Source: Mizuhopecten yessoensis (taxonomy: Eukaryota). Taken from it: DNA of 64,000 bases. Position numbers and translations under genes: made by a program. The stretch spans positions 809,938-873,937 of the forward strand of contig NW_018407426.1 of the NCBI RefSeq assembly GCF_002113885.1. The letters are read 5' to 3'. The notes beneath the pieces are model-generated. The model did no database searches, was not told the origin of the DNA, and was given only the letters and a program-made list of their open reading frames with translations. Positions 1 through 64,000 of the stretch are shown piece by piece (within the stretch, counting starts at the first letter, position 1; every line of letters begins with the position of its first letter).

Positions 1-446
1 ATGCTACAGGCCCAATATCAGTACCCTGGGCCATTTGGTTATTGAGAAGAAGTTGTTTGAAGATTTTAAAGACATCTGACACCAGTGACCTTGAAAGTGG
101 GTCAAGGTCATTCATTTGAACAAACTTGTTAGCCCTTCATCCCAGCATGCTACAGGCCCAATATCAGTACCCTGGGCCTTTTTGGTTATTGAGAAGAAGT
201 TGTTTGAATATTTTAACATATTTGACCCCTGTGACCTTGAAAGTGGGTCAAGGTCATTTATTCGAACAAACTTGGTAGCCCTTGATCCCAGCATGCTACT
301 GGCCAAATATAATCTTCCTAGGCCTTTTGGTTATTGAGAAGAAGTTGTTTAAAGCAAAAAGTTGACGCCGGACGGACGCCGGACGGACGGACGGACCCCG
401 CACCATAACATAAGCTCACTTGCCCTTCGGGCAGGTGAGCTTAAAA
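1..446 (+). mobile_element. Pearl/HINE-like (non-autonomous Helentron-type) element, 3' part
   Basis: About 2.4 copies of a 146-bp core (ATGCTAC at 1, 147, 293), then a (GGAC)n microsatellite at ~365-396 and a terminal hairpin TAAGCTCACTTGCCC-TTC-GGGCAGGTGAGCTTA at 411-443. This modular layout matches bivalve pearl/HINE elements. Confidence 0.75.
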
Positions 447-1456
447 TTTGAAAACACAGATGAAAGACGACAGAAGACACACTATGACAAATGCTCATTT
501 GACTATTTTGGTCAAAGAGCCATAGAAGGTAAAAAACACAAGATTAAAACTTTAACAAATATTTTGGTAACCATGGTTACTAAAGACTGAGCTAACCATA
601 TAACATTTGGTTGTCATGACAACTAGATGCCAATTACTCACCAATGTTGCCCTAGCTGGTATTAAAAAGACAGAAATATTAGATTTCAAATTAGTCAATA
701 CAAAAACAGGTATTAGTAGGACTTAATTAAAATCAGTGTGTGCCTAGCTGGTTCTGGACGCACACCACAAATCATGTAACACCCCTAGGCCTGTAATGTT
801 ATATAGTAGGTTATATACAGCAGAAATATGGGTCAGTGAGTTAGATGGAATGGAGATTGGACTAGACGTCCTCAAACTTCACCAGTCTCTGTCCAGGCCT
901 GCACAGGATCGTGAAACAATCTTAAAATGAGCCAAACTTTCAATTACGGATATAATCCTATCTGAGATGAGCAGATAAAGTATTTCTATACGATATGTGC
1001 ATGTATTTAGTCTGTACAGTCACAATCTCATACAACACAAACATTTAAACAGCTTTTTGAGCTTGGACTAAAGGTTAAATACAACCTTGTATATTTGTAC
1101 CTGAAATTGGTCTTAGAGTTGACGCCCTTATACAATTTTTTAATTAAGAACTTCCTGAGCATTTTTAATTATTCTTTGGTAATAATGTGTGATCAATAAA
1201 TCCAAAACATTACATGCATTTATAAAGACATAATGTTAACATTTAGAAATTAGATCGGAACTCTTTTGTAATGAGGATACATATTACAGTAAGGTAACAT
1301 ACATCCTTAATTCTTCATAACCTGAGGCCTGTGTGGCAGGAGCTGAGTTTTAGTTTGAGGACTGATGTGTTTAGTCTAGTAGTGTTTAGTTGTACAACTA
1401 CGATATGAGAGTGTGAAGACAGCATGCCCGTGCATATATATGGTGATCAGTTATAC

Positions 1457-1548
1457 CTGTAGACGATTGTGTCGCTTAATGTACGACATCGTCTTTCTCT
1501 CTGCATCCACTAGTTGTTGCTGTAGGCGGGAGATCTGCTGGAAATTAT
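1457..1548 (-). CDS. ARMC9: ARMC9 coding exon 7 (DNFQQISRLQQQLVDAERKTMSYIKRHNRLQ); gene continues beyond the left edge
   Basis: ttgtcag acceptor, gtataa donor, 92 nt, phase 1 to 0, fitting the 28-nt micro-exon. Resembles vertebrate ARMC9 [25 protein letters not shown] (recalled). Confidence 0.9.
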
Positions 1549-2018
1549 CTGACAAAGACATATTATAGATATACGTTCCATTATCATACACACAGCAGGA
1601 AGACCTAGGACTCCATCAGTCTTGCCATCATCATTTCACATGTACAATGGACCATGTTATCACGGAGCTTATTAAAACAAGTATGGTAAAACTGATTTAA
1701 ACGGCATTAGGACCATGTCTGGTAATAAGCCCATCTATATATGTTGCAGTTCAGTAGGATTTTCAAGCCATTTCATATTGCCCATCCCCTGCTTGGAGTC
1801 AGAAATCATGTGTTTGTCCCAAGTTGAAAGCAGGATATATATGTAACACTATATATGGAAGATTTGTATAGCAGAAAACATTTTCATATGCATATTATAC
1901 ATGTATTATAAATTATATAGAGAAAAGTTGCGTCATAAAAGTGTATCTGCTCACTGGCAATTTTTTTGTTTTGATTCACGCAATCGTAATTGGTCATTGC
2001 CACTAACAAGATATGGGA

Positions 2019-2109
2019 TTAACTCATTCACCCATGAAATTTCATAATGAACTATTCCAACCTTAGAATTGGAAGAGTTCAAATGTGTCTTCAGGGGTAA
2101 CTGAGTTAA
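2019..2109. mobile_element. Tiny TTAA-flanked MITE (family 2)
   Basis: TTAA-CTCATTCACCC ... GGGGTAACTGAG-TTAA: imperfect terminal inverted repeats, about 83 bp between the TTAA sites. Confidence 0.55.
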
Positions 2110-2549
2110 GACAACAGCTGCTGAGTCAGTGCTGACATTGCTGAACCAGAAGGAATAACAAGATTCTGCGTAGTGACATGATATTATAGGTTATTTGGCT
2201 TCATGAAATTCAGACAAAGAAAGTCATATTTAAGTTTGTGACTTAAAATAGATTGGGCATTAAATCTTTCAGTACTTTATATTCATTTTATCATGATCTC
2301 AGAAATGAGCGAAACACACTCTTATTGATGCCACACGGTTCAGTGGTATACAGAAAAAATTAATTAGAAATGTTTACTTTGGCTAAGATTTAAGTGAAAC
2401 CACAAGTACTTTTAACTGATAAGCCACTTCTCCCCCCATTTTTACGAGAGATAGGGGGGGGGCGGGGGGGGCATCAATACAAACACCCTATGATAAAGAT
2501 GCCATTTTTGTCAAAGAGAGTGAAGCTGAATTATGAGTTTTTCATATTT

Positions 2550-2640
2550 TTAACCCTTTAACCACTTTAGACCATGATGGACTCATCCAGATGAATGTAT
2601 GGTAGAGTCTACTAAAGTTACCTAGGGGTGAAAGGGTTAA
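2550..2640. mobile_element. 83-bp TTAA-flanked piggyBac-type MITE (family 1)
   Basis: TTAA|CCCTTT ... AAAGGG|TTAA. A reverse-orientation copy of the same length lies at 63725-63807. Confidence 0.7.
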
Positions 2641-2694
2641 TTAACCAATTAAGTCACTCAGAGACCATGACATTCAACCAAAATGATAACTCAC

Positions 2695-2722
2695 CATCGT
2701 CATCTCCATCTTTGTTGCCTCG
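2695..2722 (-). CDS. ARMC9: ARMC9 coding exon 6, 28-nt micro-exon (RGNKDGDDD + G)
   Basis: gtaaacag acceptor preceded by a U12 branch point TTCCTTAAT; gtgagt donor. Its phase 0 to 1 is exactly what is needed to join exons 5 and 7. Confidence 0.85.
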
Positions 2723-2917
2723 CTGTTTACATTATTATTAAGGAATATATCCATAAAACAATAAATATCATACATGGATACAATTTCTACTACCGGTTAA
2801 TGTAATCAGCTTAAAAAATCTTTGCTAGTAAATACATCCAAAATAAATTATCAATTCATTCATGCATGTCTTTTTACAGATAAAACATGACAGTGTACCA
2901 TAAATCACCAAGGATAC
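2723..2917 (-). other. ARMC9: U12-type (minor spliceosome) GT-AG intron, 195 nt
   Basis: 5' splice site GTATCCTT (2917-2910), branch point TTCCTTAAT (2745-2737) about 15 nt from the AG, and no polypyrimidine tract. Confidence 0.9.
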
Positions 2918-3010
2918 ATATAGATCAAACAGTTTGGGTTGTGGAGTTGATTTCAGGGTTAATGTGAGAAACTTCTCAAGTCTGTTCTCTAGATCCTTAA
3001 TCCACGCATC
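2918..3010 (-). CDS. ARMC9: ARMC9 coding exon 5 (DAWIKDLENRLEKFLTLTLKSTPQPKLFDLY)
   Basis: ttttccag acceptor, 93 nt, phase 0/0. Resembles vertebrate [31 protein letters not shown] (recalled). Confidence 0.9.
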
Positions 3011-3787
3011 CTGGAAAACAGACAAAAACCTCAGAGTAACTTTGCAACTGGCAGTCATCTTAATTTAACAGAAAGCCTTTTCATAATTTTCATACACATC
3101 TGAATTCTCTTATTAACAAGACGACAATGGGCCTTAACTTGAATGAAATTATGAATGATACACATAAGGTTGTTGAGTAGATCTAACTTCATATGGATAT
3201 AAGTTCAATGGGGAAAATGGGTACTTAAGTTGACTTCAGTGATTATGTCAAATGTTGGTCTAAATCTACAGGTATTCCAAACAAAAGTTGTTTGAAAGTT
3301 TGTACTAAGTGACCCCTATGAGCACACTCTACTGAGGGGGGGGGGGGGGGGGGGGGGNAGTATAAATTCTGATCAACATCATCTAAAGAGGAGATGTATT
3401 TTGAAGGTTTTGCAATAAGTGAAGCCCTATGAGCACCTTGGGTTGGATTGGGGGTATCAGCCCCTTCTTAAGGGTAAATGCTGATCTTCATGATACACTA
3501 AGTCCAGAGAAGACATTAATGCTGTTTGTTATGTTCTGAAACTATCATATTCATATCATTTAGCCTGTAGGCTACACAGCCAAAATGGAACAATGAAAAT
3601 CTTGTACCTGTTGTTGGGAACAACATATTTAAATCAAATTTCTGCTTTCATTCTATTTCTTTCACCAAATACATAACAGTATCTAGATACAATATATACT
3701 GTCCATCATACAAATGTTTTCTCGTCATGAGAAAACAGATTATTACATACTTCCAAATATTTTTTTTCGAACCACTTTCAATTTGTA

Positions 3788-4215
3788 TACTGTATAAGCA
3801 CTTTAAATTCGCGGGGTCGATATTTCACTCTTTCGAATTTGCAGGGGTTAAATTTCGCTGTGCACCAGAATCCTATTTATTATGCAGAGTATTTTTTGAG
3901 TGTCATCATTTAAGGGTTAAACCTCGAAATGCAGGTAAACCGATTGCAAACACTGATCATAAATATGATGTGGCCACTTATATGTAAGTGTTGTTTTTAC
4001 ATGGACTGCCCAGTTGCCCGGTGATAAATCTGATTTTAGTTCATTTAAGCTTGCATAACAGCATTGGGTTATAAGTGTTTTCAACATGTTGTGATAAGGT
4101 CTGCAAAAGTGGTTAACATTTTTGATAACTTTGCTGGTGTTCAGAATTTGTGGATATTAGTCAAAGCGTGAATATTGCGAAATTAAACCCCCCACAAAAT
4201 ATAACCGCTCATAAC
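3788..4215. mobile_element. Degenerate TACTGTA-type MITE in an ARMC9 intron
   Basis: Left end TACTGTATAAGCACTTTAAATTCGCGGGGT; loosely complementary right end GCGAAATTAAACCCCCCACAAAATATAACCGCTCATA; internal TTTCGC/GCGAAA motifs. Confidence 0.4.
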
Positions 4216-4308
4216 GCTTAAAAGGAAGAAAATAAAAGTTTATACTTCACAGTCAGAACCTTTTAAAACGTATCAATTTTGGAATCGGTCAGTAGTCAAT
4301 CTACGTAC

Positions 4309-4458
4309 TGTAAAGAGTTCTTTATAAGAGGGATGACTCTTGGCATTAGGTACAAACGGAAGGGCGTAGAATGGGAGAAACTCAGTCGTCTGGCTTAGAG
4401 AGGCACCACGGTTCTCCAAGTACTTCTTAAAGTCTGTCATACAGCGGTCACCTTCTCT
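4309..4458 (-). CDS. ARMC9: ARMC9 coding exon 4 (REGDRC...[33 protein letters not shown])
   Basis: Contains the diagnostic ARMC9 motif [18 protein letters not shown]. ttcag/gtacgt boundaries, 150 nt. Confidence 0.95.
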
Positions 4459-5231
4459 CTGAATAGACATGAGAACTTCTATGATATAACTACTGTAAAT
4501 TATTTACGCTTCACAATGTATTTATTTTGGAGTAAATTTGTTAATAGCAGAGCAGAAAGCAAATTGAAACATATCTTGAATATTTGACTAAAAACTAAAG
4601 TAACGATATACATGTATATACTAGTTTTTCTTCATTTCAGAAATAACAACAAAATAAGTATTGTGAAAATTCATTAATTTAGACCATATAAGAGTAATTG
4701 AATCAACTTCAGCTCTCCTGTCCATTCTCTTATCATCCATCTATATATTTATATGCACCATCTTCAACTACAGCATCCCAAACCATGTTTTAAAAGTAAG
4801 ATTGGTTCCAACAATTTTAAAATCCTATTTTTAATGTAATAAAAAAAATAAAGACATTTTTCATCACTTATCTTAACTGTTGTTATTTGGGGGGTTTTCA
4901 TTACTATATAAGGGAATGCAACAATTTTATTTTATTCAAAGATTGAAATAATGTTCTGTTTAGTCTGTTTCGAAAAAAAACACATCTTTGATACAGATCA
5001 GTGCATCCTTTATATTAGATTTATCTTAAACCAATTTATCACAATTCAATGGTACATAATTTTCATATATAAATTGAACTAGTGCTATATGGACTAAAAA
5101 ATGTTGAATAACTATTTTTCTGATTAGGAAATTTTCATTCTAGAGTTAAAACATTAATTAGTTTAATGAAAGCATTACTTTTTACAAATCATAATGTGGT
5201 TATCAAAGTAATTCATCTACTGTGAACTCAC

Positions 5232-5399
5232 CTGTCCCCTGCCAAACTTTATAGGATAAATAGCAAAGTAAATGTTGAGATAAAATTCAAGCTTCTTTGC
5301 TACAGCATCTGAATCTCTGACGTTTGGGGGCAGGTGCTCATTCCAAAGTTTGAAGCAGCGGTCACGCTTGCCTTTGTGGAACTGCTGCATAAGGTCATT
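5232..5399 (-). CDS. ARMC9: ARMC9 coding exon 3 (NDLMQQFHKGKRDRCFKLWNEHLPPNVRDSDAVAKKLEFYLNIYFAIYPIKFGRGQ)
   Basis: ttgtag/gtgagt boundaries, 168 nt, phase 0/0. KLEFYLxIxFAIY motif of ARMC9. This frame is not in the supplied ORF track. Confidence 0.93.
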
Positions 5400-6005
5400 C
5401 TACAACACCAGATAATGACAGTTCTTACAATTATGACACCAGAATGAAGACATTTATCATGATACCATGATGTTGCATAGAAGACAGGCATGAAGTCTAA
5501 CTTGTAATTCAGAAGACTTGATGATGATCTGGGAGGAAATATTCTTTTTACAAACATTTGCATACATTTTCTCTGTGTTTGATCTTAATGGCAGACCTAT
5601 AGACAAACACCAAGAAAAAACTATTGTCTGTAAAGTGCTAAACACGACTGTGAAATAATTGCCATTTCACATAATAATTAATTAACTTGAAATCTTAGGA
5701 TTTCATCCTATCTCGAATATCCCAAATTATTTTCATTTTTTGTTTTTTAAATACAGACAGGCGAATGGCTTGGACAGTTGGTGTTTTTTTTTATCATACT
5801 GTTCCAATTCAGCGACACAATGTTTCCACAGCAGTGTTCTCACTAAAGTTTAGATTTGGGGGTATATTTGATACATTTTCGAGATTTTGTACTCATAGGT
5901 AGCCAGTTACATAGGGTAGTTGTTGAAAACTAGGGGTACAACTACCTGTTTTGAGGGTTTCTGGGAACCCGCTACAGTACCCCAATATGTAAGACTGAGT
6001 GTTAC

Positions 6006-6131
6006 CTGAATGGCCAGGAGCTTTTGGTTGGATTTAGACTTGATACTGTGGGATGTAACAGGTTTTTTCTTTTGGTCACATTCTTTCTGGAAAGTTGACA
6101 ATGTTCGATCAAATCCTCCGAAGTCCAAAAA
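6006..6131 (-). CDS. ARMC9: ARMC9 coding exon 2 (FLDFGGFDRTLSTFQKECDQKKKP...LLAIQ), LisH motif
   Basis: ttttcag/gtaaca boundaries, 126 nt. Completes the LisH motif LNAIVQE-FLDFGGFDRTLSTFQKEC. Confidence 0.93.
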
Positions 6132-6636
6132 CTGAAAAGAAACAAGTCACAAATTGTTACGTAGGGAATTTTAGAGTATTTGATTGTCACTGTTCAAACT
6201 TCAGTGGTTTTTACAATAATATTTTCAAATCAAACTTTTGGAATATATCTATACCTGTATTACATGAATTTAGTATAATACCAGGTAGATTAAACATCGT
6301 TCTAAACTTTTGTTATTAGAACTTATAACTATTTTCTTGAATTGGCTGATGAATTTAAACAATAATTTTATTTTTTAAACTTTATCATTTAATTTCCTCT
6401 CAATCCTTAAGATATCAGAAAAACAAGAAAAAAGCATTAGAAAATACCTTCCAAACAACACCAAAAGCCAGAACAATTGACATGTAATAATATTTGCATA
6501 ATATCATTGGCATTGTCTACGTTTGAGGATCAACTCAAAAATCACAAATTAGACACAGCAGCAAAGATGAATGTCTTAAACTTGTCCTTAGCATTTATGT
6601 TTAATTTAAACCCTAACCTAAAATTATTGATAATAC

Positions 6637-6696
6637 CTCTTGAACAATGGCATTGAGTTCCCCCTCAAAAGACACAACAGATAACGACCCAGACAT
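6637..6696 (-). CDS. ARMC9: ARMC9 first coding exon (MSGSLSVVSFEGELNAIVQE)
   Basis: ATG at 6696, gtatta donor, 60 nt. An acceptor (ttttgcag) ending at 6724 implies an upstream non-coding exon. Confidence 0.88.
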
Positions 6697-7594
6697 CTTT
6701 GGGCGTTAGGTATTCAGGGTTGTCTGCAAAATAAAATTCAAAAATATGACTCATTTATATTTACACATTGTCAGCTCTTGTAAGCCTCAAAACGGTAATC
6801 TATGTGAAGATGATTCTAACATATGCAAGGGCCAAAACACTGAGTCCCATGCATGAATCCCTTAATGTTAATGTTGGTCAGTGCAATTTGTCTTGAGTTC
6901 CGAGGTCCTGGCCCTGGTGGACCGTCTGGTGGTTGCATTTGAACTTACATGAACCATCATATATAAAAATGTAAATATTTAATAACTTTAAACTTGATTT
7001 GATTATGACACTGTATTTATATACCATATGCTTCAGATAACTGTGATTTGCTTTAAATTTGAATCAATCGCTCATATGACTGAGATTGTTGGAGCATCGT
7101 TCTGTAAATATTCTTTGTTTTATCAATCGTAAACACATGTACACAAAACACTGATATCACAAGAGCAAACATTTAATATGTGAATAATAATTGCATTTTT
7201 GAATAAACATATATACAGAATAATTAATATAGAAAGATCAGTCGCCTGATTCAATTTACATATAAAACATACAAGGTGGGTTTTTTCTGGCTGTGTGAAC
7301 GCCTGAGTGATTTCCTATTGAGAAAGGAAAATGTGCTGACACTTTTAGAAGTTTAAAACCCACTTCCGAAATTGAATTTGCATTTTAGTTTTTTATAGTA
7401 GATGTTTAGTTTTTGATGCCATCAATTTGTATATCATATTGAAAATAAATATGTACTCTCTGAACTGTATAACTGATTTCTAAACATTATCAGGGCTTTC
7501 AAAAAACCCTTGAGTGTGTTTTTGACTCTCCTTAATTCAGTTTAATTAAATTAATTTAATATAACTCTTGATTTTGACCAAATACGATCGATAT

Positions 7595-8168
7595 CCATGG
7601 CATAGTTCTACAGAAGAAGTCGTTTATAGCAATATAGCAAAATTGCCCCCTTTTGGCCCTGCCCCTAAGCCCCCTTATGGAGGGTCAGTCCCACCATTTG
7701 TACAATTTTGAATCCCCACCACCATATAGGGATGCTTCCAGTAATGTATGGCTGATATCCATCTCTTAGTTCCAGAGAAGAAGTTTCTTAAAGCAATAGA
7801 GCCAAATAACCTTTTTTGGCCCCGCCCCTCAGCCCCCTGGAGGGTCAGCCAAACCATTTGTACATTTTTGAATCCCTGCCTCCCATGAATGCTTTTGATT
7901 AATTATGAATGATATCCAGTGTATAGTTCTACAGAAGAAGTCGTTTGTAGCAATATAGCCAAATTGCCCCCTTTTAGCCCCGCCCCTCAGCCCCACCATT
8001 TGTACAATTTTAAATCACCACCACCTAGGGATGCTTCCAGTCAAATTAGTTAAATTCCAATCAGTGGTTAAGAAGAAGTTGTTTAAAGTAATTGTTGACG
8101 TACGGACGATGGACGCAACGGCATGGCATAAGCTCACCTTGGTCCTTCGGAACCCGGTGAGCTAAAAA
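7595..8168 (+). mobile_element. Second pearl/HINE-like element with a ~160-bp core
   Basis: Core repeats (TAGTT...GAAGAAGT at ~7604, 7767, 7924), GACG-rich tract at ~8097-8120, terminal hairpin AGCTCACCTTGGTCC-TTC-GGAACCCGGTGAGCT at 8131-8163, similar to the one at 411-443. Confidence 0.7.
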
Positions 8169-9157
8169 GGAAATAGCTGTGTGTACATGTTCTGCTATTA
8201 TCAAACCAGAAAATACAGGTAGGGTGTGCTGGTCAGTTACTGAAAATATTTTAATGTTGTATCTTAAACTGCCAATATTGAACACAATTTATAAGTCTGA
8301 AAGTAAATGCCAATGTCTGCTTTAATTTGCTTTAAGATCACACTTCTAATGCTAATAGGCATTGATATCAAATTCAAGTTAAAATAATGTGCATAACTGT
8401 CTTGTCATTCAAAACAAGACAGACCAGGCTTTTGAATATCATCTGTCTGCGGCATTATGCTTATTTAATGTAATGAAAACCTAGTACAGGGCTTTGTACC
8501 AACTGTTGCCAAAAAGGTGATCTTTCATGAGGAATACTAACACATTCAGTACAATAATACACATATAACATGTTTAGATTCTTGAAATTTTGACACTATT
8601 TCCTCACCCTAATAGCTTTAATAATTAATTAAATTAATTAAATCTCATTGTCTGTGTCAGGATACTTTATATATAGGCCTATATGCAAGTGCATTCTTTA
8701 TACAGATTAATATCAATTTAACAAGAAACTTGATTTTAGATTATTTTTTAAATGAGTTAATATGCATTATGAGAACACATTTCAAGAAAGACACCGTTTG
8801 GCGACAACTGCTACAAAACATTATATATTTCTTCAATCAAGAACGGCTCTGTAAAGCAGGACGTTTTATGTCCCCGTAAACTTGGATTATCTCCAAACGA
8901 TTTGGAACAATCCCCAATAGACAATGCGACCGATGACCCATGCATACAGAGCCAAATCGGTCGATGGCGGTCTGTAACGAATTCACACCACAAATTGACA
9001 CAACGTTGAGTCACGTTCTATATACTATAAAAAGTGAATACGCTACTAACACGTGGAGGAATCAAGATGTTTAGGTACAAGCCGCTGCACTGTGAAGTGA
9101 GCTTCAGATCATGATGAATGGGGACCGCTCTACCGTGTATGATGTTGTTCTCCTCAC

Positions 9158-9330
9158 CCTGGACGTGAAGTAAACAATGATCACGGTTGTAACAGTGCTT
9201 GCAAAAGCATAAATTCCTTTCCGTTCAAACGCACAAGCGACGAAGTTCGAGATAATTCTCGCGCGAAACGAGATTGAACCTGAGGCTGAGACTTGCACAA
9301 GTTCGGTCTTTCTCGTTATAATTTATAAAT
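9158..9330 (-). promoter_or_regulatory. ARMC9: Candidate ARMC9 non-coding first exon / promoter
   Basis: Locally CpG-rich stretch with a donor CAGG|GTGAGG at 9158/9157, upstream of the acceptor at 6724. Inference only. Confidence 0.4.
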
Positions 9331-10930
9331 GATTTTTACTATCCCGGGTAGTAAAGCTCTAAATAGTTTGGGGCGGAAAGTGCACACCCATACGCAAATG
9401 CATAACTGCAAATATTATAACGTTAAATGCATAAATTTTATTTTGGATAAATATATGATAAATTATTTTTTTATACTCATTCAAACGCATTATTCGATTT
9501 TTGGATATAAGTTTTGACCTGCAATTGAACGCATTATATTTGGGGTATGCTATATAATTAATCGAAAGGAAAGTAGTTTTGCCAAGGAGATTTTTTTTTT
9601 TTTTTGTGCTCAATTTTACCAGAGACGTATAAACGTCTCTGAAGAATTAAATTGTTTGGCGATGTCACTGTTGTAAATCTTCTTTGCATATGCTTTTTTT
9701 TTTTTTTTTTTTTTTTTGGAATCAAATTTTNCAATAGACAAGCTGAAGGCCGTGTGTGAAAAGTGATTAGTTTATCACAAGCTCCTCCGTCTACGTGGAA
9801 AATGAACTCTCACATGGCTCATAATCTAGATGAAAACTAATTATGTTATGCAATAAAATTAAAGTTAGCTGTGTCCAATTTTTTTCCGAAAGACATCTCG
9901 ATCTCTTCTTTGTACCCTCTCTTACCTACAATTCTTTCTTGTCATATGTATACTTGAGTAGCTCTAACATTGCGTGATATGTATTGTAATCAATCAATCT
10001 TTGTCGTAGAGGACTTCAATAAGTTTGCAAAACTTGTGTCCAATTCGTTTGCAACATCTGTTATTTGCAATAAAATATGTTTAAATCAAATCAATTAAAT
10101 CACAGTGCGTAGCTTCAAATTCTTCTGGTATGATACAATGATACACATTTCTGTGATATCACGCCTAGCTCCTTGGTGACGTGGGCCGTTTTCGTTTAAA
10201 CGGTTGAACCGGTCGGACCACAGTTGTTCGTTTGTTAAATAAGGTCGGACCTAGTAGTCAGGCGAGCCTTGACAAATCCTTGCAAGGCCTGCATATACCC
10301 GAAATTGTTATATTGAAAAACGGACAAACCGGTTGTTCCGCATAAACGAACGGGACCATGGGTTCTTTACCGTTTTTGACTACTCTGGTGATGATACCAC
10401 TAGTATTCGATGGGACTTAATCATGTAGTTAACGATGGATGGGTACACTATGGGCGAGTACTTAATATCTTAATTACGGTATTTGGTGAGAGTCCGACTG
10501 CATTTTCATCGCATTTTGATCTTCTTCATATACATGTATATGCTGTGTTAAGATGCGGGGAGTTGTTTTACATCAGGACGTTTTCTATCAACATAACGTT
10601 ATCCTCATCTCGTATGTAAACTTATCATTGTGTTGTTTTCTGTAGAGGTCGCCAGTGATTTCCTCAGAGGTTATTTTAATATCTCATTTCATTACTAGTG
10701 ATCCTGTATTGGTATTGTGTTTATGTTTTACTTTGTTTTATTTTGTGAGGCTATATAATAGTTTCCTGTCTCCGCTGGTAGAATATCTTATTTTACAGCA
10801 AAAATTTGTATGTATGTCGAAGAAGTATTGTCGTTTGCTCGTCTTGAGTCGACTCATTTTGTAAAGAGTATACTTGCCCATTCCATTTTTTTCTGGGTTT
10901 TGCCGTAGTATGGTAGGAAGCTATTGGTTA

Positions 10931-12287
10931 AATAATCATAATAATAATTGGAGGTTCTTACATACCGCTTTATCACAACCTAGTTCGTAGGTCGTCTCAA
11001 AGCGGTTCACAAATTATTATCCATGGTCATAGGGCCTTTGCAACCAGCTAATATCTTAACAATGCCTCACGTTTGGCCTTTAGTTGAGCGTTCGCCCCTG
11101 TGAGGAAGGCTTTGGGTTCTGTCCCCTGTCCGAGAGTTTCTACTCCTGCTTAGCGGTCAGCAATTTAGGAGTGGGACGACTGGTTCGCCCGTTGTCAGTA
11201 TAATGTGACCGTTTGTGGTGTCCTGCTGGGTGTCTTCGGCAGTATGTTTCAGTGAGGTAGCACTATAAAGTCGGCATCAGTTCCGCGCTATCACAAGGAG
11301 ACAAACACGAATATATCGCAGCCTCCCAAAACACACACGCATAGACTACACGAATTTCATATTTTCCGCGTTTCGGAGAATAGCGGAAAATAATTGTCCT
11401 ATAGGTAAGGTATTCGGGTGTTTTCGTCGGGTATCGTAGGTCTGAATTATTGTCCAATGAGAGAGTGACGCGTTGTACGCACGTGCAAGGTAGGAAAGTG
11501 TGGTAGGGCAAACGAGGAATTGGTCATTCTAGCCGTGGACACCAGGGCGTAGTCAAGCAAAATTTATATGAGTAGAATTATTGGGGTTTTTTTTGTTTCA
11601 AGTTTAAATCTATATTACACTAATAACAGGGAATGCATATGTAATATCGGCTAACGTGATAGAAATCCAACGCACCGAGCTTTAAGCATTGAGGGTTGGT
11701 ACACCTCCTGTTTTCCGTGAAGGTTTTTTCAGGTTGGGTGGCTCGCTTAGCTCATTAGTTTTTAATACTTGACGGTCATTTGTGCGACTTAAGTGTGTTG
11801 TAAGAGAGGGCTCTTCATTATACCAAGATATTATGAATTATGTGTAACAGATCGATCTCCATGTCAGTGGATATGTAATACATGTAATAAACGCCGGACG
11901 CCCTATTGTACACTCTGGCTAATTGCAGGGAATTGTTTGAGTTATTCTTGGGAGAGGAGTTTATAGAGGACTGCATCTTGAACACAGGGGAGGCCGTCCT
12001 TAAATAACCATAGCTGTTGATAAGACGTTAAACAATACTAAACCAAACCAAACCAAACTTTCACAACTCCCTTGGGAGCATATAGCCGGTGCTGCCATTT
12101 CGGCCCACAGCTATCATTCAACAATTCTAGCACTGTCCAACCACGTACTCATTTACAGCTGAGTAGACTGGAACAAGCAGAGTAAAGTATATTGCTCAAA
12201 GATACAACACAGTGCTGTGACGTGACTCGAACACGCAACCATTCGGTCACGAGTTCGACGTCCTACCACTAGACTACCGTGTCACCT
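10931..12287 (-). mobile_element. tRNA-derived SINE (CORE/Deu-like body, L2-like (TTA)n tail), split by a ~1-kb insertion
   Basis: 10931-11053 plus 12058-12287 rejoin to match the uninterrupted copy at 48638-48928. Minus-strand head has A box TAGTCTAGTGG and B box GTTCGAGTC. Confidence 0.8.
11064..12057 (+). mobile_element. Meta-SINE-like element, itself interrupted at ~11342-11985
   Basis: tRNA-like head; central GACGACTGGTTCGCCCGTTGTCAGTATAATGTGACC...CAGTGAGGTAGCACTATAAA (recalled Meta domain). Tail CGTCCTTAAATAACCATAGCTGTTGATAAGACGTTAAAC(AAACC)n at 11988-12057 is shared with the SINE at 51199. Confidence 0.6.
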
Positions 12288-12299
12288 ATAATGGTTGCT

Positions 12300-14350
12300 A
12301 TATCAAAGATAATTCCTAGTCGCTGAATATTGACCTCCTTGTGAATGTGTACTCTATTTGTACTTAATTCATTAGGTCATGATGGCAGGGTAGATTTAAC
12401 GGGTAACCCAGTCGGCGCCTGGCTATAAACAAAATGTCATTGACATTTATAATGATGGCCTTGTAGTTTGAGGAGGTTTACGATCAATCGCCAGTCAGTA
12501 TGATGTTATGCGATGACCCATATGTGACAATGATCTCCCTTATTTCGTGTCTCATCTATCTTAACAGTTAAGTGTCAATGAAAGATGGTGGTCGTCGGCG
12601 TTAACTGCTCCATCGTATTGTAGATTGTTTCTGTTCCGCCGACGATCATCCATTTGTATACCATTTTCGTATATTTATGTTGGCAGTGTAGGTTCATCAT
12701 AATCTACACATTTGTTGTGGAGTTGTATTTTGAGGAACATTTCACTAAGGCTCTTTTGGGTTATTTGGGCATATGTTTGATTACTCATTGAGGTTGTGTT
12801 GGTGCCGTACTTTAAGGGATGGGGAAGGCTTCATCATCTGTCTTAGATGTTAAATCGTGTCCTGAAATTGGACTTGTGGCTTTTCTGATGAAGAAGTAGT
12901 CAAAGTCATTGGTTAGGTTGTTGAGAAGTGTGTCCAAACAGGGATTCGTGTTGGTCGATGCACTCCGAATTGGAGGTTTATTTTGATTCTGGTAAACATG
13001 ATGCTTGGTCACTACCCGATGAATCGGTCGGATAATCTGTCTCTGTCGCAGATAGATATTGCAATTCTCCCTGTGTGGTGTTGGTGTTTCTTGCTGAAGA
13101 CGCAATCTTATTCCGCCTTGGTACAAAAATGATAATGACATGTCTTCGGTCGCATCTTTAGCGTCGGCTATTCTGTTGTTATATTGATGTCAGTTGTAGT
13201 ACACTTTAATATATCAGTATGTGAAGTTATACAATTTCTATATCTGCATAGAGTTTGCTCATATTGTGATGTCTAATACTTTTTTCTATTAAGGGTATTG
13301 CTTTGGTATTGGTATTTGTAGAGGTCGTTAACGGGTTGATATTATGTATTTATTGTTGCAGTTCTTGTGGCATCCTCTTTTTATATGGTTTGGTATCATA
13401 ATTCAATCATTTTACCACAGAAGGCTTAAAGCTGTGCAAAGGAAGTTTCTTTATTTCATTTATGAATCTCACAATCAAAAAGTGCACAAAGTTATATTAA
13501 AACACAACAATCGTTAATATAACCGTTCTTCGAACTAAAATTGAACTAGGACAAAATTTTAAAAAGGGAAAGATTTTCATGGGGACCCTTACAAAACTAC
13601 AAAGATAATAAGACCAGGTGTTCTGGAATCGTAAGCGTCCTCTCTTCTTAGTTTCACCATGTTGAGGTAAATTTCTAACATGATCAGACGATTTGCATTG
13701 GAATACAAACTGTTCTTGGTATGTTCACAATGGTCAACCAATTAACATGTCCCTTTGACTGTGTTTTTACTTAAACTTTTTTACGTTTGGTTTGCGACAA
13801 AGAAGTCCTTTATCCACCATAAGCTTTTATATAGAGCCTGGCCACAGCCCCAGGTGTGATCACCTCTCGTCGTTATGACTGGGTTTAGCATCCTGGTGCG
13901 TTTGAAGAGACCAACAGGTTTCAAGAGAACCATGTGTTTATGCTTGTAGTAATATTTTGTCATTTTAATGCTTTATGGGTACTTTTCTCGCGTGTTGTTT
14001 CTATTTTGTTGCCTATGGTGGATTGTCCAATGTTGCGATGGAGTCGAGGAGTCTATATCTGAAAATTACCCGTTTTACTTGCAGAACAAGATACTGTTTG
14101 CGATTTCGCAAATCCGTGATGTTCTGGATCTGGAGGTTTTTGCCAACGCCATAATCTGTTTAACAAAAAAAGGCTTGTAATGTTTCCAAGTGAATCGACA
14201 ATGTATATGTTTCGGGTTGTTGATACGGTGGTCATATTGATACATTGGTGACGCCCGGAATATCTACTAGGTATCCGGAGACAGTGTAATCATTATGTAT
14301 GCCGACGATGTCTTTCCAGTTGTTTTGGTGTCGCTTTCTTTCCTCCTGGT
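12300..14350 (-). mobile_element. Highly degenerate non-LTR retrotransposon (I/Nimb-like?)
   Basis: Minus-strand peptide RMLNP..TRGDHTWGCGQALYKSL (ORF 13781-13963) resembles the post-RT xNLLRxLxGxxWGxxxxxLxxLYKSL motif. A possible RNase H remnant (HIWVIA) lies at ~12510-12530. Many stops. Confidence 0.3.
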
Positions 14351-16186
14351 CTTCTTTCTTTTTGTATCAACTTTGAGTTGAGTCACGTGACTTTGGGCGC
14401 TACTTGGGGCGGGGCTTGCAAGATTGAATTTGTCAATGTATGCAGTTTGTTGTGGAATTTGTTTCTAATGTAGAACTATGTGGTCATTTTAATCTGGTAC
14501 TTACGTGATACTGTATTGAATATTATTTTGAATATACGATCACTCAATCATCTAAAATAACTACCATAAAGTGACAGTTAAAACACTTAAGAAGTGGAAT
14601 GATCGAAATTCTACAACGCCTTCGATGTAACGACACTTTTCATTGGATAATAACCATGTATTATTCGACGATAAACAACGCGCGAGCTTGAAATATTTTC
14701 CAACTGACCATGCACGTGCAACGCTCTTCCAAAAGCTCACCCACAAATGTAGACAAGCGAGCCACTGGTCTGGATTTTCTTTGTTGAATGAGGGTAAACG
14801 AGTAAATGTATTTGAAGAATTGCTAGCAGGCAATCAGAAAAGTTTCTTTTAAACCTCTTGATCTACTTTAAACCTGTTAAGCTCACGGTCAGAATATTCC
14901 GTCGAACCTTACGCGAAGTTGACGTGAAATGATTTTTGTAAATCTTTCTCAAATGCTGAGATCATCTGTTGACGAGATATGTCAATAGATAGGTATTTTT
15001 GATTGACTGAAATAAACATCTGGTATAAAGCATTGCGTCAGTGATTATTGGTGTCCTCTGTCGACCAAATGGCAACTGCAAATCTTACATACATAGTCCT
15101 TTATCCATGTTACATGTAAATAGACAAAATCAGACAACTGTCCATAGCGTGCAGACATGATAAAAAAACGTGCATATTGTTGTGAATGAAGACATATAGT
15201 CATCATGTGACGAGTGTTTGCACGCGCAAAAGATCCACATTGCTCATTATAGACATATGGACACTGATGAAGACACGAAAAAGACTTTAATTTCATTCTA
15301 CTAGGTAGAATTGATAAAATCAACATATGTTTAAACTAATGGGAAAAATCACTTTGTTTTGTAATAAAGAAATAAATAATAAATAAATAAATTCGTAAGT
15401 GAATGCATATTTATTGAAACAGTATGGGTGTAACTATTCCCATTTGTATATATATTAATACACATTACAGAATAGGCAAAATTGCAGTCAGAATTGTAAA
15501 AAGTAATCAAAATATGAACAAAATAGTAACACAATTATTTTCACCAAACCCAATTTATTGTAAGATGTCTTGCTTGCGAGTTACTAAGTGGCATTAAGCT
15601 AGGATTTAGCCATCCATTGATTGGGCAGCAGCGTGTTTAATTAAATCTCTATTCCAAAGTGCTATCCATGTTCTTCTATTATTGATTCCGGTTATTTGCT
15701 AATGACACCGCATCATTAACTGACGGCCCTAGGCCTGTGATGGGCAATCAGTCAGCAGTGCTGTCTGCTACCTGGTTCAGGGTAATGGCCTAGCGTCATA
15801 CAAGTAGACCTAACAAAGACAACTTTCAACAGGCACGCTATGTTTTAGCTGTAGTTTACAACTTTGTTGTCGTGAGGGATTACCTAACAACCGCTAATGA
15901 TAGTTCGTAAATAGACTGCTGCTTTATTTTCGTCCCACGATATTAGGCCACATTTAACACGGAAATGAAATATAGGGTGTTCCTTTATCAGACAAAGCCG
16001 TAAAGTATAAATGAGGAAGTTCAAAACAAGGCGAATTGGTTCTAAACAGTCAACAACAAAATAACGGTCATTGGTTAAAATTAACACGATATAAAAGTGT
16101 TTTAAGAATGTTAAAAAACGTAATCTTAAGTTATGATTGTCTTTATTTATAAGTGATGCTGGACACTATCACCAACTCACTATGAT

Positions 16187-16565
16187 CCTTTGGATTGGTT
16201 TATTTGTGCTTTACGTCCTGTTAACAGCTATGGTCATGCAAGGACGAGCTAGATTTTGGCATCCTCGATATCTAGGGGTTACGCTCACTCTCGCTTTCTA
16301 CACCCTTAGAATATGTCATAGCAAAATTGAAGGCTCGGTGTGCGCCACCATGTTGATGAGACAAGAAGACTAGTTAGATCCTTTGAAATACATCAAAAGA
16401 ATCTCGCGGTCACGTAACGGTAAAAATTGACAGGCTTTGAAGTCGGACGTTTCTCCTTCGTAATCTTCAAAGGACAAAACCAACCGAAATTCGGCCAGTA
16501 ACAAGCGACTGCTCAAACCTGGACCCAGTGGTGGAGGGCTAGTGATCGAAGACAGGTGGACGCCT
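16187..16565 (-). mobile_element. tRNA-derived SINE sharing head and tail with the 51199 SINE but with a different middle
   Basis: Reverse-complement tail TTACGTCCTGTTAACAGCTATGGTCAT..AAGGACG at ~16211-16247; head CCAGTGGTGGAGGGCTAGTG at ~16525-16544. Confidence 0.55.
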
Positions 16566-17514
16566 ATAGCAATCCCCCCCCCCTCCCCACCATCCNAGGA
16601 TGGACATTTGAATATATACAGACATCAGACGTATGCTCAGTGTAGAATTGAATGTATTTTTCTGCTTATGATATACAGTTTTAGGACAGATTAACATGGA
16701 AACCCTTGACAATGTACAAGTACAATATGACCAGGTGTTCCGAAAGGACAGACGTCTTCTGCTTCATCGATGATACCCGGCATGTAAATCTAGGTCAAAT
16801 CCAAGTAAAGTGACTTCCTTTCATCGAATCTCGGGGAGTGACAACAAAACCACAAGGAACACACATTAGCATAAACAAAAGCATCGACTTTCATATCAAC
16901 AAAACAGGAAAGCTTTGATGTTACAACCAAGATAGGGAAAGTTTAAGACCGAAACAAAATCGTCTTCTTGCTTAATGTACATCTTAGGAGTACTACATAT
17001 ATCTATGCTCCTTCGTTAAGCTTGATATTCAGTGAATGCTTTGGCATCACGTAAAACTTGTAAATATGTATAGCTATATATTTAGAGGTTTCTAACCCAT
17101 ATTGCTTCATATCTGCATATGTATTGGTCTACTTTACACATGGAGTTTATTTTCTTTCTTTAGACAATTGCTAAATTGATTATTTAGACCAATAAAAGGA
17201 AATCACCACTTGTTTTGCCACGGATGTGAAATCAATGTCATCATATTTCTTTTTTTGCCTATTCTATTGTCACATTTGGTGACAACACACATATTATACA
17301 TAGAAAGTGTATGGTGTTATTACACTACATAACAGTCTGGGTTTATGATATAACCTGATGTGTTCATTAAATACCATAGTGACACAATATCAGACTTAAA
17401 CATTAATTATCAATGTGATCAAAATAAGGTAGCTGATTTATGAGCATAAGTAGTTATTTAATGCATATTTCGTGGAAAAAAAATAAATGAATTAAATAAA
17501 TGTATTATGTACTG

Positions 17515-17519
17515 TTAAA

Positions 17520-17551
<32 letters not shown>

Positions 17552-17566
17552 TTTTTTTTTTTTTTA

Positions 17567-17599
<33 letters not shown>

Positions 17600-17617
17600 T
17601 TAAATAAAAAAAAAAAT
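17515..17617. repeat. A/T homopolymer low-complexity tract
   Basis: About 100 bp of almost pure A and T runs. Confidence 0.9.
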
Positions 17618-19461
17618 GCTTTCATCGTCTTCGCCTCGGTTAATGATTGATTTTTTGCAAGAGAAGTTGCTATTTCCATGTCATACGTGTATGTTATAAG
17701 ATTGAGACAGGCGGTCTCTCCATCAGGCCACATATGTATTGTTCTGGGTGCTGTAAACACTTCGTTGCTATATCGATCTACAATGTACTTAATAGACTCA
17801 GATTAGCATTGAAAGCCAACAGTTGTGTCAACAAAGGGTGTCGTAAAACAAATGCCTTATCAATTAGCGCTGTGAAAGTGAACGACGGAGACGATAAAGC
17901 CGCGACACTGCACAGGCCAACTTTGTACATTTAAAAACTGCTCGACATCTTATAGGCCTAGGTTATAAAACTGGAACTTATATGAACGTTCTATATTGTT
18001 TAACTTGTGAGCACATGAAGATCTTTGGAACATTCAAGCAGTGTGATTAAAGGTCATTCAGCTGGAATACAATTGTAGCATTAGAATATTGGGATAGATA
18101 ATTCCTTCGAAAGTTATGATGCATTACATTGGAGCATACAGGAAGTTTATGAAGAAATTGAATTGCCGAAAGATTTGATTTTAGACAGTTTGATATTACA
18201 ACTATTGACTTGCTGATCTTAAAGACTTGTGAGATACATGAATTGTGATGCTAATGAAGGATCGATGCTTTGTGATTGAAAATTGGGAAAGCATGCAAAG
18301 TAAGCTTCCATTGACTCTGTTCGTTCGTTTGGCAGTTCAGTTGTGCCTGCATAACTGCTTAAGCGCTTATCTTACTACTGGAACTCACAAAATATAGGCC
18401 GATACGAGTCCTGATTAAGATTTAATAAAAAAATATCACTGGAACATTCAAGCTGTGGGGCGATACATATCCCTCATGGATATGTAATGCTTATACCACT
18501 GGAACAAAACGCTACGTATAGTTGAAAAAAAGAATATTTAATTAGTTATTATTTAGTACTTTTTCAAGTGAAACAGTTATGGTGATAAAGTGCATTTCCG
18601 ATGGGAATATTTTGACAGTTGTATCTACAAATGTTGAATCTGGATATAACTAATATAAGCTGTTGTGTAATTCTAAACTGGACTGATAGTTTCACCTGTG
18701 TCGGTCAAGCAACAAAAGGAAACGCCACGGATAGTTTAGAATCGTCTATAAACCGAACCCACGTGACAGCGTCCGTCTGTAAACTTATCCCACAGCTGTT
18801 ATCATATGTCAATCAATACACTTTAACCAAAGGCAGAAATTTCCACGTGGACCAATATATAGGAAATGATATAACAGACGAGCTCAAACTGTAAGGCCAG
18901 CGCAATACATCTCAAGAGTAAACGCTGAATACAGAGCCTTCATCACATGCTCGCCAACACATACTGAAAAAAATAGACATCTTCATTAGAAATCCAGCGA
19001 GAATTGTTTATCACAACTGATAACGTAATCACATTGGTACAGGTAATACCGATATAAAATTGTGAAAAACGAACACCACATCAAGTGAAAAAATGTTGAT
19101 CTCGATTTAAGACGTCATCACGCAGATGCCAGTTATAATCGCTGATAAAAAAAATCGAAACCGATATCAACTGCGCATAATAGACGACTCAATGCAGAAA
19201 GCGCATGTATATGCAAATTTGCTAAAAATATTCGTGCATGATACTATATGAAAAATACGTGAGCATTCTGATGGGAAGAAAATTGCAAAGGTACGTCATT
19301 TTCATGAAGAGTGAATCTGTGGATTTGGTTTGACGTCACAATGCTGACTAAGTGATCGAAGAGGCAATGATACCGGAGCAAGCCTTTATTGGCTCTAGGT
19401 ATGTGGTTAGACCCTTTATTACTGCTGTATATCATTCTGCCTAGGAGGGAGCTGATAAACC

Positions 19462-20715
19462 AGTGTAATTACTGACACCTTATGACCAGGGACACACGAG
19501 TACGCTCTGGGACATTAGTTGTGACGTTGTGTTAAGTAACTCGTGTTATCACTGACACCTTATGACCAGGGACACACTAGTACGCTCTGGGACATTAGTT
19601 GTGACGTTGTGTTAAATAACTCGTGTTATTATTGACACCTGATGCCCAGGGAGACACTAGTACGCTCTAGGACATTAGTTGTGACGTTGTGTTAAGTAAC
19701 TCGTGTTATTATTGACATCTTATGACCAGGGAGACACTAGTACGCTCTGGGACATTAGTTGTGACGTTGTGTCAAGTAACTCGTGTTATTATTGACACCT
19801 TATGACCAGGGACACACGAGTACACAGTGGGACATTAGTTGTGACGTTGTGTTAAGTAACTCGTGTTATTACTGACACCTTATGACCAGGGAGACACAAG
19901 TACACAGTAGGACATTAGTTGTGACGTTGTGTTAAATAACTCGTGTTATTACTGACACCTTATGACCAGGGAGACACAAGTACACAGTAGGACATTAGTT
20001 GTGACGTTGTGTTAAATAACTCGTGTTATTATTGACGCCTTATGACCAGGGACACACGAGTACACAGTGGGACATTAGTTGTGACGTTGTGTTAAATAAC
20101 TCGTGTTATTATTGACACCTTATGACCAGGGACACACGAGTACACAGTGGGACATTAGTTGTGACGTTGTGTTAAGTAACTCGTGTTGTTATTGACACCT
20201 TATGACCAGGGACACACGAGTACGCTCTGGGACATTAGTTGTGACGTTGTGTTAAGTAACTCGTGTTATTATTGACACCTTATGACCAGGGACACACGAG
20301 TACGCTCTGGGTACATTAGTTGTGACGTTGTGTTAAGTAACTCGTGTTATTATTGATACCTTATGTCCAGGGACATTAGTTGTGACGTTGTGTTAAATAA
20401 CTCGTGTTATTATTGACACCTTATGACAAGGGACACACTAGAACGCGCTAGGACATTAGTTGTGACGTTGTGTTAAGTAACTCGTGTTATTACTGACACC
20501 TTATGACCAGGGACACACGAGTACGCTCTGTGACATTAGTTGTGACGTTCTGTTAAGTAACCCGTGTAATTATTGACACTTTATTACCAGGAACACACGA
20601 GTACACCTTGGGAAATTTAGTTGTAACGTTGTGTCAAATTACCCGTGTAATTATTGACACGCTTGACCAAAGGCATACTAGCATACACTAGGACATTTAG
20701 TTGTAAAATTGTTTC
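19462..20715. repeat. 80-bp minisatellite, ~15.5 copies
   Basis: Unit ACTGACACCTTATGACCAGGGACACACGAGTACGCTCTGGGACATTAGTTGTGACGTTGTGTTAAGTAACTCGTGTTATT starting at 19471, 19551, 19631 ... 20271. One 81-bp and one 60-bp unit follow; the right end decays. Confidence 0.95.
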
Positions 20716-22292
20716 AATAGTCGGACTTAAAAACCTTACCGTTTTCAAAAGCTGTTATAAAAAAAATCGGTATTGTAAACTTTGAATCTTTTATCCTAAT
20801 ATCCAAACAATATATATCTATTAAGTATTCTTAAAAAAATAATAATATTTTTTTCTTTCCAAATGGTGACCATAGCAATGCTTTCAATATCTATCATATA
20901 TACCAACCAAAATTAATCAAAGTGAATCAATATGGAATGTCATGTAATTGTAATGTAAATATGGTGATCATACTCATCCATCGGTTCAAATATCCATTGT
21001 GTCCCTTTATTGATGGTTTGATTTTTTTTTACCTAGCCTTCTTTGGAGTTTTAATTATAAAAGAATAATAAGCAATATTTATTGGATCAGGTAAAAAGCT
21101 GTCCCAATCCATTGCAAATACAAAGGCATTATTAAAGGACAAATATTTGAAGACGATGTATACGAAAAGGGTATTAAGTCAGCTTTGGTTATAACCGTGC
21201 TTAGGTAAGAATTCATATCTACAAACGTCGTCAAGAACATTGTCTAAATACTAAAATTGACGTACAATAATTGCCACGATCTGAAATAAGCTTTGTAGCA
21301 TCATGCGTCTAGGTAAGAATTAATTTCAATATTTTTTATCCAATGAAAGGATATTAGTTCTGAAACCAAAGAGCTTCCAACCGGATATGAGCTACGAAAT
21401 GACAGATTTTACAGGGTTTAATGACTATAATGTAATCGATATAATCTCCAGGGCCATTTTATAGTTGCCAGGATACTATTATTGCCATTATTAAAATGTG
21501 CTTGACATACTCGAAGACGCACCACAGAGCAGGTAATAGCTGCATCCCTATTACTGTATATGTTAGCTTAGAATACTAAACCTTGCGGCAGTGATATAGT
21601 GTATGTAAAATGATTAAACCATGGCCTTTTGGTACGTGAATCAAATGTCATCCTTTGTCGCCGGAAGGGGTATAATATTATGTTGCAGCTTCACACATTA
21701 TATAGAAATATCCAATTTGTTGTTAAAGATTGGTGGCTGTAGACGAGGATGCGTTTATACCGCAGGTAGACTATTATGTTACCGCCATCAGCGGGTGTTC
21801 TACATTATCCGAAAATATTCTGGTGTTTATTTATATCATTCTGGATTGTTTTCCACATAATCTGAAAATGCTATCGTGACTATATTTTCAATACCTTTTA
21901 TAATTGTAGTGTCCTATTCTGGTTTTGTTTTATCTCTAATACAGGGGGCGTGACAAACCATCACAGCACGTATACAGTGTGTCTAGATAAGAGTATACGG
22001 CGCCTAGTGTGAAGGTGTCTAACAGAAGGTCATGACAGTGCAAGGACTATAGGAACAATGAAGAACTGACGAGTGAAATCTAAACACACTTTGAACAAAC
22101 CAGTCCCTTGTATATTAGTGTTTTAACAGAAGATCTCAACGGCGTAAGGATTTCAGATAATATGAAACAATTACAAATGAATGCTGAATAATTTTGAAGG
22201 AATCACCCTTAAACGTTTTCAGTGTAAGGGTGTTTGACAAACAATTCCATATGAATACTGAATGATTTTGGAGGAACGAAGTTTGACAAACA

Positions 22293-22430
22293 GTCACATA
22301 GCTGCAAGGATTTGGCCTAGTGTAACGGAGTTTTACAGTCTGTCACATAGCTGTAAGGATTTGGCCTAGTGTAACGGAGTTTAACAGACTGTCACATAGC
22401 TGTAAGGATTTGGCCTAGTGTAACGGAGTT
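22293..22430. repeat. 49-bp tandem repeat, ~3 copies
   Basis: GTCACATAGCTGTAAGGATTTGGCCTAGTGTAACGGAGTTT at 22293, 22342, 22391. The left boundary of the 10.5-kb duplication falls inside it. Confidence 0.85.
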
Positions 22431-23579
22431 ATGCAATGCGTTTCTGATTATATAAAACAATCCCAAATGAAAACTCTATAGTGTTGGAGGAGTCACGAAG
22501 GAAGGTTTATATTAAAACCTTATGTAACGGAGTTTGACAGGCGGTCACAATCCTACCAACACTGTGAAATTTTGGAAGAATCGCCCATGGATGTTTACAT
22601 TTCCTTTTAATAATCAAGTGTATGTGTTTCCAACATTTTCCTGGCATTGAACTTTAAGAAATGTCACCCTAACCATGTACTTAGTGACAACAGTCGTGTG
22701 TATGTCATCAAGTGAAACACCGATAACCTCTTACTGTATTGTAAACACATACGTGTATGTAGCCGGAAGTTGTCATCGCACGTTTGTCGCTTGTCCTTTC
22801 AATCCCTACGCATACTTTTAAAGTGAATACCATAAGTAACGATTGACGCTGGTCGTAAGAACCATCCGCAATGACAACAATACCAGGAAGACATGTGTTA
22901 TTTCGTTACGTCAACTCTAACCAAGAGACATTTGGCAGTGTTACCCAAAACTGATCGTAGACCTAACGTGAGACCGAGGTGCTATCCAATTAACGATCAA
23001 AACCTACACAAAATATAGTATTGTCATAACAGTATAAACTTGACCAAAGAAAGGCCAGGCAATCCGGTTCCTTCGTATATTCATAAAGGCAAAATAGCAG
23101 TGTCTTTGTGATCATTTTTACGTTCGGTAGTAACGTGCGAAAATCTACCATCGAATTTTCTTATGGGAATAAATATAAAGAATCAGTGTTATTCCATTAA
23201 ATAATGACAAATTTTGGGAAACCATTTATTGGAAAGGCATTCACACACTTAACGGTTACCGGTACGTGTTGGCAATGTACATGTGAAAGTCGTTGGGTCG
23301 GAGTATTCTACTGTGTGCTATGATCACTTTAGACTTTGCCCGTTAAAGAGCACCTAATGCGATGGTATTATATTATGCCTGGAAATATAATACATGGAGA
23401 TATTATGTGATTATGCGTTATGTTGGGAGAAAAATGATCAAATAGCGATGCTACATTAGGAAGCTACTTTGAAATATATGTCTTACTTCTGAGTCAGCAT
23501 GCTGTATTTTCTCATTTTGGAAACCTAATTACTTAGAAATGTTACAATCTGTGACAAAGAGGGATTATAAAAACTAGTC

Positions 23580-23787
23580 ATGCCATACACGAACTGTAAT
23601 CTGACAGAGAGTGCGGACTGCGAACGAGATGTCAATGTAGGTATCTCCGTGATGGCTCTGTGTCTAGGAGTCATTTTAGCCCTGTCGGTCGCAGCCAACG
23701 GGATGGTATGCTTCGTCTTTTACCGGAAGTCCAATCTCTTAAGCATCTCGAACAGCTTCGTTCTGAACCTGTCCTGCTCGGAGCTGG
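23580..23787 (+). CDS. GPR161-like class A GPCR, coding exon 1 (N-terminus, TM1, start of TM2), copy 1
   Basis: ATG 23580; N-glycosylation sequon NLT; TM1; FYRKSNLLSISNSFVLNL resembles GPR161 LYKKSYLLTLSNKFVFSL (recalled); donor G|GTAAGA, phase 1. Confidence 0.88.
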
Positions 23788-24399
23788 GTAAGATGTTTAC
23801 TTTATATTATATTACTTTCTTATGAAATATGAAAAATGTCTGTTTAAATTATTAATTTAAAGTAACATGTTCATAAGATATCAAAGGGAAATTCAATCAT
23901 AACAAAAGCGAAATCAAAACATAAATTAACATTTTGTGTTCAACACGACATTGACGAACTTATATCAATTGAAATTGTAAGATCTTTCGTCCTTCTGATA
24001 TGGAACTGTACAAATAGTTATTGTAATTTCAATTTGCATCATAAACTGTGTAGATTTTCTTTTCCCCCCAAAGTATTCTTTTCGTTTTCTGGTCATTTAT
24101 CAAGATATTGTTAAGATTATTTACTGGTAGCCATATATTCACATTCCTTGCATTTGGAGATGTAATAAGCGTTACATTTTGTTTACTTCGTTTTCACTCC
24201 GGTGATTTCATGATTTTATGTTTTTAGGGGTTTTGTAATTCAACTTTTGCGATTTCGCAAAAATCACTTGTTTTAAAGACGAAGATTGCGTACATCTTCT
24301 TCACTACTATGTTTTATATATCCTTCTTTCAACGACTACAATAAGATAATTCCGAAGCGTCAACTAAAAATCGACAAAACTATAGCAAAACATAAACAA

Positions 24400-25530
24400 A
24401 GGAATTACTGAAATTAAGACCCTTGATCAGTACAATGAGAATAAGTTAAGATGTTCGAGGAGGGTGATGTCTTCAGTTACACTGAAGAGCATACTAAAAC
24501 ACATCAATCTTTATTACACTAATTAAGATTTCTATTATTTCCCAATCAAATAATGATGGCGACTTTAAAACTTGCTCATTGTTCTGTATTTCTAGAAACC
24601 CTGTGCTGTAAGTTCATTTGTCGACCAGCATTCGGCATCTTTAACGGAAATAGTGATATTCAGATCAGAACGAGTTTTTGAATACCGAATCAACTGTGAT
24701 ATGTGATTATCGTCGGTTGCGAAAGCCGGGAAGTTTTTTTTAAGAAAGAGAAAGTTCACGATAGAAAAAATAATAAGAAGTTGGTCACGTTGTGAGTAAA
24801 GATCGGGGAAAGCCGCTGGTATAGACGAGTTGTAGAGTCCTTCATTCCAAGTTCAGGAGGATTTATAAGATTGACGTGGTAATTAAAATTTCTTGTTATT
24901 TAAATACACCTTATCATCGATATAACAGATAGTAACTTATCATATTTCCTGTTTTTGTTATGACCTGTAGGACAACGTTCAAGAATGGATGTTGGTTTAT
25001 GATGTGTATTTACTGATTTCTGTACTCAATTTCTTAACTAAGATGTCGTAAAAGTCGATTTGATTACAATCTATAACTTTCATAAAGTTATAAGTTTACT
25101 TGACAGCAGTCAAAATCTATAACAGAAGTCATGATATTCGAAGAAAGCTCAGGAATATCCAATCAACATGTCAACATCGTAAGTTGGGTAAGCAGGATGT
25201 TACTATCAAGAAAGAGAAAGTTTACGATAGGAAAATCACAATCGTTTCACAGATGGTAGTAAACCGTCCCTGTTGTCATGTTGTAAGTAAAGATCGATGA
25301 AAGCTTGTGATATAGACTATCATGTAGTGTCATTGACTCTAAGTTTTTGAGGGTATATCAATCGACGGGTTAATTTGTCTTTTGCCCTTTTAAAGCACCG
25401 CATCGATGATATATCAGAAAGTAAGATATTGTTATTTTACGCCTAGCTGCGTGTTAGTATTAATTTGTTAACTATGCCTGACTTCTAGTATATCGTAAAA
25501 TATAATTTGATTAAAATCTCTGTCTATCAT
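24400..25530 (-). mobile_element. Two decayed Penelope-like RT fragments in the GPCR intron (also at +10476)
   Basis: Minus strand ~25186-25236 reads DFPIVNFLFLDSNIL, matching the Penelope-type DFPIVNFPFLxSNIP motif. A similar block lies at ~24743-24768 and both match 44437-44482. Confidence 0.6.
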
Positions 25531-28374
25531 AAAGTCTACACCCATATGCAGCTCGTTCAGTAATTCCAATTATCTGTAAACCTCAATTGCCATACAATAA
25601 AATAATTATCATCATTATGATGATATATCATGTAAATATTTCTCCACAGCCTTTCTTCGATCTGAATATATAATAAATCTTCTAAGAACAAAGGTACAAT
25701 TGAAGCATATGCTAGCGGCAGTTGTGTCTTAATTTGTTTTACTATTTATTCAATATTCCTATCTGAAGGAAAACGTGTTATGTTTAGAATCAATTTGATT
25801 GACCATATTAATCAGGCGGTTCAGATAGTGACGAATCTTCTTCTTCTTGAACTGCACATGAAGAGTAACATTTTTGTGTGTATTATGTGAGATTATTTAA
25901 TGCAAGCAGATGTAAAAATGTCCTGACAGCCAATCTTGTTTTTGGAACTTTCTAGGTTTTTAAGGGCACAAGGAATATTTTCTCTAAATTATGATGGAAT
26001 AAATCAATAGAGACATTTTAATGGTGCATTTTGTGAAACGGGTTGGTTTGATTTTGGCTCTATATTTTATAAGTATCATCCAACAAGTTTGAAAATATAA
26101 AGTTGTTACACTCACAGATGGTGGTTAGCTCATTTCAATTCGTGACGCTTTATTTAATCTTGCAATTAAAAGCTAAAACCAAGCCACGTGGAATTTAGAA
26201 AAAATGTTGATCTTTTCTCTTGTGATTGTGGCCTAAATAAAATGGTGTTTATTTCTGATGATATAGTTTTATTTCAAAGACATTTTATTTGTTTTAATGC
26301 ATTTACTGTTTAAGGTAGGGCGTTTTTTTGTAATTTCAACGCAATCTCCCATATGCATATCAATGTCAATCTCTAGGGTGATATACCAAACTCAACGTCA
26401 ATTCTATATACAGCGTCCTTACAAATAGAATTTTAGGTTAATCTGAATTAGTTGGAAGACGTCATATTTACGATTCCCGCAAAATTTTATTATATACTCC
26501 TCGAGTTCTGTACTAGAAAATGGAAAGATTATCATGTACGTGTCATCAGCAAAGACTATCGAAGGTTAAGATTCAACACATCCCTCAAAATATGATATAG
26601 TCACCCAAACTTCCAATCCCTGATGCAATATATTCAAAGACCCAAATTAAAAATAGGAATTTATCTTTGTAATAAGAAAATATTGAACTTTATTGAACAT
26701 TACTTATTGAAATTGTGAATAGCATGTTTATCGTAATCAATAATAAGACCTTTAGGCTGATCACCTCAAGAAATAGTGCGTCGGACTAATAGCATCTCAA
26801 TCGCTTTTGCGGCCCAATCAATACTACGAAATGACATTATCTAAAGTACATCTATATACCTAGAGCATGTAGAGCTTAGTTTCGTAGGTACAAATCCGAT
26901 GAATTATTTTTATGACAACATCATTATTAATGCCTTGATATTGACTGTCTTGTCCTAGATATTTGCCATTTCGATAGCTAATGCACAAGTTCAATATATT
27001 GAAATCATATAATTTTTTTCCTTTAATCTTGAACCTTTTAATCGTTTATGTAGGTTAGCAACAGTAATGTCCCTGGATCATGGTTCTTCTCCTGGCTTAA
27101 CATGTTGTTTTGGGAAAATCACCCCACCGATAAATAATTCTTGCTTCAAAAGTGAATTAAATCTATACCATTTCAGAGTAGAAGTATGCAATAACATGTG
27201 TTTTGAGAACCCCTAAATCTTGATCAAGTGTTTTTGAATAAGCAAAACTAAGCAAATAGGAATAGTTTATTCCATAGTGAGTAGACTATTATATAAAGTT
27301 CGTTGAGTAGAGTACTGGTGTAAAAGATTTTATCATTTTATGTAAAACAATTAATGAAAAGAGTGGAATTAATACATCGTTCCTTAAATACACAAACTAA
27401 TATTTGTTCATGCATACCTGGCCAATCAAAATCAAGAAAATGTCAATATATGAATATTGTGAAAAAGTGCTATTTGTTTGACATGATGTTATTGTGACGT
27501 CACAATTATAATGCCACATTATATGCCATGGAAACTAAAGTTTTTTTACATGCTAATGTAACAGTTTTATTCTTACCTCGTACATCTTTTTTTAACTATA
27601 AACAGGTTTAATGGTCATCATCAGAATCTTTCAGCATTTCTTTGTGTAATATGAAGGTCGTTTTTTATTATACTCATCAGTATTGTGGTTTTGTTGTTAA
27701 TACCCGAGTTTGATGTGACAACGTGCCATTTATTTACATTGCATGTGCTATCGATGAAGTAAAAGACGCTTACCCTTTCGGAATTCATGGTCTTATTCTC
27801 GTTGTACCTTTTTTTATAATATCAATGTGAATCTCTCCTTTGTTTATGTTATGCCCTAGTTTTATCGATTTTTAGTTCGAATAATGTTTTTTGTGGACAC
27901 TTCGGTATTATATTGTTTAGTTTTTTAACAAACAACACAGGAATGTGATAAAAAATCACTATTGTATAATAATCCACTGATAAAATAGAATAAATTCAGA
28001 TTGTATTATTATGGTCTATTCACACTGACTCTGTTCCAAAAAAAAACCCTGATAAAAACTTCGCTTAATGTTTCACGGTACCAAAACTTATTTATTTAAA
28101 AGTTGTGACTGTATGAGCGGTTCTGGTCAAAATGCAGTTATAGCGTTATGACATTTATAAGCTATATCATTATTCTATCGAAAACAGTAAAACACATAAT
28201 TGATTCACACGGAATATGACTAATCAGATGTTTGAGCAAGTCCATGCCACCTTAAAATAAGGTCAAAATAAAGGAAGTTTGTATGTGACTCTTAACCTAC
28301 CAATTATAGGGGTTTTATAGTTTGTCAATAGTTCAAAAATTCCACATAATGAACCTTTTATTTTTTTTGTCCAG

Positions 28375-30143
28375 CGCTGTCCGTTTTGGTATTGCCGTTC
28401 ACCTTGACCTCCGTCTTCTCCTCGTCAGGTTGGATATTCAACGACATTTGGTGCAAAATTCAAGGATTCATCTTTAGTGTGTGTGTGTTCTCCATACAGT
28501 TTTCCTTGATGGTTATCTCCCTTGACAGGAATTATGCCATTATAAACTCGCTTCGTTATGTGAATGTCTTTACACAGAAACTTGCTAATATACTGATAGC
28601 CATGTGCTGGTTGTTGAGTGTAGTGTTAGCGTCTCTGCCGTTGTTAAACTGGGGTTCGTATGACTACATACCAAACCAATACACGTGTGCAATAAACTGG
28701 GAGGTGTCTAGTGAGTTTCTCACCACAGTGTGTATATTAGTATTCCTTCTCCCTCTCCTTGTCCAGGCAATCTGCTATCTGAGCATTTTCAAAGCGGCGA
28801 TCAGCCACACAAAACGGTCGAGTCGAGTGTATCCTTCAATGCAAACGAGTTCTATTAGAGGACTTACAAGTTCGGTCCAAGATCCGCCGAGTGATTCATC
28901 GGATATTAGTGACGTTTCACAAAACGTTCAGGTGAAATATCAAAATATGGAGTGCAAGGCAGTGCGAACGATCCTGCTGATTGCTTTTACATATGCTATT
29001 TGTTGGGTTCCATATATGACGGTGTCGTTTTTAAGGCTCAGATCAGTCACCATAGTGTCCTACAGCGATTCGCTCGCTGTCTGTTTTCTCTTCCTGACTG
29101 GGGTAATCAACCCTGTTATATATGTATTCATGAATAGGGTAATGCGATTCGAGATAAATAAGTTTTTCTGTGGACCTAGTGGGAGAGATTCGAGAAAATC
29201 AAGCTCTGGCGATGACAACGATGACTTCTATTCAACGACGACGATGAGTGTATCGATACCAAAGACAACGACGACATCGTCCTCTTCGAACAGTTGTCAA
29301 ACTAGGTCAGGCGGAAAGAGCAGGAGGATAGAAATGAAAACTATAAAAGAAGAGGAGGTAGAACTAGAAAATGTTTTCAAACCCGGTCAATTCCCTAAAA
29401 AGGCGGAAAACCCGTCGGAAGAAATTGTAAAGGTTTCCGTGGATAAAGAGGAACAAAAACCAGAATTATTTCTGAACCCTACTGATTTATATCTTCAGAG
29501 AAAACGGATACGAACAAAGCGTGAGCGGATGATGTCTATACGCGAGGAGGCGTCAATACCTATCCAGGAGACACTCGAATCTCCTGAATGGCAGTACTTA
29601 GAGGACTTGGACCTGGCATGGAATCCTGCCATCTCGAAAGATTCACAGATTCAGTACAGACGTCGTCGATCGCGAATAAATTCCTTAGGGGCCAGGAAAG
29701 ACGAAACATTTTCTAGGAAAAATCGAGATAGTGGATCATTCCTGTATTTTGAACATTTTAGTCCAAGCAAGGGACAACATGGACAGAATCGCCGATCAGG
29801 GCGCGGCCTATCGGTCGATGAAGCATTATTTAGGTTCGACAATTTTCCTCGGAGTAAACAAAACAGACATCACAGCCTCTATGAGGGTATGCAAACTTCG
29901 ATAACTGTACCAATGCCAGATTTAGAATCCTGTCGTCCACACGTTTCTGATCACGCACAAAACGGTAATGCCGGTTCTTCGGTCGAGTTAGGTCGAGAAT
30001 GCAATACTGGTTCAGATCCTGAACTCAACCGGAAGACACCGTCAACATCAAATCACGTGACACAGACATCAATCAAAGATGGTAACTCAACGCATCTTAT
30101 ACATGTGTCTCCACAACCAAAGCGAAATTGTTTGTCTGCTTAA
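28375..30143 (+). CDS. GPR161-like class A GPCR, coding exon 2 (TM2-TM7 and long C-tail), copy 1; spliced product 658 aa
   Basis: Acceptor ttttgtccag; phase 1 joins exon 1 to give SELALSVLVLPF. Motifs WIFxxxWC, DRN(Y), CWVPY, NPVIY; ECKAVRTIL resembles GPR161 QCKALITIL. AATAAA at 30173-30178. Confidence 0.9.
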
Positions 30144-32596
30144 ACCTATTAACTTGTCATTTTCTATCAAACAATAAAAGTATCGGATTTTTTAATGAAA
30201 CAGGCAGCCACTTGTTTTTAATCAAGTGTTTATTTTGGGTAACCAATGTAATTTGAAATCACAGTCTTAAGGTAAATGTCATGTAGAGTAGAAGTCTGGG
30301 GTGTATTACCTACTAGTTTAAGGTAATCCTTCTCCAGATATACATTAAACGTACAAATGTGTCTCGTTTTTATGATGCATTTAAGATAATGAATTTACCA
30401 CTGCAAGTTTTATTTTTACCTCCAAATGGTATGTCTCCCTGCCTAAAAAATAAAATAGTGATACAAAATTAAATTTCGTTATATTTACTGGACAGCGCCT
30501 TCATTAACGAGGTCAACTTTTTGTGTTCTTTTGTTCTTAACAAAAATCAACAGTGTTTTCATTTCCCTCAGCATTGTAGAGACATATAAGTCTATTTATT
30601 TTTCAGAAGAACAGCCAACTTATGAGGTTCAATTTTCGCGCGTTTGTGCAGTTTCTTTATTCGTGAAGCCATATACATTATTCGGCCTCCGTTTCTCTGC
30701 TCAATCACTTTAATAAATCTTAAATAAATTCCGATGTTTTGGATGGACTATGGAAATTAAAAACCGATTACCATTTTTTAACGTCTGTAGTTTATTCTTT
30801 GACTGTATTGCATGATTTTAATGACCTTTAATAAATTACAATTAAGTTGGTTTGAGCGCAGATTTTATGTTTAACTATGACAATGGTTGCATGCCTATTG
30901 ATCCAGGTCACGAGTATTGTGCAAATTGGAGGTCCGTACTTAATGAATGTAGGAATAATATAGAATATGATTTGATATCAAACATATCCGTCATTTTGTC
31001 AAAAGTATAACTTATTTCATTGAAAAGTATTAATGCAGATTGAATTTGTTCCATTATTAAATAGATTTGGTGTGATTGACGTTTTTCAATGCAAAACCGC
31101 AATATTAGTTCACACTTAACTAAGTTGGAAATACAATATAAGGCAATTGACAAGGACGGAGGCAACTTGCCCAGGAATTTTAAATACTGAATGAAAATAG
31201 AATTTACAACTTGTCTTGTGGCAGTGCTAATTTGACGCACGTGTTTCACTTTAAGTACACATATATATGAATCAGTGTGGAAACATGACCTCTCCATATT
31301 TTGTAATAAGTTTTATGTCTAAATTAATCTTAACCTGATTGATGCTCTCAAAGAGTTTTGAAAAATAAGATTGTCCTGACGACGCAGTTAGATGGTAGAT
31401 ATGAATACATGTATAGCTTAGTATCTCAATTTTTGCGATCAATATGTATTTTCGGGAGAGTTGTTTGCGAAGATATTGAGAATATAACATTCAGACACTG
31501 ATAAAAAGATATACATAAATAGTACCTTATTGTTATTTCGTGAATAACATATAAAGAATGTATGAAGAAATAGCGGAGATGATCATTAGCTGAAGTTATA
31601 ATAATGGTAGATAGTGTTAATTGGTAGTTTTCAAAAAGAATAACCCTAATTCAAATCAGATGTATTATGTGTTAGGTATCATATCAATTGTTATGAATTT
31701 TCTATACAGATTTGAGTTTTAACTTACATTTCTCCTGAAGACATCACTTAGCTCGGAGTATACACTTTGTGTGAAACATGACGGTGCTTCAATCGGCTGT
31801 ACTCATAAGTGAGCTGGGTCACTTGTCTTTTTATGAATGGAATGCTGAGGTTGAGACAAGCGGATAGTTTCGTGTAGCCTGTTTATATCCTAATGGTTGA
31901 CAGAAGAAATCACTCACAGCTATTCTGTGAAAGGTGGGGAAAAAGTATTAGTTTAAATCGAAACACACACACACCTGTTTTTGAGAATTAGTCAAAATAT
32001 CACATAAGTGATGCTGTTGATACATCGAAAATCTTAACCGAAGTAAAAAAGGTTTTATGCATTACAGTTGCATTCTAACGATTCGTGTCCTTTAAATACT
32101 TGCATGTTTCAATATTTCGTTTTTTTAAAGAATATTTGTACTCCGAAACTTCTTTTTCAGGAGGAGTTGAGTTCGCTCAGAAAAATATATAAACCATCTG
32201 TTTAAATGTGTTTTAGAAATACTTGCAGAATTTATGATAGTGGTTGAGCTTGTCAGCCATCGACAATTCTGCAAGCTATCATGGTTTTTGCAAAGCTTCT
32301 GCAGAAATGAACAATTCCTAAAATTAAGGTGACTATAAATATTAACCCAAAATTTTGTCCATAATTGAACTAAGGTCTAGTTTTACAATATGCAGACCAA
32401 AAGTTCTGTAAGTTATTGAAATAAGTGAATAGATTAATAATATTTTATAAGAACGATTTTATTTCGCTGATTTAAGGAATTATAATAAACCATATTTGTG
32501 TAAAAAGAAAACCAAAAATCAAAGTGTCAACAAAATCGTTATTCGAAATAAAAAACCGATGGTAACTTGTTGACTCTGTCAGGCGAATACGACCAG

Positions 32597-32824
32597 GGCC
32601 CGTATTCTTGAAACCGTTCTCGTGCCCAAGCCTTAATTCTGTGCTCAAGCCAGCTTTTTTGAAACTCGCTTGATTTATGTTACATGGTCAAAAAAGCAAG
32701 TGGAAATATTGAAAATATTATTTGGCTTTCAGTCTCTCAAGATGTGAATTTTTATTAGTTTATCTCGAAAACTAACTGTTGGGGTATACTTTGATAGTTC
32801 ACTGAACATGGAGAAACAAGTGAA
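32597..32824 (+). mobile_element. Left half of the CAG-flanked MITE plus the first ~50 bp of the L2 fragment, cut off at the N
   Basis: Matches 43073-43300 and stops abruptly at N32825. Confidence 0.75.
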
Positions 32825-34055
32825 NACTGCAAGGATTTCTTCTAGTGTAACGGAGTTTAACAGACTGTCACATAGCTGTAAGGATTTGGCCTAGTGTAAC
32901 GGAGTTATGCAATGCGTTTCTGATTATATAAAACAATCCCAAATGAAAACTCTATAGTGTTGGAGGAGTCACGAAGGAAGGTTTATATTAAAACCTTATG
33001 TAACGGAGTTTGACAGGCGGTCACAATCCTACCAACACTGTGAAATTTTGGAAGAATCGCCCATGGATGTTTACATTTCCTTTTAATAATCAAGTGTATG
33101 TGTTTCCAACATTTTCCTGGCATTGAACTTTAAGAAATGTCACCCTAACCATGTACTTAGTGACAACAGTCGTGTGTATGTCATCAAGTGAAACACCGAT
33201 AACCTCTTACTGTATTGTAAACACATACGTGTATGTAGCCGGAAGTTGTCATCGCACGTTTGTCGCTTGTCCTTTCAATCCCTACGCATACTTTTAAAGT
33301 GAATACCATAAGTAACGATTGACGCTGGTCGTAAGAACCATCCGCAATGACAACAATACCAGGAAGACATGTGTTATTTCGTTACGTCAACTCTAACCAA
33401 GAGACATTTGGCAGTGTTACCCAAAACTGATCGTAGACCTAACGTGAGACCGAGGTGCTATCCAATTAACGATCAAAACCTACACAAAATATAGTATTGT
33501 CATAACAGTATAAACTTGACCAAAGAAAGGCCAGGCAATCCGGTTCCTTCGTATATTCATAAAGGCAAAATAGCAGTGTCTTTGTGATCATTTTTACGTT
33601 CGGTAGTAACGTGCGAAAATCTACCATCGAATTTTCTTATGGGAATAAATATAAAGAATCAGTGTTATTCCATTAAATAATGACAAATTTTGGGAAACCA
33701 TTTATTGGAAAGGCATTCACACACTTAACGGTTACCGGTACGTGTTGGCAATGTACATGTGAAAGTCGTTGGGTCGGAGTATTCTACTGTGTGCTATGAT
33801 CACTTTAGACTTTGCCCGTTAAAGAGCACCTAATGCGATGGTATTATATTATGCCTGGAAATATAATACATGGAGATATTATGTGATTATGCGTTATGTT
33901 GGGAGAAAAATGATCAAATAGCGATGCTACATTAGGAAGCTACTTTGAAATATATGTCTTACTTCTGAGTCAGCATGCTGTATTTTCTCATTTTGGAAAC
34001 CTAATTACTTAGAAATGTTACAATCTGTGACAAAGAGGGATTATAAAAACTAGTC

Positions 34056-34263
34056 ATGCCATACACGAACTGTAATCTGACAGAGAGTGCGGACTGCGAA
34101 CGAGATGTCAATGTAGGTATCTCCGTGATGGCTCTGTGTCTAGGAGTCATTTTAGCCCTGTCGGTCGCAGCCAACGGGATGGTATGCTTCGTCTTTTACC
34201 GGAAGTCCAATCTCTTAAGCATCTCGAACAGCTTCGTTCTGAACCTGTCCTGCTCGGAGCTGG
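34056..34263 (+). CDS. GPR161-like GPCR coding exon 1, copy 2
   Basis: Same translation as 23580-23787, same GTAAGA donor. Confidence 0.85.
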
Positions 34264-37200
34264 GTAAGATGTTTACTTTATATTATATTACTTTCTTATG
34301 AAATATGAAAAATGTCTGTTTAAATTATTAATTTAAAGTAACATGTTCATAAGATATCAAAGGGAAATTCAATCATAACAAAAGCGAAATCAAAACATAA
34401 ATTAACATTTTGTGTTCAACACGACATTGACGAACTTATATCAATTGAAATTGTAAGATCTTTCGTCCTTCTGATATGGAACTGTACAAATAGTTATTGT
34501 AATTTCAATTTGCATCATAAACTGTGTAGATTTTCTTTTCCCCCCAAAGTATTCTTTTCGTTTTCTGGTCATTTATCAAGATATTGTTAAGATTATTTAC
34601 TGGTAGCCATATATTCACATTCCTTGCATTTGGAGATGTAATAAGCGTTACATTTTGTTTACTTCGTTTTCACTCCGGTGATTTCATGATTTTATGTTTT
34701 TAGGGGTTTTGTAATTCAACTTTTGCGATTTCGCAAAAATCACTTGTTTTAAAGACGAAGATTGCGTACATCTTCTTCACTACTATGTTTTATATATCCT
34801 TCTTTCAACGACTACAATAAGATAATTCCGAAGCGTCAACTAAAAATCGACAAAACTATAGCAAAACATAAACAAAGGAATTACTGAAATTAAGACCCTT
34901 GATCAGTACAATGAGAATAAGTTAAGATGTTCGAGGAGGGTGATGTCTTCAGTTACACTGAAGAGCATACTAAAACACATCAATCTTTATTACACTAATT
35001 AAGATTTCTATTATTTCCCAATCAAATAATGATGGCGACTTTAAAACTTGCTCATTGTTCTGTATTTCTAGAAACCCTGTGCTGTAAGTTCATTTGTCGA
35101 CCAGCATTCGGCATCTTTAACGGAAATAGTGATATTCAGATCAGAACGAGTTTTTGAATACCGAATCAACTGTGATATGTGATTATCGTCGGTTGCGAAA
35201 GCCGGGAAGTTTTTTTTAAGAAAGAGAAAGTTCACGATAGAAAAAATAATAAGAAGTTGGTCACGTTGTGAGTAAAGATCGGGGAAAGCCGCTGGTATAG
35301 ACGAGTTGTAGAGTCCTTCATTCCAAGTTCAGGAGGATTTATAAGATTGACGTGGTAATTAAAATTTCTTGTTATTTAAATACACCTTATCATCGATATA
35401 ACAGATAGTAACTTATCATATTTCCTGTTTTTGTTATGACCTGTAGGACAACGTTCAAGAATGGATGTTGGTTTATGATGTGTATTTACTGATTTCTGTA
35501 CTCAATTTCTTAACTAAGATGTCGTAAAAGTCGATTTGATTACAATCTATAACTTTCATAAAGTTATAAGTTTACTTGACAGCAGTCAAAATCTATAACA
35601 GAAGTCATGATATTCGAAGAAAGCTCAGGAATATCCAATCAACATGTCAACATCGTAAGTTGGGTAAGCAGGATGTTACTATCAAGAAAGAGAAAGTTTA
35701 CGATAGGAAAATCACAATCGTTTCACAGATGGTAGTAAACCGTCCCTGTTGTCATGTTGTAAGTAAAGATCGATGAAAGCTTGTGATATAGACTATCATG
35801 TAGTGTCATTGACTCTAAGTTTTTGAGGGTATATCAATCGACGGGTTAATTTGTCTTTTGCCCTTTTAAAGCACCGCATCGATGATATATCAGAAAGTAA
35901 GATATTGTTATTTTACGCCTAGCTGCGTGTTAGTATTAATTTGTTAACTATGCCTGACTTCTAGTATATCGTAAAATATAATTTGATTAAAATCTCTGTC
36001 TATCATAAAGTCTACACCCATATGCAGCTCGTTCAGTAATTCCAATTATCTGTAAACCTCAATTGCCATACAATAAAATAATTATCATCATTATGATGAT
36101 ATATCATGTAAATATTTCTCCACAGCCTTTCTTCGATCTGAATATATAATAAATCTTCTAAGAACAAAGGTACAATTGAAGCATATGCTAGCGGCAGTTG
36201 TGTCTTAATTTGTTTTACTATTTATTCAATATTCCTATCTGAAGGAAAACGTGTTATGTTTAGAATCAATTTGATTGACCATATTAATCAGGCGGTTCAG
36301 ATAGTGACGAATCTTCTTCTTCTTGAACTGCACATGAAGAGTAACATTTTTGTGTGTATTATGTGAGATTATTTAATGCAAGCAGATGTAAAAATGTCCT
36401 GACAGCCAATCTTGTTTTTGGAACTTTCTAGGTTTTTAAGGGCACAAGGAATATTTTCTCTAAATTATGATGGAATAAATCAATAGAGACATTTTAATGG
36501 TGCATTTTGTGAAACGGGTTGGTTTGATTTTGGCTCTATATTTTATAAGTATCATCCAACAAGTTTGAAAATATAAAGTTGTTACACTCACAGATGGTGG
36601 TTAGCTCATTTCAATTCGTGACGCTTTATTTAATCTTGCAATTAAAAGCTAAAACCAAGCCACGTGGAATTTAGAAAAAATGTTGATCTTTTCTCTTGTG
36701 ATTGTGGCCTAAATAAAATGGTGTTTATTTCTGATGATATAGTTTTATTTCAAAGACATTTTATTTGTTTTAATGCATTTACTGTTTAAGGTAGGGCGTT
36801 TTTTTGTAATTTCAACGCAATCTCCCATATGCATATCAATGTCAATCTCTAGGGTGATATACCAAACTCAACGTCAATTCTATATACAGCGTCCTTACAA
36901 ATAGAATTTTAGGTTAATCTGAATTAGTTGGAAGACGTCATATTTACGATTCCCGCAAAATTTTATTATATACTCCTCGAGTTCTGTACTAGAAAATGGA
37001 AAGATTATCATGTACGTGTCATCAGCAAAGACTATCGAAGGTTAAGATTCAACACATCCCTCAAAATATGATATAGTCACCCAAACTTCCAATCCCTGAT
37101 GCAATATATTCAAAGACCCAAATTAAAAATAGGAATTTATCTTTGTAATAAGAAAATATTGAACTTTATTGAACATTACTTATTGAAATTGTGAATAGCA

Positions 37201-38850
37201 TGTTTATCGTAATCAATAATAAGACCTTTAGGCTGATCACCTCAAGAAATAGTGCGTCGGACTAATAGCATCTCAATCGCTTTTGCGGCCCAATCAATAC
37301 TACGAAATGACATTATCTAAAGTACATCTATATACCTAGAGCATGTAGAGCTTAGTTTCGTAGGTACAAATCCGATGAATTATTTTTATGACAACATCAT
37401 TATTAATGCCTTGATATTGACTGTCTTGTCCTAGATATTTGCCATTTCGATAGCTAATGCACAAGTTCAATATATTGAAATCATATAATTTTTTTCCTTT
37501 AATCTTGAACCTTTTAATCGTTTATGTAGGTTAGCAACAGTAATGTCCCTGGATCATGGTTCTTCTCCTGGCTTAACATGTTGTTTTGGGAAAATCACCC
37601 CACCGATAAATAATTCTTGCTTCAAAAGTGAATTAAATCTATACCATTTCAGAGTAGAAGTATGCAATAACATGTGTTTTGAGAACCCCTAAATCTTGAT
37701 CAAGTGTTTTTGAATAAGCAAAACTAAGCAAATAGGAATAGTTTATTCCATAGTGAGTAGACTATTATATAAAGTTCGTTGAGTAGAGTACTGGTGTAAA
37801 AGATTTTATCATTTTATGTAAAACAATTAATGAAAAGAGTGGAATTAATACATCGTTCCTTAAATACACAAACTAATATTTGTTCATGCATACCTGGCCA
37901 ATCAAAATCAAGAAAATGTCAATATATGAATATTGTGAAAAAGTGCTATTTGTTTGACATGATGTTATTGTGACGTCACAATTATAATGCCACATTATAT
38001 GCCATGGAAACTAAAGTTTTTTTACATGCTAATGTAACAGTTTTATTCTTACCTCGTACATCTTTTTTTAACTATAAACAGGTTTAATGGTCATCATCAG
38101 AATCTTTCAGCATTTCTTTGTGTAATATGAAGGTCGTTTTTTATTATACTCATCAGTATTGTGGTTTTGTTGTTAATACCCGAGTTTGATGTGACAACGT
38201 GCCATTTATTTACATTGCATGTGCTATCGATGAAGTAAAAGACGCTTACCCTTTCGGAATTCATGGTCTTATTCTCGTTGTACCTTTTTTTATAATATCA
38301 ATGTGAATCTCTCCTTTGTTTATGTTATGCCCTAGTTTTATCGATTTTTAGTTCGAATAATGTTTTTTGTGGACACTTCGGTATTATATTGTTTAGTTTT
38401 TTAACAAACAACACAGGAATGTGATAAAAAATCACTATTGTATAATAATCCACTGATAAAATAGAATAAATTCAGATTGTATTATTATGGTCTATTCACA
38501 CTGACTCTGTTCCAAAAAAAAACCCTGATAAAAACTTCGCTTAATGTTTCACGGTACCAAAACTTATTTATTTAAAAGTTGTGACTGTATGAGCGGTTCT
38601 GGTCAAAATGCAGTTATAGCGTTATGACATTTATAAGCTATATCATTATTCTATCGAAAACAGTAAAACACATAATTGATTCACACGGAATATGACTAAT
38701 CAGATGTTTGAGCAAGTCCATGCCACCTTAAAATAAGGTCAAAATAAAGGAAGTTTGTATGTGACTCTTAACCTACCAATTATAGGGGTTTTATAGTTTG
38801 TCAATAGTTCAAAAATTCCACATAATGAACCTTTTATTTTTTTTGTCCAG

Positions 38851-40619
38851 CGCTGTCCGTTTTGGTATTGCCGTTCACCTTGACCTCCGTCTTCTCCTCG
38901 TCAGGTTGGATATTCAACGACATTTGGTGCAAAATTCAAGGATTCATCTTTAGTGTGTGTGTGTTCTCCATACAGTTTTCCTTGATGGTTATCTCCCTTG
39001 ACAGGAATTATGCCATTATAAACTCGCTTCGTTATGTGAATGTCTTTACACAGAAACTTGCTAATATACTGATAGCCATGTGCTGGTTGTTGAGTGTAGT
39101 GTTAGCGTCTCTGCCGTTGTTAAACTGGGGTTCGTATGACTACATACCAAACCAATACACGTGTGCAATAAACTGGGAGGTGTCTAGTGAGTTTCTCACC
39201 ACAGTGTGTATATTAGTATTCCTTCTCCCTCTCCTTGTCCAGGCAATCTGCTATCTGAGCATTTTCAAAGCGGCGATCAGCCACACAAAACGGTCGAGTC
39301 GAGTGTATCCTTCAATGCAAACGAGTTCTATTAGAGGACTTACAAGTTCGGTCCAAGATCCGCCGAGTGATTCATCGGATATTAGTGACGTTTCACAAAA
39401 CGTTCAGGTGAAATATCAAAATATGGAGTGCAAGGCAGTGCGAACGATCCTGCTGATTGCTTTTACATATGCTATTTGTTGGGTTCCATATATGACGGTG
39501 TCGTTTTTAAGGCTCAGATCAGTCACCATAGTGTCCTACAGCGATTCGCTCGCTGTCTGTTTTCTCTTCCTGACTGGGGTAATCAACCCTGTTATATATG
39601 TATTCATGAATAGGGTAATGCGATTCGAGATAAATAAGTTTTTCTGTGGACCTAGTGGGAGAGATTCGAGAAAATCAAGCTCTGGCGATGACAACGATGA
39701 CTTCTATTCAACGACGACGATGAGTGTATCGATACCAAAGACAACGACGACATCGTCCTCTTCGAACAGTTGTCAAACTAGGTCAGGCGGAAAGAGCAGG
39801 AGGATAGAAATGAAAACTATAAAAGAAGAGGAGGTAGAACTAGAAAATGTTTTCAAACCCGGTCAATTCCCTAAAAAGGCGGAAAACCCGTCGGAAGAAA
39901 TTGTAAAGGTTTCCGTGGATAAAGAGGAACAAAAACCAGAATTATTTCTGAACCCTACTGATTTATATCTTCAGAGAAAACGGATACGAACAAAGCGTGA
40001 GCGGATGATGTCTATACGCGAGGAGGCGTCAATACCTATCCAGGAGACACTCGAATCTCCTGAATGGCAGTACTTAGAGGACTTGGACCTGGCATGGAAT
40101 CCTGCCATCTCGAAAGATTCACAGATTCAGTACAGACGTCGTCGATCGCGAATAAATTCCTTAGGGGCCAGGAAAGACGAAACATTTTCTAGGAAAAATC
40201 GAGATAGTGGATCATTCCTGTATTTTGAACATTTTAGTCCAAGCAAGGGACAACATGGACAGAATCGCCGATCAGGGCGCGGCCTATCGGTCGATGAAGC
40301 ATTATTTAGGTTCGACAATTTTCCTCGGAGTAAACAAAACAGACATCACAGCCTCTATGAGGGTATGCAAACTTCGATAACTGTACCAATGCCAGATTTA
40401 GAATCCTGTCGTCCACACGTTTCTGATCACGCACAAAACGGTAATGCCGGTTCTTCGGTCGAGTTAGGTCGAGAATGCAATACTGGTTCAGATCCTGAAC
40501 TCAACCGGAAGACACCGTCAACATCAAATCACGTGACACAGACATCAATCAAAGATGGTAACTCAACGCATCTTATACATGTGTCTCCACAACCAAAGCG
40601 AAATTGTTTGTCTGCTTAA
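38851..40619 (+). CDS. GPR161-like GPCR coding exon 2, copy 2
   Basis: Same translation as 28375-30143. Confidence 0.87.
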
Positions 40620-43072
40620 ACCTATTAACTTGTCATTTTCTATCAAACAATAAAAGTATCGGATTTTTTAATGAAACAGGCAGCCACTTGTTTTTAATCA
40701 AGTGTTTATTTTGGGTAACCAATGTAATTTGAAATCACAGTCTTAAGGTAAATGTCATGTAGAGTAGAAGTCTGGGGTGTATTACCTACTAGTTTAAGGT
40801 AATCCTTCTCCAGATATACATTAAACGTACAAATGTGTCTCGTTTTTATGATGCATTTAAGATAATGAATTTACCACTGCAAGTTTTATTTTTACCTCCA
40901 AATGGTATGTCTCCCTGCCTAAAAAATAAAATAGTGATACAAAATTAAATTTCGTTATATTTACTGGACAGCGCCTTCATTAACGAGGTCAACTTTTTGT
41001 GTTCTTTTGTTCTTAACAAAAATCAACAGTGTTTTCATTTCCCTCAGCATTGTAGAGACATATAAGTCTATTTATTTTTCAGAAGAACAGCCAACTTATG
41101 AGGTTCAATTTTCGCGCGTTTGTGCAGTTTCTTTATTCGTGAAGCCATATACATTATTCGGCCTCCGTTTCTCTGCTCAATCACTTTAATAAATCTTAAA
41201 TAAATTCCGATGTTTTGGATGGACTATGGAAATTAAAAACCGATTACCATTTTTTAACGTCTGTAGTTTATTCTTTGACTGTATTGCATGATTTTAATGA
41301 CCTTTAATAAATTACAATTAAGTTGGTTTGAGCGCAGATTTTATGTTTAACTATGACAATGGTTGCATGCCTATTGATCCAGGTCACGAGTATTGTGCAA
41401 ATTGGAGGTCCGTACTTAATGAATGTAGGAATAATATAGAATATGATTTGATATCAAACATATCCGTCATTTTGTCAAAAGTATAACTTATTTCATTGAA
41501 AAGTATTAATGCAGATTGAATTTGTTCCATTATTAAATAGATTTGGTGTGATTGACGTTTTTCAATGCAAAACCGCAATATTAGTTCACACTTAACTAAG
41601 TTGGAAATACAATATAAGGCAATTGACAAGGACGGAGGCAACTTGCCCAGGAATTTTAAATACTGAATGAAAATAGAATTTACAACTTGTCTTGTGGCAG
41701 TGCTAATTTGACGCACGTGTTTCACTTTAAGTACACATATATATGAATCAGTGTGGAAACATGACCTCTCCATATTTTGTAATAAGTTTTATGTCTAAAT
41801 TAATCTTAACCTGATTGATGCTCTCAAAGAGTTTTGAAAAATAAGATTGTCCTGACGACGCAGTTAGATGGTAGATATGAATACATGTATAGCTTAGTAT
41901 CTCAATTTTTGCGATCAATATGTATTTTCGGGAGAGTTGTTTGCGAAGATATTGAGAATATAACATTCAGACACTGATAAAAAGATATACATAAATAGTA
42001 CCTTATTGTTATTTCGTGAATAACATATAAAGAATGTATGAAGAAATAGCGGAGATGATCATTAGCTGAAGTTATAATAATGGTAGATAGTGTTAATTGG
42101 TAGTTTTCAAAAAGAATAACCCTAATTCAAATCAGATGTATTATGTGTTAGGTATCATATCAATTGTTATGAATTTTCTATACAGATTTGAGTTTTAACT
42201 TACATTTCTCCTGAAGACATCACTTAGCTCGGAGTATACACTTTGTGTGAAACATGACGGTGCTTCAATCGGCTGTACTCATAAGTGAGCTGGGTCACTT
42301 GTCTTTTTATGAATGGAATGCTGAGGTTGAGACAAGCGGATAGTTTCGTGTAGCCTGTTTATATCCTAATGGTTGACAGAAGAAATCACTCACAGCTATT
42401 CTGTGAAAGGTGGGGAAAAAGTATTAGTTTAAATCGAAACACACACACACCTGTTTTTGAGAATTAGTCAAAATATCACATAAGTGATGCTGTTGATACA
42501 TCGAAAATCTTAACCGAAGTAAAAAAGGTTTTATGCATTACAGTTGCATTCTAACGATTCGTGTCCTTTAAATACTTGCATGTTTCAATATTTCGTTTTT
42601 TTAAAGAATATTTGTACTCCGAAACTTCTTTTTCAGGAGGAGTTGAGTTCGCTCAGAAAAATATATAAACCATCTGTTTAAATGTGTTTTAGAAATACTT
42701 GCAGAATTTATGATAGTGGTTGAGCTTGTCAGCCATCGACAATTCTGCAAGCTATCATGGTTTTTGCAAAGCTTCTGCAGAAATGAACAATTCCTAAAAT
42801 TAAGGTGACTATAAATATTAACCCAAAATTTTGTCCATAATTGAACTAAGGTCTAGTTTTACAATATGCAGACCAAAAGTTCTGTAAGTTATTGAAATAA
42901 GTGAATAGATTAATAATATTTTATAAGAACGATTTTATTTCGCTGATTTAAGGAATTATAATAAACCATATTTGTGTAAAAAGAAAACCAAAAATCAAAG
43001 TGTCAACAAAATCGTTATTCGAAATAAAAAACCGATGGTAACTTGTTGACTCTGTCAGGCGAATACGACCAG

Positions 43073-44136
43073 GGCCCGTATTCTTGAAACCGTTCTCGTG
43101 CCCAAGCCTTAATTCTGTGCTCAAGCCAGCTTTTTTGAAACTCGCTTGATTTATGTTACATGGTCAAAAAAGCAAGTGGAAATATTGAAAATATTATTTG
43201 GCTTTCAGTCTCTCAAGATGTGAATTTTTATTAGTTTATCTCGAAAACTAACTGTTGGGGTATACTTTGATAGTTCACTGAACATGGAGAAACAAGTGAA
43301 CGCTATTGTCAAATCCTGTTACTACCAGATCAGGAACATCGGCTGTATTCGGCAGTTTTTAACTGCAGATGCATGCAAGATTTTGGTGCATTCACTTGTT
43401 ACCTCTCGGTTGGATTATGGTAACGCCCTGCTCTGTGGTATATCTGACAAACTAAGTAGTCGTCTGTAGAGGGTCCAGAACACTGCAGCACGGCTAGTAA
43501 CACGTACTCGAAAGAGAGATCACATCACACATGTGCTCTATTCGTTGCACTGGTTACCTGTACGATACAGGTCGCAGTACAAAATTCTGGTGTACACATA
43601 CAAGGCACTGAATGGAACAGCTCCTCAGTACATACAGGAGCTTGTTACCCTGTATCAGCCGTCACGATCACTGCGGTCGGAGTCAGAATCTTTGTTGTGT
43701 GTCCCAAAATCTTGTACTGTGACCTACGGAAACAGATGCTTTGGAAGGCTTCCGGCTACGTTGTGGAATAGCTTACCATCTGCAATCAGAAAGTCCAATA
43801 CTCTGGCCAAGTTGAAGAGGGACATCAAAACTCACCTCTTCACGTCTGCATTTTAGAATCATTGCAAAGACGTTATGTAAATACCACCCTTTTATTTGTT
43901 CAATTATGTGCACATTGCTTGCTTAAATGTATAAAAGTGATTGTAAGCCTTTGTTTTTTGTTTTCACAATTATTACCATTACTATTATCCATATGTTGTA
44001 AAGCGCTTTAGTGTAATTTTACAAATTATATAGGGCGCTATATAAATGTTGTTTATTATTATTATTATGTTATTGTTATTGGGCTTGAGCACAGAATCTG
44101 AGTTTGAGCATGGGAACGGTTTCATAAATACGGGAC
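43073..44136. mobile_element. PIF/Harbinger-like MITE with ~55-bp TIRs and CAG target-site duplication, carrying an L2 insertion
   Basis: CAG|GGCCCGTATTCTTGAAACCGTTCTCGTGCCCAAGC...TGTGCTCAAGCC and GGCTTGAGCACAGA...GGGAACGGTTTCATAAATACGGGAC|CAG. A related copy without the LINE lies at ~50955-51198. Confidence 0.75.
43251..44080 (+). mobile_element. 5'-truncated L2/CR1-group LINE (RT C-terminus and 3' UTR)
   Basis: ORFs 43284 and 43533 are one frame split by a TAG at 43467. Motifs SLVTSRLDYGNALL, VQNTAARLV, LHWLPV, LWNSLP, KTHLF. Tail AAAGCGCTTT...GCGCTATATAAATG...(TTA)n. Confidence 0.9.
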
Positions 44137-44900
44137 CAGGTGTTTCGGAAGAGTAAGCTTCATCGACGATATCCGCCACGTAAATCTAGGTTAAATTCAA
44201 AGGAGAATGGGGGAAGTGAAAACGAAGCAACAACACATGCTAATGACCATACTAAAAAAAACATCGACCATCATATCACACAAATACATATTATATTTTC
44301 GTGTGAGATATGACGGCGACCATAACAAATCTGTACGTCAGTCTGCAAGCGACATCTATCACAAAAGCCGTGATATTCAAAAGAAGTTATTGATTACCGA
44401 ATCAACAGTGACTTATACACACTGAATGTTTGGGGAAGCAGGGATGTTACTATCAAGAAAAAGGGTGTATGATAGGGAAATCTAAAACGTCACGCTTATT
44501 AAACAACTTAGAAAAAACTTAAAGTTCGAGGAAAGCAGCATTTGATGAAGAAGAGTCTGTAGTGTCCTTGGTTTCAAGGTCTGGAGAGTATTTGAGATTG
44601 GCCTGGTCAACTCTTTCTTGTTAATTAAAATTAGCCCTTCATAAATACATCTGAAACTTAAGTTAAAGGACTTGGTAAGGTTTTGTTATCAGTGATAAGC
44701 TGTGTGAATAAATTCAGCCTCATAGGAAAATAAAACCAAACCAGTCAGAAGAGGGGCTCAGTTTGTTCCCAGAGGAATGACTACAGTCAGCTAGAAAATC
44801 TTGTCAACGAATTCAGCAAAGAATTTTCAAACAGGTTCTCATGATTTCATCCTCGGTACTTTTTAATTTGGTCTTTTTCGTGTTTTTCATAAAATATTCT
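44137..44900 (-). mobile_element. Decayed Penelope-like retroelement RT
   Basis: Minus strand 44811-44705 reads FVDKIF*LTVVIPLGTN*APLLTGLVLFSYEAEFIH (cf. QQxVGIPMGTNCAPLLADLFLYSYExEF); DFPI...FLDSNIPASP at ~44482-44432. Confidence 0.7.
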
Positions 44901-45281
44901 CTTAGACAGTTTAGAACGATATTATTTTTATTGCCGTCCGACTTTTTTTGTGGGGAAAAAAATATCTCAAAATAAGAGAAATAAGGCGTAATTTCAGTTT
45001 GGTATGAGGTATGGTAGCGTTAACAGTGGAGTATCAAAGCATATTTTGAATTCTTCTAAATCCACATTTTATTAATACGCTTCTGTATTGTATTGTGCCA
45101 AAATAAGATTTTAACACTGATTTCATGGTACTAAACATGAGGTAAAAAGTTTGAAATTGCTTGTTGAACAACTAGCAGAACCGGCGATAAAAAAACATGT
45201 TCATATGAGTTCTTATTAAGGTACGTGATCTAATACAATCAAGGCAGGTCCATATTTTCATCATTCACTGGTATTTAGAAT

Positions 45282-45314
<33 letters not shown>

Positions 45315-47799
45315 TCGTAATTCACTTGTGTTTCGTCTTTTATATGTACACATTAATGAACACTGTATATTGCTGATATTTTATGGTATATTTATTTTCG
45401 CGGATCTGACTCCTCACGAGTAAGCATAGTATTGTGAGTTCGCAAAATTATGTGTACGCCAATTACAATAAATCTAGTGAGTATTGGAAGACCAGATAAA
45501 AGTAAAAAGTCTATTAAAAAATATAATAGAACCGATTTCAGATTAACTACCTATGCTATACCATATTCCAATACTTGCTGTGGCTTCATGTTCTTCAAAT
45601 GGAACTTAGAAGGATAATTAGCATCAAATGACTTTGTCGGGGAGAGAAAGCAGCAACACATTTTTAGTCTAGGTCGTACCATAAAAAAATAAAACCGTAG
45701 TCATCTGCGTCGAAGGATAGTGACTTCCCTACAGAACCAATCTGTCCATTTATTACAGGTCATAAGCAGGAAAGGTTACATCTATTAATTTTTATGGTAA
45801 ATATAAAATGTCAATTTCTTGTGTGTTATAGAACATTTTATCGGCGTGTATCGCGTTCCAAAGATAAGCTCACCTGACGACTTCCGGTATAACATGGCAA
45901 CATGCCACGCAACACGGCCACTTCCCGTTTTACATTCTGCTTCGCGTTTAGTTTGTTGACATTGCAATCGTTTGTGTTGGAGCAAACTGGCACATTGACA
46001 ATAACTCAATACTGTTAAATAGTACGCGGTCTGTACAATCAGCATTGCTCCATGATTAGAAAAACATTTTTTTTCGAAAGCGAACACATTTTTGTCATAA
46101 TATGGAAGGATATAAATTGAAAACAGACTTCAATATAATAAATTAAGCAAATTATGATACAATGTCTATTTTCGTGCTATGATAGATATGACGTATTGCA
46201 AGGCCACATGAACATAATAAGGTCACATAGAGCCACATGACAGAACGTCGGTAAATTTTTGTCATGGTAAATGATCTTAGAATAACGGTTTCTTCTTTAT
46301 TGTCGCCTAATTAAGCATTTCGTATATAGCACTATAAATCTTCTTTGTTTTAACCCCCGGCATCATTGATGAAATTAAATAGAACCAAACCACGCCTTCT
46401 ACCAAAATGAGATATTTCAGGTATTTATAGTATTAGTGTCAGGTCGTTGAAGATGAGTTTAGTGTTTTTGTTTATAACACAGTTTAAGGTTTGCCGACAG
46501 TCATCTAGAAATTGGATATGGTGAAAAACCATAAATGGGCGAAAAGAGAAGCTCAAGTAGATATCCTATCTGAATACGTAAAGTCTAACTACGCATCTGA
46601 TACTGAGGCGATTATCTGTGCTGAGCAAGTTTATGAATGTTGAATAACAAGTTTATTTCACAAGATCCCGCTGTCAGAGAATAAACCTTTATGGCAGTTC
46701 AATTACATCATTACCAGCGATATAACAGAAATAACCACTTTGGTGAAAACGAACACAATGTATCCTTACTGTAGTGAAGTAACGGGAAATGTGATTTTTT
46801 TACATGTGATAAGATAAGGTCCCTTCCCGATAAGATATTGACCAATCACATCGATATTTTCCACTCATTGCATGCAAACCGGCCAATGTTCTGTTCTACG
46901 GCAGGTGAAGCGACGATAAAAAACGTAGTTTTTGTACATTTTAGTACCTGTAGTAGTTTCTCTTCATTATTAACTTAAGTGCATGATTGTGTAGGCAAAT
47001 TGTAAAAGATTAACTCAGAAAACGGTAGAATTGCATTGATAATCCCATTGAAAATGGCGCGTAGTCTTGTTGTAAAGCGTGACATCATTTGAAAGATGAA
47101 TCCGTGGCATGTTATTGCAATTTTAAAATGATTTAATTTAATTTGAAATGTATCTTTTTAACATTAATAGTGTTGCATACCCTCACAAATGTTAAAAAAG
47201 ATACATTTTAAACCTTATATTTACGTTCTATTGCATCCACTTTTATTATTTGAAATTAAGAAAAAAAGGATTTTTTCACGTTAAAAAGCAAAACACCGTC
47301 ATGAGAACAACATGAATTGAACAGCCTTTTTCGCGGGAAAGATGATGCACAGTTGAGCAATAAACAAATAGTTCCACTCTTCCACTTTTTTTTTTTAAAG
47401 ATTTAATTTATATTACCAGCATGTTTAACAAACATTGATTATCTTAAATTGGCAGTTGATCTTAATTTAAAACAAAAATACTATGTAAAATATTTTAGTT
47501 GCAAAAAGTCAGACAATTCCGTGTTTGCAAAGATAGCTGACCGTTAAAAACCGGTTGTGCAGCGGCTACGCTCATCAGGCCACGAAGCGGTTGGACTTTC
47601 AACGAGATAGAAAGTGCGTCCGTAAAATGTAGAGTTTCCTAAGAAACCAGATGACCATCTAAAAGATGCCGTTGGCTGAATTCTTATGTCGATCGTTTGT
47701 GTCAACATGACTTGCTCTGACATCCTTTGAGCATTCGGCTATGTTACTGAGGGACTGGCCGACGAGTCGGGACGATTTCACATGCTTCGCCACTTGCAA

Positions 47800-48010
47800 C
47801 GGACGTTAGTGTAGATTCTAGAGGACAGTGAATTATTCTGTTCTGTTGAAAAGGACCTGGTATAGATCCTAAAGCAGACTCGCTTCGGTGGCCCTACACA
47901 AACATGATGTGCCTTGATTCAAAACCACAATCATTCCATATTCCTGGGACAACGTCCGCGACGTCGTTGTCCTGGAGCACAGGGGTTCGTTATAAATGTC
48001 TGTGGCTGGA
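47800..48010 (-). pseudogene. Decayed Crypton-type tyrosine recombinase C-terminus
   Basis: Minus strand, allowing frameshifts: IY..RTTTSRTLSQ / CGFESRHIMFV*GHRSESALG / YTRSFSTEQNNSLSS, matching the Crypton motif AGFEARHIMxVSGHRSESSLxSY. Confidence 0.6.
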
Positions 48011-48637
48011 GTTAACACACGACGTATTCTAGACGCTGAGTACGTGGACTTCAATTTCTTTAAAGGTCGGGGTGATTTCTTGTTGATAATTTAAAAAAGG
48101 ATTATGAGAACATATTTACATGTATTTTAACCGTTGATAAACAATCTCGTTTTGTTTTGGTGTGTGTGAGTGTGTGTGGGGGGGGGTGTGTGTGTTGAGG
48201 GTGGAGGGGGGTCAGAGGTCATGTAACGGTACATGTAGTACTGTTAATATTACTACACACTTGCCTTTATTGAATCATGCACACATTTTGAGTTGGTACT
48301 GTTATCTAGAGGCACTGCAACACAAATGTAAATATTCGATACGGTATGCCAAAATGAACTACTTGCACCATACATCAGTTTCGTCCTTCTAGGGTGATGT
48401 CAGGGGTCAAAACAGTGAAATCAGAATTGATCTCAAGTACTTTTGAATTGTTAGGGTAGGTGTGTAAAATCCCATAACTATAGGAAATAAAAAAAAAGTA
48501 TTGTTTAACTTCAAATAAATAATGAGTAAAGTGTATATTTTGAACCATGACGCTACTTAAAATGGATCGCTGTGGCTATCAAGGTCATAGCAAACCTCGG
48601 AGACTAAGAGAGTCACTAGCAGAGTCTACCACGTTGC

Positions 48638-48928
48638 ATAATAATAATAATTTGAGGTTCTTTTATACCGCTTTATCACAACCTAGCTCGTAGGTCGTCT
48701 CACAAATTCACAAATTATCATAGGGCCTTTGCAACCAGCCGATACCTTTCTCAACTCCCTGGGGAGCTGCCATTTCGGCGCTCACAGCTAGCACACGTAC
48801 TCACTTACAGCTGAGAAGAATAGAACAAGCGGAGTATCTTGCTCAAAGATACATGCCGTGCCGTGACTCGAACCCGCAACCCTTCGGTCACGAGCCCGGC
48901 GTCCTACCACTAGACTACCGTGTCTCCT
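48638..48928 (-). mobile_element. tRNA-derived SINE (CORE/Deu-like, L2-like tail), uninterrupted copy
   Basis: Head AGGAGACACGGTAGTCTAGTGGTAGGACGCCGGGCTCGTGACCGAAGGGTTGCGGGTTCGAGTCACGG with A and B boxes; body GAGCGCCGAAATGGCAGCTCCCCAGGGAGTTGAG; (TTA)n tail. Confidence 0.8.
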
Positions 48929-50954
48929 AGAAGGTGCAGGTAAACACACAAAGGTGATTACACCTTTTTAACTTTGTAATAGATATACAGTATGCCAACA
49001 CGACATACACAGAACCGTACAGCTGGTCCGTCTTTCTGGGTCTCATTGTCGATTCCAGGGTCAAAAAAGGTGAAAATCCAAACTTGTCTAAACTACTGTT
49101 GACACAGAGCGGGAAATGCGTAAATCCAGGATACGCTCCTTAACTCCGCACTTGTCTTTCGTCTTTGCAAATTTCAAATGATATGAATAAACAAATACAA
49201 TAATAATGGTTTCACTTTGAATACCATATATATATATATATATATATCACTGGTATGACAGAATATCCTGATATTTTTTCACGAGTATTTTCAAATAACA
49301 ATCTAAATATGTGGTATTCAAAAGGGCAAAACATTAAATATCTATGCTGTGTTTGCTTTTTTTTCATTCCTTCGTTTGACATATAGGTGTTGGTTTATAG
49401 AAATTAACTGAGAGAAGGGAAATAAAATCGTTTATATAAAACGGACAATGTCTTATCATGCAAATAATCCAAAACTGCTTCGAATCGAAATTGATATTTC
49501 ATTGGTTAATTGATTAGCCAATCAGCAGAGGTTGACAGTAGATATATCACACGCTTTCGGCGTGGTGCAAGAGTAAATATTATTGATTATTGTAACTGGT
49601 TCATGCAAACAACAGGACCCAGTAAATATCTTAGCCAGATTACTTCACTGTATGTTGGTAATATATGGTGTTTGTTCTCTGTTAACACAGGACGCAAATG
49701 TATCAAATTTAATTAGTTCTGTGACAGTGACGGTCGTTAAGGTAAATTCCACGTAGGTGGTAATTTTCATAATTTTCAAACAAGCATGTCAAGGGGTTCA
49801 AAATGATCGTCTTCAGACAATATACGCGAACATACTGATATTTCCGAAGTCTTTTAGAAAAATTGTTAAATTAAAAAAAATACTTAGTGTTTCATCACCA
49901 TCGTGAATTTGGAATGACTTGTAACTGTCGAGAGCGTTACTAGATACATTGTGCAACAACTAAGTAGGTGTCATTTCCGTCGATATATACCAGCACGACA
50001 TTGCGTGGTGTTATAGCCACGGATATATATTGTAACTAGATAGTTTTCGTGCCAGACAAATACGTGTACGTAAATACACATGTTAATACCACGCGTGGTG
50101 TTCGGATTGTAGACAAATACACAAAAAAAAACCCACCAAAACAACAACTGAGCTTTGAGCAATTCTATGATACATTTATCATGGTTCATGAGATTAAAGA
50201 ACGAGCGAAACATGATTAATCGAGGGGGAACAAATAATCGTATTTCCTTATCACAAGGGCAATACATGTTTTATAATACTGAAATAGAACATAATACAAC
50301 AATGAAGATGATTTGGTTTCCGCGCCATTGTTATCCTCTCATAAGGGAGATATGACCGGGGAAAATCGAGCGCTTGAGAGAAACACGATGTTAAAGTTAC
50401 CCGACATGCAATATTATTCAGTCAGATAAGCTGTTATAAAGATGAGGTACAATTATTTCTAATACACTGACAGTTTTGTGAAGGTCCGATATTGTTTTTA
50501 TCTTCAAGGAGGTATGGGCCAACCGGTTTAAGCATTAAGTACGCCGACAAACGTGTTACATTTGTGGATTTTAAATTCTAAAAGTTCAAGAACAATACAC
50601 ATTTCTAGATAAAGATGATGAATATCTATCACTTCAACTAGGAAACGTTAAATCGATTGTATCATATGTATTTGCGGTTTACGTGGTGCTGTATACAAAA
50701 TATGGATACAAATAACACCGTACGTTCTATACAAGAAAAATACTACTTCTCACATCTGAGCTAATCGCTCCTCGATCCAAACTAACGAGACGCTCATATT
50801 TCGGTGGAACCTATTAAATCCGAAAATTTCGATATAGGAAAAAAATTCTGGAACAATATGTATTCCGGACTAACGAAATTACACAGTACACGGTTACAAT
50901 ACCATTTGATTGGGGTTCCAGATTTACATTTTATGTCTGGATTAACAATATCGC

Positions 50955-51198
50955 ATATTCACGAAACCGTTCACATGCTCAAACTCAGAGTTTGTGCTCA
51001 AGCCCAATTTCTTGTTGATAAATAAATAAAAGGTACATTTTGTCAATGATCTGCAAGAATTTTGTAGAGCCTTTGGGCCGAATACCGTGTCCGATGTTTA
51101 ATCTTGGCTTTTTGACCATGTCCCATGATTTTGAGCCAGTTACAAAATAGGTTTGAGCACAGAATCCATGCTTGAGCACGGAAACGGTTTCATGAACA
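50955..51198. mobile_element. MITE of the same family as 43073-44136
   Basis: TIRs TATTCACGAAACCGTTCACATGCTCAAACTCAGAGTTTGTGCTCAAGCC and GGTTTGAGCACAGAATCCATGCTTGAGCACGGAAACGGTTTCATGAACA. Confidence 0.7.
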
Positions 51199-51445
51199 GG
51201 GGGGGGGGGGGGGGGGGGGGGGCGCGGTTGCCAAGTGGTTAAGGCGTCTGACATTCTACAACCACTAGCCCTCCACCACTGGATCGCGGGTTCGATGCCT
51301 ACGTGGGGCAGTCACCAGGTACTGGTCGCAGGTCAGTGGTTTTTCTCAGGGAACTCCGGCTTTCCTCCACCACAAAAAAACTTATACGTCCTTAAATGAC
51401 CATAGCTGTTAATAGGACGTAAAACACAAACAAACAAACAAACAA
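51199..51445 (+). mobile_element. Full-length V-SINE-like element with a 9-bp TSD
   Basis: tRNA head (TTGCCAAGTGGTTAAGGCG...GGTTCGATGCC), V-like GGTTTTTCTCAGGGAACTCCGGCTTTCCTCCACC, (CAAA)n tail. TSD TCATGAACA at 51190-51198 and 51446-51454. Confidence 0.8.
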
Positions 51446-51914
51446 TCATGAACATTGATGCGGTGATTCTGTTGTACACTTTAGTGTTGGGACTACTATA
51501 CGGCTATAACATAACACTTTGGTTGTTTCATGTTACCTTTATGCTCTGATCTATAAGGAGATTACGCAGTATATAAAGTTACGATACCATATAATATCGG
51601 TTCCAGTTTTAATCCGCTTCTCAACCACGTATACTATGTATAGACAAACAACAAAGCCCTTTAGGCTAATCGTCATCGGCAGAGAATTGTCAAGAATCAG
51701 TCAGCAATCTACCTGCGGGCTGATTAGTCCCCGGTGATCATCCTGAATTACGTATGGACATGTTACAGCGATCTTCAATAACAAGGGTCGGATCAATTTT
51801 ATATTATTTCATTTTCGTGCAGCCTAGAGATGATATCTGATCAATATCCATTGGTGTGTGTATCGTTTGATGTTTTCTGTTAACGCATACAATGAAGGGA
51901 GAAATTCAGAGTGT

Positions 51915-54900
51915 GGTGTTGTTTTTTGTTGTCATAAGTGGTGATATGATATTTTTTTCGTATAATGTTGTGTTGTTTTCGTTGTCACAAGTGAGGATAT
52001 GAGGTGTTAAGCGTGTATTGTTGTATTGTGTTTGTTGTCACATGTGGGGATATGAGATGTTTAGCGTGTATTGTTGTATTGGTTTTGTTGTCACGTGTGG
52101 AGATATGAGATGTTTAGCGTGTATTGTTGTGTTGTTTTTGTTGTCATGTGTAGGGATATGAGATGTTTGTCGTGTATTGTCGTGTTGTTTTTGTACATGT
52201 GGGGATATGAGATGTTTAGCGTATATTGTTGTGTTGTTTTTGTTTTCACATGTAGGGATATGAGATGTTTAGTGTGTATTGTTGTATTGTGTTTGTTGTC
52301 ACATGTGGGGTTGTGTTATGTTTAGCGTATATTGTTGTGTTGTTTTTGTTTTCACATGTAGGGATATGAGATGTTTAGTGTGTATTATTGTGTTGGTTTT
52401 GTTGTCACGGGTGGGGATATGAGATGTTTAGTGTGTATTGTTGTATTGGTTTTGTTGTCACGTGTGGGGATATGAGATGTTTAGCGTGTATTGTTGTGTT
52501 GTTTTTGTTGTCACGTGTAGGGATATGAGATGTTTAGCGTGTATTGTTGTGTTGGTTTTGTTGTCACACGGGGAATATGACATGTTAAGCGTGTATTGTT
52601 GTCACGTATGGGGATATGAGATGTTTAGCGTGTATTGTTGTATTGTGTTTGTTGTCACGTGTGGGGATATGAGCTGTTTAGCGTGTATTGTCGTGTTGTG
52701 TTTGTTGTCACATGTGGGGATATGAGATGTTTAGCGTATATTGTCGTGTTGTGTTTGTTGTGTCATGTGGGGATATGAGATGTTTGGTGTGTATTGTTGT
52801 GTTGCTTTTGTTGTCATGTGTGGGGATATGAGATGTTAAGCGTATATTGTTGTGTTGTTTTTGTTGTCATGTGTAGGGATATGAGATGTTTGTCGTGTAT
52901 TGTCGTGTTGTTTTTGTTGCCACGTGTTGGGATATGAGATGTTTAGCGTATATTGTCGTGTTGTGTTTGTTGTCACCTGTGGGAATATGAGATGTTTAGC
53001 GTATATTGTCGTGTTGTATTTGTTGTGTCATGTGGGGATATGAGATGTTTGGTGGGTATTGTTGTGTTGCTTTTGTTTTCATGTGTGGGGATATGAGATG
53101 TTAAGCGTATATTGTTGTGTTGTTTTTGTTGTCATGTGTAGGGATATGAGATGTTTGTCGTGTATTGTCGTGTTGTTTTTGTTGTCACGTGTGGGGATAT
53201 GAGATGTTTGTCATGTATTGTTGTTTTTGATGTTGTTGTTACATGTAGGGATACGAGATGTTTGTCGTATATTGTTGTGTTGTTTTTGTTGTCACGTGTA
53301 GGAATATGAGATGTTTGTCGTGTATTGTCGTGTTGTTTTTGTTGTCACGTGTTGGGATATGAGATGTTTAGTGTGTATTGTTGTGTTGGTTTTGTTGTCA
53401 CGTGTGGGGATATGAGATGTTTAGTGTGTATTGTTGTATTGGTTTTGTTGTCACGTGTGGGGATATGAGATATTTAGCGTGTATTGTTGTGTTGTTTTTG
53501 TTGTCACGTGTGGGGATATGAGATGTTTGTAGTGTTTATTGTTGTGTTGGTTTTGTTGTTACACGGAGAATATGACATGTTAAGCGTGTATTGTTGTCAC
53601 GTATGGGGATATGAGATGTTTAGCGTGTATTGTTGTATTGTGTTTGTTGTCACATGTGGGGATATGAGATCTTTAGTGTATATTCTTGTGTTGTTTTTGT
53701 TTTCATATGTAGGGATATGAGATGTTTAGTGTGTATTATTGTGTTGTTTTCTTGTCACGTGTGGGGATATGAGATGTTTAGTGTGTATTGTTGTATTGGT
53801 TTTGTTGTCACGTGTGGGGATATGAGATGTTTAGCGTATATTGTCGTGTTGTGTTTGTTGTGTCATGTGGGGATATGAGATGTTTGGTGTGTATTGTTGT
53901 GTTGCTTTTGTTGTCATGTGTGGGGATATGAGATGTTAAGCGTATATTGTTGTGTTGTTTTTGTTGTCACGTGTAGGGATATGAGATGTTTGTCGTGTAT
54001 TGTCGTGTTGTTTTTGTTGTCACGTGTGGGGATATGAGATGTTTAGTGTGTATTGTTGTATTGGTTTTGTTGTCACGTGTGGGGATATGAGATATTTAGC
54101 GTGTATTGTTGTGTTGTTTTTGTTGTCACGTGTGGGGATATGAGATGTTTAGTGTGTATTGTTGTGTTGGTTTTGTTGTCACGTGTGGGGATATGAGATG
54201 TTTAGTGTGTATTGTTGTATTGGTTTTGTTGTCACGTGTGGGGATATGAGATGTTTAGCGTGTATTGTTGTGTTGTTTTTGTTGTCACGTGTAGGGATAT
54301 GAGATGTTTAGCGTGTATTGTTGTGTTGGTTTTGTTGTCACACGGGGAATATGACATGTTAAGCGTGTATTGTTGTCACGTATGGGGATATGAGATGTTT
54401 AGCGTTTATTGTTGTATTGTGTTTGTTGTCACGTGTGGGGATATGAGATGTTTAGCGTGTATTGTCGTGTTGTGTTTGTTGTCACATGTGGGGATATGAG
54501 ATGTTTAGCGTGTATTGTTGTATTGTGTTTGTTGTCACATGTGGGAATATGAGATGTTTAGCGTATATTGTCGTGTTGTGTTTGTTGTGTCATGTGGGGA
54601 TATGAGATGTTTGGTGTGTATTGTTGTGTTGCTTTTGTTGTCATGTGTGGGGATATGAGATGTTAAGCGTATATTGTTGTGTTGTTTTTGTTGTCATGTG
54701 TGGGGATATGAGATGTTTGTCATGTATTGTCGTGTTGTTTTTGTTGTCATGTGTGGGGTATGAGATGTTTGTCATGTATTGTTGTTTTTGATGTTGTTGT
54801 TACATGTAGGGATACGAGATGTTGGTCGTATATTGTTGTGTTGTTTTTGTTGTCACGTGTAGGAATATGAGATGTTTGTCGTGTATTGTCGTGTTGATTT

Positions 54901-57900
54901 TGTTGTCATGTGTGGGGATATGAGATGTTAAGCGTATATTGTTGTGTTGTTTTTGTTGTCATGTGTAGGGATATGAGATGTTTGTCGTGTATTGTCGTGT
55001 TGTTTTTGTTGTCACATGTTGGGATATGAGATTTTTAGTGTGTATTGTTGTGTTGGTTTTGTTGTCACGTGTGGGGATATGAAATGTTTAGTGTGTATTG
55101 TTGTATTTGTTTTGTTGTCACGTGTGGGGATATGAGATGTTTAGCGTGTATTGTTGTGTTGTTTTTGTTGTCACGTGTAGGGATATGAGATGTTTAGTGT
55201 GTATTGTTGTGTTGGTTTTTTTGTCACACGGGGAATATGACATGTTAAGCGTGTATTGTTGTCAAGGATGGGGATATGATATCTTTAGATGTTTAGCGTG
55301 TATTGTTGTATTGTGTTTGTTGTCACATGTTGGAATATGAGATGTTTAGCGTATATTGTCGTGTTGTGTTTGTTGTGTCTTGTGGGGGTATGAGATGTTT
55401 GTCATGTATTGTTGTTTTTGATGTTGTTGTGTCACGTATGGGGATATGATATGTTTAGTGTGTATTGTGGTATTGGTTTTGTTGTCACTTGTGGGGATAT
55501 GATATGTTTAGTGTGTATTGTGGTATTGGTTTTGTTGTCACGTGTTGGGATATGAGATGGTTAGTGTGTATTGTTGTGTTGGATTTGTTGTAACACGGGG
55601 AATATGACATGTTAAGAGTGTATTGTTGTCAAGGATGGGGATATGATATGTTTAGTGTGTATTGTGGTATTGGTTTTGTTGTCACTAGTGGGGGTATGTG
55701 ATGTTTAGCGTGTATTGATGTGTTGTTTTTGTTGTCATGTGTAGGGATATGAGATGTTTGTCATGTATTGTCGTGTTGTTTTTTTTGTCATGTGTCGGGA
55801 TATGAGATGTTTAGTGTGTATTGTTGTATTGGTTTTGTTGTCACTAGTGGGGATATGAGATGTTTAGCGTGTATTGTTGTGTTGTTTTTGTTGTCACGTG
55901 TGGGGATATGAGATGTTTAGTGTGTATTGTTGTGTTGGATTTGTTGTCACACGGGGAATATGACATGTTAAGCGTGTATTGTTGTCACGTATGGGGATAT
56001 GATATGTTTAGCGTATATTGTTGTATTGTGTTTGTTGTCACATGTGAGGATATGAGATGTTTAGCGTATATTGTTGTGTTGTTTTTGTTTTCACATGTAG
56101 GGATATGAGATGTTTAGTGTGTATTATTGTGTTGGTTTTGTCGTCACGTGTGGGGATATGAGATGTTTAGTGTGTATTGTTGTATTGGTTTTGTTGTCAC
56201 GTGTGGGAATATGAGATGTTTGTCGTGTATTGTCGTGTTGTTTTTGTTGTCAGGTATGGGGATATGAGATGTTTAGCGTGTATTGTTGTGTTGTTTTTAT
56301 TGTCAGGTGTGGGGATATGAGATGTTTGTCGCGTATTGTTGTATTGTGTTTGTTGTCAAGGAGGGGGATATGAGATGTTTGTCGTGTGTTGTCGTGTTGG
56401 TTTTGTTGTCACATGTGGGGATATGAGATATTTAGCGTATATTGTTGTGTTGTGTTTGTTGTATCGTGTGGGGATATACGATGTTTATCGTGTGGTTTTT
56501 GATGTCACATGTGGGGATATGAGATGTTTGTCGCGTATTGTTGTATTGTGTTTGTTGTCGCGTATGTGGATATGAGATGTTTGTCGTGTATTGTCGTGTT
56601 GGTTTTGGTGTATCGTGTGGGGATATACGATGTTTGTCGTGTTGTTATTGTTGTCACATGTAGGGATATGAGATGTATGTCGTGTATTGTTGTGTAGTTT
56701 TTGTTGTCACGTGTAGGGATATGAGATGTTTGTCGTGTATTGTTGTGTAGTTTTTGTTGTCAGGGATGGGGATATGAGGTGTTTGTCGTGTTGTTTTTGT
56801 TGTCACGTGTGGGGATATGAGATGTTTAGCGTGTATTAATGTGTTGGTTTTGTTGTCACGTGTGGGGATATGAGATATTTAGCGTGTATTGTTGTGTTGT
56901 TTTTGTTGTCACGTGTAGGGATATGAGATGTTTAGCGTTCATTGTTGTGTTGGTTTTGTTGTCACACGGGGAATATGACATGTTAAGCGTGTATTGTTGT
57001 CACGTATGGGGATATGAGATGTTTAGCGTGTATTGTTGTATTGTGTTTGTTGTCACGTGTGGGGATATGAGCTGTTTAGCGTGTATTGTCGTGTTGTGTT
57101 TGTTGTCACCTGTGGGGATATGAGTTGTTTAGCGTGTTTTGTTGTATTGTGTTTGTTGTCACATGTGGGAATATGAGATGTTTAGCGTATGTTGTCGTGT
57201 TGTTTTTGTTGCTACCTGTGGAAATATGAGATGTTTAGCGTATATTGTCGTGTTGTATTTGTTGTGGGGATATGAGATGTTAAGCGTATATTGTTGTAGA
57301 TGTTTAGCGTATGTTGTCGTGTTGTGTTTGGTTTTTGATGTTGTTGTTACATGTAGGGATACGAGATGTTTGTCGTATATTGTTGTGTTGTTTTTGTTGT
57401 CACGTGTAGGGATATGAGATGTTTGTCGTGTATTGTTGTGTAGTTTTTGGGGATATGAGATGTTTAGCGTGTATTGTTGTATTGTGTTTGTTGTCACATG
57501 TGGGAATATGAGATGTTTAGCGTATGTTGTCGTGTTGTGTTTGTTGCTACCTGTGGAAATATGAGATGTTTAGCGTATATTGTCGTGTTGTATTTGTTGT
57601 GTCATGTGGGGATATGAGATGTTTGGTGGGTATTGTTGTGTTGCTTTTGTTTTCATGTGTGGGGATATGAGATGTTAAGCGTATATTGTTGTGTTGTTTT
57701 TGTTGTCATGTGTGGGGTATGAGATGTTTGTTATGTATTGTTGTTTTTGATGTTGTTGTTACATGTAGGGATACGAGATGTTTGTCGTATATTGCTGTGT
57801 TCTTGTTGTCACGTGTAGGAATATGAGATGTTTGTCGTGTATTGTCGTTTTGTTTTTGTTGTCATGTGTGGGGATATGAGATGTTAAGCGTATATTGTTG

Positions 57901-59375
57901 TGTTGTTTTTGTTGTCATGTGTAGGGATATGAGATGTTTGTCGTGTATTGTCGTGGTGTTTTTGTTGTCACGTGTTGGGATATGAGATGTTTAGTGTGTA
58001 TTGTTGTGTTTGTTTTGTTGTCACGTGTAGGGATATGAGACGTTTGGTTTGTATTTTTGTTATGTTTTTGATGACACGTGTAGGGATATGAGATGTTTGT
58101 CGTGTATTATCGTGTTGTTTTTGTTGTCACGTGTTGGGATATGAGATGTTTAGGGTGTATTGTTGTGTAGTTTTTGTTGTCAGGTGTAGGGATATGAGGT
58201 GTTTGTCGTGTTGTTTTTGTTGTCACGTGTGAGGATATGAGATGTTAAGCGTATATTGTCGTGTTGTGTTTGTTGTCACCAGTGGGAATATGAGATGTTT
58301 AGCGTATATTGTCGTGTTGTGTTTGTTGTCACCAGTGGGAATATGAGATGTTTAGCGTATATTGTCGTGTTGTATTTGTTGTGTCATGTGGGGATATGAG
58401 ATGTTTGGTGGGTATTGTTGTGTTGCTTTTGTTTTCATGTGTGGGGATATGAGATGTTAAGCGTATATTGCTGTGTTGTTTTTGTTGTCATGTGTAGGGA
58501 TATGAGATGTTTGTCGTGTATTATCGTGTTGTTTTTGTTGTCACGTGTTGGGATATGTGATGTTTAGTGTGTATTGTTGTGTTTGTTTTGTTGTCACGTG
58601 TGGGGATATGAGATGTTTAGTGTGTATTGTTGTGTTTGTTTTGTTGTCACGTGTTGGGATATGAGATGTTTAGTGTGTATTGTTTTGTTGGTTTTGTTGT
58701 CACGTGTAGGGATATGAGATGTTTAGTGTGTATTGTTGTGTAGTTTTTGTTGTCAGGTGTAGGGATATGAGGTGTTTGTCGTGTTGTTTTTGTTGTCACG
58801 TGTGAGGATATGAGATGTTAAGCGTATATTGTCGTGTTGTGTTTGTTGTGTCATGTGGGGATATGAGATGTTTGTCGTGTATTGTTGTGTTGTTTTTGTT
58901 GTCAGGTGTGGGGATATGAGATGTTTGTCGCGTATTGTTGTATTGTGTTTGTTTTCACGTATGGGGAAATGAGATGTTTGTCGTGTATTGTCGTGTTGGT
59001 TTTGTTGTATCGTGGGGGGATATACGATGTTTATCGTGTTGTTTTTGTTGTCACATGTGGGGATATGAGATGTTTGTCGCGTATTGTTGCATTGTGTTTG
59101 TTGTCGCGTATGGGGATATGAGATGTTTGTCGTGTATTGTCGTGTTGGTTTTGTTGTATCGTGTGGGGATATACGATGTTTGTCGGGTTGTTATTGTTGT
59201 CACATGTAGGGATATGAGATGTATGTCGTGTATTGTTGTGTAGTTTTTGTTGTCAGGTGTGGGGATATGAGGTGTTTGTCGTGTTGTTTTTGTTGTCACG
59301 TGTGAGGATATGAGATGTTCAGTGCGTATTGTTGTTTTTGATTTTGTTTTTATATGTAAGGTTGTGAGATGTTTA
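51915..59375. repeat. ~7.4-kb GT-rich satellite, 53-bp unit, roughly 140 copies, with higher-order blocks
   Basis: Consensus GTCACGTGTGGGGATATGAGATGTTTAGCGTGTATTGTTGTGTTGTTTTTGTT. A shorter variant GTCACACGGGGAATATGACATGTTAAGCGTGTATTGTT recurs through the array. Confidence 0.95.
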
Positions 59376-60249
59376 GCAGGCCCGGGTATGTTATATGTTT
59401 AACAGAGGTCATTATTTTGTCAATGCCTCCGCTAGAAGACGAGAATCTCCCTAGCTGTGTCGGTAGGAAGCGGCTAATATTTTACCAGGGTGACATAGGT
59501 GCTATACATATACTATATAGGCTATGAATAACTCTCACTGTTGTCGACGTCATACCATTAGTCCACGACTACTATTGACGTATCTATGGATGTTTTATAT
59601 AGGCTATAAATATGTTATAGGATATTTTATATGGTATCAGAGGGGGTTGCACAAAATATTAAACTTAGAAAAAGACAGATTTTTGCACTTATCCGGTACT
59701 AATATATTAAAATGTTAATGGCTGTTCTGAATGTATACTAATTTCTGTCAACAAAAATCTAGAACATTTTGGCAATTTAATATTAATTTATTTTGTCATA
59801 AATATGAATTATGATTGAACTATTTGTCTTATATTCAACAAGGGCAACACCGGTCTTACAAATAATTAAGTATTTATTTTAAAAACATTTCTAATGAAAA
59901 GGATGTACACGCCAAGCTTTTATGCTAACATTGGTTATAAGTCACCTGATGAAGTGATGATAAGGAGGATGCTTCATTGTCTTTGAAATTTTTGAAATAT
60001 ATCTTTTTAATTGGTATAATTTATCACTCCTAATGACCATGTGCACTTGAAACCACAGGTGAAAATACATGTCACATCAAAGGTAGGGTCTATTTCATCA
60101 TAGATACTATTTCTATTTCTATGTAACTCGAGTTTGATCAGGATTTCAATTTTTTAAGATACAAAGTTTACCGACTGTCTTTTACAATTTGAAAATTAAC
60201 TAAATAATACACATTAGTTTTATGGATAACACAATCCAGATTCCACTGG

Positions 60250-60396
60250 GATCATGTCCGATCGTTTCGTTTTCTTTCCGGTAAGTAGTCGGACCGAAAT
60301 GCTGTTGACTTTAATCTACTTCCGGTTACCTCAATGGCACATGTTATGATGTTTCCAGCGGCCCGTTTCAAGTGTTGTTGTATGCCTACGGTAAGT
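60250..60396 (+). promoter_or_regulatory. Candidate promoter / non-coding first exon(s) of the FASTKD5-like gene
   Basis: CpG-enriched patch, ETS-type ACTTCCGG at 60319-60326, and two consensus donors CG|GTAAGT at 60281 and 60391. A matching acceptor tttccag ends at 61442. Confidence 0.5.
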
Positions 60397-61474
60397 AGTG
60401 GTCTATACGCGGTTTGGATTGATTGTCCTTGGCGATCGGGCATCAGGAAAATCGAAACATTAATATCATGTTACATAACGTCAACCATGGGTTCTTTACC
60501 GATAGGCCAGCTCTGCATGGACACCAGCTGACCACAGGGGACAGGGGCTTGTATATATGATATAGACTTTGATGATAAAATTAGTCTTTATGTATATAGG
60601 TATTTCTAGCTAATTTTATCATAAAAGTCTTTACAAGCCCATGTGAGCTGACAGTTACAGACTTACACAACACAGCAACAGTTTATATAATATACATACA
60701 AACTGTATATGTATTACAGATATAAGAATGTTATATTACAAAATCCCTCCCTATAAAATGCTGTGCAGTTGATTTTTGAGACTTAGATAATCCTGTGCAC
60801 ATGGGTCTCAAAAACCTTTTGAGAACTCATTATTACCAAGTTACATAAGGAATGTGAATCTATGAAAAAGTGCAAAAGATGTTCATGACTCGATTAAAAA
60901 AATCTACAGAAATCACTGAGTGTACATACATGTGCTCAGCCTAAATTTCACCGTCTTGGTCATGATGTACGTATTAGACATTGTATATCTAAAGACACAA
61001 ATTAAAGATCTGAATTCAGATACAGTTAATGATTTTCAAGATTCTATTTATACCAGTGACTAACAATCTGTGAGTTACGTATGTTGATATAATCTCTAAC
61101 AAATGTCGCCATTAATCTGTTAAGATGTTGACATATATTCTCAGATTATTTTGTCCTAATTTGTAAATTATTTTGACTTAAAACAAAAAAGTATAAGCTT
61201 AAGTAATGTTGCCCAGAATATATAGCTTGTAATTATAAGTAATTATATAAATAACTTTGATTTTTATCATATAAATGCTCAGGTGTGACATCAACTGCTC
61301 TATGAAACCTAAAACGAGGCTAACTGGTAACTAAGTACTCAGTATAATAGTAGAACACACTGTAAATGAATTGCAACTGCCCTTATTGTTTTGATAGTAT
61401 ATCATTACCAGTTTGATACCTTGCTAAATTCTTTCTTTCCAGGATATTGAAAAAAACCTTACTGATGAAGGAAT

Positions 61475-62756
61475 ATGATGATACGATGGATACTTGGAGC
61501 CACTGCTAGGAGCATGAGCATCTTGAGTCCTAAGCTTGTACTTGGCTGCCTCGAGCGTCGCCCACCCTTGATCCACGTCGTGATGTTCAATTATAACCGA
61601 AAAGCAACTTATGATCAATTACTACACTTTCAGCTTAGAACACTACATCAATGTAAACGTAGAACCAGTGCTGAACAAAATGGCTCACTTTCGTTTGGAA
61701 AAGTTTCACCCGACATTGCATATTGGGCAAATGGGATTCTTCCAGTATACCAGAATTCGGATTTCAACTTTCAAAACTTGAAACTTTACGAGAAAAACAC
61801 CATCAAGGATTTTGGTTCCTTAACTTATAGAGATGTGTTTAGTAGGGTGCGATATCTAGTTGTACAACAATATATATGCCATGACCTCCTAAAACATATT
61901 CTCGCGGATGCTACTGAAACATTCCACACACATTCCTGGAGTCCAGACTCCATAGCTCAAATAATGTATTGTGCTTTTGTTGTTGGCAATATGGAAATGA
62001 GTTTATTTAAGGACATTGAAATACATATGCTTTCAGACAGCCAGATATACAATGCCAAACAGAATATCATGCTGTTGAAGGCATGCATTAGATGCAGGAA
62101 AAATTTCAGTGTGATTCTTCTCCAGAAAATATGGGACTCATTTAACAGTTTTAACTTTGGCCTGTGTTACCCTAAAGAGGCCCGGTTTCTTCAGAGTGCT
62201 TTTATATCATATATGGCTTGTCTTCCCTTGAAGGAGTTTGAGAAAGTGTTTCAGGATGAAGAGTTTTTGTTGTTGGCTTTCGAATATACCAAGAGAATAA
62301 TGGAAGAGGCAGATACTATTGAGATGTCTGAAATATGCTGTTACATAAAACTTTTAAAACGTGCCAGGTTTTACCATAGACCTCTATTAGATAAAGTAGT
62401 CTGGTATATCAACAGAGAACAAATGGGAAAGAGACTTAGAGATGACAGAAATTTGAGAGTACGAAGGAAAGATTTGGCTAACATTTGCTGGGCTTTGGCA
62501 TCTAGTGGTATGAAAGGAAAGAATGTGCGCCTGTGCTTTGAGAATCTACAACAGATGTATGATCAACACTCGAGTGAAGACAAAATCAACTCCTATATTG
62601 TCACTTCAAATGGTCCTGGAGAACATGAGAACCATGAACTGAAGAATATTGACATGAGCAGGATGATCATGTTAGCAGCGTATACTGTAGCTGGCATATT
62701 TCATTACGATTTGATTGACAGTGTTCTCCGTGATGAAATAGCCGAGAACTGCCTGG
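61475..62756 (+). CDS. FASTKD5-like mitochondrial RNA-binding protein, first coding exon
   Basis: Arg/Ser/Leu-rich, acid-poor N-terminus (presequence-like); helical body; RRKDLANICWAL resembles FASTKD5 RSKDVAKILWSF (recalled); donor CTGG|GTAAGG, phase 1. Confidence 0.72.
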
Positions 62757-62816
62757 GTAAGGGTACAGCTAGTCCGAATTATTCTGACGTTTTATCGACT
62801 TTATTTTAATTAATGT

Positions 62817-63253
62817 GAGGAACCTGGCTCTCTATAATATGCGGGAAATATTGCGAGCCGCGCCCGGGTCGCACTTCAAACTGATATTTTAGAAACAAAT
62901 CGTTACTTTCACACACATGTCGCACATGGATCGAAAGATCTATTCTTTATGCACAAGATGAACATACATAACATGCCTCAAACAACCAATACAATCACTT
63001 AAAACATATATTTTCATGCCCTAATTTCCATTAAAAACATGGGTTGGTATAGAAAATGTTAGAAAATACTGTTCAAAATGATCTTTGAAACATGTTATTG
63101 ATACCCCACCTAGTGCATAAAGAATAGATCTTTCGATCCATGTGCGACATGTGTGTGAAAGTGACGATTTGTTTCTAAAATATCAGTTTGAAGTGTGACC
63201 CGGGCGCGGCTCGCATATTTCGCGCATATTGTACAGCAGGATCAAGTTTCCTC
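62817..63253. mobile_element. Foldback MITE with ~138-bp near-perfect TIRs
   Basis: 62817-62954 is close to the reverse complement of 63113-63253; spacer ~158 bp; termini GAGGAA...TTCCTC. Confidence 0.85.
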
Positions 63254-63544
63254 ATTATCGTTATACTTTTATTTTTTAAATTGATTTTATGAAAATCAAA
63301 GTATCAGAGTTTTTGTCAGTTTTCATATTTTTCCTTTTTTGGGCTGTGGCATTTTTTGGAAACATCATTAAAATAATATAATAAAGAAATATATAATTGA
63401 TCAAATTGCAGTAGCTGTTTGTATCTCGAAAGAAAATATTTAGGTAGGTGCTTCATTCTTATAATTCCTAGAGACTACTATAATTTTTGCAGATAATTTA
63501 AGTATAGTGCTATATTCATATGCATGGAACTAAATAATATTCAG

Positions 63545-63646
63545 CCAATCAAATCCCAAGATCACTTGTACTCACCCAATCAAATCCCAAGATCACTTGT
63601 ACTCACCCAATCGAATCCCAAGATCACTTGTACTCACCCAATCAAA
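63545..63646. repeat. 31-bp tandem repeat, ~3.3 copies
   Basis: CCAATCAAATCCCAAGATCACTTGTACTCAC at 63545, 63576, 63607. Confidence 0.9.
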
Positions 63647-63724
63647 TTGTTTCTAGGTCATATAACACTTGTGACATATGAAAAAATTATGAATTGATGT
63701 TCTTACATGTTATAAATAGATAAA

Positions 63725-63807
63725 CCCTTTCACCTCTATGTAACTTTAGTAGACTCTACCATGTATTGATATGGACGAGTCCATTATAGTCTACAGTGGT
63801 GAAAGGG
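63725..63807. mobile_element. 83-bp piggyBac-type MITE (family 1), second copy
   Basis: Reverse-complement match to 2554-2636 (TAACTTTAGTAGACTCTACCAT); TTAA flanks are eroded. Confidence 0.65.
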
Positions 63808-63896
63808 TAAGTCTTGTTTCTGGTTTCATCTTTGAAATTTGTTTGCATAGTTCTAATAACAGTTGCTATATATTGTTTAAGTTAATAGTCGTCTAG

Positions 63897-63988
63897 ATCC
63901 TTTGATGACACAAACAGAACGCCTCCTGTTGATTCAAGCTTGTGTGGATTTGGAATGTCCAGATTACAAAGGAAGCAAGCTTTCCCCG
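63897..63988 (+). CDS. FASTKD5-like next coding exon (DPLMTQTERLLLIQACVDLECPDYKGSKLSP); gene continues beyond the right edge
   Basis: tctag/gtaagg boundaries, 92 nt, phase 1 to 0, compatible with the donor after 62756. LECPDYKGSKL resembles FASTKD5 IECPDYRGNRL (recalled). Confidence 0.75.
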
Positions 63989-64000
63989 GTAAGGACATAT

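Follow-up and report, generated by a model that had tools for sequence, protein, structure and literature searches.

Intron 2917..2723 of the ARMC9 gene of the Yesso scallop, Mizuhopecten yessoensis, is very probably a genuine U12-type (minor-spliceosome) GT-AG intron, belonging to an inherited architecture in which it directly precedes a constitutive micro-exon of 28 nt. The gene is read from the minus strand of the window, that is the whole stretch of 64,000 nucleotides analysed here. The intron is the orthologue of a minor intron already catalogued, and available gene models already include the micro-exon. The sole mildly new point is that the size of the micro-exon is conserved across animals and in a chytrid.

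The ARMC9 gene and its transcripts

The gene is ARMC9. Searched exon by exon against Pfam, it was found to encode the ARMC9-specific LisH (PF21051) and CTLH-like (PF23138) domains; the window does not reach the C-terminal ARM part. Comparison of a 50-residue exon with a representative protein library returned full-length ARMC9 proteins, the best being P0001, an ARMC9-like protein of Ylistrum balloti. A word search from P0001 listed P0177, 'LisH domain-containing protein ARMC9 [Mizuhopecten yessoensis]', in which the exon translations are found exact and contiguous at residues 4, 46, 102, 152, 183 and 193. The gene name given in the earlier note is thus borne out by both Pfam families and by the exact match to P0177. 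The ARMC9 features of the window, all on the minus strand, are the following.

6637..6696, minus strand: coding exon 1 (MSGSLSVVSFEGELNAIVQE), then GTATTA; from the open reading frame, with which the Ylistrum and Pecten proteins agree at their N-termini
6006..6133, minus strand: coding exon 2, LisH motif; joint 5399^6006 and contigs, Pfam PF21051 ARMC9_LisH, E 1.3e-6
5232..5399, minus strand: coding exon 3, part one of the CTLH-like domain; RNA joints, Pfam PF23138 CTLH_Armc9, E 4.9e-18
4309..4458, minus strand: coding exon 4, part two of the CTLH-like domain; RNA joints, Pfam PF23138, E 5.5e-20
2918..3010, minus strand: coding exon 5, 93 nt, ending ...LFDLY in phase 0; joints 3010^4309 and 2918^2722
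2723..2917, minus strand: U12-type GT-AG intron, 195 nt, phase 0; sequence and RNA joint 2722^2918
2910..2917, minus strand: U12-type 5′ splice site GTATCCTT; sequence, matching RTATCCTT
2737..2745, minus strand: U12-type branch site TTCCTTAAT, branch A at 2738; sequence, matching TTCCTTRAY
2695..2722, minus strand: 28-nt micro-exon, RGNKDGDDD plus one base; both flanking RNA joints, residues present in P0177
1549..2694, minus strand: U2-type intron GTGAGT...CAG, 1146 nt, with repeat elements; joint 1548^2695
1457..1548, minus strand: coding exon 7, 92 nt, ending ...RHNRLQ; contig pieces and frames
536..686, minus strand, approximate: next ARMC9 exon (DYHNLIG...); blastn match to the Ylistrum gene only

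The P0177 protein starts with MVHFLDFGG and does not include the first coding exon, MSGSLSVVSFEGELNAIVQE, which is seen in the window, in Ylistrum and in Pecten; nor does it have a LisH match in Pfam. Judging from these sequences, the N-terminus of the deposited model seems wrong.

RNA was compared with positions 1300-6300 of the window, a stretch that leaves coding exon 1 (6637..6696) outside. Two contig sets, X1 (study P1) and X8 (an RNA library of study P5), and two raw-read runs, X24 (poly(A) RNA of study P13) and X19, were used. The joint 2722^2918, which skips 195 nt with GT..AG termini on the minus strand, was observed in an X1 contig, in an X8 contig and in 9 raw reads of X24 with 6 different starts. 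The joint 1548^2695, which skips 1146 nt, is carried by the same X1 and X8 contigs and by 7 raw reads of X24. Both junctions that the earlier note had proposed to look for in RNA (2918^2722 and 2695^1548) are thus seen in three studies; few raw reads back them (9 and 7, one run), X19 being almost without cover of ARMC9. The X8 contig, 1386 nt long, spans six exons (6133..6006, 5399..5232, 4458..4309, 3010..2918, 2722..2695 and 1548..1457). No joint skipping the micro-exon was found in X1, X8, X24 or X19, the last of which barely covers the gene, and no competing joint at the U12-type intron or at the micro-exon occurs in X1, X8 and X24. A variant at 2717 (G>T on the plus strand), present in X8 and in 6/11 X24 reads, is synonymous within the micro-exon (GGC -> GGA).

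As regards retention of the intron, the depth of X24 in the bin 2803..2969 is about that expected from its 52 exon bases, a rough estimate at low depth. Since the exon bases explain this depth, the U12-type intron is not strongly retained in X24. Another X8 contig, 2635..2788, still carries unspliced intron sequence to either side of the micro-exon; its depth is 3.6, whereas the spliced contig reaches 57.6, and it may derive from pre-mRNA or from DNA.

The micro-exon (2722..2695), within the limit of 30 nt taken for such exons, is entered in phase 0 and left in phase 1, after an upstream exon whose last bases on the minus strand are ...CTATAT at 2918. The spliced model was joined by script for frame checks. 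If the micro-exon is omitted, a stop is reached after 12 codons, in agreement with the earlier claim that it is needed to keep the frame; if the U12-type intron is retained, a stop comes after 31 codons. A second acceptor, TTTCCAG|CAG, is found at 1538/1537 on the minus strand, 11 nt inside the exon 1457..1548. On paper, skipping of the micro-exon combined with the use of this acceptor (28 + 11 = 39 nt) would remain in frame with the loss of 13 residues. Zero reads or contigs in the four runs use acceptor 1537.

The window also contains repeats, two of which are located within the 1146-nt ARMC9 intron. One is a 91-bp MITE-like element at 2550-2640 with 17-nt terminal inverted repeats (TTAACCCTTTAACCACT / AGGGGTGAAAGGGTTAA), on which the depth of reads and contigs reaches ~1e5, with loose ends at 2640/2641; this pile-up indicates a very abundant, transcribed repeat family in the scallop. 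The other, of ~90 nt at 2019-2109, is also very abundant (depth ~4e5 in the contig runs, hundreds in the raw reads); it varies at several positions, and its loose ends, at 2018/2019 and 2098/2109, are sharp. Far from the gene, at 51912-59377, a 7.5-kb satellite array is made of ~144 copies of a 53-bp unit (76-80% match). The array is strongly G+T-rich on the plus strand, which accounts for the GC skew of ~0.7 and the AT skew of ~-0.49 at 52-60 kb. Finally, the plus strand carries TTCCTTGAT together with GTATCCTT twice, at 28502-28836 and at 38978-39312, two places 10,476 bp apart, with a spacing of 327 nt in both copies, which points to a duplicated segment or a dispersed repeat. The pair was rejected as an intron because the branch-site-like motif is upstream of the donor-like motif. 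The Rfam scan of the whole window gave zero matches.

Minor-class signals and the minor spliceosome

On the minus strand the first bases of the intron read GTATCCTTGG (2917..2908), and the U12-type consensus RTATCCTT is found right at the exon border, as set by the RNA joint 2722^2918. The branch-site consensus TTCCTTRAY, expected ~10-20 nt upstream of the 3′ splice site, is matched by TTCCTTAAT. The AG occupies 2724..2723, and the branch A at 2738 (the second A of TTAAT) is 15 nt from its G. As read from the sequence, the bases separating the branch site from the AG, AATAATAATGTAAAC, are A-rich and include no pyrimidine tract. Directly 3′ of the micro-exon, on the same strand, a U2-type donor, GTGAGT, is present at 2694..2689. 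The earlier note had described a U12-type donor, a branch site about 15 nt before the AG, the absence of a polypyrimidine tract and a GTGAGT donor after the micro-exon; for the intron its coordinates and description were exact, and the downstream donor is where it was said to be. The four other ARMC9 introns of the window have U2 donors (GTAACA, GTGAGT, GTACGT and GTGAGT) and T-rich acceptors.

The assignment to the U12 class was made by consensus matching and background frequency. In the window, neither motif is enriched singly by comparison with shuffled sequence, RTATCCTT being observed 8 times for 5.0 expected and TTCCTTRAY 4 times for 3.0 expected. Hence, the case rests on their joint occurrence at one intron defined by RNA. 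As a background, GTATCCTT is found at 4/8344 GT sites and a TCCTTRAY branch site stands 9-21 nt before the AG at 9/6092 AG sites, so that the two together are expected at ~7e-7 per random GT..AG pair. Their presence together at one RNA-defined intron is not due to chance. The scallop ARMC9 intron shares every sequence hallmark of the canonical U12-type GT-AG introns. Its signals are in no way unusual: the branch site ends with T rather than C, giving a G-U pair with U12, and the sole less common trait is the 28-nt exon downstream.

The RNA components of the minor spliceosome were searched for in the scallop genome (988 Mb), with the Rfam gathering scores as cut-off. U12 (two copies, 109 bits), U11 (96 bits), U6atac (two copies, 94 and 91 bits) and U4atac (70 bits) all exceed this cut-off. 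The scallop U12 snRNA carries the box GUAAGGAA, complementary to the branch site TTCCTTAAT; its nucleotides 18-27, GUAAGGAAAA, pair with UUCCUUA, leaving the branch A bulged, with a G-U pair at the final U. The scallop U11 starts with AAAAAGGGCC and U6atac carries AAGGAGAGA.

Considering the motifs, these snRNAs and the established knowledge of U12 splicing, we infer that the intron 2917..2723 would be recognised and removed by the minor spliceosome. The U11/U12 di-snRNP would recognise the GTATCCTT donor and the TTCCTTAAT branch site together by base pairing (intron definition), a step for which a pyrimidine tract would not be needed. The U4atac/U6atac.U5 particle would then join, U6atac would replace U11 at the donor and the intron would be excised. 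Excision is exact, joining the ...LFDLY codon to the micro-exon, and removal of an ordinary U2-type intron links the latter to the 92-nt exon. As a conjecture, the downstream U2 intron might be removed first, thereby giving an exon of 120 nt, since an exon of 28 nt leaves little room for both of its ends to be occupied at once. It may also be imagined that it is the strong, base-paired branch site that permits recognition of so small an exon. Wu and Krainer reportedly described, in 1996, how a U12-type 3′ splice site and a U2-type donor downstream of it are coupled by exon definition. The scallop micro-exon resembles that system, being flanked by a U12 acceptor and a U2 donor (GTGAGT), but with 28 nt it is below the size usually thought to let both complexes bind together, which makes removal of the two introns in a set order more likely.

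Conservation and age of the intron and of the micro-exon

When the locus of another scallop, Ylistrum balloti (L006), is compared with the window by blastn, the exons alone align, with 82-88% identity. In this species, the donor TAT|GTATCCTTGG keeps its codon and phase; in the intron that it opens, 353 nt long, the branch site TTCCTTAAC is found 13 nt before the AG, and a 28-nt micro-exon and then GTGAGT follow. In the elephant shark, Callorhinchus milii (L013), the exon ends with ...LLSLY and is followed by the donor TAT|GTATCCTTAA, where the octamer GTATCCTT is kept. The best branch-site candidate of the shark, CTCTTTGAC, departs from the consensus at one position and stands 14 nt before the AG; the micro-exon, here of 25 nt (KDIVQGNR plus one base), is followed by GTAATG. 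In an alignment of 27 proteins, the intron follows one and the same column in the scallop and in the shark, with an identical phase. In the sea anemone Actinia tenebrosa (L095), TTTCCTTGAC is found 10 nt before the AG, ahead of a 28-nt micro-exon (KNGPDVLEK plus one base) and of GTACCG, and the protein reads ...KLFTLY|KNGPDVLEK. The Actinia contig starts inside the upstream intron and does not reach the donor; thus, the cnidarian case is made by the branch site and the protein.

The proposal that the intron is ancient therefore holds by position in Ylistrum and Callorhinchus, and by the branch site alone in Actinia. From these sequences, the U12-type intron and its micro-exon go back at least to the cnidarian-bilaterian ancestor. 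Another cnidarian, Hydra vulgaris (L012, GCA_038396675.1), has an intronless ARMC9 gene with one uninterrupted open frame of 775 codons: either all its introns were lost or the gene was replaced by a retrocopy. No RTATCCTY donor was found near the homologous site among 80 ARMC9 loci from metagenomes, mostly of protists. Since most of these loci have one open frame or introns elsewhere, they carry no information on the age of the U12-type intron. The sequences P0060, P0047, P0052, P0054 and P0058 were left out of the intron comparison, as they are transcript contigs without introns.

In a fungus, Chytridiales sp. JEL 0842 (L014, KAJ3411667.1), the ARMC9 gene model, which is a prediction, has a 28-nt exon (1231-1258) that goes from phase 0 to phase 1, followed by an intron, a 92-nt exon and a further intron before DYHNL. 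Both exons match those of the scallop in size and phase, whereas the intron upstream of the micro-exon is of the U2 type, with GTGAGT and a length of 74 nt. In the MAFFT alignment, this intron is placed three residues later than that of the scallop, within a poorly conserved stretch. Judged on exon sizes and phases, the layout of the micro-exon (28 + 92 nt) may date from the opisthokont ancestor. It is conceivable, and we would put it forward tentatively, as somewhat short of probable, that the U12-type intron and its micro-exon (28 nt, or 25 in vertebrates) form a pair of fixed size frozen before the cnidarian-bilaterian split, the layout itself coming from the animal-fungus ancestor. If this is true, the U2-type intron of the chytrid would represent a datable conversion of intron type beside a micro-exon, and there would be a hint that such a small exon becomes recognisable through the base pairing of the U12 branch site and not through a pyrimidine tract.

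As to known systems, the closest is the U12-type intron of vertebrate ARMC9, in the same gene family: in the shark, the GTATCCTT donor occurs at the same column and phase with a micro-exon next to it, and retention leads to a premature stop as in the scallop. The vertebrate case differs from the scallop by the size of the micro-exon (25 nt versus 28) and by that of the intron (732 nt in the shark versus 195). From the shark orthologue and from the human protein, the human ARMC9 U12 intron is probably this same intron. Human ARMC9 is named among the U12-intron genes linked to Joubert syndrome (PMC9992838, PMC7507305). When the minor spliceosome is impaired, the human ARMC9 transcript keeps its U12 intron, as seen after knock-out of DDX59 (PMC12095793) and, in human cells, with defects of DDX59 or U4atac (PMC9992838, PMC12095793). 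In view of this listing of human ARMC9 (PMC9992838, PMC7507305, PMC12095793), the earlier note overrated the novelty of the case. A literature search for ARMC9 paired with 'microexon' found no paper. The same note supposed that automated annotation could miss the micro-exon, but its residues are included in all the public models concerned, RGNKDGDDD being found at aa 183 of P0177, and the Ylistrum and Pecten maximus protein models including theirs.

Alternative readings and significance

Could the intron be an ordinary U2-type GT-AG intron, with U12-like motifs occurring by chance and removal by the major spliceosome? Its GT-AG termini would suit this idea, as would the absence of enrichment of either motif taken singly and the plainly U2-type intron (GTGAGT) at the corresponding place in the chytrid. 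However, a joint frequency of ~7e-7, together with the lack of a pyrimidine tract, makes a chance origin very improbable. Moreover, both scallops and the shark retain the donor octamer, and a scallop and an anemone the branch site, while the remaining intron sequence can no longer be aligned; all four minor snRNAs are also present in the genome. Even less credible is the view that the 28-nt exon is unreal and that the mRNA joins 2918 to the acceptor 1537, in frame and minus 13 residues. The in-frame acceptor TTTCCAG|CAG at 1538/1537 exists on paper, but the corresponding joint is seen in 0/4 runs whereas both joints of the micro-exon are observed in three studies, and the residues of the micro-exon occur in orthologous proteins with a conserved exon size. 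As the RNA joints show inclusion of the micro-exon, 2918^1537 is refuted as the main form of the mRNA.

A further idea is compatible with the U12 reading and would complement it. Slow U12 splicing, with retention of the intron or skipping of the micro-exon leading to NMD, would act as a regulatory switch setting the dose of ciliary ARMC9. In favour of such a switch, skipping and retention bring stops after 12 and 31 codons, respectively, the human ARMC9 U12 intron is retained with defective DDX59 or U4atac, and one X8 contig (2635..2788) is unspliced, at a depth of 3.6 versus 57.6 for the spliced form. However, zero skipping joints are listed in any run, the depth of the bin 2803..2969 indicates low retention in the poly(A) run X24, and the micro-exon is included in every gene model seen. 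As for the unspliced X8 contig, it keeps both introns, hence is not specific to the U12-type one, and could be DNA. Such a switch is therefore unlikely, and splicing-dependent control of ARMC9, though possible, is a guess of which the available reads bear no sign.

The finding that the scallop intron is of the U12 type matters little beyond confirmation, and no new question arises from it. What it contributes is a mollusc case of the minor intron catalogued for human ARMC9, a Joubert-syndrome cilia gene. It also shows that molluscs have the intron and its micro-exon in common with a cartilaginous fish and with a sea anemone. The comparison with the chytrid may offer a test case for the interconversion of U12 and U2 introns. 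In addition, the conserved micro-exon placed beside a U12 acceptor could be used as a natural example on which to study how very short exons are recognised without a pyrimidine tract.
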